Of a stretch of DNA of 64,000 nt, positions 1-64,000 are shown in pieces. Positions within the stretch are counted from its first letter, which is position 1. Each line of letters opens with the position of its first letter. Source of the stretch: an uncultured virus (IMG/VR IMGVR_UViG_3300028805_000105) (lineage: Duplodnaviria; Heunggongvirae; Uroviricota; Caudoviricetes); IMG/VR virus record IMGVR_UViG_3300028805_000105, one strand, 5' to 3'. The translations under genes and the position numbers were made by a program. The notes beneath the pieces are model-generated. The model worked only from the letters and a program-made list of their open reading frames with translations. It ran no database searches and had not been told where the DNA came from.

Positions 1-2
1 AG

Positions 3-116
3 TTGATGTCGAACGCCCTCACCTACGCAAGATTCGTGATGAACGAAATCCAAGCCTACGAGCGCGGCGACTACAAGAGACTGTTCGAGCAGAATCAACC
101 TAATACTAACAATTAA
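3..116 (+). CDS. 3' end of a hypothetical protein (truncated by window start)
   Basis: Open frame LMSNALTYARF...QPNTNN* ends 13 nt before the next ATG. Confidence 0.5.
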   Translation: MMSNALTYARFVMNEIQAYERGDYKRLFEQNQPNTNN

Positions 117-129
117 AAATCACAGACAA

Positions 130-900
130 ATGGGAGAAAATCAGAATCCAATCAATCTTCTGACGCTGCCCCATCAAGGGACGGACTCGGCCACTGCCAT
201 GGCCATGATGAACAACAACCCGTGGATGTACCTGGTGATGCTGGCCTTGTTTGCCAACGGCGGCTTCGGCTTCGGCGGCAACCGCAACGGCAACATCGAG
301 GCCCAGCTTGCCTCGATGCAGAACCAGATCAACGACAACAACAACAACGCCATCGCCCGCGAGGCCGTGCAAGGCAACGGCTTTGCCATCTCGCAACTGG
401 CCCAAAACCTGAACGTGGACGCCAACGCCATCCGTGAGGCCATCGGCACGGTGAACGCCAACATCGTCCGCGTGGGTTCCGACACAGGCATGGGCTTCAT
501 GGGCGTTCAGAACGCCATCAACCTCGGCAACCTGAACATCATCCAACAGCTGAAGGACTGCTGCTGCGCCACGCAGAAACAAATCCTTGAGCAAGGCTAC
601 CAAGGCCGCATCGAGACCATCCAGCAAACCGACGACATCAAGACTGCCATCCGCGTCGAGAACGGACTGACCCGCACAGAGGTCGCCGCCTTCCGTCAGG
701 CTTGGGAGAACGCCCGCTACCAAGACGTGGTTGCCGAGAAGACCCGCCTGCAAACGGAGCTTGACCTGCTGCGCCAAAATGATGCCGCCGCTGCCAGAGA
801 GCAGCGAATCCAGCAACAGCTGAATGCGATGGCCATGCAGATTCAGTTGCTGACCGCTAACTACAAGACTACGCCCGCTTCGGCCAGCGCAGGTGCCTAA
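130..900 (+). CDS. Conserved gut-phage protein with GGFG/Asn-rich N-terminus, CCC motif and coiled coil (unknown function)
   Basis: 256 aa; NNPWMYLVMLALF-ANGGFGFGG, QQLKDCCCATQ; strong codon bias. Confidence 0.75.
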   Translation: MGENQNPINLLTLPHQGTDSATAMAMMNNNPWMYLVMLALFANGGFGFGGNRNGNIEAQLASMQNQINDNNNNAIAREAVQGNGFAISQLAQNLNVDANAIREAIGTVNANIVRVGSDTGMGFMGVQNAINLGNLNIIQQLKDCCCATQKQILEQGYQGRIETIQQTDDIKTAIRVENGLTRTEVAAFRQAWENARYQDVVAEKTRLQTELDLLRQNDAAAAREQRIQQQLNAMAMQIQLLTANYKTTPASASAGA

Positions 901-913
901 ACCAATTATTGTT

Positions 914-952
914 CGGAAGGGTTGGCTTCGCCGCCAGCCTTTCCGACTTTTC
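914..952 (+). terminator. Intrinsic terminator-like hairpin
   Basis: CGGAAGGGTTGGC-ttcgcc-GCCAGCCTTTCCG followed by acttttt. Confidence 0.55.
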
Positions 953-980
953 ATTTACCGAACAATAAAAAAACACAATC

Positions 981-1493
981 ATGACATTCAAGGAATTAAG
1001 ACCGAACAACCCGATCCACCTGCTCGACAAGAGCGACGGGGTGAAATACTGCCAAGGAAAGGTGCTGAATGTGGGACAGCCGCGTTTCGACACCCAGCAG
1101 ATGCCGCAGCCTGGCACCATGCCGTCAATGCCTAATATGGTGGTTGATGTGACCATCGAGGCTAACGGCAAGACCGAGACCTACAAATTCGCCGAGAACG
1201 CGAGCGTGGGTGGTGTGGGCAACATGCTTGTTTCCACCGACATCAACGGCGTTATCCGCGAGATTGACGCTACCATTGCCAAGGATGAGCAATACTTCGC
1301 CGACAAGGAGAAGGTAGAGAAGGAGTACGAACAGTGCAAGAAACTGAAATCGGAGCTTGACCCCGCCTTCAAGGAGAAGCAGGAGACCGAGAGCCGCTTC
1401 CACACCATAGAAAAGCAGCAGGAGGAACAAGGCAAGATGCTAAAGGAGCAAGGCGACATGCTGAAGAAGATTTATGAAAAACTAAACACATAA
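981..1493 (+). CDS. Hypothetical protein, C-terminal coiled coil
   Basis: 170 aa ORF with A-rich leader. Confidence 0.75.
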   Translation: MTFKELRPNNPIHLLDKSDGVKYCQGKVLNVGQPRFDTQQMPQPGTMPSMPNMVVDVTIEANGKTETYKFAENASVGGVGNMLVSTDINGVIREIDATIAKDEQYFADKEKVEKEYEQCKKLKSELDPAFKEKQETESRFHTIEKQQEEQGKMLKEQGDMLKKIYEKLNT

Positions 1494-1497
1494 GACA

Positions 1498-1992
1498 ATG
1501 AAACTTGGAATGACATACAAGGAAATCATCAAGCATTCGCCTAAGGGTGGCGAGGCGAAGATGTGGGACGCGGTGGAGCGCGTGGACTGCCTCATCGAGC
1601 AGTTGAGGAAGGCCGACCCCGACATGGCGCGTGACTTCCTGAAGAAGGAATACGAGGCGATGAACGGCAGGCACATCAACGTGTGGCTTGCCGAGAAGAT
1701 GGTGGACGAGATGTGGCACAAGGACGCGAAGGGCAACACGGTGAAGGGCGAACTGGTTCCCGTGGCCGAGGCATCGCGCCTGCTGCTTGACGGCATGGAC
1801 GAGAGCAAGAAGGAGGAGTGCAAGTGGGATGCCTACGTTGCGGCCAACGCCTTCGCGCACGACCTTGCCAACACTGGACACTCGACCGCCGACATCATGG
1901 TGATTGCCAAGCATTTTTGGTTCCATGACGACGACATGGGCGACAACTGCCACAAGGTGTACTGGTACTTCGAGGACTGGATTTTCGGGTAA
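1498..1992 (+). CDS. Hypothetical phage protein
   Basis: 164 aa, ends FWFHDDD...KVYWYF; tightly coupled to neighbours. Confidence 0.75.
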   Translation: MKLGMTYKEIIKHSPKGGEAKMWDAVERVDCLIEQLRKADPDMARDFLKKEYEAMNGRHINVWLAEKMVDEMWHKDAKGNTVKGELVPVAEASRLLLDGMDESKKEECKWDAYVAANAFAHDLANTGHSTADIMVIAKHFWFHDDDMGDNCHKVYWYFEDWIFG

Positions 1993-2004
1993 AAACGCCT
2001 CGTC

Positions 2005-2277
2005 ATGGCAAAGGCGAAGGACAAACGGATTGATGCGTTCCGCGACGAGGCTATGGGCTTTGTCGCGGAACATTTTTCTGACATGAAGACCGCTTTCGCG
2101 GCCTACATGGAGAAGGGCGAGCACGACAAGGCGGTGACCTTGTACATGAAGCTGGTCGACAAGGTGATACCCTCGTTGCAGACGCAGAGCGCGGAGACCG
2201 AGAAGGGCGAAGGGAAGCCAGCTTGGCAACAGAAGATTGAGAAGACAAAGAGAACCTACGAAAACGACACGAAATGA
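2005..2277 (+). CDS. Small helical protein, possible terminase small subunit-like
   Basis: 90 aa; YMKLVDKVIPSLQ resembles Bacteroidota TerS-like C-termini; function is inference. Confidence 0.4.
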   Translation: MAKAKDKRIDAFRDEAMGFVAEHFSDMKTAFAAYMEKGEHDKAVTLYMKLVDKVIPSLQTQSAETEKGEGKPAWQQKIEKTKRTYENDTK

Positions 2278-2732
2278 CACAGACGCACACTTTGGAAATC
2301 AGCAATGCCGACATCCTGAAACAGGTGGAGGCGCGTACCTTCAAGTTCGGCAAGGCTCGTGACAACGGCACCAACGACAAGCTGGCCAATGTGGTGAAGC
2401 TGACCGACCTCGGCTATGACCGCAGCATCGCCTTGGACAGCATAGAGAAGGCCATAGGCAACATCCGTTCGGCCTTCATAAAGTACAATGGTACAATCAC
2501 GACGGCAGGCAGCGGGGAGTTGAAAAGGACGAGGGTTTCGTTCACGCTTTCGTCGAAATGGCCTGCGGACAACGGCACTGGATTCGACAACGACTGCAAG
2601 GATTATGTCGTCAACCTCGTCATTTCTGACTTTTTAAGCCTCAGTTTGCCGCAGGAAGCCGACCTTTACGGCCAAAAAGCGATGCAGGCGTTGAAGGATG
2701 CCGAACGCAAGTTGTATTACAAGACCGCATAA
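2274..2732 (+). CDS. Head-tail adaptor/ring-like protein, paralog 1
   Basis: Shares W...YVV..VISDF....P.EA..Y...LY.K pattern with the following ORFs. Confidence 0.55.
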   Translation: MTQTHTLEISNADILKQVEARTFKFGKARDNGTNDKLANVVKLTDLGYDRSIALDSIEKAIGNIRSAFIKYNGTITTAGSGELKRTRVSFTLSSKWPADNGTGFDNDCKDYVVNLVISDFLSLSLPQEADLYGQKAMQALKDAERKLYYKTA

Positions 2733-2735
2733 GCC

Positions 2736-3236
2736 ATGTCGCAGCAAGTGACCATAATGATAAAAGAGGCCGATGCCTTGAAGCGTTTCGAGCGCGCCAC
2801 CTTCAAGCAGGGCAGGGCATTGGAACAACCCAATGTGGCGAAGCAGGTGTATAACCTGCAGGCCGACCACGAGGAATCGGCAGACCAAGGGCTGATGCAC
2901 GACTCGTACAACCAATGGCTCGGCGAGGCCGTCAACCAAGTGAGGGAGTACCTCACGGCAGAACCCACCGTGTCGAACACGGACGAGACCACGATTGTCC
3001 TGTTGATGCCGGGCAACTGGGAACACTACGCGCCAAACGCGCCCGGACTGAGATACGCCATGCTGGAACTGATTCAGAACGGCATGTTGGCAGACTGGTA
3101 CGACGAGACGAAGCCCGATTCTGCCAAGAGCTTCAGGCAGAAGGCTGAGCTGAACAAGGCGCAGATACGCAGCATCATCTATTCACTTAAACCGCCCACC
3201 GTGACCGTGACGAGCGAGGCAGGGGAGTTTGTTTAG
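2736..3236 (+). CDS. Adaptor/ring-like protein, paralog 2
   Basis: LMPGNW...GMLADWY...P...IYSLKPP. Confidence 0.55.
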   Translation: MSQQVTIMIKEADALKRFERATFKQGRALEQPNVAKQVYNLQADHEESADQGLMHDSYNQWLGEAVNQVREYLTAEPTVSNTDETTIVLLMPGNWEHYAPNAPGLRYAMLELIQNGMLADWYDETKPDSAKSFRQKAELNKAQIRSIIYSLKPPTVTVTSEAGEFV

Positions 3237-3306
3237 TTTAGAGTTTAGAGTTTAGAGTTTAGAGTTTAGAGTTTAGAGTTTAGAGTTTAGAGTTTAGAGT
3301 TTAGAG
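3237..3306. repeat. Perfect heptamer tandem repeat (TTTAGAG)x10
   Basis: Fills the intergenic gap from the TAG at 3236 to 2 nt before the ATG at 3309. Confidence 0.97.
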
Positions 3307-3308
3307 AT

Positions 3309-3767
3309 ATGCAGACCGTTGTCATCACCATATTAAAGGACACCATAGCCACTTCGATGGAAACATTGCTGTGGAAATACGGATCATCCATCGAGAACGC
3401 GGAAAACTTCAAGCTGGTGTATAACACCAAGTCGTCGAAGGCCACCAACGCCGTGGATGCCCGCGTGATTGATGATTCATGGGAGGCGAGGACACAGGAG
3501 GCCATCGACTTCCTGAGCGACTTCGCCCCAGACGTGAGCCAAACGGCAGGCTCGAAGGTGGTAACGCTTTTGATGTCGGCCCGCTGGGGAGGCAGCCAAA
3601 CGACGCTGAAGGCCGCGATGGAGAAGTATATCCTCGACGCCATGATGCACGACTGGCTGACCGCCACGGCACCCAACGAGGCCCCGATGTACGGCAACCG
3701 CCTTGCAGAGGACGAGAAGAAGATAAGAAAGAACGTCTATTCGCTGAGAAAACCCGCAGTCTCATAA
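3309..3767 (+). CDS. Adaptor/ring-like protein, paralog 3
   Basis: LMSARW...YILDAMMHDWL...PNEAPMY...VYSLRKP. Confidence 0.55.
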   Translation: MQTVVITILKDTIATSMETLLWKYGSSIENAENFKLVYNTKSSKATNAVDARVIDDSWEARTQEAIDFLSDFAPDVSQTAGSKVVTLLMSARWGGSQTTLKAAMEKYILDAMMHDWLTATAPNEAPMYGNRLAEDEKKIRKNVYSLRKPAVS

Positions 3768-3779
3768 GGAGGAACGCAG

Positions 3780-4229
3780 ATGAACCAAAGTATTGTCATA
3801 TCGAAATCAGGGGTCAAGACCGAATTTGAAGTGCTGGTATTCAAGTATGCCAACGCCATAGAGGGCGCGGACAACGCCAAGGCTGTGCGTAACGTGAAAT
3901 CGGACAGGATAGACGATGCCGCCGACGCGCTGTTGGTGGACAACAACTTCGACAAACGCCTGAAAGAGGTGGCCGGCCTGATGCACGACTTCGGTGCCAC
4001 CATCAGCACCTCGGGCGACAACGTGACCGTCGCGTTCGTCGTCACCAGCCGTTGGGCAGGCAACACGGACACCTTGCTTTCGACGGCAAAGGCCTATATC
4101 CTTGACGGTATGCTGGCCGACTGGTACAACGCAAGCGCGCCCACCGAGGCGGCGATATACATAACGAGGCTTCAGACAGATGTCACAAACCTCATGAATG
4201 AACTATACAAGAAAGGGACACCGCAATGA
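3780..4229 (+). CDS. Adaptor/ring-like protein, paralog 4
   Basis: VTSRW...YILDGMLADWY...PTEAAIY...LYKKGTP. Confidence 0.55.
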   Translation: MNQSIVISKSGVKTEFEVLVFKYANAIEGADNAKAVRNVKSDRIDDAADALLVDNNFDKRLKEVAGLMHDFGATISTSGDNVTVAFVVTSRWAGNTDTLLSTAKAYILDGMLADWYNASAPTEAAIYITRLQTDVTNLMNELYKKGTPQ

Positions 4230-4738
4230 GCAACTTTTTCCGCAGACCCGTACCGATAGAGTTTGACATAACGATTGGGCGCGACGCCATCGTCGGGACT
4301 GTCGTAAGCACCTTGAACAAGATGGCAGAGGCGCGTTTCGACGGGCAGAACACCCAGTATGTGAACAACATGCAGCCTGAGATTGACTTTGAGCAGGACA
4401 GGAACCTTGTCTATGAGTATTATAACGAGGCTATCGGGAACATCACGCGGCGCATCGAGCCGTATGTAAGCGGTTGCGAGGACATCACGGAGGGTACTAT
4501 TGGCAACGTGTTCCATCTTTCGATGCCCGAGAACTGGAGAAACACCCTGCAACAGTCGCTAAAGACGAAGATGGAGAATTACATTGTGCATTACATCATT
4601 TGCCAATGGCTGGAGAAGGTGAGCGTGAGCGACACGGAATACACGACGGCCAAGGCCAACAAGTTGCTTGGGGAAATCAAGTGGACTTGCGAGCTGAGGA
4701 AGGGCGTGGTACATAGAATTTGGAACGGAACCTATTAA
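4226..4738 (+). CDS. Adaptor/ring-like protein, paralog 5
   Basis: LSMPENW...MENYIVHYIICQWL. Confidence 0.5.
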   Translation: MSNFFRRPVPIEFDITIGRDAIVGTVVSTLNKMAEARFDGQNTQYVNNMQPEIDFEQDRNLVYEYYNEAIGNITRRIEPYVSGCEDITEGTIGNVFHLSMPENWRNTLQQSLKTKMENYIVHYIICQWLEKVSVSDTEYTTAKANKLLGEIKWTCELRKGVVHRIWNGTY

Positions 4739-4755
4739 AAATAAAGGAGATAATC

Positions 4756-5088
4756 ATGAAGAAAATTGCAATCTGGCTCAACGAGCACGCCGTTTGCCTC
4801 GGCGACACAATCAAGGCCAACGTGGTGCATCTGTGGTGCATCCTTATCTCAACCATCCTCGTTACGGTCTTTGCCGCCCTCGGATGGAAAGGCGACGCCA
4901 TGTATTACCTGCTGATGGTGCTGCTACTTGGCAGCTTCGTTCTGCTTCCTGTCATCGAGGCAATCCGTGCACTTGTGAAGCACGACAAGTGGACGCCTTG
5001 GTATTGGTTTCCGATTACAATCGGCAACGCCATCGGTACTGGCATCGCTTTACTGATTAGCATTATCTTCGGCTGGGCGACGCTATGA
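4756..5088 (+). CDS. Membrane protein (about 3 TM)
   Basis: Hydrophobic stretches; ATG at 4756 follows an aaggag/A-rich leader. Confidence 0.65.
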   Translation: MKKIAIWLNEHAVCLGDTIKANVVHLWCILISTILVTVFAALGWKGDAMYYLLMVLLLGSFVLLPVIEAIRALVKHDKWTPWYWFPITIGNAIGTGIALLISIIFGWATL

Positions 5089-5354
5089 AACGGCTGAAAC
5101 AATGGCTTTACAGCATCAAGGCTGACAAGCTTCTGCATTTCATTTGCGGCATGGTCATAGCGCAGGTGGCCTACGGGCTGCTTGCGCTACGGTGCATCCC
5201 GCTTGTGTCGTGGTTTCTCGGCCTTGCCGCTGCCGCCGTGGCCGCGTTGTCGAAGGAGTGGTGGGACTATGGCCACCAAGGCGTTCCGTCATGGAAAGAC
5301 CTCGTTGCCACGTTGATAGGTGCCGTTGTGGGATTGTTGATAATGCTTATCTGA
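5085..5354 (+). CDS. Small membrane protein (DKxxHF...KExxD...D motif; VanZ/YfiM-like)
   Basis: ADKLLHFICG, SKEWWDY, WKDLVATLIG. Confidence 0.6.
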   Translation: MKRLKQWLYSIKADKLLHFICGMVIAQVAYGLLALRCIPLVSWFLGLAAAAVAALSKEWWDYGHQGVPSWKDLVATLIGAVVGLLIMLI

Positions 5355-5375
5355 AAAGACATAATTTGAAGAGAT

Positions 5376-7451
5376 ATGGCTACGAAAACCAAATATATAA
5401 GGAAGTCGGCGGTGATGCCGAAGAAAGGCAACAAGCCGAAGTTTGACAGCGTTGCAGAACGGAGGAAGCAGACGGACGACACGCATCGAGACCCCGACTT
5501 GCTGCATAGGATGGAGACTGCATGGGAAAACGACCGCCCTGTGCATGAGGAAGGCGAACGTTGCCACCGTTTTGTGTATGGCGACCAATGGGGAGATTTG
5601 ACCTACTACGATGGCGAGTGGATGACCGAAAGGGCGTACCTTATCAAGCGTGGCAAGGTTCCGTTGACCAACAACGTGACACGCAGACTGATTACCGCAG
5701 TGAAGGGAAACTACCTTGGTCAGAAGTCGGAGCCGCGTTGTCTTCCGTTCAACAGCGAGAGTGCGCCGGGTGCGGAAATGCTTTCAAGAGCCTTGACCAC
5801 CAACTGGCGCAGACGCTACAACTCCATGAGTACGCAGCTTTCCAATGCCGTCGAGAACTTCCTTATCAGAGGCATTGCCGTTATGGGAGAATCGTATGAG
5901 CGCACATCGAGCGGAAGATACGACAGCAAGACCAAGCTCTACGACCCTCGTAAGGTAGCCATTGAATGCACCATGAACGACCCGTTGATGGAGGACATCA
6001 GCCTTATCGGCATCATCCATGACGTGAAACCGTTGGATTTCCTTGCCAAGTTCGGCATCCGCATCGGACCAAAAACAATGCGCGACATCAAGGAAGAGTA
6101 TGGCAACCATGCCTACGAGCACATGCGCGAGAACCAAATCGACAACAACGAGCGCAACCGCCTCGAATACCTCGACTTCTACGCCAACAACGACCCGACC
6201 CGCTGGCGTTTCTACGAGATTTGGACGAAGGAAATCAAGACGATGTGGCTTTGCTACGACCCTGCCCGACTGAACGACCCGTTCAAGGTGGAGAGCGTTG
6301 ACAAGTTCCGTCTTGACGAATACGATGGCCTTACGGTGCTGCAAGAGAACGAGCGCAGACGGAAGGAGGCAATCGAGCTTGGCATCCCGGATGATGAAGT
6401 GGTTTACATCGACTATGGACAATACGGCAAGGATGGCATGTTTGACGGAACGGGTGAGTTCATCGATACCTACTGGTACGTGAAGTTCCTCACCCCTCAT
6501 GCCACCGTCATTGATGAATATGTGTCGCCTTATGAGTGCGGTTGTCCCATCACCGTGGCCAAATATCCCTATGTGAACGGAGAAGTACATAGCTACATCG
6601 CGGATGTCATTCCCCAGCAGAAGTACATCAACCGACTTGTGACCTTGAACGACATCGCCATCCGTGCCACCGCAAAAGGTGCGTTGCTCATGGACAAGCA
6701 ATCCCTTGAGGAAAACGACGAGCAGACGCAGGAGGAGATTCGCCAGCAATGGAGCGACCCGGACGGTGTGGTGTTTTGGGACAGCTCGTTGGGAGGCCAG
6801 CCGCCAAAGCAGGTGTCGAACACCTCTACCAACGTGGGTATCGACACCGCCCTTTCGATGCAGTTGGGTTTGATGGAGGATATTTCGGGCGTTCACGGCG
6901 CGGCACAAGGCAAGGACGCCCTTTCGGGACAGTCGGGTTCGCTGTACGCCCAGCAGGCGGCCAACTCGAACACCATGCTCCGTGCCGTCTTGGAGGCTTT
7001 CAGCGAGTTCACCAAGCGCGTGGCCTATACGAAGCTCTCCATCATCAACCAGTACTGGGAGGATGGCAGACCCATCAACACCTATGGTTCGTCGTATGGC
7101 GAGGTCAGACGCTTCGACCGTCGCTTGCTTGAGGACTTGGATTATGAAGTCACCATCATCAACAGCGACGACATGGAGACCGCAGCCACGGTGAGCAACC
7201 AAGTGGCCCTGCAAATCTTCGAGAAGGGCGCGATAGATGCACAGGCATTGTTGCAGGTTGGCAACTGGCCGCAGCAGTTCAAGGAGAAGGCCCTGAAGGT
7301 GATAGCCGAGCAGAAAGCCGCCATGATGCAACAACAGGCCGACGCACAGCAGCTGGCGGCGTTGCAGCAGGGATTGCCGCAGCAGCAGGCGCAGACACTT
7401 GGCAACGGACTGATGAACGGATTGATGAACCCGATGAAACAAGCAGCGTAA
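5376..7451 (+). CDS. Portal protein (P22-like)
   Basis: 691 aa; FVYGDQW, PLTNN, IADVIPQQKYINR, EDISGV...QG...SG, Gln-rich tail. Confidence 0.88.
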   Translation: MATKTKYIRKSAVMPKKGNKPKFDSVAERRKQTDDTHRDPDLLHRMETAWENDRPVHEEGERCHRFVYGDQWGDLTYYDGEWMTERAYLIKRGKVPLTNNVTRRLITAVKGNYLGQKSEPRCLPFNSESAPGAEMLSRALTTNWRRRYNSMSTQLSNAVENFLIRGIAVMGESYERTSSGRYDSKTKLYDPRKVAIECTMNDPLMEDISLIGIIHDVKPLDFLAKFGIRIGPKTMRDIKEEYGNHAYEHMRENQIDNNERNRLEYLDFYANNDPTRWRFYEIWTKEIKTMWLCYDPARLNDPFKVESVDKFRLDEYDGLTVLQENERRRKEAIELGIPDDEVVYIDYGQYGKDGMFDGTGEFIDTYWYVKFLTPHATVIDEYVSPYECGCPITVAKYPYVNGEVHSYIADVIPQQKYINRLVTLNDIAIRATAKGALLMDKQSLEENDEQTQEEIRQQWSDPDGVVFWDSSLGGQPPKQVSNTSTNVGIDTALSMQLGLMEDISGVHGAAQGKDALSGQSGSLYAQQAANSNTMLRAVLEAFSEFTKRVAYTKLSIINQYWEDGRPINTYGSSYGEVRRFDRRLLEDLDYEVTIINSDDMETAATVSNQVALQIFEKGAIDAQALLQVGNWPQQFKEKALKVIAEQKAAMMQQQADAQQLAALQQGLPQQQAQTLGNGLMNGLMNPMKQAA

Positions 7452-7481
7452 CTCCCCCTTAATCCCCCTCTGAGAGGGGGA
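7451..7481. repeat. Short palindromic element copy 1 (ACTCCCCC..CCCCCTCTGAGAGGGGGA)
   Basis: Related copies at 15210-15248 and 58654-58682. Confidence 0.75.
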
Positions 7482-7506
7482 AGCAAGAGGAATAAAAGTA
7501 GATTAT

Positions 7507-10467
7507 ATGGCGAGGCAGAACATACAATTCAAGGGCCTGCGGCACAGCCCGAGCGACATCACGGGGCAGGACGGCGACTTGCTGGAGTGCGTGAACCTCA
7601 TTCACGAGAATGGGGAACTGAAGCCTATTGAGATGCCGGAGAAGACCTATTTGAAAGGTGTGTATAGCAACGAGACACTTGTTGCCGTTCATAACCTAAC
7701 CGATGGGAAGAAGTTCGTGTTTGCCGTATGGAATACCGTGACGACCACCATTCATGTAAAGGATGCAAACAACACGGTAGTTTTCACGCGAGGCATACCG
7801 ATGGAAGAAATACAATGGGCTGAAACCATTGGTAACACCCTGATTATAGGCACCGACAAAAGCACTCACTATGCCTTCTATAAGAATGGCGCATACAAAT
7901 GGCTTGGGGATAAGTTGCCGCAGCCTGTGTTTGAGTTTGATTTCAATAGAACGAACAATGAACAACTTGGATATTGGCTTAAAGAATATGACCCCAAGAC
8001 AACAACATTAACCCCAAGCGGCGATAATGCAGCAGGTGGTGGTGTAGCAATGCAAGCTACATGGACGAGTGATAGTAATCTTAGTAATAGCGAGTCTATT
8101 CCATTGGCAAACACTTCCGTTGAAAGTAAGAAACTTTTCCGTGACGGGGTTCGTTCTCATATTGCAACGGTTCTTTCAAACGCACGAAAAAACAATGTGT
8201 TTGTATTCCCATTTATGGTTCGATATGCTATCAGAATGTTTGACGGGAACTATGCAATGCATTCAGCACCATTGTTGATGGTTCCTTCAACATTGAAATG
8301 CCCGTTGCTTGCGGTTATGGGTTACTCCGCAGACCATTGGTTAGATGATAGTGATAATGTGCATAAGTATTCCGTAATGACAGAAGAAGTTCGTTTTAGA
8401 GCTTTGGAATTGTTATTGAAATGCAATGGTTTTATAGATGGAGACCCGAGTGAATGGGAGGATATTATAAAAGGTGTTGATATTTTTATGTCAAGTCCAA
8501 TATACAGCTATAACGAAAGCTATTGGGACGACATCAATCATGTACCCGATTCTTTTTACACTTTCAAGAAAACAATAAGTAATGGAGCGGGTTTTGTTGA
8601 GGATACTACGGTTAAGGACTATGGCAATTGTTATAGCAAAAACTCGAAGTTTTCTTGGTGGAGAATTTTCACCGAAAACTCAGTAGATGCTTTTGACTAT
8701 GATGCCACTATACAACCGGATGAAACCGATTACCCTGTACTGAAATATAGGAGGATACCTTTACCCGAGTATTCACAACAAGAGATGATTAATCAAATCA
8801 AGAATACATCGCTCTTTTTTAGGGTAAAGCACTATGATTTACACGAGGTGTCTGAAGCATGGACGGCAGAGAGACGATTCGGTCAAGAAGTCGAATACGG
8901 CTTGCTTGACCGTCTCGAAACCCTTCCGACGTTGCCCGACGACTATGTGAGCCGTAGCCGCATGACAGGCAGCGTGAACTACAACTACAACCAACGGCTG
9001 ATATTGGGAAATATCAAGTTGCAGGCACCGCTTTGGTATCAGGACGCGAAGCGTTTCAAAGCACCCGATGTTTTCTATTTTGACCTTTATTTCATAGTGG
9101 AAAAGTCCGAAAAGACTATTGTTGTCAGATGGAACAGCAACGATGGAAGCCATTACAATGACATCGGTTTGTTTGATTTCGGGCATTATATCTACTATCC
9201 AGACCCCGATTGCAAACGTGTTGTCATAGAAGTTGGCAACAACAAGAAGGTGTTACCCATGCATGAGCATACTGGTCTGAATGGTGCATACGCTTTGATG
9301 CCCGACTTGAAGAGTCTAAACGAGGCATTGTCGGGATTGGAAGATTGGATGGGCGACTTACCCGAACCTTCCCAAGACCGTTACTGCCAAATGCCGAACA
9401 CGATAGCGATGAGCAGCGTGGCCAACCCGTTCCATTTCCCTGCCACCAACTTCAAGGACATTGGTAGGACAAAGGTTGTCGGCATTGCTGCCAACACGCT
9501 TGATGTGTCGAGTGGGCAATGGGGCCAGTACCCGCTGTATGTTTTCTGTTCGGACGGCATCATTGCTGTGATGATTGACGGAGAGGGTAAGTTTGGCGGC
9601 ATACAGGCCGTGAGTGCAGATGTGCTTCGTGAGCCTCGGGGACTTTCGCAGCCTACCTTGGTGCAGACGGGACAGGCTTTGATGTTCCTTACTCAGCGTG
9701 GTGTGATGGCCATTGCTGGTACGCAAATCAATTGTTTGAGCGAGGCAATGAATGGCAGGCATTTCAACCCGATGCGTGAGTTGGCAGATGTGGACTACCA
9801 TGTTGGGGCCTTCGCCAACCTGATAGGCCGGACGAGCGACGACACCGACTTCCGCGACTTTGCGGCCAGCGGCTTCCTTGCCTACGATTACGCGCATCAC
9901 CGCGTGTTGCTGTTGAACCCCAACTTTGACTATCAGTATGTTTACAGCATGAACACGGGCATGTGGAGCAAGCAGATCATATACACCAACCTTGACAGCT
10001 TCCAAGTGGAGGTCGTGCCGGGCAACGAGCTTCCGGCGCAGCGCAGCAGCGGTGTACCCTTGCTGAAAGTGAAGCCCATTCGTGACGCCGTGAACAACTA
10101 CACGGAAATGTACCTTCAAGACGATGATGGATGGCTATACAAGACGATGGAGGTGCAGGGAGAGAACAGTGTGAAGCAGTTGTACCAGTACGGCTACTTG
10201 GTTTCGCGGCCTATCCGCTTCGGTACGGACGAGTACAAGACCTTGACGCGGGTGCTGCACCGATACACCAACTATGCGAGCATGAGCTTCGTGAAGATGG
10301 CGTTGTATGGCAGCAGGGATGGGGTGAAGTACGGGCGCATCAATACCCTTAGAGGGATGAGTTACCAGTATTTCATCTTCGTGGTATATACCTACCTGAA
10401 GCCTAACGAGAGGTATTCTTACCTGACTGTTGACTTTGAGACGAGACTGACGAATAAGTTGCGATGA
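7507..10467 (+). CDS. Tail stabilisation/nozzle protein (P22 gp10-like)
   Basis: 986 aa after the portal; DGDLLECVNL N-terminus, NPFHFP...GQWGQYPLYVFCSDGI. Confidence 0.7.
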   Translation: MARQNIQFKGLRHSPSDITGQDGDLLECVNLIHENGELKPIEMPEKTYLKGVYSNETLVAVHNLTDGKKFVFAVWNTVTTTIHVKDANNTVVFTRGIPMEEIQWAETIGNTLIIGTDKSTHYAFYKNGAYKWLGDKLPQPVFEFDFNRTNNEQLGYWLKEYDPKTTTLTPSGDNAAGGGVAMQATWTSDSNLSNSESIPLANTSVESKKLFRDGVRSHIATVLSNARKNNVFVFPFMVRYAIRMFDGNYAMHSAPLLMVPSTLKCPLLAVMGYSADHWLDDSDNVHKYSVMTEEVRFRALELLLKCNGFIDGDPSEWEDIIKGVDIFMSSPIYSYNESYWDDINHVPDSFYTFKKTISNGAGFVEDTTVKDYGNCYSKNSKFSWWRIFTENSVDAFDYDATIQPDETDYPVLKYRRIPLPEYSQQEMINQIKNTSLFFRVKHYDLHEVSEAWTAERRFGQEVEYGLLDRLETLPTLPDDYVSRSRMTGSVNYNYNQRLILGNIKLQAPLWYQDAKRFKAPDVFYFDLYFIVEKSEKTIVVRWNSNDGSHYNDIGLFDFGHYIYYPDPDCKRVVIEVGNNKKVLPMHEHTGLNGAYALMPDLKSLNEALSGLEDWMGDLPEPSQDRYCQMPNTIAMSSVANPFHFPATNFKDIGRTKVVGIAANTLDVSSGQWGQYPLYVFCSDGIIAVMIDGEGKFGGIQAVSADVLREPRGLSQPTLVQTGQALMFLTQRGVMAIAGTQINCLSEAMNGRHFNPMRELADVDYHVGAFANLIGRTSDDTDFRDFAASGFLAYDYAHHRVLLLNPNFDYQYVYSMNTGMWSKQIIYTNLDSFQVEVVPGNELPAQRSSGVPLLKVKPIRDAVNNYTEMYLQDDDGWLYKTMEVQGENSVKQLYQYGYLVSRPIRFGTDEYKTLTRVLHRYTNYASMSFVKMALYGSRDGVKYGRINTLRGMSYQYFIFVVYTYLKPNERYSYLTVDFETRLTNKLR

Positions 10468-10534
10468 CATCGCAACAGACAGGACAAAGAAGATGATTCT
10501 TTTTCATGGGTGAGTTGATTGTTTTTCCCCACCG

Positions 10535-11236
10535 TCATTGCTGGCGGTGGGTTTTTTGTTGCCCTTTCTGCATTGCTTTCAGTTCGCGACGGATGATGCG
10601 CTCTTCGCGGCGTTGCTTGCGGGTCTTGCGCTGGCGAATCTTGGCGTGTTCAAGCGTCCACTTGATGTAGGCGCGGCGACGGGCTTCGATAACATTCTCC
10701 ATCTTGTGTATGGCCCTTTCGTTTTCGACTGGGTTGCGTTGCAGTTTCTCCAAGTCGGTTTGCAGCATGGATGAATAGAAGCAGCCGCTATGCACATCGG
10801 GCATGGAGGAATCCGTGAATATCACCTCGGCGTTTTTCAGTCTTTCCTTTGCCTCTGCATAGTGTTTCTTCTGTGCCTCGATTTGCTCCTGCAAGACGCG
10901 GATTGCCTCGGCATTCTTCTCGGGGTTGTGCTTGAGTTCGCGAATACGCTTCTCGAAGTCGGAGATTTGGAACTGTGCGTCGGTCAGCTTGCGCGTGTTG
11001 TCGTACCTGTCCTTTACCATCATGCGTGTGCCGCTGTCGTTGATTGCGCGCTTGATGGTGCGGAACTGTGCGCGGTTGGTGATGGTGATTTTCTTGCCCA
11101 GCCAAGGGTCGATGATGATGTAGTGGTGCTGGCGGGTCTGCTTGTGCAGCTCGACGCACTGGCGGGACATCTTTGTGTAGTAGGATTCTGCCGTCTTGAT
11201 GATGATGTAGCGGCGTAGTTTTTGGAACCAGTTCAT
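10535..11236 (-). CDS. Hypothetical basic coiled-coil protein
   Basis: 233 aa directly downstream of terL. Confidence 0.65.
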   Translation of the reverse strand: MNWFQKLRRYIIIKTAESYYTKMSRQCVELHKQTRQHHYIIIDPWLGKKITITNRAQFRTIKRAINDSGTRMMVKDRYDNTRKLTDAQFQISDFEKRIRELKHNPEKNAEAIRVLQEQIEAQKKHYAEAKERLKNAEVIFTDSSMPDVHSGCFYSSMLQTDLEKLQRNPVENERAIHKMENVIEARRRAYIKWTLEHAKIRQRKTRKQRREERIIRRELKAMQKGQQKTHRQQ

Positions 11237-11248
11237 AGTCTTATGGTA

Positions 11249-13537
11249 TTACATTGATGCTTCTGCGTGTTGGTTGTGGTAGTCGTGGTGCGGACGGTTC
11301 AGCTTGGTCAGCTTGCCGCGGTCGCGGACTTTGGGTATGCGCAGGCCGTATTTCGGGCTGCGTGAGATGAGCAGGCCGATGCCTGCCGTCATAAGGCGGT
11401 CGTCCTTGCAGCCCGGCATGGCGGCATACACGCCGTCGATGCGCTCGTAGGTCTTGAACTCGTTGATGGTGCCAGCGTCGCGCTCGATGTAGTTCTTGTT
11501 GCGGATGGCATCGTCGAGGTAGTCCACGATTTGCGGTTTGGTCTCGCGGTTGGTATGGAAGCCGAACTTCCAAGAGCCGCCCTGTTGGTTGACGTCCTCG
11601 GACTTCTTGGAACGGCGTTTGAAGAGGCGGCGGTAGGATCGGTTGATGGTGGTAAGGATGTATTCCAGCTGGTCGCCTTCCTCAACGTCGCGGTTTTTGT
11701 CCTTGGTTTCGAGGGTGTTGGACTCAAAGACGAGCAGGGCGTTGTTGTACCACATGGCCACCTGCACGGCTTTCCATGCCAAATGGTCGTGCGGCACATG
11801 GCCGTGCCACATCAGCACGGTCTTTTCCATGCCGCCCGTGGCAAGCTCGGAGCGGTCGAGGACGCGGATTACGCTCCAGTCGGCCTTCTTCCACCTGCCG
11901 CCAATATCGACGATGACAAGGTATTGGTCGGTCATCAACACGGGGTTCGGCTCTTCCCACACCTTCATCGTCCCCGATGCCTTCTCCTCGAACTTGAAGC
12001 CTTGCAGCACCTCCTTGCCAAGGCGGTAGTCGGAGTAGATGTCGCCGACCTTCACCGGGTCTTTCACGTCGCGTTGCTCCATTTCCTCGATGTCGTACAT
12101 GTCGAAGGCAAGGCTGTCGGTGTTGCTGAAAGCCTCGATGTCGTCGATGGGGGCCTCGGATGCCATGTCGCTGTGGCGGCTCAGTTCGAGGTGCTTCAGG
12201 AGATACCACATGATGTTCTCAAGCGACGAGCCGAGCGTCCACATCTTCCAAATGTATTCGCCGGACACGCGGCAACGCTTTCCTTTGTGGCCGAAGATTT
12301 CCTCGGGGTTGTCGCGGCGGTCTTTGTTGAGGATAATCCAGCGGGCGAAGCCTTTCTTGTTGGCCACCTCCACGATGTCGTATGGGTTGTAGGCAGGGGA
12401 GATGAACACGGCTTCATACGCGCTGTCGCCATTCTTGGCGCGGTGGTATTCCTCGGCGAAGAAGTTGCCGCTACCACGGGGCGTTGATTCGCTGGCAATC
12501 ATGGTCAGCGGGAACGGACCAACGCCGCCAGCCACCGACTTGAACACATCTTCGGGGGTCTTGCCCTCGGTGGTTTTCCACAAACCCAACTCGGAGAAAT
12601 GCGCCACGGCTATATCGGCACTCGGCAACGAATCGGAATGCTCGTAAGTACCGATGGTGACGACGGCATCCCTCGCGTTCTTTGGGCTGGATGCGGAGCC
12701 GTAGGTAATGCGGAAGTCGTTTGCGCTTCGTCCATATTGCGAGAAACGCAACTTTTCCCCATCGGGCAGCTTCAAAAGCCAAGGCGAGTACTGGCCAATG
12801 GCTTTCTCGTACATCATGTGGATTTTCTTTGCCGTTGATGCCACCTGACCGACAATGACCGAATACCAAGAGTTTTTCAGCATCAGCTGAATCCATGCCG
12901 CGTAAGCCTGTATGAGTGTGGAACCACCCCATTGGCGGCATTTGGCAAGGATGATGCGGATAGGCATACCCTTCAACCGCTGCCGTTCAAGCACGGCAAG
13001 CAACATGAGCTGGGCGCAGTTGAGCTTGAAGGGGATAAGTGAACCGTCCTCGTCGGACTTGCTGATATTGATTTCATCATCATCGTCGTCCTCTTCCATC
13101 TCCTGCGCCTTGGTCTGAATGTATAGGTTCTCGGTCTGACCGCGTTTGTCCTTGATGCGCCATTCGTTGTAGAACCAACACAAAGGGTCGGTGCGGTAGC
13201 GTACTTCAATCAGCGAGCGTTGCGTAAACTGAATCATGTCATCGTCGGGTTCCTCTTCGAGTTCCTGGCGAATGTACTCGGCTATGCTGCCGTATTTCAT
13301 CACGGCCTTGTAAAGAAGGTTTTTCCGTGTCTCGTATGGGAGCCATTCAACAGGAATGATGTGGTCGGGGATTTCGACGCGCTTGCGGCAATAGATGTTC
13401 TCGTTGGTGGAGGGATGGCGAATGTCGGCACCTTCGCCCGTGATTGGATTGTAGTCCGCTTCGAGGTGCTTCAGACGCTTTTGGTTTTCAAAGAGCATCT
13501 GCTGTACTTCCTTTTCCAGTCTCTCTTCATCAGTCAT
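11249..13537 (-). CDS. terL: Terminase large subunit
   Basis: ILAKCRQWGGST Walker A variant, HFSE Walker B, ESTP coupling motif, VDIGG and DDRLM nuclease motifs. Confidence 0.92.
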   Translation of the reverse strand: MTDEERLEKEVQQMLFENQKRLKHLEADYNPITGEGADIRHPSTNENIYCRKRVEIPDHIIPVEWLPYETRKNLLYKAVMKYGSIAEYIRQELEEEPDDDMIQFTQRSLIEVRYRTDPLCWFYNEWRIKDKRGQTENLYIQTKAQEMEEDDDDDEINISKSDEDGSLIPFKLNCAQLMLLAVLERQRLKGMPIRIILAKCRQWGGSTLIQAYAAWIQLMLKNSWYSVIVGQVASTAKKIHMMYEKAIGQYSPWLLKLPDGEKLRFSQYGRSANDFRITYGSASSPKNARDAVVTIGTYEHSDSLPSADIAVAHFSELGLWKTTEGKTPEDVFKSVAGGVGPFPLTMIASESTPRGSGNFFAEEYHRAKNGDSAYEAVFISPAYNPYDIVEVANKKGFARWIILNKDRRDNPEEIFGHKGKRCRVSGEYIWKMWTLGSSLENIMWYLLKHLELSRHSDMASEAPIDDIEAFSNTDSLAFDMYDIEEMEQRDVKDPVKVGDIYSDYRLGKEVLQGFKFEEKASGTMKVWEEPNPVLMTDQYLVIVDIGGRWKKADWSVIRVLDRSELATGGMEKTVLMWHGHVPHDHLAWKAVQVAMWYNNALLVFESNTLETKDKNRDVEEGDQLEYILTTINRSYRRLFKRRSKKSEDVNQQGGSWKFGFHTNRETKPQIVDYLDDAIRNKNYIERDAGTINEFKTYERIDGVYAAMPGCKDDRLMTAGIGLLISRSPKYGLRIPKVRDRGKLTKLNRPHHDYHNQHAEASM

Positions 13538-14033
13538 ACATCTTCACCTTTCCGCTTATCGCCCTGTGCAAATCCATGAAGCCGCCGATTAGCACACCGA
13601 TAAACAGGCAGATGAAGTGAAGCCCCACGGCCATGCGCGTTACGAAGAGGCTCGACACGGCCATGTATATGATGGTGTGCAGGAGTGGTTTCCATTGTGC
13701 GCCGTCTTTCAGGAAGATGATGCCGTAGTAGGCGAACAACATTCCCGACAATCCGACTGTGGGTTTTGGTGTGCTGATAATGAAAGAGCAAGCCGTAGCG
13801 ACAAGGAACGACACGGGCCACAACCACCACTTATCGTTACGGTTGAACAACAAAAGGAACGCCACCAGCATGTTGGCGGCGAGGTGGAAGATGTTGCCAT
13901 GGGCGAAGTGGAAAGTGAGGTGCGTCCACCACGGGGAGCCGGACATGTAGCCCCAATCGGCATTGAAGCCGAAATAAGCACAGGCCAGCACTAACACATA
14001 TAATATGACTTGGTTAGGCTTCATCATATCCAA
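13530..14033 (-). CDS. Rhomboid-family intramembrane serine protease
   Basis: WW..LT.HFAH-GNIFHLAANM, catalytic GLSG, C-terminal TM His (GLHFI); overlaps the terL start. Confidence 0.82.
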   Translation of the reverse strand: MDMMKPNQVILYVLVLACAYFGFNADWGYMSGSPWWTHLTFHFAHGNIFHLAANMLVAFLLLFNRNDKWWLWPVSFLVATACSFIISTPKPTVGLSGMLFAYYGIIFLKDGAQWKPLLHTIIYMAVSSLFVTRMAVGLHFICLFIGVLIGGFMDLHRAISGKVKMYD

Positions 14034-14647
14034 TAGATTTTGGGTGGTTCATTGTTTCCGTCATCTGCGAAGATGAACCATGCGTAGGACACGGCACTGC
14101 CTCCGCCTGCCTTCATTCCGTCGAAGTCGCCGTTCTTGGCGCAAAGCAAGCGTTTCTTGAACTGGTACACGGCTTTGAGATAACCCTTGCTGTAAAGCCT
14201 TTCCCAACGGCCTTTACCCTCCAATGCAGTTGTTTTCAATAGCATGATGGCGGGTTGGCCGTGCGGGAGCAATTCGATGGCGTGTTCCACGAACTTGGTG
14301 GCCGACTTGTATTGCGGGTTTGTGAGAATACAGACGTTATCCTTTCCTTGGAAGCCATAAGGCAGGTTGTTGAAGTGGAAGAAGTCAAACCACACTTCGC
14401 CATAGCCGCGATTGATGATGTCGTTTGACGCTACGAGATGCCCGCGTTCCATGAGCCTTTTGGAAAGGTGTCCTTCGCCACAAGCAGGCTCCCATACATA
14501 GTGCGGTATTTCGTACACCGCTGCCAACTTGTCGATGGCTACGGGGTCGGTGGCGTAGTAGTCTTGCGACTCGCGTTCCTTGTCGGAATGGTTGGATGCG
14601 CCGATGGTCTTGAATACGCTGTTCTTGTTTCCGTTCCAGTCTTTCAT
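14024..14647 (-). CDS. DNA amino-methyltransferase (probable N6-adenine)
   Basis: DYYATDP, WEPACGEG (motif I), TNPQY (variant of NPPY); start likely MKDWNG at 14647. Confidence 0.78.
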   Translation of the reverse strand: MKDWNGNKNSVFKTIGASNHSDKERESQDYYATDPVAIDKLAAVYEIPHYVWEPACGEGHLSKRLMERGHLVASNDIINRGYGEVWFDFFHFNNLPYGFQGKDNVCILTNPQYKSATKFVEHAIELLPHGQPAIMLLKTTALEGKGRWERLYSKGYLKAVYQFKKRLLCAKNGDFDGMKAGGGSAVSYAWFIFADDGNNEPPKIYWI

Positions 14648-15081
14648 ACAGTCTCGTCCTTTCTGCGATGGTGGTGATGACGTGGACGCTTGGCGCGGCC
14701 TCGATACAGAATCTTCAAAGCCCAAGAAGGCTTCATGTAGAACTTGGGCGCGGGCTGGTAGATGATTTCGGAGCAGATTTCAATCTTGGAAAGGCCGGGA
14801 TGCTCCACTTTGTAGTCGAGATAGCGGCGGTAAAGCTCGGTGAACATCTCGTAGCGCGGGCTTTTCGGGTTGACGCGCAAGTCCTTGCCGCCCTCGAAGG
14901 CGTTGATTACCTCTACCAGTCTTTCCTCGGAAACCCAAAAACGCTTGCTGGGCATGTTGACCGCCACGGCCATAGCGTCGTACTGGGTACTGTAATTCCC
15001 TTGGGACAACGCCTTTTTGTAAGCATTATTCAGGTCGTCGTAGCGTTCCCTGAACCCATACACCGATTCGCGGTGCCTCAT
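14644..15081 (-). CDS. Conserved Bacteroidota phage protein, possible DNA-binding regulator
   Basis: PSKRFWVSEER and QPAPKFY motifs; first gene after the minus-strand TATCTTTGC promoter. Confidence 0.6.
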   Translation of the reverse strand: MRHRESVYGFRERYDDLNNAYKKALSQGNYSTQYDAMAVAVNMPSKRFWVSEERLVEVINAFEGGKDLRVNPKSPRYEMFTELYRRYLDYKVEHPGLSKIEICSEIIYQPAPKFYMKPSWALKILYRGRAKRPRHHHHRRKDETV

Positions 15082-15098
15082 TGATTGGGAATTGCGCT

Positions 15099-15107
15099 GC
15101 AAAGATA
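15099..15107 (-). promoter_or_regulatory. Bacteroidota -7 promoter box for the terL operon
   Basis: TATCTTTGC on the minus strand, matching TAnnTTTG. Confidence 0.6.
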
Positions 15108-15114
15108 TAAATCA

Positions 15115-15163
15115 TTTCTGACTTTTTACGGATTTTGCGTAAAAAAAGTGGCTGATTTTTGCA
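15115..15163 (+). promoter_or_regulatory. Putative late promoter 1 (TTTCTGACTTTTTACG-N26-TTTTGCA)
   Basis: Exact 16-mer and spacing also at 28432 and 50789. Confidence 0.8.
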
Positions 15164-15184
15164 AAAATTCAATTTTTCAGCAAA

Positions 15185-15994
15185 ATGGAAGAGAAAGAAG
15201 AAAAGAAAAACTCCCCCGCCGCAAGCGGCACCCCCTCTCAGAGGGGGACGGAGGAAACTCCCAAGAAAAGCAACCGCGAAGCCTTCATGGAACGCTATAA
15301 GGCTGACTTCCCCGACGACAACTATGAGGACGAGGAAGCCATATACGGACGCATGAACGAGCGCAACGCCGAATACGACCGCCTGCGCACCAACGACGGC
15401 AACTTCCGCAAGCTGGTGAACGAACATCCCGAATATGGCGGCATGGTGGCCGACATGATGGAAGGCAAGAATTTCATCGAGAGCTTCCTTGCCCGATTCT
15501 CCGACGAGGACATCACCGCCGCCCGTAACGACCCCGAAATGGCGAAGAAGCTGGCCGACGCGCAAGCCGAGTACCTGAAAGGCATCGAGGACAGCAAGAA
15601 ACTCCGTGAGGAGGGAGACGCCAACATTCAGGTCAGCCTTCAGGAGCTGAGTTCCTACTGCAACGACAACGGCATCGACGAGGAAGGCGCGACCACCCTT
15701 TGGGGCAAATGCCTCGACTTCGCTGGTAATGTGCTGAAGGGCATCTTCACCAAGGAGCTGTTCGACCTCGTGAACAAAGGCATGAACCACGACGACGACG
15801 TGGCTGCTGCCCGCGAGGAGGGCGAGATTGCCGGACACAACGCCAAGGTGCAGACGCAGATGGCCAAGGGCCAAGGCCCCGAGGGCATCCCGCCGACCTT
15901 TGACGGAGGCCAAGGCGCAGCCGCTCCCGAGGCAAAACCTGTGCAGAAGAAGAGATTCTACAATCCTTTCTCGCATGAGATGGAGGAAGCATGA
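15185..15994 (+). CDS. Capsid scaffolding protein
   Basis: 269 aa, acidic and helical, immediately before the MCP. Confidence 0.65.
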   Translation: MEEKEEKKNSPAASGTPSQRGTEETPKKSNREAFMERYKADFPDDNYEDEEAIYGRMNERNAEYDRLRTNDGNFRKLVNEHPEYGGMVADMMEGKNFIESFLARFSDEDITAARNDPEMAKKLADAQAEYLKGIEDSKKLREEGDANIQVSLQELSSYCNDNGIDEEGATTLWGKCLDFAGNVLKGIFTKELFDLVNKGMNHDDDVAAAREEGEIAGHNAKVQTQMAKGQGPEGIPPTFDGGQGAAAPEAKPVQKKRFYNPFSHEMEEA

Positions 15995-16031
15995 CAACAA
16001 ATCTAAGTAATAACCAATAAAATCACAAGCA

Positions 16032-17771
16032 ATGAAGAAATTCAAGATTCTTTCGCTGTTCAGCTTTTTGCTGACATTCGTGGCGTTGCTTATGGGTGCC
16101 GACCTGTCGATGGCCGCTGCCACTCCCACGCCGCAGACCGACGCTCCGCAGTCGCAGACCGCCAGTCCTGACACCAAAGGCCTTGACACAGACCTTTCGG
16201 GGACACCCGCAACGGAGGCTGGCATAACAGGCGACCAGGACTTCAACGATGACGAGATTGATAATCTTATCGTCAAGTTCCGACCGTTCAACTACACGCT
16301 GACCACGGACATTGAGACCATTGCCCGACAGAAGAAGGTGACGGACTACAAACAGGAACACGCCGCTATGGCCACCCCGATTATGGACTGCACCTTGCAG
16401 AAGGCTACCAGCCTGACCTCCACGGGTGTCGTTGAACTGACCATCGGCACGGGTTCGGGTTACAACATCTCGGGCGACGCCCAGCGTATGTTCGGCCGTT
16501 CGCAGACCGTCCATGTGAAAGGCGTTGACGGCTACACGCAAGACCAGCAGAACACCGTCAAGGGTGAGCTGGTGCTGAAGGTTGTGTCGCGTACCAGCGC
16601 GAAGATTACCCTTATCCCCGTCAACGGCTACTACACCAACGGCCAGTACGAGGTTCCCGCCATGCCGGTAGGCACCAAGTTGCAGATGATGGCCACCGCT
16701 GGCCACACCGCACAGTTGGCCGTGTCGCCGAAGAACACCAAGCCCGTCCTTGTGGACTGCTACCTGCAAAAGAAGATTATGAACACCACCATCGAGGAAG
16801 AGTGGAAGGAGAAGAAGAAGAAACTCCCGTTCTTCACCGAGGACATCAAGGACAACGGCATGATGGTGTTCCGCCAGGAAAACGAGCGCACCAAGCTCTG
16901 CGGTGTCCCGAACGTGCTGCAAGAGAACGACGAGGAACTTGGCATCGTGAACTGCTACTACGAGGAAGGCGTGTTGACGCAGCTGCTGATGAAGTACTGC
17001 ACCAACGGCAACCTTACCTTCCGCGACCTTATCTCCATGCAGAGAATGCAGTTCGGCAAGTGGAGCATGAGCAACGTGGCCGAGGTGTACTGCTCCTACG
17101 GCTTCATCGAACAGCTCCTGAACCTCGACTTCACCAAGGTGGCACAGACCAATATCCTGACAGAACAGACTACCTTCGGCATCAACATCACGAAGTTCAA
17201 GACCTCGTTCGGCACCTTCAACTTCAAACTGTGTCCCATCCTTGACGAAATGGGTTACGAGGACTGCGCCATGGTCATCGACATGAAGAATGCCACCCAC
17301 TACTGGAAGAAGCCCAACAAAGGCGACAAGACCACGGTGGATTTGAGCAAGCAAGGCAAGGAGCCGCTGGAAGCCACCCGCGACATCCACGTGAAGATTG
17401 ACTGCATCTGCCTGCGTGGATACAACTCCATGCTGATTGGCCCCGCCAACGTCATCTACCATATGGACACCGTGTACGACAACGTGAAGGTGTACGACTT
17501 CTACAACAAGGTGACGGTCAGCAACGCCGACTATTACCTGAGCATGGACAGCACCCACACCGGCAGTGACTACGACGGCTCCACCGCCGCCAAGAGTGCC
17601 TACTTCATCGGCAACACCGATGTAGCCGAAGGCACGGCACCTGCCGCACTGGTTGACGGCTTGCTGATTATGCTGCATGACTCCGCCCTGAACTTCAACG
17701 CGGGCGACATCATCCAATACGACGCCAGCACCACCAGCTGGAAGAAGTATTCTGGCGCACTTGCCGCCTAA
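16032..17771 (+). CDS. Major capsid protein (DUF5309/SU10-like) with signal-peptide-like N-terminus
   Basis: 579 aa, strong codon bias; YLQKK, ENERTKLCG, FGINITKFKTSFG; follows scaffold, followed by terminator. Confidence 0.78.
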   Translation: MKKFKILSLFSFLLTFVALLMGADLSMAAATPTPQTDAPQSQTASPDTKGLDTDLSGTPATEAGITGDQDFNDDEIDNLIVKFRPFNYTLTTDIETIARQKKVTDYKQEHAAMATPIMDCTLQKATSLTSTGVVELTIGTGSGYNISGDAQRMFGRSQTVHVKGVDGYTQDQQNTVKGELVLKVVSRTSAKITLIPVNGYYTNGQYEVPAMPVGTKLQMMATAGHTAQLAVSPKNTKPVLVDCYLQKKIMNTTIEEEWKEKKKKLPFFTEDIKDNGMMVFRQENERTKLCGVPNVLQENDEELGIVNCYYEEGVLTQLLMKYCTNGNLTFRDLISMQRMQFGKWSMSNVAEVYCSYGFIEQLLNLDFTKVAQTNILTEQTTFGINITKFKTSFGTFNFKLCPILDEMGYEDCAMVIDMKNATHYWKKPNKGDKTTVDLSKQGKEPLEATRDIHVKIDCICLRGYNSMLIGPANVIYHMDTVYDNVKVYDFYNKVTVSNADYYLSMDSTHTGSDYDGSTAAKSAYFIGNTDVAEGTAPAALVDGLLIMLHDSALNFNAGDIIQYDASTTSWKKYSGALAA

Positions 17772-17779
17772 ACCCGAAC

Positions 17780-17823
17780 GAGACAGCCTGTCGCTCCACC
17801 GAGAGGCAGGCTGTCCTCTTTTA
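17780..17823 (+). terminator. Intrinsic terminator after MCP
   Basis: GACAGCCTG...CAGGCTGTC stem then ctctttt. Confidence 0.7.
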
Positions 17824-17859
17824 TAAAACAAATCATTCACCACAAAAACATAGAGAAAT

Positions 17860-18243
17860 ATGGCATACCTGAAAAGATACAAGATGCGCATCAACGAAGC
17901 CATCATCAAACTGACCTACGCAGGCGTTGACGTGACCTGCCACTTCGAGAACGGCAACATGCGCCTGAACCAATGCGCCACCATGCAGACCTCGAACGAG
18001 ATTGTGCAGCGCGCCATTGAACACAGCGACCTGTACGGCAGACACATCTTGCCCGATGGCGACCCGATTCCGCTGGAGCAGGCCAAGAAAGCCTTTTCCC
18101 CGGAAAGCATCGTGAACATTCAACAGTTGCGCGACTACCTCGTGGAGGAATGCGGATGCGACCGTCAGAAGGTTTCATCGCCCAACGCCATGAAGGCCAA
18201 AGTCAAGGAGCTTGGCATCGAGTTGCCGAACATGAAATGGTAA
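17860..18243 (+). CDS. Hypothetical virion-module protein
   Basis: 127 aa after MCP. Confidence 0.7.
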   Translation: MAYLKRYKMRINEAIIKLTYAGVDVTCHFENGNMRLNQCATMQTSNEIVQRAIEHSDLYGRHILPDGDPIPLEQAKKAFSPESIVNIQQLRDYLVEECGCDRQKVSSPNAMKAKVKELGIELPNMKW

Positions 18244-18260
18244 ACCAGTAAAAAAGAATC

Positions 18261-19130
18261 ATGCTACCCCTTTATTTCAGCGATATTAAGGCGTATGTGA
18301 AGGCAAGGCTGGACGAGTTGTCGAACAACGAGGACGCTTTGCTTGTGCAATCGGACAACGCCGTGGAGGACTTGGATAAGGAGATAGAAGCCGCTGTGCT
18401 TCCATCGGTGCGCAAGATGCACCTTGACGCGCCCAACGTGCTGTTGAAAGACGGCTATCCCTTGGAGAAGTTCCCGTGTTATTGCGAGACCGCGGGAAGG
18501 GACGACGAGGACGAAATGGTGCTTGTCGTCGAGCCTAAGACGCTCATCTTCCCGCCCGAAGGGGGTATGCAGAATGTCATCGTCCGCACGGTGCCGAGCT
18601 GGGAGGTGGATGTGAGCGAGGGAGAGCCGGAGCGCACGCTCCAGCTGGAATACTACAAATACTTCCTCGTGCTGCCGTCAGACTTCCTGCGTCTCGTCAC
18701 CTTGCAGATGAGCGACTGGGACAGGCCGATACAGACCTTGGTCAACGAGGACAGCGCGGAGTACCGCAAGCAACGCAACCGTTACCTACGCGGCACAAAC
18801 ACCAAGCCGATAGGCGCGTTGGTGCATCAGAACGGCATCGCAATGGCCGAGCTGTATTCCTGCACCTCGAACGTGGCCACCATGATGTTCGGCCAGTATG
18901 TCCCCGAGCCTTACGTCCTGACCTATAACGGCGACAAGTACACCTCTATCTGCGCGCCTTTGAAGTACCCATGCCTCAACCAAATCACGGCGCATGTGCT
19001 TCGCGGCATCGGCAAGACTCAAGAGGCTGCGCAATACGACCGCATGGCGGTGCAGCCCTTCTATATCGACCCGGATTACGCACGGCTCAACCCGCCTGTC
19101 GGAGAAAGATTCAACACCACACAACAATAA
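18261..19130 (+). CDS. Adaptor/tail tubular A-like protein with internal BACON-like segment
   Basis: LPSDFLRLV...MSDW...RGTNTKP; EPKTLIFPPEGG...SWEV insert. Confidence 0.5.
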   Translation: MLPLYFSDIKAYVKARLDELSNNEDALLVQSDNAVEDLDKEIEAAVLPSVRKMHLDAPNVLLKDGYPLEKFPCYCETAGRDDEDEMVLVVEPKTLIFPPEGGMQNVIVRTVPSWEVDVSEGEPERTLQLEYYKYFLVLPSDFLRLVTLQMSDWDRPIQTLVNEDSAEYRKQRNRYLRGTNTKPIGALVHQNGIAMAELYSCTSNVATMMFGQYVPEPYVLTYNGDKYTSICAPLKYPCLNQITAHVLRGIGKTQEAAQYDRMAVQPFYIDPDYARLNPPVGERFNTTQQ

Positions 19131-19142
19131 AGAAAACGAGCA

Positions 19143-19835
19143 ATGATATACAACGATGTAGATTGGATGTCGGTCAACGACCACGGAGCGACTTCAGGGA
19201 ACGGTTACCTTACCCATTCCTGCCTCGGCCCCTACAAAGGCCGTGTGCAGCGCAGGGGCTACACCACCGTAACCGTGGATGACGACAGCGAGAACCCGCC
19301 CACGGCGCAGATTGAGTTCATACAGCTGCCGCTGCCCGAGTACATCATCTTCGACCAAGTGTCGTATGCGGCCACGGCTGCAGGCGGTCAAATCACCATC
19401 ACGGGCAGGACAAACTCCCCGAGACTTGACTTCGCCCTGACTGTGGATGCCGACGGCATCGGCACCTTGCCGACCTACTTCAGCATCCAACCCGCTGGCG
19501 ATATTACGCCGACTGGCAACCAAGCCGTGAGCGGACAGACCTTTGCGGGCGACCCGGGCGCGACCAAGGAAATCGCCTTTTCCATCGTCATCACCATTGC
19601 AGCCAACACCACCATCAGTTCAAGATACTGCACCCTGACGGCCACAGGATCAACTGGAGTGACGGGGCAGGCCAACATCATACAAGCCGCAGGTTCAAGC
19701 TACATCTATGTTGACACGACAGGCACGACCAGCAAGACCATCACCTTCGGTGCCAACGGCCAAAGCAACGGTTCAAGCAGCGTCGATGTTGATGTGCTGT
19801 CGAATGATGATTGGGAGGTAAACGTACATGAATGA
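19143..19835 (+). CDS. BACON/Ig-like tail-associated protein
   Basis: SGNG...GRVQR, TITFGANG...VDVLSNDDWEV. Confidence 0.6.
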   Translation: MIYNDVDWMSVNDHGATSGNGYLTHSCLGPYKGRVQRRGYTTVTVDDDSENPPTAQIEFIQLPLPEYIIFDQVSYAATAAGGQITITGRTNSPRLDFALTVDADGIGTLPTYFSIQPAGDITPTGNQAVSGQTFAGDPGATKEIAFSIVITIAANTTISSRYCTLTATGSTGVTGQANIIQAAGSSYIYVDTTGTTSKTITFGANGQSNGSSSVDVDVLSNDDWEVNVHE

Positions 19836-19847
19836 TAAGGAGGGAGC

Positions 19848-20411
19848 ATGAGCAGCACGGCATACGGATTTGTGACCATCAACGACCATGACGATTTGTC
19901 GGGCAATGGGCAATTGTCATTCAGTGTGCAATCACACACTGGTAGGGACGAGAGGTCGAAACAGTTTGACCTTGAAGCCGACCACGGAGGGCAGGCCAAC
20001 ATTGAGGTGGTGCAGAGTGCCGCAGGTGTCATCATGGCGATAGACCGCTTCGAGGACAGCAACGGCAACACCGTGAACGCCATTGGCCATGCGGGAGGCT
20101 TGTACTACATGGTCGGCCATGCCAATGTGAACTTCCTTGAGGCGACGGAGGCCGACGGCACGTCGTACACCGACCTCAACGACATGAACAACGGCGAGGC
20201 GTGGACCAACGGCTTCACGATTACGGAAGCCAATGGAACAGTGCATACGGGCATCATGTTTGAATCGAGCATTGCATACGGCACCGATGCGCAATACACC
20301 TTCAAGATACCCGTGGTGTTCCAAAAGACCAATACACTCAGGAAGATTACATTCGAATTGACTGACGACGTTAGCGTTGTCAGTTCTGATATTGAACAGG
20401 AGGCGGAGTAG
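19848..20411 (+). CDS. BACON-like protein
   Basis: SGNGQLSFSV..HTGRDER...IEVVQSA. Confidence 0.55.
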   Translation: MSSTAYGFVTINDHDDLSGNGQLSFSVQSHTGRDERSKQFDLEADHGGQANIEVVQSAAGVIMAIDRFEDSNGNTVNAIGHAGGLYYMVGHANVNFLEATEADGTSYTDLNDMNNGEAWTNGFTITEANGTVHTGIMFESSIAYGTDAQYTFKIPVVFQKTNTLRKITFELTDDVSVVSSDIEQEAE

Positions 20412-20415
20412 AACC

Positions 20416-20772
20416 ATGGCTACGAACAGGATACCCATTACGCAAGGCTCAACCTACAAGTTGCGGTTCACCTACAGGAAAAACGGCATCCAGTCAGTTA
20501 TTCCCGAAGGCTATGACCTTATTGTTGGTGTCTATACCACGAAAGGCAAACCTGTTTTGTCGGCCAAACTCAGCAACGGCAGCATTATACGAGACGCGAG
20601 TGCGGTAGAACCAATTTACATTTGGAAGGTGAGCCATGAGGACAGCGTAAACCTTGTTGGTGCGTACAATGTTGAAGTGAGTGTTGTTGACGATCAACTG
20701 ACAGAGGTTTACCACTGCACAAGCCTTGTAACACTTGATTTTGCTGAACGCCACAACAACCAACTTCTATGA
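20416..20772 (+). CDS. Tail-associated beta-sandwich protein (BppU N-terminal-like)
   Basis: IPITQGST...SHEDSVNLVGAY. Confidence 0.5.
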   Translation: MATNRIPITQGSTYKLRFTYRKNGIQSVIPEGYDLIVGVYTTKGKPVLSAKLSNGSIIRDASAVEPIYIWKVSHEDSVNLVGAYNVEVSVVDDQLTEVYHCTSLVTLDFAERHNNQLL

Positions 20773-20996
20773 GCGCGGACAGACATACTATAGATATAGA
20801 GGTTCTGACCGAAGGGCTGGAGGTGGGACAGCCTGACATTGCCAATGGCCCAGCAGTAACAGTGGAGTTGGACAATGGTATCAACATAGGCGTGATACCT
20901 GGACTTCATTACTTGGTGCTTACGGAGGAACAATACGACAACCTTGATGTTGTTGATGACAACATGTTCTATTTCATATACGAGGATGAGGTATGA
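20769..20996 (+). CDS. Small tail-associated protein
   Basis: LTEEQYDNL...DNMFYFIYE motif seen in fibre-associated proteins. Confidence 0.6.
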   Translation: MSADRHTIDIEVLTEGLEVGQPDIANGPAVTVELDNGINIGVIPGLHYLVLTEEQYDNLDVVDDNMFYFIYEDEV

Positions 20997-21148
20997 GTAG
21001 TGTTGGTAGAAAAGATATAGTCGATGTTCGCAAAGGCCGTTTGGCTTTTGTGGAGATACGCAGGGGCGCAAGATTGGTGTGGTCAGCCATCAGGGAAGGT
21101 CTCGGATGGTTTTGGGGTGACGGATGGTTTCACGGTGATTCATGGTAA
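20993..21148 (+). CDS. Small Trp-rich protein (51 aa, not in ORF track)
   Basis: MSSVGRKDIV...LVWSAIREGLGWFWGDGWFHGDSW; ATGA overlap with previous stop. Confidence 0.6.
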   Translation: MSSVGRKDIVDVRKGRLAFVEIRRGARLVWSAIREGLGWFWGDGWFHGDSW

Positions 21149-21166
21149 ACGACAATACAAAAGGCA

Positions 21167-24100
21167 ATGGCAAGAAGAAGAGTAATAAACGAGCCGATAC
21201 CCGATTTAACGACACCATGGTCGGGTACTGACGCACAAGGCCAATACGGCTACGACAAATCGCGTGTTGAGGATTTGTTGAAGTCGGTGATTGGATTAAA
21301 GTTGGGGTCATTAAAGACTACGGTGGTTGACAACTACATCCATATCCTTGGTTTTGCGACCGAGGCCGATGCGACAACATACATGTCAGACCCCTCGGCA
21401 CACGCAAGTTTGCTTCTTATGGACTTGCCAACGCAGATTGCCATGACCACAGGCGCGACCTATTCGGCGCGTCTTTTCGTGCATACAGACAATGCCACCG
21501 ACAAACCAATCATCTCCATCACGAAGGATTTCAAGGCCAAGATTCGCTTTTGCGGCACCGTGACCGACAACGGTGTTACAGAGAACGCTGGCCTGATGGG
21601 TACGCTTACCTTCCAGCGGAGCATCAACAACGGTGTGAGTTGGACCACAGTAGGCACACAATACATCAACAGCCGCGACCTTGAAGCCACGACCGTTTGG
21701 GATGAGATAGACATCGGCCAATACTTTTCTACCAGCAACCCACAGCAAATCAGGGTGAGGGCAAGTTATACTGTCTATGACGACAATGGCGATGTGGTGA
21801 CAACGGCGCAGAGCGCATGGCAGACTTGGAGCAATGTAACCTATACGCAGCTCACCATCCAGAACATGGTGGCAATCAACCGCCCCATCATGGCGGCAGA
21901 CGGCGTTTTCCCGTTGAGTTTCGCCATAGGCGGTGCCGTTGACAAAGTGCTGCATGTGCAGGTCAGCGGCTCTTTGGGTACCTATACCTATAACAGTTCG
22001 ACCATTCCAGCCTCAACGGAATATCCGACCACATCGCCATTAACATGGTCGGAGGTGGAGAAACAGAACATCGGCATATTGACGCACGGCATCCATACCG
22101 TCACGGCATGGGTGACTTGCGAGGACGGCGACGGCAACGAATTGTCGAGTGATGTCGTTGTGAGCCGCTTTATGGTGGTCAATCCCCAAACCGAAGGAGC
22201 GGACTTGACAGCCCCGTTCCTGATGCTTCAGCAGGTGAAGCAGAACGTGGTGAACTTCGTAAGGGTGATATTGGCGAGTTACGCCGTTTGGATTCCCGAT
22301 GCCAACGATCCAACTGTGGCAAGTAGCGACACAATGCCCATCTCCATCCGTCTTACCGACTATTGCGAGAACGATACCGACTACAATACGGAATACATGA
22401 GGAGCGAGGTCAATGTACGCTCCAATACCATCTATGACATTGACACCACCGTTGAGGTTGAGGGCAGCGATGCGGAATACACGGCCTATCTCCGCATATT
22501 CCGCTACGGTGCGAACGATACGCCCATCAACTTCATGTTTGAGAGCATACACCAGCGGAACATCACGATTACGGTTGACAACTCGGAGGACTACAGCCCC
22601 GTTGCCGGAGCGCATTTCGTGCTGAACCCCAAAAACCGCAACAACAGCGAGAGCAACCCGTTTGTCATCATCAACCAGCGGACGGGCGAGGTGGTTGCTT
22701 CCTCTTGGTCAGGGTTCAACGGCAACATTGACACCTGGATCACGGATTCGAACAACCAAAAGGTGTTGAGGGTGCTTGCTGGAGAATACCTTATTATATA
22801 CTATGAGCCGTTTTCGCAGTTCAAGACTGACGGCGAGGCAGAATTGACCATCGACATTGACTTCGCCGTGCGCAACATTACCCAAGAGGATGAGCCTATC
22901 ATTGACATTTGCCAAACTGTGGCGGGTGAACTCTTGGGATTGCGCATGTTGCCGTTGGAAGGATTTATCAAGTGTGTCGGCAACCAAAGCAACGACAACC
23001 AAAACTTTGGATGGGAAGAGGGGAAGAGAAACCATGTTTCCATTGTGATAGACCCCGAAGTTATCACCAAGGCAGCAGACGAATTGACATGGCAGCAGAC
23101 GCTGAACGGAGCCACAAGTTATCCGCTTTCGTTGGCGAAGGTGTATGTCAACGGCAAGCCCGAGCGTGAATTGGTCTATGCCCAACTTGGAAGCACCCCG
23201 TCAGCGGGTACATGGTGCCAAGGTGACGGACACGGCGGCATCAAGATAGGAAACCCACACGCCGACATCGACATTTACGGCATCAGGTGCTACCGCTCCG
23301 CACTATCAGCCGAACAGGTGAGGCAAAACCGTGTGGCCTCGTTGCCAACGGCAGAAGAGAAGCGGGCCATGAAAACCCGCAATGCCATCACCACCAGCGG
23401 AAGAATAGATTACGAGAAGGCCAAGGCGGCGGGATTCCGTTGCCTTACACTTGTTGGCCAAGACCAATACAAACTCAATCAGAGCAAAGACCCGGGCTAT
23501 CCCTGTTATTGGCGCATTGACCATGACAACCCGAATTTGAGCGGCACGATAGGAAAAGCCGCCTATTTGGCTTACATCAACGGCTTGCTTGGCGATGCGA
23601 AATGCCTGATGGTCACCCCCCAAGGCTCTACCGCAAACACCTATTGGGACAACAACGAGCAGACAAAGGTGGACGGCATCACCTTCCGCATCATCATCCC
23701 GTTCTCAAAGGTGCATTCCGATTTCGGTTGGAAAGCCGCGAAGAGTACTGGCGAGGATTGCGCCAACCCGATGTATCTCGACGGAGAGCGCATCGAAGGC
23801 ACAAGTTACGCTTCGCTCACCGACGAGCAGAAAGCCCGTGTTACCATAGAAGTGGTGGACGGTTGGTTTGACGGAAACGGCTGGAGTGATAATGTCGGTG
23901 AGATGGGCATGTACCACGGACAATTCTATACTTCCTATATTGGTGGCCCCAAATGCACGAAGCTGGTCAACAAGATCAACTACGCATCGCCCATGCAGAG
24001 CCACAAGATGGCCGCAACCCGTCTTTATCATGACACGATGCAGGCCGTGACAGGAGGCAACTCGTTGACACAGGCAGGCGCAAGATTCTCGGTCTATGAA

Positions 24101-27100
24101 GATAACTTCCTTTTCTTCACCGAGCATCCGCAAGACAATGGCAAGGTGGAGTTCAGGGGCATGTGTACCTTCGGCCACGGCAAGTTTGACAAAGCCGTGT
24201 TCGGATACAAGGCAGATGACAGGACTTTTGCCTTTGAGGGATTGAACAACAACTTGCCGCTGTGTGACTTCCGTGTGCCAGCCGATGAGAATGTTGTTTA
24301 CAATCCCGACGATGAGGCATGGTGTTACAACGGCACCAAGAGTTTTGAGTACGGACTTGGAGCGACGCAGAAGATTAACGGTAAGAAATACCCCATTGCC
24401 ATCAACGACACCATCTTCAGGCGTTATGTGAACTTTATCTATTGCCACACCACTTCGCTCCGCTACTACAACGGCACGAAAGATGCCTTCTTGTTGGCTT
24501 GGGAGAATATGAGGACGCAGGCCGCCACCGACAACGATGTGGCCACGGAAATGGCAGAGATGCAGAAACACCAATATTGGTGTACGCAGGGCTATTACGC
24601 CTTCCATCTGTTGCGTTACGATTTCGTCAACGACGGATGGACAGACGCGGGTACATGGGATCAAGAGAACTTGACCTATACCGCAGGTGTGCGCAACCTG
24701 ACCACCGACGGCATGACCGCAGCTGCATACGCTAATTGGGTGGCTGGCCCCGATTATGGCGACTATTCCAAACTGAACACCATCTTTAGACATGCCATTG
24801 CCCAGCACGGAGCCGACAATTTCGGCTCGGTCGGCCATGTTCAGAACCACTTGACGCATTACAATCTCGTCAACTTCTTCATGGCGGGTACTGACAACTG
24901 CTCAAAGAACACCTATTATCAATATGACCCTGTAAGCGGTGTGATTTGGCTTGACCAAGATGACCTTGATTCCATCCTGAAGACCGACAACAACGGCAGA
25001 CAGACCAAGGTGTATTTCCTTGACCGCATCCACGACCAAGCGGATTATGTCAACGGATACAAGACTCAGACGGACTATGAAGGCAGCGGCTCGTCGCTGT
25101 TCAATCTCCTTGAAGTTGCATACGAGGAAATCGGCACAGGCTTGCGCTCCAATATGCGTTCCGTGCTGACGGCCATGTCGGGGCTGGTGAGTGCCACAGA
25201 TGGCTACGACATCAGCGTTTACGGATGCCTTGAAAAGTATTTCTTCTCGGTACAGAACTATTTCCCAGAAGTGGCTTATGCTGAACAAGCAAGATTGAGA
25301 TATGAATGGCCGAAGTCGTTCGGTTATATCTCCTACGGCAACCAAGCCCGTGGTGTTGACCCCATCACGCAACAGGTAGGTAGCCAGTTGGAGAGCGAGA
25401 GACAATATATGAAGCGCAGACTTGCGCTTGTTGCCAGTTATGCGTGTTGGGGTGACTTCTCAAGCGGTGTGAACAGCGGTGTTGTCGGACTTGAAGACAG
25501 CGGTGCGGCACTTTCCATGTCGCCCGGCAGCGGCTATATCGGTGGAGAATACACATTTGAGGTGGTGCCTCACCAATGGCTATATCCAACAGGAGCAAAA
25601 GACCGTGTGACCGTTGACCCACATGTGCGCGTGGCCCCGGGCGAAACATACAGATTCACGGTGTCAACATCAGGTGAAATTAGCGGTGATTCATCGGTGA
25701 GCCTTGCCGCATTAAACTACTACCGCAAGATTGGCAATATCGGCGACATGGTTTGCCACAATGACACTTTGACCGTGATAGGCAACCGCCTGACGGACTT
25801 TATAGCCGAGCCTACCAATGGAAGCACATCGTTTGCCCCAGGCACGATTAACCTTTCCACACCCAACCTGCAAAGGCTTTCGCTTAAAGGATGCAGCACC
25901 ATTGCGGGGACAAAGGACTTTTCCTCATTGACGAGACTTGAATCAATAGACTTGCGCGGAACCTCGATAGCAACGGCATTGATACCAGCATCATCATTGC
26001 TGACAACGCTTCATCTTCCTGCAACCATCGTTTCGCTGACCTTGGCGGCACAACCATCGCTTACGACACTGACTATGGAAGGATACGCCTCGCTTGAATC
26101 GTTGAGCGTTACAGGATGCCCGTTGGTTCCTACGAAGCAAATAGTGGTAGCCACATACGAGGCCCAGCAGACGGAACAGAAGTTGAACACGCTTGTTTTG
26201 AGGGATTTGGCGTGGACGGATTTGTCGGTAGATGTGCTTTCGTGGATGGCAGACCTTCAGAACATCAACATCAACGGCACCATCGGCATCAATGAACCCA
26301 ACCCGACGCAGAATGCGGTCACTTTCCCCTTGAAGGATAAGTTCAACAAGAAATGGGGCAATGTGGATGATGCGACCAGCGCAGACTATCAGGGCCTGTT
26401 GCTGGATTATGCCAAAAGACAGGTTGCATCGGCTTCGATCAAGGGAAATTTCTACAACGACGGAGGTACGGAATACCCGTTCAGCATCGTACCCAACTCG
26501 ACCTATGTAAACGGCTTCACCAAGATACGCTGGTCTCTTTCGGGCTTGCAGTACACGCAGGCGACTATTGACCCCGTTACAGGAGTCCTGACGGTTCAAT
26601 CATTGTCAAATTTCAGCGATACGGCAACGGTCACGGCCATGATAACCACCTATTACGATGGTACATACAGCATGATAACCGTATCGAAGGAAATATCATT
26701 GTACAACAGAAAGGCCGCATTGGGCGATTATGTGTACCATGACGGCACCTATTCATCGCCCAACACCTACGATGGAGAAAAACAGGTGATTGGCATTTGC
26801 TGCTACCTTGCACCCGAGGATTCGCAGGGCAATATCGTTGCCGAGTTGTTCCATCCACAGGACAAACAGAAGCGTTTGATGGTGGCACTGCAAAATGTGT
26901 CGGCCACGGGTAGCCAAAGCAGTGGTGGATTGACATTCACTTCATGGCAATGGGGTTCGTATAGGAATACGAACGAGGCGGAATATGCTTCAAGATGTAT
27001 TCACGACTTGGTTCCAGCGGACGGAAACAACTATTATCATGCGTTGAAATGCCCTGAAGCCAATCTTACGACATCGACATTCTACGACATTCCGACCATC

Positions 27101-27940
27101 AACAACTTCACGACCACTGGCGCATCGAGTTCTACCATCAACGATGCGAACATGCGTGACGAAACAAGCACCTTGGGCATTCAGAACCATGGATTCAAGC
27201 CCTACGCCTACAATGTGGCCAACGGTGACGGTGTGACTGGTGGCAATGTGGCTGGTAGTTCGTATGCAGACGGCGACATCGGAGCTCGCACTTTGGATGC
27301 TTCATTGGCCGCTCTTGCAGGTGACGGCTATTCGGTAGGCGACATTGTGAACAGCGGCTATGCCAAGACACTGAAAATCATTGAGCATCGTAACAAGATT
27401 CTGAACAACGGTGTGGTGATGATCCCCGCTGACCCTGATAATGGAGTTTTGGAAGACCGTCTTGGCCCTCTCGACACCCCTCATGCTGGCAACGGACAAA
27501 CTGAATTGGAGAGCCTTGCAAGCCTGATGGGTACATTGAGAAGCTACATGGCAAGCCATTATTCGGAAACGAACACAGCAAAATGGACTCAACTCTATTA
27601 TCCGGCTGCAAGTGCGGCCTACGCCTATCAGCCTACCGTGTCGGGCGACTTCGTCTTGGCCGAAAAATTCAAGGCTCACAACTGGTTCCTTCCTGCAAAC
27701 GGCTTGCTTGCAAGACTGTGCTGGTATCACAGGCAAGGCTACTCCAACACCCCCGAAAATAAAAACATCTTCAAGCAGGCGTATGCAGACAACCTCTTTG
27801 CTCAATTTACGTCGTCCGGCTACTGGAGTTCCTCGGAGTATTATAGTTACGGCGCATGGAGCGTCAGCTTTTCCAGTTTCAACTCCAACAACGACCGCAA
27901 GAACGGCAGCTACTATGTGAGGGCGGTCGCGGCATTTTAA
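21167..27940 (+). CDS. Giant tail fibre/receptor-binding protein with LamG-like, CotH-kinase-like, LRR and C-terminal C-type-lectin (DGR target) regions
   Basis: 2257 aa; DIDIYGIRCYRSAL, GTDNCSKN/QDDLDS, LxxLxL repeats, YWSSSE...YVRAVAAF. Confidence 0.8.
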   Translation: MARRRVINEPIPDLTTPWSGTDAQGQYGYDKSRVEDLLKSVIGLKLGSLKTTVVDNYIHILGFATEADATTYMSDPSAHASLLLMDLPTQIAMTTGATYSARLFVHTDNATDKPIISITKDFKAKIRFCGTVTDNGVTENAGLMGTLTFQRSINNGVSWTTVGTQYINSRDLEATTVWDEIDIGQYFSTSNPQQIRVRASYTVYDDNGDVVTTAQSAWQTWSNVTYTQLTIQNMVAINRPIMAADGVFPLSFAIGGAVDKVLHVQVSGSLGTYTYNSSTIPASTEYPTTSPLTWSEVEKQNIGILTHGIHTVTAWVTCEDGDGNELSSDVVVSRFMVVNPQTEGADLTAPFLMLQQVKQNVVNFVRVILASYAVWIPDANDPTVASSDTMPISIRLTDYCENDTDYNTEYMRSEVNVRSNTIYDIDTTVEVEGSDAEYTAYLRIFRYGANDTPINFMFESIHQRNITITVDNSEDYSPVAGAHFVLNPKNRNNSESNPFVIINQRTGEVVASSWSGFNGNIDTWITDSNNQKVLRVLAGEYLIIYYEPFSQFKTDGEAELTIDIDFAVRNITQEDEPIIDICQTVAGELLGLRMLPLEGFIKCVGNQSNDNQNFGWEEGKRNHVSIVIDPEVITKAADELTWQQTLNGATSYPLSLAKVYVNGKPERELVYAQLGSTPSAGTWCQGDGHGGIKIGNPHADIDIYGIRCYRSALSAEQVRQNRVASLPTAEEKRAMKTRNAITTSGRIDYEKAKAAGFRCLTLVGQDQYKLNQSKDPGYPCYWRIDHDNPNLSGTIGKAAYLAYINGLLGDAKCLMVTPQGSTANTYWDNNEQTKVDGITFRIIIPFSKVHSDFGWKAAKSTGEDCANPMYLDGERIEGTSYASLTDEQKARVTIEVVDGWFDGNGWSDNVGEMGMYHGQFYTSYIGGPKCTKLVNKINYASPMQSHKMAATRLYHDTMQAVTGGNSLTQAGARFSVYEDNFLFFTEHPQDNGKVEFRGMCTFGHGKFDKAVFGYKADDRTFAFEGLNNNLPLCDFRVPADENVVYNPDDEAWCYNGTKSFEYGLGATQKINGKKYPIAINDTIFRRYVNFIYCHTTSLRYYNGTKDAFLLAWENMRTQAATDNDVATEMAEMQKHQYWCTQGYYAFHLLRYDFVNDGWTDAGTWDQENLTYTAGVRNLTTDGMTAAAYANWVAGPDYGDYSKLNTIFRHAIAQHGADNFGSVGHVQNHLTHYNLVNFFMAGTDNCSKNTYYQYDPVSGVIWLDQDDLDSILKTDNNGRQTKVYFLDRIHDQADYVNGYKTQTDYEGSGSSLFNLLEVAYEEIGTGLRSNMRSVLTAMSGLVSATDGYDISVYGCLEKYFFSVQNYFPEVAYAEQARLRYEWPKSFGYISYGNQARGVDPITQQVGSQLESERQYMKRRLALVASYACWGDFSSGVNSGVVGLEDSGAALSMSPGSGYIGGEYTFEVVPHQWLYPTGAKDRVTVDPHVRVAPGETYRFTVSTSGEISGDSSVSLAALNYYRKIGNIGDMVCHNDTLTVIGNRLTDFIAEPTNGSTSFAPGTINLSTPNLQRLSLKGCSTIAGTKDFSSLTRLESIDLRGTSIATALIPASSLLTTLHLPATIVSLTLAAQPSLTTLTMEGYASLESLSVTGCPLVPTKQIVVATYEAQQTEQKLNTLVLRDLAWTDLSVDVLSWMADLQNININGTIGINEPNPTQNAVTFPLKDKFNKKWGNVDDATSADYQGLLLDYAKRQVASASIKGNFYNDGGTEYPFSIVPNSTYVNGFTKIRWSLSGLQYTQATIDPVTGVLTVQSLSNFSDTATVTAMITTYYDGTYSMITVSKEISLYNRKAALGDYVYHDGTYSSPNTYDGEKQVIGICCYLAPEDSQGNIVAELFHPQDKQKRLMVALQNVSATGSQSSGGLTFTSWQWGSYRNTNEAEYASRCIHDLVPADGNNYYHALKCPEANLTTSTFYDIPTINNFTTTGASSSTINDANMRDETSTLGIQNHGFKPYAYNVANGDGVTGGNVAGSSYADGDIGARTLDASLAALAGDGYSVGDIVNSGYAKTLKIIEHRNKILNNGVVMIPADPDNGVLEDRLGPLDTPHAGNGQTELESLASLMGTLRSYMASHYSETNTAKWTQLYYPAASAAYAYQPTVSGDFVLAEKFKAHNWFLPANGLLARLCWYHRQGYSNTPENKNIFKQAYADNLFAQFTSSGYWSSSEYYSYGAWSVSFSSFNSNNDRKNGSYYVRAVAAF

Positions 27941-27968
27941 TCTTTTGTGCGCGGCTTTGACGCCGCGC
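27818..27968 (+). repeat. DGR variable repeat VR1 plus IMH and GC hairpin
   Basis: 105/123 nt identical to 44587-44709 (minus); hairpin GCGCGGC-TTTGAC-GCCGCGC. Confidence 0.9.
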
Positions 27969-28084
27969 TCATAATTTGAGTATCTTTGCAGCCAAATAGA
28001 GTATTGAATAAGTCTGCTACACGAAGGGAAATCTGAATGTAGTGAAGATTAAACGCAAATACAAACTCTCAAACTATCTGTTAT

Positions 28085-28426
28085 ATGAACAAGAACTACA
28101 GCGACGAATTACCCGCTCCTTTCGTCCAAGACCCAGCAACACCTTCCCGGACGATAAATTTCTGCGTAGAAGAGCAGGTTGGTAGGGAAGAGGGCAGATA
28201 CTCCTATTATTCCGTTTCGGTTCCAATGACGCGATGGAACTATGACGGAATCGTGAACGCATTGATCACGGCGCAATATCCCAATGACAGGATGCAGGCC
28301 GTCATCAACAACTACCTGCTGGCCACACGCGAAGATGGCACGGAAGTGGTTGAGGAGTTTTTGGAAATGCAGGAGTGGCGTTCGATGTGCAAATCAACGG
28401 CAAAGTCCGTGTTGGGGATAGAATAG
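28085..28426 (+). CDS. Conserved Bacteroidota phage protein downstream of tail fibre
   Basis: YDGIVNALITAQY...AVINNYL...MQEWR. Confidence 0.7.
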   Translation: MNKNYSDELPAPFVQDPATPSRTINFCVEEQVGREEGRYSYYSVSVPMTRWNYDGIVNALITAQYPNDRMQAVINNYLLATREDGTEVVEEFLEMQEWRSMCKSTAKSVLGIE

Positions 28427-28431
28427 TCCTG

Positions 28432-28480
28432 TTTCTGACTTTTTACGCTATTTGAGCCTTACAAGTTTTCCATTTTTGCA
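28432..28480 (+). promoter_or_regulatory. Putative late promoter 2 (lysis operon)
   Basis: TTTCTGACTTTTTACG-N26-TTTTGCA. Confidence 0.8.
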
Positions 28481-28514
28481 TTTGTCAAACAGACAAATAA
28501 GGATAACTATAAAA

Positions 28515-28820
28515 ATGGCCGAAGTAGTGAAAAAAGCAACCATGCGAAACCCAGCGTTTTGGGTTTGCCTCATATTAAGTATTGGTCTAATCGTGGCGGG
28601 GTTCTGTACGCCGCCACTGGCAAAGATTGACGGCAGTATCTTGACTGCCGTCGGTTTGCTGTTTGCGTTCGCCACACTTGAAGTGGCGCACATTGCCATC
28701 CGCAAGGGTCTTGATGCCAAGGTCAAGCACGGCAAGACCGAAGTGACCGTTGGCGACCTCAACAAAGACGAAACCACAGAAACACCGCAAGACTATGAAC
28801 AAGAATCAGAAGAAAACTAA
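28515..28820 (+). CDS. Holin
   Basis: 101 aa, two TM helices around PPLAKIDGSIL, charged tail; precedes the endolysin. Confidence 0.7.
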   Translation: MAEVVKKATMRNPAFWVCLILSIGLIVAGFCTPPLAKIDGSILTAVGLLFAFATLEVAHIAIRKGLDAKVKHGKTEVTVGDLNKDETTETPQDYEQESEEN

Positions 28821-29307
28821 CATCGGCCTTGTGGCGTACTGCAAGGCTCAACTTGGCCGTCCGTATTGGTACGGCACATTCGGGCAGCTGGCGACAAAAG
28901 CCCTGCATGAGAACAGGAAAAAGGCGTACCCACGCTATTACACCGCAAAGGACTATCCCCAGCAATACGGGAAGAAGGTGCATGACTGCATCGGCCTGAT
29001 TAAGGGCTATATGTGGACGGACAATGCCGATTCAACCCGTTATGTCTATTGTGCCAACGGCTTCAGTGACATGAGCGCGGATATGTGCTACAACCACTGC
29101 AAGCGCAAGGGCCTCATTGATACCATCCCCGAGGTGCCAGGCATCGCTGTCTTTATGAAGGAGCATGTCGGCGTGTATATTGGTAACGGAGAAGTCATCG
29201 AAGCCCGTGGCCATGCCTATGGAGTGGTCAAGACCAAACTGAAAAACCGCCCGTGGACTAAGTGGGCCTACATTGACGAAATTGAGTATGTGGAATCGGA
29301 GGAATAA
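28795..29307 (+). CDS. Endolysin, NlpC/P60 peptidase
   Basis: LGRPYWYG, DCIGLI, HVGVYIGNGEVIEARG. Confidence 0.85.
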   Translation: MNKNQKKTNIGLVAYCKAQLGRPYWYGTFGQLATKALHENRKKAYPRYYTAKDYPQQYGKKVHDCIGLIKGYMWTDNADSTRYVYCANGFSDMSADMCYNHCKRKGLIDTIPEVPGIAVFMKEHVGVYIGNGEVIEARGHAYGVVKTKLKNRPWTKWAYIDEIEYVESEE

Positions 29308-29875
29308 GATAATAGCATTGGTGGTTCTTGTGCTTATCGTGCTGTTGGCAACCTTCTTCACAGGTTACCATGTGCGCGACAGGCAGATACAGCCACTCGT
29401 CCCCGATACGATTACAATCGACCATTGGGACACCACCTATATACCCTCGCCACCCGACACCATCAAGAGCGTGGAAGAAAAGCCCGTTCCTGTTCCTTAT
29501 TATATTAAGAACACTGATACGGTGCATGATTCCGTGCTTGTGGTACTGCCCTACGAGCATCATCATGCGCAGGTGGATAGCCTGTTAGATATATGGTATA
29601 GTGGTTATCAGGCGAAAATCGACAGCATTGTCGCATACAAACACCACACCACACAGATAATCAAACAGCCCTACGAGGTATCGAAGATGCCGAACCTTAC
29701 ACTTGACCTGGGCGCGGGAGCCATGTGGCACGAACAGGCCGTGAAGCCTTTCGCCGTCGGGAAGCTGAACCTGAACCGACCGCACACCACATTCACGGCC
29801 TTTGGTGCCGTCAATCCTGATGGGGATTGGGCGGCAGGGCTGACCGTTACCTACAGACTAACCCTAATTAAATGA
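29288..29875 (+). CDS. Spanin-like/lysis accessory membrane protein
   Basis: N-terminal TM, DTI/DTV repeats, beta-rich C-terminus. Confidence 0.55.
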   Translation: MWNRRNKIIALVVLVLIVLLATFFTGYHVRDRQIQPLVPDTITIDHWDTTYIPSPPDTIKSVEEKPVPVPYYIKNTDTVHDSVLVVLPYEHHHAQVDSLLDIWYSGYQAKIDSIVAYKHHTTQIIKQPYEVSKMPNLTLDLGAGAMWHEQAVKPFAVGKLNLNRPHTTFTAFGAVNPDGDWAAGLTVTYRLTLIK

Positions 29876-29878
29876 GAT

Positions 29879-30301
29879 ATGGCAACGATAACGATACAAA
29901 GAACGGCTATCAGGAACATCTTACACGCTGAAAGCACCAACGCATCACGGACTTTCCTCCGCAATGACGGCGTTTCAGACTTCGAAGAGATTGTGATTGA
30001 CAAACAGGCTGACGATTCGCTGAACGGCGCATGGAACGAGGCTTGCGCGAAGCTGAGGGAGAAGATGCACGAATTTCTGTCCGATTCAAGCGCGAACAAC
30101 GGCATGGCTCAATTTGACTTCATGGCCACCAGCGTACCCGACGGGGTAGAGGACAACATCAAGATGTTCATCGTGGACTGGATGATGGCCGACTGGCTGG
30201 CAAGCGTCAGGCCCGACTTCAGACAAAGGTATTTGGATCGCTGCACGACGCAGATGGATGACCTTTTGAGGAAGTTGTATAAGAAAGAACCGCCAGTTTA
30301 G
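29879..30301 (+). CDS. Adaptor/ring-like protein, paralog 6 (remote)
   Basis: MFIVDWMMADWL...PD...Y...LYKKEPP. Confidence 0.55.
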   Translation: MATITIQRTAIRNILHAESTNASRTFLRNDGVSDFEEIVIDKQADDSLNGAWNEACAKLREKMHEFLSDSSANNGMAQFDFMATSVPDGVEDNIKMFIVDWMMADWLASVRPDFRQRYLDRCTTQMDDLLRKLYKKEPPV

Positions 30302-30465
30302 GCTAACGATGGCTTTCAAGCCATTCCTTGGCTTTGTAGAAACCTTCCATTCCCTTGCCTAATGGCGGGGAAATGACTTCCCAAGTTTCTCCGTTGCGTT
30401 GCTCTACATGGTATTCGCTTTGCATATCGCACATGATTCGTAGCATGGCATTTCAATTTTTGTTG

Positions 30466-30591
30466 TTAAACGGTGTCACCTTTGGCGCGATGGTAGGCCG
30501 CAATCTTACAAAGTGCAAGGTTGGGATAGATGGTCGCGCCCCACTTCTTTGCCTTGGCGTGGCTATCAACGTCAATAAGTCCTATCCTCAT
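30466..30591 (-). pseudogene. Truncated second copy of the radical SAM gene N-terminus
   Basis: MRIGLIDVDSHAKAKKWGATIYPNLALCKIAAYHR versus MRIGLLDIDSHAKVKKWGATIYPNLALCKIAAYHR at 34917. Confidence 0.85.
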
Positions 30592-30953
30592 AACTCTATT
30601 TCGGTGATGGTGATTTCTACGCGAGGGTTGTTCTTATCCACGAACTTATAGGCGTGTATCTCCGTGCATTGGCGGTCATTCTTGATTACCTTGCAGGTTT
30701 GCAGGCAGTCAAGAAGGATTTTCATGGCATTGTCAAGGTCGGGGCGGTTGTTCTCATGGAACACTTTTATTTCGATGGAGAAGTAACCGCCAATCATGGC
30801 ACCACGGCATGGGCATTGCAGGTAAAACAGTTTTTCGTACTCCTTCAGCGGGTTCTGCTTTGCCAGCGAAGCGTGTCCTGCAATGGTGATGATTTTATAG
30901 CAGTTGGATTTTGACGGGACATGGCCCTGAATGGTCATTTTGTATTGGCTCAT
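30588..30953 (-). CDS. rusA: RusA-family Holliday junction resolvase
   Basis: PSKSN, RPDLDNAMKILLD, IKNDRQ, NPRVEI. Confidence 0.85.
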   Translation of the reverse strand: MSQYKMTIQGHVPSKSNCYKIITIAGHASLAKQNPLKEYEKLFYLQCPCRGAMIGGYFSIEIKVFHENNRPDLDNAMKILLDCLQTCKVIKNDRQCTEIHAYKFVDKNNPRVEITITEIEL

Positions 30954-31426
30954 AAGTATCTAAATTTGGTAAAATGAATGATGGCCATTGGTTTGGTGAG
31001 GTCGTAACTCCTAAACCAGTCAAGCCAGTCTGCCAAGAACAAGCCGTCGTTTTTGGCGAGGGTGTTCATTGATACAGGCAAAAGGATTTCGTTTGGTTGG
31101 AATAGGTTAGGCGGCAACACGATTCTTGGTTTGCTGATGTCGCCGTCAAGGAATATGAGACGCTGAACGCCTATCATGTCGGAAGCGGTCAAGTCTTTGA
31201 TAAGTTCCTGTTTGCTGTAATATGGTTTGTCCGACCATTGCCGAAGCGATAAGACCGCTTCGCCAGCAAGGATGTTCTCAAATCTGTTTTCCCACAGTTC
31301 ACAGCTGGCCCTGATGGTGTGGATTTTCTCGCCTTCTTCGTACAACTGCCTGAAGTTGGTGGGATTCCCGTGTTGCTGGTGCTTGGATGGAAAAACTTTT
31401 GAAAGGGTAATCGTATAGGTTTTCAT
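30950..31426 (-). CDS. Hypothetical protein (ASCH/PUA-like)
   Basis: KIHTIR...LSLRQW...LAKNDG...IIHFT. Confidence 0.6.
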   Translation of the reverse strand: MKTYTITLSKVFPSKHQQHGNPTNFRQLYEEGEKIHTIRASCELWENRFENILAGEAVLSLRQWSDKPYYSKQELIKDLTASDMIGVQRLIFLDGDISKPRIVLPPNLFQPNEILLPVSMNTLAKNDGLFLADWLDWFRSYDLTKPMAIIHFTKFRYL

Positions 31427-31482
31427 TGTTTGAACTTTTTATGGTCCAGCATGTGGTTGTTTTGCTTTACGAAATCGGTTGG

Positions 31483-31887
31483 CTAGTACTTGGCGGCTTG
31501 GCGTTGCGCGTCGCGCATCTTGGCGCGGTAACGCTCCGCATAGTCAGGTGTCCAGTTCTTTGCTTTTACGAGAATCACGGTCTTGCTGTCTATACGTACA
31601 GAAATAAGTGCGTCAGGGTTTTCCCTGCCTTTTGCCCGTGCCTCTATTTGCTCCATCTTCTCGTCGAAGTCGGTGCAAACTGCACGGAGCATTTCGCGGG
31701 CTTCAGGCGTGTTGGCGTGGTTGTCGTCAAACAGGAGCCATCCTTTGCACGGTATGCCGGTGTTGAGCCTACGCAAGGCGTAGGCTTGCGTTATGTCGAG
31801 CTTTCGGACCAGTTCACGCGAAGAGGCGAAATGATGCCGTTCCGCATCTGGGATTCGAAATGCTGTAATTGGCTTTGGCTGTTTCAT
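31483..31887 (-). CDS. Hypothetical protein
   Basis: 134 aa, coupled to the upstream gene. Confidence 0.6.
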   Translation of the reverse strand: MKQPKPITAFRIPDAERHHFASSRELVRKLDITQAYALRRLNTGIPCKGWLLFDDNHANTPEAREMLRAVCTDFDEKMEQIEARAKGRENPDALISVRIDSKTVILVKAKNWTPDYAERYRAKMRDAQRQAAKY

Positions 31888-32639
31888 TGCTCACCTCCTT
31901 TCCATACCTTCGGCCATTCCTGACAAATCTTGCCGTCAATCAGGCATCCGTTTTCATTCTTGTTTCGTTTCAAGCCATCTTCGCCCCAAGTGCCCCATTG
32001 CTTGAAAAAGAATGCCACATTTTGCTCCTCACATTGGCGCATGATGTTCAACACCCAATCCTTGCGCATCTGCCTGCCTTGTGGTCCACTTTCTCCACCA
32101 ACAATGACCCAATCAATGCCTTGAAGGTTAAGTGCGCCCAAATCGCCTAAAAGAGGCTCACACGATAGGAACTTTACATTTGGCACTGGCATAAGTTGAA
32201 GTGCGGATTTTCTCCATAAGTAATCGAAACTTTCAATGGTAGTGCCAAGCCAGACATTGCCCGGAATGCGGTATCCCGAGCAGAAGAAATACGCTCTCAT
32301 CCTATCAGTCCGTTTGGTCAGCAATTGGTAGGTGTGTTGTGGAGTTGCTTCGATGGTTCTCATTACTTGGTCGATGAATCCAAAAGGCACATCATTGTGG
32401 AAAAGATCGGCCATCGAGCAGACAAAGAACATACTCGGTTCTTTTATTTTCTTTGGCTCATTCAGGGCTTCGGGATGAAGGGTCAGGGTGAAACCGTTAG
32501 CATAGCGTTTTTGCCCCATACCTTGCAGCCGTTTGGCCATGACCTCGGCATAGCAATGGCGGCAGCCCTCGGAAATCTTGGAACACCCAGTTATTGGATT
32601 CCATGTGCGTTCAGTCCACGCGATTTTAGTCTTGTTCAT
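31884..32639 (-). CDS. DUF5131 / phage Gp37-Gp68 family protein
   Basis: TWNPITGCSKISEGCRHCYA, SMADLFH, LTKR, SCEPLLG, WVIVGGESG, FFFKQWG. Confidence 0.9.
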   Translation of the reverse strand: MNKTKIAWTERTWNPITGCSKISEGCRHCYAEVMAKRLQGMGQKRYANGFTLTLHPEALNEPKKIKEPSMFFVCSMADLFHNDVPFGFIDQVMRTIEATPQHTYQLLTKRTDRMRAYFFCSGYRIPGNVWLGTTIESFDYLWRKSALQLMPVPNVKFLSCEPLLGDLGALNLQGIDWVIVGGESGPQGRQMRKDWVLNIMRQCEEQNVAFFFKQWGTWGEDGLKRNKNENGCLIDGKICQEWPKVWKGGEQ

Positions 32640-32926
32640 GGCTGCTCCTCCATAATTACCAAATCAAAGTCGTCGTCCTTATCCTCGTAGAGCCTACCGT
32701 CGGCATGGTAGAGGACCATGTTTGGTTCGATATGTGTCTTTACGTGCTTGTTCCGCAGACGGCGTTTGCGCCTGCGTCTTTCATTCTCTACAACAATTTC
32801 CATCACCACGGCGGCGATGGGGAACTCTTCTATTCCAGTGTCGTAGGATATTTTGGTCACCTTGAAGCCGCAGCGTGTTTGGATGATGCCGCCCTGCTTC
32901 GCTCTTTCAATGCTGAATTGCTCCAT
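32636..32926 (-). CDS. Hypothetical protein
   Basis: FSIERAKQG..IQTRCG...DL pattern. Confidence 0.6.
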   Translation of the reverse strand: MEQFSIERAKQGGIIQTRCGFKVTKISYDTGIEEFPIAAVVMEIVVENERRRRKRRLRNKHVKTHIEPNMVLYHADGRLYEDKDDDFDLVIMEEQP

Positions 32927-33107
32927 CTTGATTCTTGTTTTTAGGTTTGTAGTTCGCGAGATACTCGTCTATCTCCTTGCCGATAACCATTTTGCGCAGC
33001 TCGTAGTTTTCGCGTCCAAGGCGATAGACGGTTTTCTCCAAATCCGACACGCGGCGTTTGAGGTTTAGTATCTCCGAGTGTAGCCTGTCGTAGTTAGCAT
33101 CGGCCAT
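32907..33107 (-). CDS. Small coiled-coil protein
   Basis: MADANYDRL... 66 aa, in-operon. Confidence 0.55.
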   Translation of the reverse strand: MADANYDRLHSEILNLKRRVSDLEKTVYRLGRENYELRKMVIGKEIDEYLANYKPKNKNQDGAIQH

Positions 33108-33477
33108 TCTTGCGGTATTTGATGAGTTCGTCCCAGTCCAAGTCCTCCTTGCCGAGTTGCCTCTTGACACGCTCGACGATGCCACCGTACTCGTTGGGCA
33201 GGCATTGCTTCACGGTGTCGTGGAATGCCTTGAGTGCGCCAGCCGATGTAACGGGGCCAGTGAGCTTGCGTATCTTGAACTTGATTTGTTTTAGGTTGAG
33301 TTCGTTGGCCTTCGCGTACTTGTAAAGGCGTTCGGGAACATTCTCGATGCCGCCGTAGTCGGTTTCCATCTGACCAAGCGACAGTTCAAACTGGTGTTGC
33401 CATTCCTTGAGCTGCTGTACATCGCAACAGGCTTCTATCTCCTCGCGCTTGGCGGGGAAGTTGTAGATTCGTCCCAT
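33094..33477 (-). CDS. Hypothetical protein
   Basis: In-operon ORF. Confidence 0.6.
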   Translation of the reverse strand: MGRIYNFPAKREEIEACCDVQQLKEWQHQFELSLGQMETDYGGIENVPERLYKYAKANELNLKQIKFKIRKLTGPVTSAGALKAFHDTVKQCLPNEYGGIVERVKRQLGKEDLDWDELIKYRKNGRC

Positions 33478-33554
33478 TTCTATTGTATCTTTCTGATTTC
33501 TGAAATTATTGAACATTGTGAATTTTTAGCCGCCACCGACAAGCAGTGGCGGCG

Positions 33555-33917
33555 TTAATCAAAAGGGAGATCCGTTTCTTCCTCCTCTGTCGGTTGGTTG
33601 ATAGGCGGCAGCGGCTTGTCGAAGTCGTGTTGCGGCGGTGCTGCCTGCGCTCCTTCGGCCTCTATGCCGAAGCCGTTGCAGTTGGTGTACCACTTGCCGT
33701 TAAACTCACGGCTGCTTACATCGAACTTGACGATGCAGACGGAGCCAATAGGAATCTTGGTGACTTCCTCAAGTTTGGTGTTGAAGAAGTCAACGGCGAT
33801 GGTCTTTGTGAATTGCTCTTGGGTTTCAAATACCGCAGTGGCTTTGCGCCACGGCCCTTTTGCAGAAGTGCCTTCGGCGGCATTGCAAATGCTGATTAAC
33901 TTTGCTGTAACTTCCAT
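33555..33917 (-). CDS. DUF3127 family OB-fold ssDNA-binding-like protein
   Basis: GTSAKGPWRK, SREFNGKWYT, acidic DLPF tail. Confidence 0.85.
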   Translation of the reverse strand: MEVTAKLISICNAAEGTSAKGPWRKATAVFETQEQFTKTIAVDFFNTKLEEVTKIPIGSVCIVKFDVSSREFNGKWYTNCNGFGIEAEGAQAAPPQHDFDKPLPPINQPTEEEETDLPFD

Positions 33918-33921
33918 TGTG

Positions 33922-34917
33922 TTATGTGTTTAAGTGATGTTTGTATTCTCTGCATTTGAAGCCTTTGCGCGGCTCGAAGTCGTCAAAGGATGTTTTTTGA
34001 AATATTTGGTGTTTGTTTACCCATTGCGCCATATCCTTTTGCCATTTTGGTATCGGTCGCTTCGGGTCGTCAGGATCGCGGTATGGTTGTGCGTATGGAA
34101 AAACATCCGCAAGATGTTGTTCTCTATACCGTTGCTGTTTCTCCCACCAATAGCGCAGGCGGTTGTAGCATTCCTCAAAGTCGTCATTGAGCATTGTGTA
34201 GAGGAAGAAATGTCCCGTGAAGCCGTAGCCTACAATCATTTCCATAGCCCTTTCACAGTCCTCAATCTGCTTATGAGTATCGCAACCAAACCTGATACAA
34301 TTATGGTTGAGCCACTTGACTTGTGCGAGCTGCTTGGCAAAATCCTCGTCAACCAATCTCGCGTCAAGAGCCTGGTTGAAATCAATCCTAAGTCCAAGGT
34401 GTATCGCCTTATCAATCTGCTCATGTGCGTAGTCACCTGCTGCAAGTATGTTGTTGTCCATAAGGACGAGTTTCTTCTTTCCGTTGGCGACTCTTTCAAT
34501 GTCCCAATAAGGTCGGATGGCTCCTTCTTTTCTTGGCACCACACACCAACGGCACTTGTTCGGACAGCCTCTGGTGAGGAAGCCGTATGATATGTCGGAT
34601 GGTACACTCGGATAGATGGAATAGTCAGGCTGGCAGTCATCAATTTCCTCTGATAATCGAGAAGTGATGTCGTACCCAGTCCCTCCACGGATTTCTTGGT
34701 CAGTGTCGTAGGTTCTGTCGTCATCGGGTGTGAAGTTGAATATCTTGCTGCGATAGATAATGTCGTAATGTTCAAACAGCGGCATAGCCCATTCCATCGT
34801 GTCGCCTCGCTGACGATGGTAGGCGGCTATCTTGCACAAGGCAAGGTTGGGGTAGATGGTCGCTCCCCACTTCTTCACCTTGGCGTGGCTGTCGATGTCA
34901 AGTAGTCCGATTCTCAT
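33922..34917 (-). CDS. Radical SAM protein
   Basis: TRGCPNKCRWC (CxxxCxxC), DNNIL, DFNQALDAR; start MRIGLL. Confidence 0.88.
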   Translation of the reverse strand: MRIGLLDIDSHAKVKKWGATIYPNLALCKIAAYHRQRGDTMEWAMPLFEHYDIIYRSKIFNFTPDDDRTYDTDQEIRGGTGYDITSRLSEEIDDCQPDYSIYPSVPSDISYGFLTRGCPNKCRWCVVPRKEGAIRPYWDIERVANGKKKLVLMDNNILAAGDYAHEQIDKAIHLGLRIDFNQALDARLVDEDFAKQLAQVKWLNHNCIRFGCDTHKQIEDCERAMEMIVGYGFTGHFFLYTMLNDDFEECYNRLRYWWEKQQRYREQHLADVFPYAQPYRDPDDPKRPIPKWQKDMAQWVNKHQIFQKTSFDDFEPRKGFKCREYKHHLNT

Positions 34918-35147
34918 AGATTGTTTCTCAAATAGTCCATTGCCATCACATGTTCTGCTTTCACGAAAACAAAAGGACGGTCGCCGTGGCAATCGTCCTT
35001 CATCTTGCAGTAGTTCGGGGCCAGCTGGCATACGCGGCACTGCTGGTCGTCGTCGGTAGGGAAGAAGTCGGCTGGTCGTTCCCTGTATTCCACGGCGATA
35101 TAATGGTTGCCGAAAAACTCCACCGTGTCGTTAATCTTCGTTGCCAT
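34914..35147 (-). CDS. Small Cys-containing protein
   Basis: CRVC...C...C; in-operon. Confidence 0.55.
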   Translation of the reverse strand: MATKINDTVEFFGNHYIAVEYRERPADFFPTDDDQQCRVCQLAPNYCKMKDDCHGDRPFVFVKAEHVMAMDYLRNNL

Positions 35148-35466
35148 CAGTAGCCTCCTTTCCTTCTTTGTCCGCATCGGCGGCTATGGACGCAGGGTCG
35201 AAGCCGGTCATGTCGAGGACGAGCTTACGGAGTTTTGAGCCGAGAAATTCGGCGCGTTCCTCGTCGATGAGGCCTTTCTTGATTCCGACATTGGAACAGA
35301 CATGCTGGAATATCAGCGTGGCGTTCATGATGTCAGTAGGGAAATAGTTAAGGTTGACCGCCCATTGGTCTGCATCGGCCAACAGGCAGATGTCGGCATA
35401 GGTCTTGATGCCGTCGCGGATGTGTTGGTTGATTTCCGCTATTTGGTTTTGTTGTTCGTCTGTCAT
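35131..35466 (-). CDS. Hypothetical protein
   Basis: MTDEQQ... start overlaps the stop of the ATPase gene. Confidence 0.6.
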   Translation of the reverse strand: MTDEQQNQIAEINQHIRDGIKTYADICLLADADQWAVNLNYFPTDIMNATLIFQHVCSNVGIKKGLIDEERAEFLGSKLRKLVLDMTGFDPASIAADADKEGKEATDGNED

Positions 35467-36173
35467 TTCCTGAAAGATTGTCCGTTGAATGGTATGGTTG
35501 CAAACATTTCGCTGAAGCGGTCGGCAAGTCGGGTGCCGTACCTCTTTCGTATTTCCTCGTTGCCGAGGTTGGTAGATACGATGGTGCAAAGCTGGCGGTC
35601 GTAGCGTTCGCAAAACAAGTCAATGAGCGGCTCGCTGACATTGCCGAAAGACTTAGATTCCATCGGCTCAACGCCAAGCTCGTCGATGGCCATCAAAGCC
35701 ACCTTCGTCATCTTCTCGTAAGTGGGCCGCGACTGCGGGTCTACATAATCGTTGATAACACTCTTTGCCTTGACAATTTTGATGCAATTGTAATTGTCAA
35801 GTGTTTCTTCCTTTTTCCCGTTTTCGTAGGTGTCGCGTTCGCAGACCTCGTTGATGGTAGCGCAGATGGCACGGAGCAATGTGGTCTTGCCCGTGCCAAC
35901 CTTGCCGAAGAGCAGAAGCCCGGGGCGCTTTTGCGGATTGCAAAGCCACTTGGCCACATCGCCAATGTTCTGCTTCAGTTCCTCGTCCAACTGCTTGTAA
36001 TTCTCGGGCTGGATGCGTGAAAGCACCTCGGCCTTGTATTTCACCCCCAGCATCGTCTTTACCAACTCGCAGTCGTAAGGCAGGTAGAAGCGCGACGGAG
36101 CCACGGTGTTGTTGTTTCGCTCAATGGCTTTGTCGATGATGGTTTTGAGGTCAATGTTCTTTTTCGCTTTCAT
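35463..36173 (-). CDS. DnaC/IstB-like helicase loader ATPase
   Basis: GKVGTGKT, IDELG, ERY, STNL, RYGTRLADR. Confidence 0.88.
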   Translation of the reverse strand: MKAKKNIDLKTIIDKAIERNNNTVAPSRFYLPYDCELVKTMLGVKYKAEVLSRIQPENYKQLDEELKQNIGDVAKWLCNPQKRPGLLLFGKVGTGKTTLLRAICATINEVCERDTYENGKKEETLDNYNCIKIVKAKSVINDYVDPQSRPTYEKMTKVALMAIDELGVEPMESKSFGNVSEPLIDLFCERYDRQLCTIVSTNLGNEEIRKRYGTRLADRFSEMFATIPFNGQSFRK

Positions 36174-36175
36174 GG

Positions 36176-36883
36176 TTACATTTTTCGTTCAAACTCGTTT
36201 CCCAAGGTGCTGTCGCCCTTGTAATTGTCATTGTTGGTCGGTTGGTCTTTGAGTGCGAAGAATCCCGACCAGTTGTTTGCCATAGCCTCGTCAATGATCG
36301 CCTTGGCGGTTTCAATGTTGCCGCCAGACAAGTTGCGGAGTTTTGTTTTCATCCTTTCGATTGACATTTGGCCTTTGTAGGTTTGGCCTCGTTGCTTTTT
36401 GTACTCCAGCCACACATCAAACAACACATCCCAATCGCTTTTTTCTTCTTTTTTATAAGAAGTTATTAATTTCTTTCCTTCTTCTATTATTGGTGTGTTG
36501 CTCGTGTGTTGCTCGTGTGTTGCTTGAATGTTACCTTGTGTGTTAATTGGTGTGTTGCTCTTTTTTTCTACAAGTTGGTAAGTGTCATATTTGCAGATTG
36601 TTATAATGGAATATTCGTGTGTTGTTTTCTGTGTTATTTCGTGTGTTGATTTTAGCCTTTCCAAACAAGTGCGCAATTTTTGCTTGGATAATCCAGTTTC
36701 GGCGGACAACTCATTCAAGCTGGTCTTGAACGACCCTCTCGGGATGGTTTTCCCGCGATATTTCTTGTCCGTCAAGTTGGCGTTAAGCAGCAGGTGAATC
36801 CACAGCGCGACCATATTGGGATCGTCTGCCCATTCCCATTCAAGCAGCTTGCGGTGTATTTTTATCCATCCGTTATTATCCAT
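36176..36883 (-). CDS. Replication initiator (replisome organiser)
   Basis: GWIKIHRKLLEWEW, HTH-like core, iteron-encoding linker, next to the loader. Confidence 0.82.
   Translation of the reverse strand: MDNNGWIKIHRKLLEWEWADDPNMVALWIHLLLNANLTDKKYRGKTIPRGSFKTSLNELSAETGLSKQKLRTCLERLKSTHEITQKTTHEYSIITICKYDTYQLVEKKSNTPINTQGNIQATHEQHTSNTPIIEEGKKLITSYKKEEKSDWDVLFDVWLEYKKQRGQTYKGQMSIERMKTKLRNLSGGNIETAKAIIDEAMANNWSGFFALKDQPTNNDNYKGDSTLGNEFERKM
36492..36650. repeat. Iteron-like repeats (AACACAC core), putative replication origin
   Basis: GTGTGTTGCT three times in tandem plus further GTGTGTT copies, next to an A/T-rich tract. Confidence 0.65.
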
Positions 36884-36887
36884 GTGA

Positions 36888-37340
36888 CTATCTGCAATCT
36901 TTTAGTTTGGCATTGTATTCATCCTCAAATTCAGACCAAGCGGGATCGTCGGGCGAGGGGAGCGTGATACCCAATTCCGTGGCCGCGTCTGAATGTACGC
37001 GGTTGAGAAAGTCTGTAAAGGCTTGCGTGGAAAGTGTCGAGGTGTGTCCCCCGACCCTCGTCAAAACTCCTGTGGAAAGGTCGACCACATCTCTTGGCAG
37101 GAACTTGAGGCAATAATAGTCGTGTATGTCTTGTGCGGGTTGTCCCGTTTCCGATTCAAGGCAGGCGAACCAGAGCCACATCAGGCGGTTTTGGGCAATG
37201 GAGCGTTTGCGCACGGCTTTCTTCAAAACAAGCGCGTGGCGACCGTTCATCAGCCATTTGAGGTTTCGGTCAACCCATGCGTGAAGTGCCTCCACATCGT
37301 CTATTTTGCCGTTGATTTTTGAAAATTCAATCTGTTTCAT
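36888..37340 (-). CDS. NinB/Orf-like recombination protein
   Basis: RSIAQNRLMW, TSTLST..FTDFL, GITLP. Confidence 0.75.
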   Translation of the reverse strand: MKQIEFSKINGKIDDVEALHAWVDRNLKWLMNGRHALVLKKAVRKRSIAQNRLMWLWFACLESETGQPAQDIHDYYCLKFLPRDVVDLSTGVLTRVGGHTSTLSTQAFTDFLNRVHSDAATELGITLPSPDDPAWSEFEDEYNAKLKDCR

Positions 37341-39747
37341 ACTCTTGTTTCAAACCATTGATGAACAAATCTGCCAATTCGTCGAAATACTTCTCATCCT
37401 TGAGCGCGTCATCGACGGCCCCGGTGATTTGGTTTGCCATCGAACCTTTCTTCATGATGAGGTAGTAGAGGTAACTGTCAATGGTGCCTTGCTCGCCACG
37501 GTTGCCGATGAGTATCCAAGAGTTGACAGCGTTCTTTTGTCCGTTGCGGTGGCAGCGCGATTCACATTGCGATAGATCAGCCATGGTCCATGGCAAGTTG
37601 ATGAAAAGCACATTTGATGATGCTGTGAGCGTCAGGCCGACACCAGCCGCCTTAATTGAGCAGATGATTACACGGCGTTGTCCGGCTTGGAATGCGTCGA
37701 TAGCCGCCTGTTTCTGTGCGGCGTTCTGACGGCCCGTGACGCAGACGGCATCGGGTATTTGTTCAAGCAAGGCATCAACAATGTCGTGATGCTCGGCGAA
37801 CACCACGACGGGTTCCGATGTGTCCTGAATGAAGGAAACCGCCGCCTCAACCTTGCCTTGGCCTGACAGCTTGCGCAGGTTCATGAACTTGACCAATGCT
37901 TGCATACGCATTTTCTTGCGGACTTCCTCATCAGACATGTTGCGGTATTCCTGCAACCATGTGCGCAGGTCGTTTTCGCAAAGGTCGTATTCCTCTTTGT
38001 TGGACAATTCTGTGATGACCTTGGAGCGCGTCAGGTCGGGAAGGTCTTTGAGTACCTCCTTCTTGCCGCGACGGAAGTAGCATGAATCGTGGAGCAGGGT
38101 GTTGAGTTCAGACAGATTTTTGCCGTCGCTGTAGGTGTTCACGAAATTGGAATAGCCTCCGAAGTCGTTGATGCGTCCAAGGATGCAGAGCTGCGTTGCA
38201 AGGTCCATCGTGTCGTTGACCACAGGCGTACCCGTCAGCATGTTGATGTACTCCTTGCCGTGGCAGATGCCCATGCAGAAACGGGCGGTGGCGGTGGCCG
38301 GGTTCTTGCATCGGTGGCTCTCGTCGATGATGACCGACTTGAACAGCTTGATCACGTCCTGAAAAACGATGTCTTTGAGTTTGGCACCCTTCTCGGCCTT
38401 GACCACGAAATACTTGCGGAGCGATTCGTAGTTGACGATGACCACATCATAAAGGTTCATTTGTCCGATGAAGTAAGGGAACGTTGACTTGATGGCATCG
38501 TTGAGGATGAGCGGGCGAAGGTCGGTGAAGTTCTCCACCTCTCTTTGCCAGTTGATTTTGAGCGAGGCTGGGCAGATGACGAGGCAAGGAGTGGCCTTTG
38601 CACGGGCCACGCTGACAATGGCCTGGCCTGTGTTGTGTGTCACAATGAAATCTCGCGTGATATAAAGATGGTCTGGATGATTGATATAGATACATCTTTG
38701 TAGTTCCTGATCAGTCTCTTTCTCGATATTGACTATCGACCGGATTTTCCTTGCTTGTTTGCCGTAGATGTAAATTCGATAATTGAGAAATTTTTTGCCC
38801 TCTTTTTCATACCAACTTTCACGTTGGCAGCAACGGGCGATATAACCCAATGAGCGAGCCAGTTCACAGAAATTTTGCGCGAGCAGTGGTGATGCTGTGG
38901 AATACTCCCAAACATCGGACTTGACTACATGTCCGTCTGTCATCAACAAGCCTTCCAACAATTCTTTCCTTTCGTCGATGGAAGCATATAGGTATGCTTT
39001 CGGGATAAACTTTTCTTTTGACTTGAGTCCATAGAGTCCAAGATTTGTCAATGCGAGTTTTGTTGCGCATTGTTTCCCTTGTCCATTCGAGATATGGAAT
39101 GTCATTCCGTCTGACTCAAACTCGCTCACATGATCACCGTTATCGAGAAACTTTTCTATACGTTTGCGAATGTTATCGTTCGGTTTTGTTATTGTAACGC
39201 CATGTTTTGTAAGGCAACCGTCGCCAATAATAACACCAAGGATATAGGGGTGAATTGGGAGTTTGTCCTTCAGTGGAGTATAACGTACCGACATACAAAT
39301 TGGAATAGAATATTTGTAATTCCATCTGTCTTTGTCTGGATAGCGTTTGTCGTGGACCTGACACTTATAATCCTTCATGATTTCGGATAGTTCAAGTGTC
39401 CGATAATGGTCATTACCATGACGGAAAGCATCATTGAATGTGCGTACATTCCACAGATGATTCAGTCCACAACGAACATAAGTTCCGTCTGAGAAGGTTA
39501 GACGATAAACGTCCTTCACGCCTTGCTCATAAATGTTTGTGACGGTCGCAGCCGTTCCATCGGCAGCGATCACACAATCTCCAATTTCGAGGTTGCCCAT
39601 TGGAACCCATCCGTTGGGCGTAAGAACTGGCTCTGAATACGGTTGTTCTTTCCCCAATCCCATCTCATCGCCGTTAATGCAGCGTTTCATGGAAAGGGTC
39701 TTGGCGACACCGGCTTCTTGGTAAGGATATAAAGAGTATCTTGTCAT
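37327..39747 (-). CDS. SNF2/HARP-like helicase containing an intein
   Basis: DEMGLGK/T, DESH, LTGTP, AAGVGLTL, QCESRCHRNGQ. Confidence 0.92.
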   Translation of the reverse strand: MTRYSLYPYQEAGVAKTLSMKRCINGDEMGLGKEQPYSEPVLTPNGWVPMGNLEIGDCVIAADGTAATVTNIYEQGVKDVYRLTFSDGTYVRCGLNHLWNVRTFNDAFRHGNDHYRTLELSEIMKDYKCQVHDKRYPDKDRWNYKYSIPICMSVRYTPLKDKLPIHPYILGVIIGDGCLTKHGVTITKPNDNIRKRIEKFLDNGDHVSEFESDGMTFHISNGQGKQCATKLALTNLGLYGLKSKEKFIPKAYLYASIDERKELLEGLLMTDGHVVKSDVWEYSTASPLLAQNFCELARSLGYIARCCQRESWYEKEGKKFLNYRIYIYGKQARKIRSIVNIEKETDQELQRCIYINHPDHLYITRDFIVTHNTGQAIVSVARAKATPCLVICPASLKINWQREVENFTDLRPLILNDAIKSTFPYFIGQMNLYDVVIVNYESLRKYFVVKAEKGAKLKDIVFQDVIKLFKSVIIDESHRCKNPATATARFCMGICHGKEYINMLTGTPVVNDTMDLATQLCILGRINDFGGYSNFVNTYSDGKNLSELNTLLHDSCYFRRGKKEVLKDLPDLTRSKVITELSNKEEYDLCENDLRTWLQEYRNMSDEEVRKKMRMQALVKFMNLRKLSGQGKVEAAVSFIQDTSEPVVVFAEHHDIVDALLEQIPDAVCVTGRQNAAQKQAAIDAFQAGQRRVIICSIKAAGVGLTLTASSNVLFINLPWTMADLSQCESRCHRNGQKNAVNSWILIGNRGEQGTIDSYLYYLIMKKGSMANQITGAVDDALKDEKYFDELADLFINGLKQEYETD
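38632..39648 (-). mobile_element. Class 3-type intein with LAGLIDADG homing endonuclease (339 aa)
   Basis: Inserted in Walker A: GLGK|EQP...VTHN|T; HLW, QRCIYI, LGVIIGDG, LEGLLMTDG; visibly more AT-rich. Confidence 0.92.
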
Positions 39748-39761
39748 ATCAATCTAAAGTT

Positions 39762-40442
39762 TCATACAAACAAATACATTTTGAAAGCCAAATCCTCATA
39801 AAGTTCCTTGCCACGAAGATAAACCTCGTCACCACGAATGATTTTGAGGAAAAACACTTTGAAATTCTTCTTTGATACTGCGTAGATAAAGTCCTGATTC
39901 CCATACATTGGATTGATTGATTTTGTAAGATCCATGTACCAGGCACGGCTTCTGTTCCATTCCACAAAGTCAACTTCCGAAAGAAACTGGTCGTAAGATG
40001 TTGCAGAAGTCGTTTTCAAGTCGCCTCCGAATGTGCCAAGCCACCAATCGAAACGGCAGCGTGTCGGCAAATCGAAAGAGTAACAACCCACATCGAAATG
40101 CTGTGAGGGATTGACGAAAGCCTTTTGTGTCTCCGCGTTTTTCAGGACATAATCAAGGAACTTGTCTTTGTTAGCCTGTTTGCGCAAGGCGTTTAGCATC
40201 TTCTTTCCCCATTCCCATTCTTCCTTGGTGTACTGTTCCTCTCCGACGGTGAGCCTGAAATGGTTGCAGGTCTTCGGCTCTGTTACAAGCCCATCCACAA
40301 GTGAACCCATACGAAAGGCCTTCTTTCGGTCTTTGTCCTTGACGAAGTTGAGTTGTGGATGCAACTGGTATTTAAGAGAAGTGAGGTCGGAATTGCTAAC
40401 CTCACTTCTCGAATAATACGGGTCGAATGGATTTGTTGCCAT
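39762..40442 (-). CDS. PD-(D/E)XK exonuclease (RecE/ExoVIII-like)
   Basis: VSNSDL, GSLVD, RCRFD...DLKTT; near recT. Confidence 0.78.
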   Translation of the reverse strand: MATNPFDPYYSRSEVSNSDLTSLKYQLHPQLNFVKDKDRKKAFRMGSLVDGLVTEPKTCNHFRLTVGEEQYTKEEWEWGKKMLNALRKQANKDKFLDYVLKNAETQKAFVNPSQHFDVGCYSFDLPTRCRFDWWLGTFGGDLKTTSATSYDQFLSEVDFVEWNRSRAWYMDLTKSINPMYGNQDFIYAVSKKNFKVFFLKIIRGDEVYLRGKELYEDLAFKMYLFV

Positions 40443-40446
40443 TGGT

Positions 40447-41814
40447 TTACTTTGCTACAATGTCCTCGACATAGTGAACATGTTTGTCGATGACGGTGAT
40501 GTCATCCTTGTTCTTCAGTTTGTCGCAAGCCTTGACCATGAAGCCCAACTTCTTGTTGAGTTCCTTAAGGGTGAGCTTGGACCCTTCGTGTGTCCACCAC
40601 GCCTTAATGATGGCGATGAACCCTTCGGGGTCGTCGATTTCGATGTGCTGTGAGATTTTGGCATTGACAGGAGCGGATGTCGGAGCCATGTCGAAAAGGG
40701 TTTGCGTTTGTGCGCTGGCCTTGCGAAGCCGTTCCTCCTCTTCAAGACGCTTGCGCTCCTCGTCAAGTTTTGCCTGACGCTCACGCTCGGCTGCTTCCTC
40801 GGCTGCTTTCAATTCGGCTTCTTTTTGTTTCCGTTCCTCCTCGGCCTTACGGGCTTCTTCCTCCTTGCGCTTGCGTTCCTCCTCGGCTGCTTTCAATTCG
40901 GCTTCGCGCTTCTTTCGCTCTTCTTCATCCCTTGCCGCCTTCAGTTCGTCTTCCTTGCGCTTACGCTCTTCTTCGGCCTTGCGGGCTTCCTCTTCCTTGC
41001 GCTTGCGCTCTTCTTCAAGACGGCGTTGCTCCTGGAGTTCGGCAATCTTGGAATCAAAGATGTCCAAAAGGCTTTGTTTGTCTGAAGCAACGGATTCGGC
41101 ATAGGATTGGGTGAGCTGTGCGTTGACTTCACGATAGGCAGCGTTCATGATCTGACGCGCTTCTTCGGGGTCAACCTCTTGGGGTACCGAAGGCTTACGG
41201 GCTGCAAGATGTTCTGAAATCTTGATTTCGGTAGGGAAGTCTGTGATTTCCTTCTTGACCGTCTCGGCATTGTCAAGCGTCATAAGGCGGTATTTCTCAG
41301 ACAGGGCATTGAAAGCATCTTGCGTCTTCTCGGTTACGATTTGGTTGCAGATGGCAATCACATCGTTGTGTAGCTGCGTCTTTGCCGCCTCGATGCGGGC
41401 AAGACGCTGGCGTTCCTCTTCGGCTTTGCGCTGTTGCTCAAGTTTATAGGCGGCATATTCGTTGCGCTTCTTTTGGAGCTTGTTGATGATGCTGTCTTCT
41501 GACTTTGCGTCAAGGAAAGCCTCCATTTTTGTGAAGCCAGACCTGATGAGGTCAAACACTTGGGTCACGCCCTTACGCTTTTCTTCCATAGTCTTCTTGG
41601 TGGTCGCGGCTTTCTTGATGAAAGCTGCAATCTGCGCATCGAGTTCGTCAGTCATATTCTCTGACTGCGCAAGAAGGGATTCGCCAGCCTCTATGCAGGC
41701 TTGCAGCGACTTGTTGTTTTCTGTGATGGCAGTTGTGATGTCCGTTTTGATGGACGATGCCTTTATTGTCACCTCAGCTGCTTGCTTGGTGATAACCTGA
41801 AGTTGGTTGTCCAT
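40447..41814 (-). CDS. Long coiled-coil protein with E/R/K-rich repeats
   Basis: 455 aa; repeated EEERKRKEEEARKA. Confidence 0.75.
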   Translation of the reverse strand: MDNQLQVITKQAAEVTIKASSIKTDITTAITENNKSLQACIEAGESLLAQSENMTDELDAQIAAFIKKAATTKKTMEEKRKGVTQVFDLIRSGFTKMEAFLDAKSEDSIINKLQKKRNEYAAYKLEQQRKAEEERQRLARIEAAKTQLHNDVIAICNQIVTEKTQDAFNALSEKYRLMTLDNAETVKKEITDFPTEIKISEHLAARKPSVPQEVDPEEARQIMNAAYREVNAQLTQSYAESVASDKQSLLDIFDSKIAELQEQRRLEEERKRKEEEARKAEEERKRKEDELKAARDEEERKKREAELKAAEEERKRKEEEARKAEEERKQKEAELKAAEEAAERERQAKLDEERKRLEEEERLRKASAQTQTLFDMAPTSAPVNAKISQHIEIDDPEGFIAIIKAWWTHEGSKLTLKELNKKLGFMVKACDKLKNKDDITVIDKHVHYVEDIVAK

Positions 41815-41871
41815 TGTCTTGTCATTCTTTGCTGGTGAGTTTTTTCATCGTGCTTAAAAATATGGCTCTCT

Positions 41872-42414
41872 TCACCATTTCTTTGAAAAGCTGGCATCCT
41901 TGTTGTTGAAGATTTGGTAAAGAGAAAACTCGTTCAATTCTACTTTGCCCTGCATTGCAAACACGCATTGCGAGTTGTGACCTTTCTCGTCTTTCTTCAG
42001 GTCGGTGTCGGAACATATCAGGATAAAAGAACGCTTTTCTTTGTCACCATCGGCCCATTTGGCTATTGAGGACAATATAGAATCTACTTCTTCGCCCATC
42101 TTGTTATGCTCCATTGAATCAAAGCGCGGCTGTTTGTTAGGATTTTCGCACTCTCCGACGATTTCCCAATCCTCGCTGAGCATGTCAGTCTGTGATGCCA
42201 ACCAAGGCACCACATTGCCCTGAGCGGTTTTCATGGCTATGTACGGGCCATATTGCACATTGCACTCCTCGTTGGCTATGCTCTTTTCAAATTCAGTTCT
42301 TGCCGTATATCGGCACGCGGGGACATAATAAAGGAACATCTTTTTTCCGTTCCAGCCCTTGCGGGTTACTTTCTTGCCTTGCTTCAAGGCTTCAATTGCT
42401 TTTCCAAAGTTCAT
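41872..42414 (-). CDS. DUF2829 (Tad2/AcrIIA7-like) protein with C-terminal extension
   Basis: MNFGKAIEALKQGKKVTRKGWNGK...PYIAMK...PWLASQTDMLSEDW. Confidence 0.85.
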   Translation of the reverse strand: MNFGKAIEALKQGKKVTRKGWNGKKMFLYYVPACRYTARTEFEKSIANEECNVQYGPYIAMKTAQGNVVPWLASQTDMLSEDWEIVGECENPNKQPRFDSMEHNKMGEEVDSILSSIAKWADGDKEKRSFILICSDTDLKKDEKGHNSQCVFAMQGKVELNEFSLYQIFNNKDASFSKKW

Positions 42415-42442
42415 TTCTTTAAGATTTAAATGTTATAAATGA

Positions 42443-43327
42443 TTAGTTGTTAAAAGGATCATCGTCAGAAGTTTCAACGGTAACGCCGTTGGTTTGCGCT
42501 TCAACTGGTTGAGGTTCGGATTGAGGCTGTGGGTCTGTGTCTTTGTCTGATTCAAACGCACCACCTGCACCGATGCTGAGTTTCGGATAGCCCTTGAAGG
42601 CGTGTTTGACCGTCTTGGATTTCAGGAAGCCAGTGTCAATGTCGGAGCAATCCTGTTGATTTCCGTAGAGAGCATTTGCCTTGCCCCAATTTGATTTGCC
42701 CGAATACTGACGAAGGCGAACCATCTCGTCAGTGTCAAGTACGAAGTAGTCAACAGTGCCGTCAGCCTTGACGATGCGGACATAACAGGCAATAATCTTG
42801 GCCCCTGCCGGGCGTGGGATGGCCTTCTCATATTCAAGGAAGGATTTACCATCGCGTTCGCCAAAACGTAGGCTGTCGCAGTCATAGACAACCTTAGGAT
42901 TGTCGACGGAACGGATTTGCCCGGCACGTTGGCGAAGTACGATTTCTCCGTAGCCAGTCACAGAAATTACAGCGTGTCGCTCATAGATGTTTGTGCTTCT
43001 CTTGGTTTTCTCGTCCACCTTTTCGCCCACCTTGACCGATTTGCATTCAAGGTAGCAGGTCGTTGAAAGTCCCTTTTCAAGCGAAAGGTTGTTGATTGCA
43101 AGGAATAAAAAGGCAAAGTAAATGGATATGCCCGAGGCTTCCTTGAGCAGCTCCTTGTACGAGCCTGATGTCAGTTCATTGAGGAAAAATCCGCGTTGCT
43201 CTTCATAAAAAGCTTCGGCGTTTTGCTCACCGAACTTTTGTGAATAGACTTGAATGAACTTTTCATGAGCAATGTCGGGTATTTCTTCGTGCCGTGCGAT
43301 TTTGATTCTATCAAAGATGTTTTCCAT
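42443..43327 (-). CDS. recT: RecT-family ssDNA annealing protein
   Basis: NLSLE..YL..TGYGE..LRQRAGQI..VVYDCD..KTVKHAFK; acidic tail. Confidence 0.8.
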   Translation of the reverse strand: MENIFDRIKIARHEEIPDIAHEKFIQVYSQKFGEQNAEAFYEEQRGFFLNELTSGSYKELLKEASGISIYFAFLFLAINNLSLEKGLSTTCYLECKSVKVGEKVDEKTKRSTNIYERHAVISVTGYGEIVLRQRAGQIRSVDNPKVVYDCDSLRFGERDGKSFLEYEKAIPRPAGAKIIACYVRIVKADGTVDYFVLDTDEMVRLRQYSGKSNWGKANALYGNQQDCSDIDTGFLKSKTVKHAFKGYPKLSIGAGGAFESDKDTDPQPQSEPQPVEAQTNGVTVETSDDDPFNN

Positions 43328-43331
43328 AGCA

Positions 43332-43565
43332 TCAGTTTTTAATCATATTATCCGCAATGGCAAGGGCAAGTTTTTGATACTTGCTTTCCATCGCCCATAA
43401 TTTTGTGTTGTACTCGAAGCAACCTTTTTGATAGGCTTCAAAGATGATGTCTGCCTCGTCTTGCGAGAGTACATCGCCTGCCATTTTGTAGAAATCTTCT
43501 TTCTTGTCGGTCGGTTTGAGAGCTTTAATGGCTTTGAGGACCAATTCTTTCTTTTCTTGTTCCAT
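43332..43565 (-). CDS. Hypothetical protein
   Basis: MEQEKKEL... with A-rich leader. Confidence 0.55.
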   Translation of the reverse strand: MEQEKKELVLKAIKALKPTDKKEDFYKMAGDVLSQDEADIIFEAYQKGCFEYNTKLWAMESKYQKLALAIADNMIKN

Positions 43566-43584
43566 CGTGATAATGTTTATATGG

Positions 43585-43866
43585 TTAGTGTTTCTTGCTA
43601 TTCTCCAATGCCTTATCGACATCGGAACGCTTGTAATAGATTCGGGTTCCGAATTGCCCAAAGCGTGTGAGTAATCCCTTGCGTTCCCATCTCCACAGGG
43701 TTGCGTCCGTGATGTGAAGGTATTCCAACACCTCATCGCGCGTCATCATCCCGTCATCCTTGCTTTGCGCCTTCTCGCCAATGCGCTCGCATACTTTATC
43801 GGCTACTCTGTCCGATATGGCCTCAATGATTGAATCAAGGCCCTGCATTTGTTGTTCTATAGGCAT
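43585..43866 (-). CDS. Excisionase-like HTH DNA-binding protein
   Basis: MTRDEVLEYLHITDATLWRWERKG...RIYYKRSDV. Confidence 0.82.
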   Translation of the reverse strand: MPIEQQMQGLDSIIEAISDRVADKVCERIGEKAQSKDDGMMTRDEVLEYLHITDATLWRWERKGLLTRFGQFGTRIYYKRSDVDKALENSKKH

Positions 43867-43899
43867 ATATTGATGTTTTTTTGTTGTTTCACACAAAGA

Positions 43900-43928
43900 G
43901 ACTTCCCGCTGAGAGAAGGCGGGAAGTC
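43900..43928 (-). terminator. Hairpin downstream of the tRNA
   Basis: GACTTCCCGC/GCGGGAAGTC perfect 10-bp stem. Confidence 0.5.
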
Positions 43929-43955
43929 GGAAATATGAAAAAGAAAGTTCTATGG

Positions 43956-44032
43956 TGGTTGGGAAAAAGGGGATCGAACCCTTGACCTACGGCTTAGAAA
44001 ACCGTCGCTCTATCCGGCTGAGCTATTTCCCA
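43956..44032 (-). tRNA. tRNA-Arg(TCT)
   Basis: TGGGAAA/TTTCCCA acceptor, GCTC/GAGC D stem, ACGGT-TTTCTAA-GCCGT, AAGGG-TTCGATC-CCCTT, encoded ACCA. Confidence 0.92.
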
Positions 44033-44036
44033 TGAT

Positions 44037-44126
44037 ACGGAGACGGGAACAATAAACGATATTACAGATAAATAATCGAGTGAAAGGAACTTAGTCAACA
44101 AAAGTACAAACGCGCCCCGTCTCCGT
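44037..44126 (-). ncRNA. Stem/large-loop element L1
   Basis: Perfect 11-bp inverted repeat ACGGAGACGGG enclosing a 68-nt AT-rich loop; RNA status is inference. Confidence 0.45.
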
Positions 44127-44184
44127 TAGACGGCGGCACACGGACATGCGCCCATGTGCCTGAAAAAAATGAAAAAAATGTAAG

Positions 44185-44343
44185 CTATGAGAAGCTCCAA
44201 TTCTTACCCCTCAACGACGGGTATCGACTATAAACCTCCGCGACCAACTCTTCTTCGCTGAATATCCAACAGGAAAGGGTGCGCAGGCTCATGGTACATT
44301 TGAACCGTCCGTTGAGAAAAATATCAAATCTCCATGTTACCAT
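44185..44343 (-). CDS. Small hypothetical protein
   Basis: FDIFLNGRFKCTM...YPSLRGK. Confidence 0.55.
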   Translation of the reverse strand: MVTWRFDIFLNGRFKCTMSLRTLSCWIFSEEELVAEVYSRYPSLRGKNWSFS

Positions 44344-44521
44344 ATGCCTTTTCCTTTTTTGCATCGGCTTGTGATGCAATTGCGATTACTGCACAGGCGA
44401 CAACGGTAAGGATGTGCCACCATGCGCCTTTGATGATCACTCCGTAGAGTGCCACGGCTCCGACAATTCCAAAAATGTATTCTTGGACTTTGTCAAGGAT
44501 TAAGATTCCATTGTTTTTCAT
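44324..44521 (-). CDS. Small 2-TM membrane protein
   Basis: 65 aa, hydrophobic. Confidence 0.6.
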   Translation of the reverse strand: MKNNGILILDKVQEYIFGIVGAVALYGVIIKGAWWHILTVVACAVIAIASQADAKKEKAYGNMEI

Positions 44522-44555
44522 CTTATAAATTCTTATGGTTTAAGTCAATTATGAA

Positions 44556-44709
44556 GGGCGCGGCGTCAAAGCCGCGCCCAATAAGATTAAGATGCCGCGA
44601 CCGCCCTCACATAGTTACTGCTGTTCTTGCTGATGTTGTCGGAGCCGAAACTGGTAAAGCCGACGTACCATGCGATGTCACTATTATACTCCGAGGAACT
44701 CCAGTAGCC
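44556..44709 (-). repeat. DGR variable repeat VR2 plus IMH and GC hairpin
   Basis: Homologous to 27818-27968; hairpin GGGCGCGGC-TTTGAC-GCCGCGCCC. Confidence 0.9.
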
Positions 44710-45066
44710 ATCATCTGTTTTCAACTCATCGCCTCCTGCTTCTACGAGGCATTTGTTGACTTCATCTTTGTAGACCATAACAAGAAGCCATTGTTGAATG
44801 GTCGGCATCTTGTATTTCTTCATGGCATCCCTCCAGTTCATCTGCTTGCCGCCTTCCGCATCGTGAAGGTCGAGGATGAAACTTTGGTCAAGCGTTTGGA
44901 TAAGAATGCCGTCGGCGTTGCCGTTTTCGTCGTAGTGGATACTGACGGGCTTCTTTGTGCTTGTGGTGACTTCTTCGGCTGTCGGATTATCGTTCAGCCA
45001 TGCGTAGATTTGCTTCGCTTTTTCGAGGTCGAAGTTCACTTGTTTGAGGATTTCTTCTTTTTCCAT
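44587..45066 (-). CDS. Small C-type-lectin-fold (DUF1566-like) protein, second DGR target
   Basis: MNWRDA..MPT..QW...YWSSSEY...AW...YVRAVAAS. Confidence 0.85.
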   Translation of the reverse strand: MEKEEILKQVNFDLEKAKQIYAWLNDNPTAEEVTTSTKKPVSIHYDENGNADGILIQTLDQSFILDLHDAEGGKQMNWRDAMKKYKMPTIQQWLLVMVYKDEVNKCLVEAGGDELKTDDGYWSSSEYNSDIAWYVGFTSFGSDNISKNSSNYVRAVAAS

Positions 45067-45097
45067 ATCGTTAAGTTTTAGTGGATTGTCACAAAAA

Positions 45098-45160
45098 GGG
45101 CATGGAGGATGGATAATAAATCAAACATTTACGATGAGTTGCGGCATTGCCTCCATGCCC
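45098..45160 (-). ncRNA. Stem/large-loop element L2
   Basis: Perfect 11-bp inverted repeat GGGCATGGAGG enclosing 41 nt. Confidence 0.45.
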
Positions 45161-45230
45161 GTCCGCCATGTGGAGCCTCGCGGCTGCTTTTGCGGTCCAA
45201 TGCCGTGTGATTGCAAAAGTACGTTTGTGG

Positions 45231-45321
45231 TGAAGGGCTGCAACATGGGATGAAATTTGAAATCTTTCCTAAAAACAAAACTCTTGAATCTATGACAACA
45301 AAAAAGACTTGCAGCCCTTCA
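45231..45321 (-). ncRNA. Stem/large-loop element L3
   Basis: Perfect 13-bp inverted repeat TGAAGGGCTGCAA enclosing a 65-nt AT-rich loop. Confidence 0.45.
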
Positions 45322-45323
45322 AG

Positions 45324-45454
45324 TGGGCGGTCGGGGAGTCGAACCCCGCAATGGTGGTAGGTGCCGAACAGACCCGCGAGTAATCCTAAGTTTCATTGTC
45401 CGCTCGCGGTTCATCATGCACTGCTGCCTCTCCTCGTAGCAGCCTATCCCGCCC
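45324..45454 (-). ncRNA. tRNA-like RNA A (acceptor + T arm, expanded interior)
   Basis: GGGCGG/CCGCCC acceptor, CGGGG-TTCGACT-CCCCG T arm, internal stems GCTGC/GCAGC and CCGCGAG/CTCGCGG. Confidence 0.6.
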
Positions 45455-45515
45455 CAATTGCCCGCTGTACCTTCCCACGGCCGCAGACTGCGGAGGCCTT
45501 GGCGGGCGGTTTGTG

Positions 45516-45657
45516 TTTCGGTGACAGGATTCGAACCTGCAAAGCATCTGTCTTGAACTTCTTTCCGCTGAGTTTCGTTCTTGTTCGCATACCCCGTACT
45601 TGAAGAGATTTTACCAAGTTGCCGTGTTGTTTTACCAGTTGATTAAACTACACCGAA
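45516..45657 (-). ncRNA. tRNA-like RNA B (acceptor, D and T arms; anticodon/variable region replaced by 88 nt)
   Basis: TTCGGTG/CACCGAA, TA, GTTT-AATCAACTGGTA-AAAC, GCAGG-TTCGAAT-CCTGT. Confidence 0.7.
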
Positions 45658-45853
45658 ATCATAAAAATAAAAGGTGCATCTTCTCCGAGGGGGCAGCAGC
45701 CCTTGTCTCTCCGCTTTGTTGCGTTCATCACTGATGCCTTCCGTAAGCTAAGCAGGGGTTTCACCTGCTTCCATCTTCTCGACATTGCCGGGTTTCACGG
45801 CTGGGCTTGCTATGTGTTTGCGGTCAAGCCAGCTCCGCTGTATCATCATGGTG

Positions 45854-46039
45854 TCAGGCTTCCCTGACGACAGTGATCGTTCTCGTTTCCTTGTCTATCG
45901 CCGTACGGTAGGTCCTGTTCATCAGCAGGCCGACCTCGTAGGCGTAGGTGCGGATAACCGCGAAGCGTTCGATGGGGAAGGAAGCCGTCTCTCCGACTTC
46001 CATCTTCTTAATTTCGTCCTTTGTGGTTTCCTTTTCCAT
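45854..46039 (-). CDS. Cro-like small DNA-binding protein
   Basis: 61 aa, divergent from the repressor; first gene of the leftward operon. Confidence 0.6.
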   Translation of the reverse strand: MEKETTKDEIKKMEVGETASFPIERFAVIRTYAYEVGLLMNRTYRTAIDKETRTITVVREA

Positions 46040-46048
46040 GATTATTTC

Positions 46049-46091
46049 TATCTTTGCGGTTGATTGATTAAGAATTGATGCCGCAAAGGTA
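46049..46091. promoter_or_regulatory. Face-to-face -7 promoter boxes of the genetic switch
   Basis: TATCTTTGC on plus (46049) and TACCTTTGC on minus (46083-46091). Confidence 0.55.
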
Positions 46092-46174
46092 CAACTAATT
46101 TTGTTACCTGCAATAAAAAAGTTGTGAAAATCACAATAAAAAGTGAATTTAGAATAAATCTAAATAACTATATT

Positions 46175-46543
46175 ATGAAAAATGCTGTTACACAAAGAGT
46201 TATCGAGGTGTTAGAAAGTAAAAATATAACACAAAACGCGCTTGCTGACAAGTTAGGAATGTATCAGCAGACTATCAGCAAGCAATTAAGAGAAGACGGA
46301 AGTGGTGTATCACTCACAACTGTAGTTGGGATGCTTGAATTGTTTCCCGACCTATCCGCAGAATGGCTTTTGCGGGGAGAGGGGAGCATGGAGAAGGGCG
46401 CGAAGGCGTTGCAGGTGCAATTTGGAAACGTTCTAAACAACACGCTTGTGCAGACCATCGACAGCCTGAACACAACGATAGCGATGCTTAAAGAGCGTCT
46501 TCAAGCCTACGAACAGCCCAAAAAAGTGTCGGGTGCCGTGTAA
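46175..46543 (+). CDS. CI-like XRE HTH repressor
   Basis: TQNALADKLGMYQQTIS, FPDLSAEWLLRGEGSM. Confidence 0.82.
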   Translation: MKNAVTQRVIEVLESKNITQNALADKLGMYQQTISKQLREDGSGVSLTTVVGMLELFPDLSAEWLLRGEGSMEKGAKALQVQFGNVLNNTLVQTIDSLNTTIAMLKERLQAYEQPKKVSGAV

Positions 46544-46587
46544 TCAACCTAAACGAATGGAAACTAACTCATTAAAATTATAGCATT

Positions 46588-47010
46588 ATGAAAGAATTGA
46601 AAGTAGTTGGCCAAGTGCTGGCCGCAATCGTTTACACCTGTATCTTCACGGGTTTGTTGTACTTGATAACGGTTTTGCCGTTGGCATGGTTCTTAACGCT
46701 GCATCCAGTCGTCTTGATACTTGTACTTGTTTTTCTTGGCGGCTTCCTGCAAATTGTGGTTTTCGGATTGCAAACTCTTCTGATGTTGCCGTATGCGTGG
46801 ATCGTAAAGAACAATGTGGTCGCCTTGGTGATTTCAGTCGGGCTTATGGCTTTCAACATCATTCGGAATGGTGTCGCCGTATGGCAAAGCATGTTAGGGC
46901 AGGGCAAATCTGCAATCGTCATCGCTGTGATAATATCAATCATGCTTGCCGAGGCATTGATAATGTCTGTCGTTAGCGTGATTTCAACATATTCAGATAG
47001 TAAGGAGTGA
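46588..47010 (+). CDS. 4-TM membrane protein (possible exclusion/lysogeny accessory)
   Basis: 140 aa, hydrophobic; in the lysogeny module. Confidence 0.65.
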   Translation: MKELKVVGQVLAAIVYTCIFTGLLYLITVLPLAWFLTLHPVVLILVLVFLGGFLQIVVFGLQTLLMLPYAWIVKNNVVALVISVGLMAFNIIRNGVAVWQSMLGQGKSAIVIAVIISIMLAEALIMSVVSVISTYSDSKE

Positions 47011-47031
47011 TGATGAAGAAAGTGCTCGCCA

Positions 47032-47245
47032 GGGGGAATTTTGCGGTAAACCGAAAAAGAAAAATCCATAACTGACTGGTTTTCAGATATGGATTTTGTC
47101 ATTTAGTGACCCGGCTGGGACGAAAGAATGAAAAAAGAACATAATCAGATGAAAAACAAAATATTTGATAATCACAACAATAGTTTTAATTCACTTTCAT
47201 ACGATTTAATTTGTTTTCGTAACCACGGGGGAAATTGGGGGAATT
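47032..47245. other. Putative attP with tRNA 3'-end core
   Basis: 47106-47120 minus reads TCCCAGCCGGGTCAC (tRNA T-stem/acceptor end), followed by a hairpin AAAATCCATA/TATGGATTTT; GGGGGAA(A)TT repeats on both sides; next to the integrase. Confidence 0.7.
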
Positions 47246-47276
47246 ATCCTATCTTTGCCCCACAAATCAATCAGCC

Positions 47277-48626
47277 ATGAAATTAGTTTATCGTCTGTCA
47301 AAGAAAGCAAGGAAAATATCGGAACACATCACCGTCTATGAAGTGATGGCGAGGTGGCACACAGGGAGCATAGACCAATACGCGAAGACGGGAGTGTTCG
47401 TGCCCGTTTCGTTCACCGACAACAACGGCAACAAGAAAGTCACTTGGGCTAAAGGCTTCGTGGTCGTCCCCAAGTTGAGTTATGCCGATGATGAGCAGGC
47501 CAAGTTGCGGAATTTGCTCATGGAGGCCAAAAACAGGCTCACAGAGATTGACAACGCTGTCGGGAGGGCCGCAGATAAGTTGATGATGGAAAAGGCCGCA
47601 CCGCCCAAGGGATGGCTTCAGAGCGTCATTGACGGATGCTTTGATGATGGCGACACGGGCGAACCAGCCGCAGAAGAGCATCATACAAGCCGCGTCCTGT
47701 TGCTTGAAGCCTACAACAACTATCTGACCAGCGACAACCTTCAACTGACAGAAGGCACATTGAAGCATTACAGGACAATCCTGTACACGCTGGAAAGGTA
47801 CGAAGCGAAGAAGAAGGTGAGGCTGTACCTTGACGACATCACGCCCCACACGCTGCACGAACTATCCAAGTTCATAAAGGATGAGCAGCCAGGCAAGCGG
47901 AGCGACAACTACATCATAACGCTGATGAGGAAGTTCCGCACCTTCATACGCTGGGCTAACGGCCTATCCAAGTCGTGGCCTATTGATCCATTGACGCATA
48001 ACAACCCGTTCGACCGCTATTCCATCGGCTCGGAGCAGTACGGGACACCTTTCTACATCACAATAGAGGAGCGCAACAAGTTGGCGGCGGCTCAACTGCC
48101 AGCGAGATTGTCCGTCCAGCGTGACATCTTCGTTTTCCAGTGCCTCATCGGTTGCAGGATAGGCGACCTTTGGGCGATGACAAAGGACAACATCATAAAC
48201 GGAGCGGTCGAATATATCCCGCGCAAGACCATAGAGGACAGGCCGCTGACCGTCCGCGTACCTCTCAATAAGCAGGCGCAGGCCATTATAGAGCGGTATA
48301 AAGACAACGGCGACCCGCGATTATTCCCATTTGTCGCGCAGCAGCAATATAATGAGGACATCAAGGAGATGCTCAAACTTGCAGGCATAACGCGCATCGT
48401 CACCATCCTTGACCCTTTGACGAGACAGGAAGTGAAGAAGCCCATAAACGAGGTGGCATCCTCTCACATGGCAAGGCGCACATTTATAGGCAATCTGTAC
48501 AAGCAGGTGAAGGACCCGAACTTGGTTGGCAAGTTGAGCGGCCATGTGGAAGGCAGCAAGGCTTTCGCGAGATACAGGGATATTGATGAGGACATGGCCA
48601 AGGAGTTGGTTTCTCTTTTGGAATAA
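47277..48626 (+). CDS. int: Tyrosine integrase
   Basis: SAM-like domain, GCRIGD, K, SSHMARRTF, SGH...FARY; TATCTTTGC at 47250 supports this start. Confidence 0.93.
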   Translation: MKLVYRLSKKARKISEHITVYEVMARWHTGSIDQYAKTGVFVPVSFTDNNGNKKVTWAKGFVVVPKLSYADDEQAKLRNLLMEAKNRLTEIDNAVGRAADKLMMEKAAPPKGWLQSVIDGCFDDGDTGEPAAEEHHTSRVLLLEAYNNYLTSDNLQLTEGTLKHYRTILYTLERYEAKKKVRLYLDDITPHTLHELSKFIKDEQPGKRSDNYIITLMRKFRTFIRWANGLSKSWPIDPLTHNNPFDRYSIGSEQYGTPFYITIEERNKLAAAQLPARLSVQRDIFVFQCLIGCRIGDLWAMTKDNIINGAVEYIPRKTIEDRPLTVRVPLNKQAQAIIERYKDNGDPRLFPFVAQQQYNEDIKEMLKLAGITRIVTILDPLTRQEVKKPINEVASSHMARRTFIGNLYKQVKDPNLVGKLSGHVEGSKAFARYRDIDEDMAKELVSLLE

Positions 48627-48857
48627 AAAAAAGGCGGCATCCGTCAGGACACCGCCAAAAACCATTTAATTAGTTGCTTAATCGCGCTCGAATATTGCGT
48701 ATTAGTAATACTCCCCATCTTCTTCGAGTGTGTGTAGGTACTTCACTTCGTCAAGTGCTTGCTCCATCGTGGCACAGTCGCATATCTTCTGCCATCCGTC
48801 AGAGCCTTGAAATCTTACATTTACTTCGTACTTCATTTTCTTTGTCCTTTCTATTGA

Positions 48858-49034
48858 TTATAAGTAGTTTTCAACCAATTCGACTATCACGTCCGACTGC
48901 GAGAATCCGCAAGCCTCCGCGTGTTCTCTTATCTTGTCTGTCGTCGATTTCGGCAGCTTGTAGGTCGTCGCCACGCTGCGCCCGTCGCGCTTCAGCGGCC
49001 TGCCGTTTGGGTTGTTGGTGGGTCCTTTGGTCAT
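48858..49034 (-). CDS. Ribbon-helix-helix-like small DNA-binding protein (58 aa, not in ORF track)
   Basis: NNPNGRP...TTYKLPKSTTDKIREHA...SQSDVIVELV. Confidence 0.6.
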   Translation of the reverse strand: MTKGPTNNPNGRPLKRDGRSVATTYKLPKSTTDKIREHAEACGFSQSDVIVELVENYL

Positions 49035-49046
49035 ATTCAGTCCTCC

Positions 49047-49340
49047 TTATCCTTCAATTTCTTCAGCAAGTTCTTTGGTTGCTGCCTTAAAAGCAGCGTC
49101 GCGGGCTTGTTCAAAAGCAGATTCGAAATCCGCTCTTGTATTGTCATTGAGAACGAACTTGTGGGCGATCGTGTCAAGACCTTCGCCAACTTTTTCGTTT
49201 TCCTCATCGTCCCAAATTTCAGTCCATTCATTGAAATAGTCATCCATTTTGCAATCCTCATACCAAACCAGGTGTTCAGCATAATACTCGTTGCTGATTC
49301 CGCGAAGTGCGTTGATTGATTCCTCGATGCAATTCTGCAT
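49047..49340 (-). CDS. Small acidic hypothetical protein
   Basis: 97 aa from MQNCIEE; true start uncertain. Confidence 0.5.
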   Translation of the reverse strand: MQNCIEESINALRGISNEYYAEHLVWYEDCKMDDYFNEWTEIWDDEENEKVGEGLDTIAHKFVLNDNTRADFESAFEQARDAAFKAATKELAEEIEG

Positions 49341-50474
49341 AAAGTCTTTCAGTTCGATGAATTGAAGAGATGTGCGAAAACAGAAAAAGAAAATTTCCCC
49401 CACACCCCCTATAAAAGAAAAAGATAAAAGAAAAAAAAACTTCTTAAGAAGAAATAAAGAAAAGGGGGATTTTTCGATTTTTTTCCTTTTCATCATGTTT
49501 TTGATGATGGCTGGTGGAGTAGGGGCGAATCGACTTTGAAAGCCCTCGCGCGCGTTATATATTATATCTTGACAGACTTCGCGTGTGTAACAGGGGTGTT
49601 TTCCTCTTTGGTGTGTTGTCAAAACATTGGAAATCAAGGATTAAGGATTTTTTGAAGTCTTTTTGAAGCAAAAAAGGCCAAGCCCAACATCTCTCCGAAA
49701 GAGGCGGTTTTGGCTGGGCGCACCTGACCCGACCCCGACCGATGTCCCACGGCTGCATCGTTGACCGATGGCGCAAAAGGCTGAAAATCAACGAGAAAAC
49801 CCCTTTTGAAATATAATCAGTCTTATGTTAAATTGCCCCCGTCATATCCAAAATTTTGGCCGTAACTCATTATCAGTCAGTTATCCCCTCCCCTACCCCA
49901 CCACGATAGGGGAGAAAGGCGAACCAAAGACCACGATTCAAGGATGGCCGCTGGCGTTGGTGGGTTGTTTTGGCTGTGTGTGCGTGTGTTTTGCTGCTGT
50001 CGTGCTGTTGTGGTGGTGTGCTGCGCTCTTCATCGTCCTGTTAGCGTCGGTCGCCTGTCCTCGCTGCCTCGGCTGTCGGCTTAGTGTGGCTCGACGGATA
50101 TTGAACGGATGATGGCAGGGGCATGGCGCATGGGGGCGACCACAAGGATGGGGGTGCGGGGGTGGAACGATACGCGCCCATGTATCGAACATATATATGA
50201 ATCTCTGTGAGACAGCCAAATATATTTTTTTCGGTGGTCAAATAGTGGTCAAATAGTGGTCAAATTCAAATCCATTTGCCCTTTCAGTCACATGTCGTGC
50301 AAATAAAAACGACCTCAAAACCAATGCTTTGCGTTGGACGTGGATTTCCTGCGCAAATAAAAGTCACATAAAAACGGGGATTTATTCGCCTTTTTATCTG
50401 CCCTTTCGGGGAGCGAAGCCCAAGGAGGGGGTGCGCCCTTCCGATTCCAGTACCTTGCCGGGCGCGGCGGGATA

Positions 50475-50732
50475 TTATTTTTTTTGGTATTCAATCTCGT
50501 CCACCATGAGGGCGACGGTATCGCGGAACTCGTCGTCGGCGACGGTGGCGATGGCTCCGTTGGTGAAGCCTTGGTAGAAGAAGAGCTGCGCTATTTCCTC
50601 CCAACCCATCGTGCAGAAGATTTCCTCGCCCATCTCGGCGACGATTCTATTGATGACCTTGTGGTAGTTGTCAGTGGCCCGGATAAGGACTTGCCTTTGG
50701 GTTACGGGGTCGAGGGTTACGAGGTTGCTCAT
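50475..50732 (-). CDS. Hypothetical protein
   Basis: 85 aa downstream of a minus-strand TATCTTTGC (50753-50761). Confidence 0.6.
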   Translation of the reverse strand: MSNLVTLDPVTQRQVLIRATDNYHKVINRIVAEMGEEIFCTMGWEEIAQLFFYQGFTNGAIATVADDEFRDTVALMVDEIEYQKK

Positions 50733-50788
50733 GCTTGGTTTTGTTACGCTGTGCAAAGATAGGCATTTATACGATATGCCGCGATACA

Positions 50789-50837
50789 TTTCTGACTTTT
50801 TACGAAAGCGGTTCCTTGGGCTTTGTGTTATTTCGCA
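50789..50837 (+). promoter_or_regulatory. Putative late promoter 3 (ejection protein operon)
   Basis: TTTCTGACTTTTTACG-N26-TTTCGCA. Confidence 0.8.
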
Positions 50838-50862
50838 CATTCACTATAAAACCCAAACGACA

Positions 50863-51525
50863 ATGGCATTTTTGACAGCGGCAGCGATAGCGACATTGGC
50901 GGCGGCGGCGATTAACGGCGGCATCAGCTTGTATGCCAACCAGCAGTCGCAGCAGGCGATGGAGCGATACAGGAACTCACTTGCGGCGGACAGGGCGAGG
51001 GCGCAACAGAAGGAGGACTACTTGGAGAATGTTGACCCGCTCCACACCAAGAGCGGCAGCGCATTGAGTACCGACATGGCCGAGAAACTTCAGGAGCAGA
51101 ACGAGGCGGCGGCTGGCAGAAATGCCGTGATGGGCGGCAACGGACACAACACGGCGGCCACGAAGGATGTCACTTCCCAACTGATGGGAGCTTATCAAAG
51201 AAGCCTTATCAGGTCGCATGAGGCGAACATTGTGCCGCAGTTGCAATACTTCCGCAGCCAGTACGACAAAGCCAACAGCCTTTTGGAGAAGGCGCAGCAT
51301 GATAAGAGCGTTGCCAACATCAATGCGGCAAGTCAGGCGGCGCAGGGCATGATTAACGGGGTGGCCGCTATGGGGTCGCAGATGGGAACGCCATCGGCAG
51401 ACGGCAACGGAACGCAGCCGGGGGCTGTTATTGATCCATCGAAAGTGTTTGACGCATCGGGCGCGGGTACTCCTGGCTTTGTTGACCCGGCCTATAACGA
51501 CCCATATCCACCGCAATACACTTAA
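50863..51525 (+). CDS. Internal virion/DNA ejection protein
   Basis: Ala/Gly-rich hydrophobic N-terminus followed by a Q/A-rich helix, typical of podovirus ejection proteins. Confidence 0.6.
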   Translation: MAFLTAAAIATLAAAAINGGISLYANQQSQQAMERYRNSLAADRARAQQKEDYLENVDPLHTKSGSALSTDMAEKLQEQNEAAAGRNAVMGGNGHNTAATKDVTSQLMGAYQRSLIRSHEANIVPQLQYFRSQYDKANSLLEKAQHDKSVANINAASQAAQGMINGVAAMGSQMGTPSADGNGTQPGAVIDPSKVFDASGAGTPGFVDPAYNDPYPPQYT

Positions 51526-51537
51526 AACAAACGACCT

Positions 51538-52572
51538 ATGGCAACAAACACCACCATACCACCTGAAGAGAAGAAGGTTGAGATGCCGACATACGACTAT
51601 CAGTCGCCGATGGGAACCTATTACGGTGAGCAGGGCAACGAGCAGGCCGATGTCATGCAGCGCATGATTAACGAGTGGGCGACGCGAACCGACCCGCAGG
51701 CGCAGGCCGAGCAGGATAAGAAGATTCAGCGCGGCAGAGCCATTTGGACGGGTGCCAACCTTTTCGCCAATGTGATTGCCAACGCCATCAACGCAAGCGG
51801 AACGGCCAAGGGTGCGCCCAACATGACCTTCAACGATGCGGCGACGCAGAAGATGTACGACACTTGGCAGACGGCAGACAAAGAACTGAAGGCCGACCGC
51901 AGGGCGGCACAGCAGAGAATTGATGCCTTGCGTTTGCAGGATGCCCAAATGAGGGCCGCAGGTGCCGAGAAGAGAGCGGGCGAGGTGAGGAACGCCAACG
52001 ACATGAACTTCAAGATTGCCTTGGAGCAAGCGCAGCATGAGAGAGGCAGACAGGAAAAAAATGCCGACCAAGAAAGGCAATGGCAACATGATGATGAAGT
52101 TTACCAAAGGAACCTTGAAGACCAGCGTCAGAATGCCACCACCGCCTTCAATCGTCAAGCATATTTGCAGAAACAAGGCTTCGAACATCAGGAGACGCTT
52201 GCAACCCAAAAAGCGCAACAGGCAAAGGGTTACAACAAGGGCACCAAGACCATCCGTATCGGCAACACCGATTTCAGGGCAGAGACCGAAGCCGAGGCAG
52301 ATGCCAACATCGCGCAGGTGTACGGAATGGTGTGGCGGGCGTACAACAGGACGCAAGACAACCTGCACCAGCAGCCGTTTGAGAGCAAGCCCGAAAGCGA
52401 ATACAGCTTCATCAATGCCCATATCAACCAACTGATGGCAAGCGACCCGCAGTTCAAGAGTGAATACGAGACCTTTGTAAGAGACCATCAGCGTTCAATC
52501 AATACCAATAACCCGTCAAGCGGTCAGCCGCCAGCGCAGGGACAGCAAGGCGGAGGCGGTTTCCAACTTTAA
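51538..52572 (+). CDS. Internal virion/ejection protein
   Basis: 344 aa, Q/A/R-rich coiled coil; between ejection-like gene and giant protein. Confidence 0.55.
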   Translation: MATNTTIPPEEKKVEMPTYDYQSPMGTYYGEQGNEQADVMQRMINEWATRTDPQAQAEQDKKIQRGRAIWTGANLFANVIANAINASGTAKGAPNMTFNDAATQKMYDTWQTADKELKADRRAAQQRIDALRLQDAQMRAAGAEKRAGEVRNANDMNFKIALEQAQHERGRQEKNADQERQWQHDDEVYQRNLEDQRQNATTAFNRQAYLQKQGFEHQETLATQKAQQAKGYNKGTKTIRIGNTDFRAETEAEADANIAQVYGMVWRAYNRTQDNLHQQPFESKPESEYSFINAHINQLMASDPQFKSEYETFVRDHQRSINTNNPSSGQPPAQGQQGGGGFQL

Positions 52573-52587
52573 TAAATCAAGTCGAAA

Positions 52588-55500
52588 ATGGAAGATAACC
52601 TCAGAAGCATATACGACAAACTCGTCAGTTCAGGCAGCACAGGAACCTATGATGAGTTTGTTTCCTTCTTCAATGAGAACGACCAAAACAAGAGAAGCGT
52701 CTATGACAAGTTGCTGACATTGGGCAGCAAGGGAACATACGACGAGTTTCTTACATACGCCGGTGCCGGGCAGCAGCCAGCCACCGAGCGTGTCGATGTC
52801 TCCGATGTGGAGGCGGCACAGCAGCCGCAGGCTCCGGCGATGGAATCGCCTGACAATGGGACGGAACAGGCCGCTATACCCACGGTGACGATGGAGGAGG
52901 CAGACAAGATTGCGCAGCAGCCTTTGTATGACATCCCGACGGAACTGACGGAGGAAAACTACCTGAATGTACAGCAGAGGGCGAAGGACTTGAAGGAGAA
53001 ACGGCGCAGGATTGAGGCACAACTGGAAGCTGACACGGAGATGGAACCGCTCACCGTTTCGCAAAAGCAGGAACTGGAACGCCAGTTGAGGGGCATCGAC
53101 GACGAGATGAAGGGCCTTGGCGGCTTCATCGACGAATGGAGCAAGACCGAAGGCAGCAAGGCGTACCTTGAGAAGCAGAAGCAGACCGTCAATTCCATTG
53201 ACGAGAGGATTAACGAGAAATACAGGGGAGGCTTCATGGGCTTCCTTGACAGGCTCGGCGCGGGAATGGTGAACGACCCTTACGCCATGTACCCGAAGGA
53301 AAACGGCGCATTGGTGAAGGACATGCTTTCCGAGAACCACGAGCAATACCAACTGAAAGCCGCAAAGAACGAGGTGCGCAACGCCAAGAAGCAGTTGCAA
53401 CTTGAAGATATGCGGCAAAACGGCGAGTTGAAGGGATTGGCTTTCATCCGTGGACTGGAAACCGCCAACTATTACGAACTTCTTCCTGTTGAAGGACTGA
53501 CAGATGCAGCCGCGATGCTTGAACTGAAAAAGGCTATCGCCGAGGGCAGGGAACTCACGGAAACCGAACAACTATTGTATGACGCAATGGAAGCGAGGGC
53601 AGGTGTGGATTTCGCCTACGAGGACAACAACACCATGTGGGAACGGTTGGGAAAGACCGCACCCGAGCAACTGATGTTCACATTGCAGTTCGTCATCGGT
53701 GGCGGACTGACCGGGGCCACGGAGGCAGGCGAGCGCATAGCCGCGAAGGAGGCGCAGAAAGCCGCCATCAGGTACGCCAAGAAGGGCGTGAACAGCGGCG
53801 CGAGAAGATTTATCGGCGGCACGGTGATTCCCAAACTTGAAGGCATGGCCGTGTCATCGACCATACAAACCTTTGCCAACCCGCTTTCTTTGGCGAACAT
53901 GGCAGAGGATTTTGAGCGCAGGTACGCTGGTGACATCTATTATGACAACGATGGCAACCTGCATGTGTTCGACAATGACCGTAGCGCAGGGCAAGCTGCA
54001 TATCAGGCCATTGCATCGGCGTGGATTGAGAATTTCACCGAGTATTCGGGTCAGAACATCACAAAGAGTATAAGACTTGCAGACGGCAAGATGTTTGACC
54101 TTGCTGGAAAGTTCGACAATGTGATGAAGAATGTCGGCGGCGGCAGGATTAAAGATGTTTTCACCGTTCCTCAGAAACTTAGCCACCTGACGCAGATAGG
54201 TTCAGCCCCCGAAGAGTTCCTCGAAGAGGAGCTTGGCAGCGTGATGAACGCCTTGTTTGCCACCGATGCCCAGCGCGGGGAATCATACGGCGACGCTTTC
54301 AAGCGCACCGTCAGCCAGTCGTTCAGCGGTGAGCAGCAGCTTGAAACACTGTTGAGCGTCACCATCACCAGCACCTTGCTCGGTGGTGGCGGCAACGCCG
54401 TGAACGCCGTGGGCAACGCTGGCTACCGCAGGGAGGCGAACAGGGAAGTCGAGCGTTCCAAGGCCTTGCTTGGCAAGGTTCACGGCATCGACATCGCCGA
54501 ACTTGACAACCAAATTGAAAACGGTCAAATCAGCGACATCTCCTCGTACCTGAAGGAACAGTCGGACGCAAACGGCTGGAGCCAAGACGAACAGGGTGCA
54601 GCCGTCAACTATGTCCTGAACAGGGCGCGTCAGATTGGCATGAAGCACCATGACGACACAGCCATTGAGGAAGCCCAAGCCGAGATGCGCAAGCAGGCCG
54701 AAGACATGGCCAACCGATGGGACGGCAATATCTATAACGCCACTTGGAAGGACAACGAAGGCAACGAGCAACCCGTCACCATCATCAACGGCAGAATACA
54801 TTATACCACCCGTGAAAACGGCACCATCCATTTCAATCCCTACACATCAAGTGGCATGATTGCCATAAGGCTTGCGGATGGAACGAAGAAGCAGGTGCCG
54901 TCGAGAACCATAACAGGCATCCAGTCCGTCATGTCCGTTGACGAGCAACTTGAAGCCCAAGGCCAGACCATCCCGCAGATGATGCAGGCCCAGTTTGAGC
55001 AGGAAGGCATGGTTGTCCCAACGGTGGAAAGCGTGTTTGGTGGCAACTTAGTTCCTAATGTGACAACATTTGAGGATGGATTATATACCTACCTTGGGCA
55101 GGATGCCGATGGAAGATATGCTTTCTTGAACGACCATTATGGTAAGGATAGCGACAAGGCAATAATGTATCTGACAGAAAGACAATTGATTGAATACGGT
55201 CTTTCGCTCAACATACAGTCGGCCAATGAGGATTCAAGGCGCAAGGCGCAAGAGGACTTGGATTTCATGCAGCAGCTTGACGAGTTGGCAGCCGAGGCCA
55301 CCGACAGCCAGCAATGGGACGTGGTGAAAGCCTTTGCCGCCCGCAAGGTACAATTCGACGAAAATGGTGGGATGGTTGCCGACGGCAGCAACGTTGGTGC
55401 AGCGGCCACTTACTTGTTGGCCGTGTCGGACGGCTCGTTTGAGAACGCCATTGCCAGCGTTGACGAAGCCGTGGCCGCAATGACAGTTGGTCAGCAACAA

Positions 55501-58500
55501 CAAGCCGAAGGGCGCGACATTGCCGATGATGCCGCCATCAACGCGGAAGGTAATGCGAATGCGGCCCGCGTTGACGATGGCGTGGCAAAAAAGATTGACT
55601 TCTACACTCAGGTCAGGAATGCGCTCACTGAGCGTATGGAAGGCCAGCAGGAAGCCAAAGCCGAGGCGGTGGAAGCAACACCAGTGTCGCAGATGGAGGT
55701 CGGTCAGGAGTTCCCCGTAGTGTATGACGGACAGCAGGCCGTGGCCGTGGTTGTCGGCAAGGATGCCGATGGGCGCAATGTGGTTACCATCAGAGACCAA
55801 GATGGAAACGACCTCGAAAGCGGCATTGACGACTGGACGGATGAACAGTGGGAGCGTTTCAGGGTAAGACCCGAAGAGGCTACGGTTGAACCGCAGCAAG
55901 AAAGGACTGAACCCGAAGCGGAAGGAATCGAACAAAAACCCACCGAAATCGAACAGAATGCGCCCGAAAACGAACAGAAAGAACCCGAAAAAGAGCAGCA
56001 GGAGGAAGATGAAGAACATCGTAAGAGAGTTGAGAGAGCGGAGAATGCAATACTTGTTGACAATAGTTTCAGGAAACATGTCGCCGAAGACGGTACAATA
56101 ATCGGAAAATCGGGTAAGCCGTTGACGCTTTATCACGGCACAATGGCAAAACTTTCATCTCCATTTGAATTGGAGCGCGGACACAGAAGGCCTGACGGAG
56201 AAAAAGCGAATTTTGTCGCAGACGGTATTTCATTCACTCCTTATGAAGATTCCGCTGAAGAATTTGCTCTTATTGGGGATAAAAAAGGAACCGTTTTTGC
56301 CGTTAATGTAACTTTGAAAAACCCCTACATTCAGTTTGGGATCAATAGTGCCATGAACGATGAAGATTCCAATGCGAAAACACAAAGGTTGATTGAGCAA
56401 GGATTTGACGGAGTTATTGCATATGGTTCATCAAAGGATGTTGTGGAGATTCTTGGTTCAATCCCTATGGAAGTTGTTGTGTTTGACAAAAGCAGCATTA
56501 AAGAAGTAACCGGGCCACAAGACACAGAACAGATATTTGAAAAAGTTTGGGAGAAATATGGCGATAAGGCGGGCCACAAGATTGATGTTACCGCCGAGGA
56601 TAAGAGCAAGACGCTTGACAAGGCCAAGAAAGCCTTAGAGAAAGCCCAAACCGACTATGACGATGCCCCCATCGGCAAGGAGGAGAAGGCCGAAGCCGCA
56701 CTGCAAAAGGCACAGGAGGAATACAACACCGCCTTGGCCGAGAAACAGGAGTGGGACGAGGTGAAGGCCGTTAAGGACAGGTTTGTCGCTGAACTGCTGG
56801 CCGCTCAACAAGCCGCCGACGAGGAACGCCATGCCCGAGCCGTGGCCGAAGAAGAGGCCCGCAGAGCAGAGGAGGAACGCAAAGCCCGTGAACGCGAGGC
56901 TACGGGTGCCAACAATGTGGCCCCGAACATCCGCGAGAAGTGGGAGGGCGCATCGAAGGTTGAGGGCAACGCCGACGAGATCACACTTGCCAACGGCGAG
57001 CGCATTGCCGGACATTATGTACTCGTTGAAAGCGGAGCCGCCAGCGCGTCACATGATGCCTTGAACGGTTTCGCCAAGACCGAGGGTTTCCCGCTTGACG
57101 AAAACGAGCAGAGCGTGAACGACCGCGACTATGAGCGTGACCAAAACGCCCAGCAGATTACACGGCAGATTGCCGCCGAATACGACAGCAGAGCCTTGCA
57201 GCAGCCCGTTGTGGTCAGTCAAGACGGCGTGGTGCTTTCGGGCAACGGGCGCACCATGGCGGGAGAGATTGCCGCAGCGCAGAACACCGACGGAGCCTAT
57301 ATCGACTATCTGAAGAAGTATGCGCCGAAATACGGCTTCACCCCTGAACAGGTTGAAGGCATGGCGCATCCCCGTGTTGTGTTTGTGCCGGATGCCTCGA
57401 TGCCTTACACGGCAGAGACCTTCGCCAAATTCAACCAGCAGGAGATGAAAGGCCAAAGCAAGACCGAACAGGCCGTGAAACTTGGCAAGCTGGTGGACGA
57501 TGCCACCTTCGGGCGCATCATCAGGAGCATCAACCGCTTCGACACCTTGGGCGACTTCTACGCCGACACCAACGCGACCGCCGAGGCTATTGGCGAGTTG
57601 TTGAAAGCCGGGGCCATCAACCAAATGCAGCACACCGAAATGTTTGACGGCGACGCCATCAGCGCACAGGGCCGCGAAATCCTTGAAAACATGCTCATCG
57701 GCAAGGCCTTTGAGAGCAACCCCGACGCGGTTCGCCAACTTGCGGCCTATAAGAGCCTTCGCCAAAGCGTGATAACCGCCCTTGCGGAAATCAGCAACAA
57801 CATCGCCCTTGGCGAATACAGCCTTGAAAGCGAGTTGTCGGATGCTATCGCGCTGGCTTACAATGCCCGTAAGAACGGATACAAGGCTGGCGACGCGGTG
57901 AGCGAGTTCGCCCGCCAAGGCAAACTGTTCGAGACCGAAGAGGATGCCACAGCCGCCGACTACACCAACGCCACCGTGTTGATGCTGGCCGATGTGATGA
58001 ACGACAACCGCGTGACCCGCCTGAAGAAGGTGCTTTCCATCTATAACCAGCAGGCGGAGCAGAGCGCGGCAGGTCAGACCGACCTCTTCGCGGAGGGTGT
58101 GAAAACAAAACAAGAAATATTAGACGAAGTTTTAGTACTTTTGCAGCATGGAACAGAAACAGAACAACAGCAAGCCCTTGACGCAGCAAGAGAGCAGCGC
58201 AAGGCAGCAGCCGAGCAAGGAACAGGCGTTCAAGAAAATGGCGATACTGGCGAGGGCGATAATGGAGACGGAGGAAGAGTAGTACCCGAAAATGCCAATC
58301 ACCATAAGGCAAAAAGCGTGTTTTCACAAGGCACTGAAGGTGATAAGCGTTTGGCTATTTCTCTTGGAAACAAAGGCATTGTCCTTGAATATGACGATAA
58401 TGGTGTCATTTTCGGGAGCAGTGCGGGTATTTATGACGGATTCACTCTTGAACAAGTTTTTGGAAAAGAAGTGGCAGATGAGATTATTGCCACCATTTCA

Positions 58501-60546
58501 GACAAGAAACGTTTTGAAAAAGACAATGTTACCATTCTTGGTGCTCCTGTCGGTAAAAATGGTTTTGAGATAGAATCCAAAGAGGAAACGACCGAGCCTG
58601 AAACACCGACCGAGGAGCCGCCGATGGAATCGGCTGGGGAAGGGACAGAACTGACTCCCCCTGGACCCCTCTCAGAGGGGGAACTTGGACCCACAGACGA
58701 GGCGGTTGCAGCAGCCAACGAGGAAGTGGACACCAACCCGACCGAGGCGCAGAAGGAGGCAGGGAACTATAAGAAGGGCCATGTCACCATTGACGGCTTC
58801 GACATCAGTATTGAGAACCCCGCTGGCTCGACCCGTAGAGGCACCGATGCCCAAGGCAATCCGTGGAGCGTCACCATGCACAATTCATACGGCTACATCC
58901 GCATGACCGAGGGCGTGGACGGCGACCATATCGACATCTTCCTTTCAGACCATATCGACGACTGGAACGGAACGGTGTATGTGGTTGACCAAGTGAATGC
59001 CGACGGCAGCTTCGACGAACACAAGGTGATGTACGGATTCAACTCCGCAGAAGAGGCGAGGGAAGCCTACCTTTCCAACTATTCAGAAGGCTGGCAGGGA
59101 CTTGGCACCATCACGGGCGTTAGCCGTGAGGAGTTCAAGAAATGGGTTGATTCTTCGCATCGTAAGACCAAGGCGTTTGCAGATTACAAGTCGGTGCAGG
59201 CGACAGAGGGGCAGAATGAGGCCGCGATGGAATCGCAGCAAACGGAAGAAGAGAAGCAATCTTCGCCTTGGTACGGCTCAATAGACGACGCACCAACGCC
59301 CGAAGGATTGAAGAGAGGACAAAAGGCGCGTTTGTTTGAAGAGGGCGAAAGGGCATATAGAAACGCATCGTTGAAAGTCCCGACATTCCAACTTGGAGTT
59401 GAGAAGAAAGTTGAACTGACATACGAAATGTTTGAGAAGGAGTATTCTGATATTGTTGGGAACTTCTTCTTCAAAGAGGATAAACCTTACTTGAAAGAGT
59501 TCTACGACTATTTCAACGCAAGGATGGATGCCGCTGAGATTAAATCTCAAACTGAAGGGACTGAACAGGAGGCCGCGAATACGCAGCCCACGGGACAGGA
59601 CAACAATACGACTGATAATCAGACCGAAGAGACACCAGTAGAGGAAAACAGCGGAAATCAGGAGAAAACTTCCCAAGATGAGACACCAGCGGAGCAGCCT
59701 ATTGATGATTCCGACATTGACGCATTGATTGAGGACTACAAGAAAAAAGCGGCTGCGACCAACAAGATTTGGAGCGCGTGGCTGGCAGACCCGAGCGGTA
59801 AACCCGCAGACTACGGCACGACGAGAGATGAGGAAGCAAAGGCATACGGCAGGGTAAGGGAGGCTTTGGCAGGTGTTTCGGAAGAGAAACTTGCCGAGAT
59901 GGAGAATACCAACTATGGCGACTCTTTGCTCAACGACCTCATCAAGGAGGAGCGCAACCGCAGAAACGAGCAGAAGGAGATTGAACAAAGGTTTACGGAC
60001 GGGCTTGAAAAGCAGGGTGAGATTGGAAAGCAAACGAAACCAGTCAGTATTGAAAAGATACTGCCCGAGTTCACCTCTCGTGACGAGCAGCGTCCAATAA
60101 TGAACTGCATCTATTACGACCCCGAAGGCTATGCCGTGGCTTCTGATGCTTTCATTCTTATCGCAAGCAAGTCGCAGTACGACCCGAAACAGGAGGGCAA
60201 GATGGTGGCGGCGCACAAGATTAAAGGCGTTGCCGAAAAGGGCGATGAGGTGGAAGGCAAGTTCATGAAATGGCGGAATGTCATTTCGCAGGCAAAGGCG
60301 AACAGTGCTGAAATAGACTTGCCGAAGCTGAGGGATTTCCTTGCTGGTGTGAAAGAGCTGATGAAAGGCAGCAAGGACGATGCCATCGTCCAGGTGCGGA
60401 TGCCCAACGGCGAGATTATAGGCTTCGAGCCTGAATACCTGCTCAAGTTTGTGCAGGGCGCGGAGGCAATGGGTGTGAAAGAGATTGAGTACATAGCACC
60501 CAACCGAGCCATTACGGGCGTAGCGAGGACGGCATTGTGTTGTTGA
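52588..60546 (+). CDS. Giant polyvalent protein, part 1 (ART-like, DdrB-ParB-like, inorganic pyrophosphatase-like, beta-clamp-like domains)
   Basis: LYHGT..FT..KNP..GFDGVI..EVVVF; NDRDY..VLSGNGRTMA; EAGNYKKGH..IENP..YGYI..DGDHID..DEHKVM; RPIMNCIY..ASD. Confidence 0.85.
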   Translation: MEDNLRSIYDKLVSSGSTGTYDEFVSFFNENDQNKRSVYDKLLTLGSKGTYDEFLTYAGAGQQPATERVDVSDVEAAQQPQAPAMESPDNGTEQAAIPTVTMEEADKIAQQPLYDIPTELTEENYLNVQQRAKDLKEKRRRIEAQLEADTEMEPLTVSQKQELERQLRGIDDEMKGLGGFIDEWSKTEGSKAYLEKQKQTVNSIDERINEKYRGGFMGFLDRLGAGMVNDPYAMYPKENGALVKDMLSENHEQYQLKAAKNEVRNAKKQLQLEDMRQNGELKGLAFIRGLETANYYELLPVEGLTDAAAMLELKKAIAEGRELTETEQLLYDAMEARAGVDFAYEDNNTMWERLGKTAPEQLMFTLQFVIGGGLTGATEAGERIAAKEAQKAAIRYAKKGVNSGARRFIGGTVIPKLEGMAVSSTIQTFANPLSLANMAEDFERRYAGDIYYDNDGNLHVFDNDRSAGQAAYQAIASAWIENFTEYSGQNITKSIRLADGKMFDLAGKFDNVMKNVGGGRIKDVFTVPQKLSHLTQIGSAPEEFLEEELGSVMNALFATDAQRGESYGDAFKRTVSQSFSGEQQLETLLSVTITSTLLGGGGNAVNAVGNAGYRREANREVERSKALLGKVHGIDIAELDNQIENGQISDISSYLKEQSDANGWSQDEQGAAVNYVLNRARQIGMKHHDDTAIEEAQAEMRKQAEDMANRWDGNIYNATWKDNEGNEQPVTIINGRIHYTTRENGTIHFNPYTSSGMIAIRLADGTKKQVPSRTITGIQSVMSVDEQLEAQGQTIPQMMQAQFEQEGMVVPTVESVFGGNLVPNVTTFEDGLYTYLGQDADGRYAFLNDHYGKDSDKAIMYLTERQLIEYGLSLNIQSANEDSRRKAQEDLDFMQQLDELAAEATDSQQWDVVKAFAARKVQFDENGGMVADGSNVGAAATYLLAVSDGSFENAIASVDEAVAAMTVGQQQQAEGRDIADDAAINAEGNANAARVDDGVAKKIDFYTQVRNALTERMEGQQEAKAEAVEATPVSQMEVGQEFPVVYDGQQAVAVVVGKDADGRNVVTIRDQDGNDLESGIDDWTDEQWERFRVRPEEATVEPQQERTEPEAEGIEQKPTEIEQNAPENEQKEPEKEQQEEDEEHRKRVERAENAILVDNSFRKHVAEDGTIIGKSGKPLTLYHGTMAKLSSPFELERGHRRPDGEKANFVADGISFTPYEDSAEEFALIGDKKGTVFAVNVTLKNPYIQFGINSAMNDEDSNAKTQRLIEQGFDGVIAYGSSKDVVEILGSIPMEVVVFDKSSIKEVTGPQDTEQIFEKVWEKYGDKAGHKIDVTAEDKSKTLDKAKKALEKAQTDYDDAPIGKEEKAEAALQKAQEEYNTALAEKQEWDEVKAVKDRFVAELLAAQQAADEERHARAVAEEEARRAEEERKAREREATGANNVAPNIREKWEGASKVEGNADEITLANGERIAGHYVLVESGAASASHDALNGFAKTEGFPLDENEQSVNDRDYERDQNAQQITRQIAAEYDSRALQQPVVVSQDGVVLSGNGRTMAGEIAAAQNTDGAYIDYLKKYAPKYGFTPEQVEGMAHPRVVFVPDASMPYTAETFAKFNQQEMKGQSKTEQAVKLGKLVDDATFGRIIRSINRFDTLGDFYADTNATAEAIGELLKAGAINQMQHTEMFDGDAISAQGREILENMLIGKAFESNPDAVRQLAAYKSLRQSVITALAEISNNIALGEYSLESELSDAIALAYNARKNGYKAGDAVSEFARQGKLFETEEDATAADYTNATVLMLADVMNDNRVTRLKKVLSIYNQQAEQSAAGQTDLFAEGVKTKQEILDEVLVLLQHGTETEQQQALDAAREQRKAAAEQGTGVQENGDTGEGDNGDGGRVVPENANHHKAKSVFSQGTEGDKRLAISLGNKGIVLEYDDNGVIFGSSAGIYDGFTLEQVFGKEVADEIIATISDKKRFEKDNVTILGAPVGKNGFEIESKEETTEPETPTEEPPMESAGEGTELTPPGPLSEGELGPTDEAVAAANEEVDTNPTEAQKEAGNYKKGHVTIDGFDISIENPAGSTRRGTDAQGNPWSVTMHNSYGYIRMTEGVDGDHIDIFLSDHIDDWNGTVYVVDQVNADGSFDEHKVMYGFNSAEEAREAYLSNYSEGWQGLGTITGVSREEFKKWVDSSHRKTKAFADYKSVQATEGQNEAAMESQQTEEEKQSSPWYGSIDDAPTPEGLKRGQKARLFEEGERAYRNASLKVPTFQLGVEKKVELTYEMFEKEYSDIVGNFFFKEDKPYLKEFYDYFNARMDAAEIKSQTEGTEQEAANTQPTGQDNNTTDNQTEETPVEENSGNQEKTSQDETPAEQPIDDSDIDALIEDYKKKAAATNKIWSAWLADPSGKPADYGTTRDEEAKAYGRVREALAGVSEEKLAEMENTNYGDSLLNDLIKEERNRRNEQKEIEQRFTDGLEKQGEIGKQTKPVSIEKILPEFTSRDEQRPIMNCIYYDPEGYAVASDAFILIASKSQYDPKQEGKMVAAHKIKGVAEKGDEVEGKFMKWRNVISQAKANSAEIDLPKLRDFLAGVKELMKGSKDDAIVQVRMPNGEIIGFEPEYLLKFVQGAEAMGVKEIEYIAPNRAITGVARTALCC

Positions 60547-63500
60547 TGCCGAAGAAAATATCCGCCGACTACGGCGGCAGGGAGTTCTATTACGACCTTT
60601 CGGATAAGACCGATAGGACCGATAGGACAAGGAGGACGGAGAAGGCCGAGAAGACTGACAAGACCGAGGAGGAACCCAAGAAGGAGACCAAGAAGCAGGC
60701 CAACACCCCGAGCAAGGCGGGGCCTGCGAAGATTGACGACGTGGGCGAGAAGATTGGCGGGGCGAGGAAAGACCTTGCCCAGCAGATGTCGGGCAAAATC
60801 AAGCTGGATGCAGACACTTTCCAGAAGATGTTCCCCAAGTTCGACCTGAAGAAGCTGGTGGAGCAGGGCCTTGACCCGAAGATGGCGGCAGCCGTGATGT
60901 TCCTGAGACAGGCGGCCTATGCGGAATACAAGCAGAAGAACAAGCGGCAGGGCAAGGACAGAGCCTTGGCAGCCGCCAAGTTCTTTGCCGCCTACGCCAA
61001 GCAGGTGCTTGAGAAGGGCGACACCGACGTTGAGTTCACGGACTCGGGCTGGGTGTTCACCGACTACGGCAAGATTCACGTGAAGGCCAACATCGCCCTG
61101 TACGGAAAGATTCACGACAAGATGGGCAACGACATGTTTGACGTCGACCTTACGGGGTACGAGATTTTCCCCGTGAACGTGGACAGCAAGTCGACCTACA
61201 CCGCATACAGGAAGAACGAGAAGGGCGAGAACGTGCCTTTCAAGCCAAGATACGTGACGAGGACGAAGAGCAGGACTTCCTACTTCAAGGAGGACGAGCT
61301 TGACCAAGCCATCGACGAGGTGGTGAGCATGGTGGAACAGGGTGTGTCTTACGACAAGTCGCACCCCTACAAGCTGGGCGTGTACTACACGAGAGGCAAG
61401 GACAACAGCTTCTACGTAGGCGTGAAGATAGGCAACGAGGTGAAGGCACTGACCGAGCCGGGGAGCCTTGACGCGACACGCGCCTACCTCAACGAACACG
61501 AGGCCGAGCTTCAGGCCGAGGCTGCTCGTGTGGAGCAGCAGACCAAGGAGGCCAAGAAGAAGGAACGCCCCGTGGCCAAGGTGGAAATCATCAAGAGCGA
61601 CAGGTCGCAGGGCGCACTGTACGGCTACGTGTTTGCCGTGAAGATTGGCAAGGAATATGTCAACATCATGGACGACACCTTCGACCTGCGCACGATATAC
61701 AAATACGAGAAGGAACACCACGACGAGCTTCAGGAGAAGGCGCAGCAGATGCTCGACCGGTATCTTGAGGAGAAGGAGAGCGGCAAGGGCTGGAAGCCAC
61801 AGCTCAACCTCGGCGGCGGACGCGCGAGAGTGGGCGAGGACTACCGCAAGGGCCGCGACATCGGTGCCGACGAGTTCAGGGACACGTTCGGTTTCCGTGG
61901 CGTGGAGTTCGGCAACTATGTGACACAGAAGGAACGCCAGCGTTACCTCAACGAGGCCTACGACGCTTTCATGGACTTGGCCGACCTGCTGGGCGTTTCG
62001 CCCAAGGCTTTGTCGCTGGGCGGCCAGCTCGGTTTTGCCATCGGAGCGAGAGGCGGCGGCGGGAAGAACGCTGCCCACTACGAGCCGGAGCTTAACGTCA
62101 TCAACCTGACCAAGACGCAGGGCGCGGGCAGCGTGGCCCATGAATGGTGGCACGCCTTGGACTTCTACTTCAACCAAAGGAACGGCGAACGCAAGAGACC
62201 CGCAACGGGCAACACCGTGGCCGAATCGTTTGACGCGAGCGTGCGCAGGGAGATGGCCGAGGCTTTCGTGGGGCTGATGGAGAAGGTGAACGACAGCGAG
62301 TATTTCAGACGCTCGAAGCGACTGGACAACAAGACGAACAGACAGTATTTCGCCACCGACACGGAGCTGGGCGCGAGGGCGTTCCAAGACTACGTGCAGC
62401 GCAGGCTGACCGAGCGCGGGCAGGTGAACGACTTCCTTTCGTCGTTCACTCCCGAGGAGCAGTGGAACGGCGAGGAGACCACCTATCCCTATCCCACTGG
62501 AGAAGAGGCTAATGCCATTGACGAGCGTTTCGACAACCTGTTTTCCACTATGGAGGAGCGGGAAGGCGAGAACGGGGCTGTGGAGCTGTTCAGCATCGGC
62601 GATGGGACCGATGGGACCAATGGGACCGATGCGCAACAGGTGGCCTACAACGCCGTGCGTGAGGCTTTGGCGAATGCGGGCATTGAGGTGGTGGAGGCCA
62701 CGGAGGATGACGTGAAGCGGCTGAAGGATTCGCGCAAGCAGCTGAAGGACAGCAAAGGAACCATCCGCGGCTGGGTCGGCAACGACGGCAAGATACACCT
62801 TACCAAGGACGGACTGAACGCCGAGACCCCAATACACGAATACACCCACCTTTGGGCGGAGGCTTTGCAGATGACCAACCCCGACCTTTGGGAGCAGATC
62901 AAGGGCTTGCTGAAGGACACACCCGAATGGAAGCGCATCACCTCGATGAAGGAATACTCGAACCTGAAGGACGACGACAGGATAGCTGGCGAGGTGCTTG
63001 CCCATATCAGCGGCAAGAAAAACGCCGAGCGCATGGAAGCCGAGGCCAAGCGGATGATTGACGAGGCCCCGACCTTGGAGGAAGCGGCCAAGGCTGCAAA
63101 CCTCTTGGGCAGGATGCGCAATGCCTTGAAGAAGTTCTGGACTTGGGTAGGCAAGACCCTGTTGGGCAGGAAGGGCAACATCAACATCGATCAGGTGTCG
63201 AACATGGTGCTGGCCGACCTTACCAATGGCATCGACCCGTTCAATCCGAGAGGAGGGAAGAGGACTAATAGGACGAAGAGGACTGATGCTTCGGTGGAGA
63301 GCGTGGCGAGAGAGGATGGGAATGAACAACCCAAACCGATGCCGAGAGATATTAGTGCAAATGGTTACCAACACAACAATGCTTTCATTGAACAAGACAA
63401 GAAATTTATTGAATACATTGAGTCGAGAACTGGTGTTCAGTTCAAGAAGAACCTTAACTCAAATTCTTGGTATGGCGTAAAAGACGGCAAAGAGATAAGG

Positions 63501-64000
63501 ATTTCAGACCATTTCAACAAAAAGACCGACCAAGATAAGTATTACTTCAATGAAGATGCAGACTATATTATAGCAAAAATAAACGGCACAAATCCTTTTG
63601 AAAGATATTCGGAAGGTGATACTATCACTCATAGGATATTAGGTGAGGTTGAGTTTATTTCCTATAATGGTGAAAAAGGCTATGTTGAGGTGAGGCTGAA
63701 AGATGGCAGTGTCCATAAATACGATGAAGACAGGTTTGCTATTCCTGAAAACTACGATATTCGGTACATGGTAAGCCCGTTTCAAGGTATCATAAACGAG
63801 AAAGGAGAGATAGACAATGACAGACTCAATGAGGTTATCGATAGCGTCAGACGAGGCGTTTATCAGGTATCGAGAATCAGTAGAGAACTACGCGATGAAA
63901 ACGAGACGGTTCCAGCAATCGCTGCCCAAGCAATCGCTAAGGGATTCGTTGAGGCAGAACTTGCTCGTCAAAGGGACGACGCGGCAGAACGAAAAGGTGC
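60546..64000 (+). CDS. Giant polyvalent protein, part 2 (LPD5/LPD1-like and HExxH metallopeptidase-like regions); open to window end, absent from ORF track
   Basis: GEKIGGARKD, FGFRGVEFGNY..AHYEP..INLTK..AHEWWHALD, TPIHEYTHLW, IRISDH; no stop seen in this frame. Confidence 0.85.
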   Translation, partial: MPKKISADYGGREFYYDLSDKTDRTDRTRRTEKAEKTDKTEEEPKKETKKQANTPSKAGPAKIDDVGEKIGGARKDLAQQMSGKIKLDADTFQKMFPKFDLKKLVEQGLDPKMAAAVMFLRQAAYAEYKQKNKRQGKDRALAAAKFFAAYAKQVLEKGDTDVEFTDSGWVFTDYGKIHVKANIALYGKIHDKMGNDMFDVDLTGYEIFPVNVDSKSTYTAYRKNEKGENVPFKPRYVTRTKSRTSYFKEDELDQAIDEVVSMVEQGVSYDKSHPYKLGVYYTRGKDNSFYVGVKIGNEVKALTEPGSLDATRAYLNEHEAELQAEAARVEQQTKEAKKKERPVAKVEIIKSDRSQGALYGYVFAVKIGKEYVNIMDDTFDLRTIYKYEKEHHDELQEKAQQMLDRYLEEKESGKGWKPQLNLGGGRARVGEDYRKGRDIGADEFRDTFGFRGVEFGNYVTQKERQRYLNEAYDAFMDLADLLGVSPKALSLGGQLGFAIGARGGGGKNAAHYEPELNVINLTKTQGAGSVAHEWWHALDFYFNQRNGERKRPATGNTVAESFDASVRREMAEAFVGLMEKVNDSEYFRRSKRLDNKTNRQYFATDTELGARAFQDYVQRRLTERGQVNDFLSSFTPEEQWNGEETTYPYPTGEEANAIDERFDNLFSTMEEREGENGAVELFSIGDGTDGTNGTDAQQVAYNAVREALANAGIEVVEATEDDVKRLKDSRKQLKDSKGTIRGWVGNDGKIHLTKDGLNAETPIHEYTHLWAEALQMTNPDLWEQIKGLLKDTPEWKRITSMKEYSNLKDDDRIAGEVLAHISGKKNAERMEAEAKRMIDEAPTLEEAAKAANLLGRMRNALKKFWTWVGKTLLGRKGNINIDQVSNMVLADLTNGIDPFNPRGGKRTNRTKRTDASVESVAREDGNEQPKPMPRDISANGYQHNNAFIEQDKKFIEYIESRTGVQFKKNLNSNSWYGVKDGKEIRISDHFNKKTDQDKYYFNEDADYIIAKINGTNPFERYSEGDTITHRILGEVEFISYNGEKGYVEVRLKDGSVHKYDEDRFAIPENYDIRYMVSPFQGIINEKGEIDNDRLNEVIDSVRRGVYQVSRISRELRDENETVPAIAAQAIAKGFVEAELARQRDDAAERKG

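Follow-up and report, generated by a model that had tools for sequence, protein, structure and literature searches.

A modular cassette of perfect stems and tRNA-shaped units, a candidate source of small RNAs in a temperate Bacteroidales phage

A temperate gut phage of Bacteroidales carries, on its early leftward (minus) strand, a cassette in which three perfect inverted repeats with large loops lie among a tRNA gene and two tRNA-shaped units. The stems, here called L1 to L3, are real and occur far beyond chance. With about as much doubt as confidence, we favor a reading in which the cassette gives rise to processed small RNAs, some of them blocking host translation starts. All coordinates refer to the window, the whole stretch analyzed, which comprises 64,000 nucleotides of a 69,241-base IMG/VR record from an uncultured virus.

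Three perfect stems among tRNA-shaped units

All three inverted repeats noted in a preliminary description of this DNA were recovered. L1 (44037–44126, minus strand) pairs 44037–44047 with 44116–44126 through 11 bp around a 68-nt loop. L2 (45098–45160) pairs 45098–45108 with 45150–45160, likewise through 11 bp, around a 41-nt loop, and with the five U directly 3′ of it occupies 45093–45160 (−). L3 (45231–45321, −) pairs 45231–45243 with 45309–45321 through 13 bp around a 65-nt loop. Their description as GC stems needs one qualification, since the L3 arms are just 54% GC. The spacing is as originally reported: L1 ends 4 nt before tRNA-Arg(UCU) (43956–44032, −), and L3 starts 2 nt past the discriminator base of tRNA-like unit A.

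Shuffling and genome comparisons set these stems apart. Among 2000 dinucleotide shuffles of 43901–46100, 62 held one such repeat and none held two or more. A wider filter (arms of at least 9 bp and at least 50% GC; loops of 30–95 nt and at most 38% GC) returned L1–L3 as the sole three matches in the whole record; for comparison, 2.0 Mb of a host-family genome contains three repeats with arms of at least 11 bp. The fold z-scores of L1–L3 range from −2.6 to −4.0, and much of the L3 loop is predicted to pair further, in part by G-U. On the transcribed (minus) strand, U makes up 50% of the L1 loop, 37% of the L2 loop and 46% of the L3 loop. The arm sequences are mutually unrelated, the only motif common to L1–L3 is a −7-like 9-mer, and no second copy of any stem was found in the record or among the scored matches in 391 genomes. 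Terminator calling scored none of the three as an intrinsic terminator; only L2, with its 41-nt loop, is followed by a U run.

The early leftward unit begins with a 61-aa ORF (45854–46039, −), called the cro-position ORF by position only. It is 82–97% identical in the related loci L007 and L008, has no Pfam or PHROG match, and is preceded by a −7 box, TACCTTTG, at 46091–46084. Boxes of the TAnnTTTG type flank the neighboring HTH repressor (46175–46543, +; profile matches), in line with the Bacteroides promoter consensus TAnnTTTG / TTTG (PMC7366714); a tyrosine integrase (47277–48626, +; Pfam) lies beyond. On the minus strand the cassette then runs through a multi-hairpin non-coding leader (45658–45853), unit B (45516–45657), a GC-rich hairpin that is candidate cargo (45460–45507; fold −24.6 kcal/mol, z −1.3, not significant alone), unit A (45324–45454), L3, a promoter-like GTTG-N19-TACTTTTG (45214–45244) overlapping the 3′ arm of L3, L2 with its five U, three ORFs, a short GC hairpin (44135–44160; z −3.85; also in L007 at 4336–4356), L1, tRNA-Arg and a terminator-like hairpin (43900–43928; fold and repeat search). 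The ORF between L2 and L1 (159 aa, 44587–45066, −) is 70% identical in L007 and has a weak Lcl_C-like match (Pfam, 21.9 bits against a cut-off of 34.9); of the two small ORFs within 44185–44521 (−), at 44324–44521 and 44185–44343, the second matches phrog_24381. Leftward of tRNA-Arg come an excisionase-like gene and a RecT-like gene (42443–43327, −; phrog_148, E 0.001). A −7-like box, TACTTTTG, also lies inside L1 at 44106–44099.

Unit A, unit B and tRNA-Arg all have an acceptor stem and a T arm. ARAGORN calls tRNA-Arg, which also matches Rfam RF00005 at 69 bits. By sequence, fold and T-arm scan, unit B has a 7-bp acceptor stem, a D arm and a T arm, with about 85 nt where an anticodon arm would stand, and unit A has a 6-bp acceptor stem, a T arm and an enlarged interior. 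Neither unit has an anticodon arm with a 7-nt loop, and neither is called a tRNA by ARAGORN or Rfam. An Rfam scan of the window to E 1 gave tRNA-Arg as its sole match, with no match to the C4 model.

Three RNA runs, from two samples, yielded contigs across L2, L3 and unit A that leave L1 uncovered; these contigs carry neither strand nor ends and possibly include DNA. The contig stops in these three runs (45824–45852, with no contig over 45853–46901) do not speak for a transcript start there, as a fourth run lacks coverage of the stretch too.

Module exchange among related phages

The cassette is modular, and comparison with close relatives indicates that modules are swapped while the leader stays. 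Relatives identified through the RecT-like gene lie in Bacteroidales genome assemblies and in one Bacteroides phage. In the closest, L007 and L008–L010, the leader is about 90% or more identical; the match of about 90% extends to about 45670, with divergence beyond, and a leader hairpin reading GCAGG/CCTGC here reads ACAGG/CCTGT in L008. The L007 cassette holds two other tRNA-shaped units and none of L1–L3, and L008 has one tRNA-shaped unit without an anticodon arm, the same genes being kept in both. The L007 hairpin runs straight into tRNA-Arg, so L1, missing from that spot, is either an insertion here or a loss in L007. No free L-type stems were found in the relatives' cassettes. At the position of L1 and tRNA-Arg, L008 (6060–6210) and L010 (1520–1860) carry an ORF containing a 24-nt tandem repeat that differs in copy number between near-identical phages.

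Among more distant relatives, the recurring element is a tRNA scaffold. The T-arm motif occurs in 33 of 41 related loci, a count that includes duplicates and ordinary tRNAs, and most of the eight misses are short contigs. In 13 loci chosen by eye, a tRNA scaffold forms the last unit before a shared ORF, and its anticodon arm consists of a short stem with an AU-rich loop. Ten distinct scaffolds (L002 2007–2112, L015 2636–2741, L018 3354–3458, L019 3616–3723, L021 3033–3139, L023 1806–1912, L024 5487–5604, L025 4019–4131, L032 805–910 and L036 1190–1290) keep GCCAUA, the complement of UAUGGC, invariant while other loop positions vary. Covariation supports the fold: all 7 acceptor pairs and 3 of the 5 T-stem pairs vary on both sides, with 94% of cells paired. 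The ten scaffolds were chosen for containing GCCAT and belong to one related family, so they count as one piece of evidence, not ten. Their loop complements are A/T-rich and then read ATG GC; of 2000 shuffles, between 1 and 299 reach their start scores (defined below). No target of the scaffold loops was found in their own records (five relatives, longest run 10 nt), among 1173 starts of related phages or among 1478 starts of genome G358, and a search of 201 Bacteroidales genomes did not find a scaffold pattern.

Further modules accompany the scaffolds. Ahead of the L018 scaffold lies a conserved non-coding module (3191–3332) that the DUF2693 RNA model matches weakly from end to end (27.6 bits against a cut-off of 81.3), and similar modules occur in L002, L015, L019, L023, L025, L032 and L036. 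Scaffolds of a second class, in which an anticodon-like stem of 8 bp closes a GGCCAU loop, appear in L015 (2197–2277), L018 (2957–3036), L023 (about 1560–1637) and L025 (3648–3728), and in L032 a scaffold of this class carries a 130-nt branched insert. At the small end are minimal tRNA-shaped units, one without an anticodon arm in L008 (5370–5428) and one with acceptor and T arm alone in L024 (about 5360–5397), which fit pure processing signals.

IMG/VR queries with the L3 stems, an anti-rpsP pattern and two neighboring proteins found no homologues of L1–L3, and phage and plasmid collections returned tRNA-Arg and chance matches only. Bacteroides phage BKO1-TP3 has RecT in common, with closely packed ORFs and no cassette before RecT.

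The stems might instead act in cis within the early transcript, as attenuators, antiterminators or internal promoters, rather than as RNAs working in trans, an explanation that we consider unlikely overall, that stands first among the alternatives and that is strongest for L1 and L2. L2 with its five U would be a large-loop terminator behind the promoter-like site at 45244–45214, and L1 a replacement promoter for tRNA-Arg. Minus-strand −7 boxes do lie at 45221 and 44106, and L007 has TACATTTG before tRNA-Arg where the window has a degenerate TACATTTT; however, the L1 box lacks a −33 element, neither L1 nor L3 has a U tail, and L007 and L008 dispense with the stems around the same genes. An 8-bp CGGCAUUG/CAAUGCCG pairing of 45142–45149 with about 45196–45203 (−) could form a switch, or a pseudoknot stacking on the L2 stem, but by our estimate such a pairing arises by chance about one time in ten, and it is not in the predicted fold. 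Cis action also leaves the start-like complement of L3 unexplained.

Loop complements and candidate host targets

The complement of the L3 loop resembles a translation start. Bacteroidetes do without Shine-Dalgarno sequences, and initiation relies on upstream adenines (PMC6847099), so a U-rich loop complementary to AUG is the form expected of a translational blocker in this phylum. We scored complements with a matrix trained on the starts of G358, of which 2.0 of 2.92 Mb (1478 starts) was analyzed. The L3 complement outscores 74% of real starts and 99.3% of all ATG contexts, and 55 of 2000 composition-keeping loop shuffles reach its score. The L2 complement exceeds 16% of real starts, with 194 of 2000 shuffles reaching it, and the complements of L1, unit A and unit B offer no usable ATG. 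Both start-like reads quoted in the preliminary description are present in the sequence, with none in L1. Its antisense proposal is thereby partly supported: the start-like reading gains support for L3, is borderline for L2, for which no target was found, and has none for L1, which has no AUG complement. Its suggestion that host defense mRNAs are silenced gained no support, as no defense-gene target was found in the sampled genomes.

The start of rpsP (S16) is the best candidate target of L3 by sequence matching, one that we put forward tentatively and regard as open to real doubt. The search set comprised 391 genomes from the family of G141, taken as Bacteroidaceae-like because ribosomal protein S1 is 76% identical to the sequence in a Prevotella record; the phage's own host is probably not among them. 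In a BLAST search with L3, matches 1, 3 and 4 fall on the rpsP start with the ATG in register (78–80% over 53–59 nt). The alignments span the leader's AAAAACAAAA, the first codons (the protein begins MATKIRLQR) and the 5′ arm of L3, and the first difference after the ATG would form a G-U pair. Eleven of the top 30 L3 loci lie at or just before a start, eight of them flagged as such in addition to the three rpsP loci. Against 38 rpsP starts L3 reaches a mean score of 44.0, compared with 24.7 ± 2.5 for 60 shuffles, and three rpsP starts score above all 1478 G358 starts.

How far this match singles out rpsP depends on the measure. By coding-side score, rpsP ranks 1 of 1478 starts in G358, where 17 of 100 shuffles match its score, and 26 of 37 rpsP orthologues outscore all other genes of G358. 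Against L3, the average rpsP leader does no better than an ordinary one, and in G358 full alignment places rpsP 27th among the 1478 starts and duplex energy places it 177th. Score extrapolation predicts about 56 equally good matches in the 391-genome search space, and rpsP was picked after that search; its match is not significant after multiple-testing correction. Two L3 searches at genus level, one over 17 genomes and one over 148, turned up no match that was better. The leaders upstream of rpsP in the host family (L161–L195) have in common a TTCAAA box and a hairpin whose loop reads ACGAG, and may represent a ribosomal leader.

Other candidates did not hold. Within the phage's own record, L1–L3 and units A and B have no self-target match above 13 nt, and their best scores against its 62 starts are reached by 81–219 of 300 shuffles; L2 matches the start at 36883 over 11 nt and no further. 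An 18/19 match of L1 in L018 lies inside a repressor gene in the non-pairing sense. L1 scores 56.5 against the dCMP deaminase start of G358 (3 of 100 shuffles), but 21.5–28 in all four other genomes with the gene, and a search of five genomes yielded two weak L1 arm matches. L2 matches in three genomes lie inside a coding region, and in five genomes 3 of 20 L2 matches fall at starts, all with E > 0.2.

Next in probability, and improbable, is that the modules are processed RNAs acting as decoys for a protein (an RNA-binding protein, a nuclease, a toxin or S1) through their U-rich single strands, the start-like complement being a by-product of composition. Loops of 37–50% U have a complement that is A-rich like any Bacteroidota leader, no target survives correction, and GCCAU also occurs in short hairpin loops of other scaffolds, in L015, L018 and L025, which fits a protein motif. 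Against this, composition-keeping shuffles seldom reach the L3 start score, and L1–L3 share no motif other than the −7-like 9-mer.

A third alternative, which we regard as very improbable, is plus-strand transcription of L3: the RNA would mimic a host leader in the sense orientation, for example that of rpsP, and sponge a regulator or ribosomes. Perfect stems can form on both strands, and a −7-like box, TACGTTTG (45220–45227, +), lies just ahead of L3, but this box has no −33 partner, all neighbors are on the minus strand, and the A-for-G difference after the ATG is tolerable, as G-U, only with a minus-strand RNA.

Least probable of all is that the repeats are DNA-level elements with no RNA function, either small invertible segments or insertion relics with terminal repeats: Bacteroidales commonly have invertible promoters bounded by inverted repeats, and L1 is an insertion relative to L007 that encloses a −7 box, but the three arms are unrelated and single-copy, no target duplication is obvious, and the RNA contigs over L2 and L3, at low depth and with L1 uncovered, contain no inversion joint.

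Proposed mechanism and relation to known systems

Under the favored reading of processed small RNAs, the early leftward transcript would carry a modular small-RNA cassette. In it, tRNA-Arg and units A and B would serve as cut sites and stabilizers; we infer RNase P cleavage at their 5′ ends and a 3′ nuclease cut after the discriminator. Cutting would release L1 ahead of tRNA-Arg and L3 after unit A as discrete RNAs, L2 could start from the promoter-like site at 45244–45214 and stop at its U run, and the perfect stems would clamp the RNA ends. The U-rich interior and 5′ arm of L3 would then pair over a host start codon and block initiation. L2 may likewise block an accessory gene outside the sampled genomes, and L1 probably has a different role. 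Both L3 and the scaffolds of the phage family are plausible candidates for antisense action on host starts.

A fuller version of this proposal, which we consider rather doubtful, would make the cassette an exchangeable battery of anti-start-codon RNAs, with tRNA-shaped units as punctuation or scaffold, that silences host mRNAs in trans without Hfq. L3 would throttle S16 and with it small-subunit assembly, and modules would be swapped like guide cassettes.

Several known systems resemble parts of this scheme. In polycistronic tRNA-guide arrays and in MALAT1 mascRNA, a tRNA-like fold is the cutting signal that releases neighboring RNAs; those systems are engineered or eukaryotic, whereas processing of the cassette is putative. 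The closest functional analogues of the cassette would be C4 of phages P1/P7 and the CI RNA of satellite P4, both of which are matured by RNase P and pair via exposed loops; C4 represses translation close to the ribosome binding site (PMC12197685, PMC5499578). The likeness would lie in RNase P processing, on the cassette's side a putative step, and in pairing loops. Unlike C4, which acts on the phage's own ant mRNA, the cassette showed no self-target or C4 model match, and unlike either RNA it holds several exchangeable modules together.

Phage RNAs that act in trans on host mRNAs are also known: lambda PreS acts on dnaN and 24B_1 on sdhB (PMC12197685). The cassette shares with PreS an origin in the early leftward region and a conserved host gene as target, the latter as a candidate and only for L3. 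PreS needs Hfq, a protein that Bacteroides lacks (PMC7366714). PreS and 24B_1 are moreover single RNAs, for which the account in PMC12197685 describes no tRNA-shaped punctuation. On the host side, GibS pairs with start codons through long seeds in Bacteroides (PMC7366714), and it and other Bacteroides sRNAs resemble the cassette's loops in being AT-rich, with long seeds over start codons in a host that makes no use of Shine-Dalgarno pairing. GibS as presented there is chromosomal with an unstructured 5′ seed, whereas L3 is a loop clamped by a perfect terminal stem. Our literature search found no description of the cassette; structured-RNA survey supplements lay outside that search and may list such motifs, and the review text of PMC12197685 that was searched contains neither Bacteroides nor tRNA.

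Few cases of phage RNAs controlling host translation are known. If true, the favored reading would show phage translation control in a phylum without Shine-Dalgarno pairing or Hfq, and would give a purpose to the phage "pseudo-tRNAs" missed by gene callers. A phage RNA directed at a ribosomal-protein start would be a new host-takeover route, and the cassette would lend itself naturally to the design of knock-down tools for Bacteroidales of the gut and rumen.

Two other features of the window deserve mention. A Tad2-like (Thoeris anti-defense) domain at 41872–42414 (−; Pfam E 4e-30) belongs to the same early operon as the cassette. Farther left, an SNF2-type helicase (37327–39747, −) is split by an intein-like homing endonuclease region with LAGLIDADG_3 and Hom_end matches.
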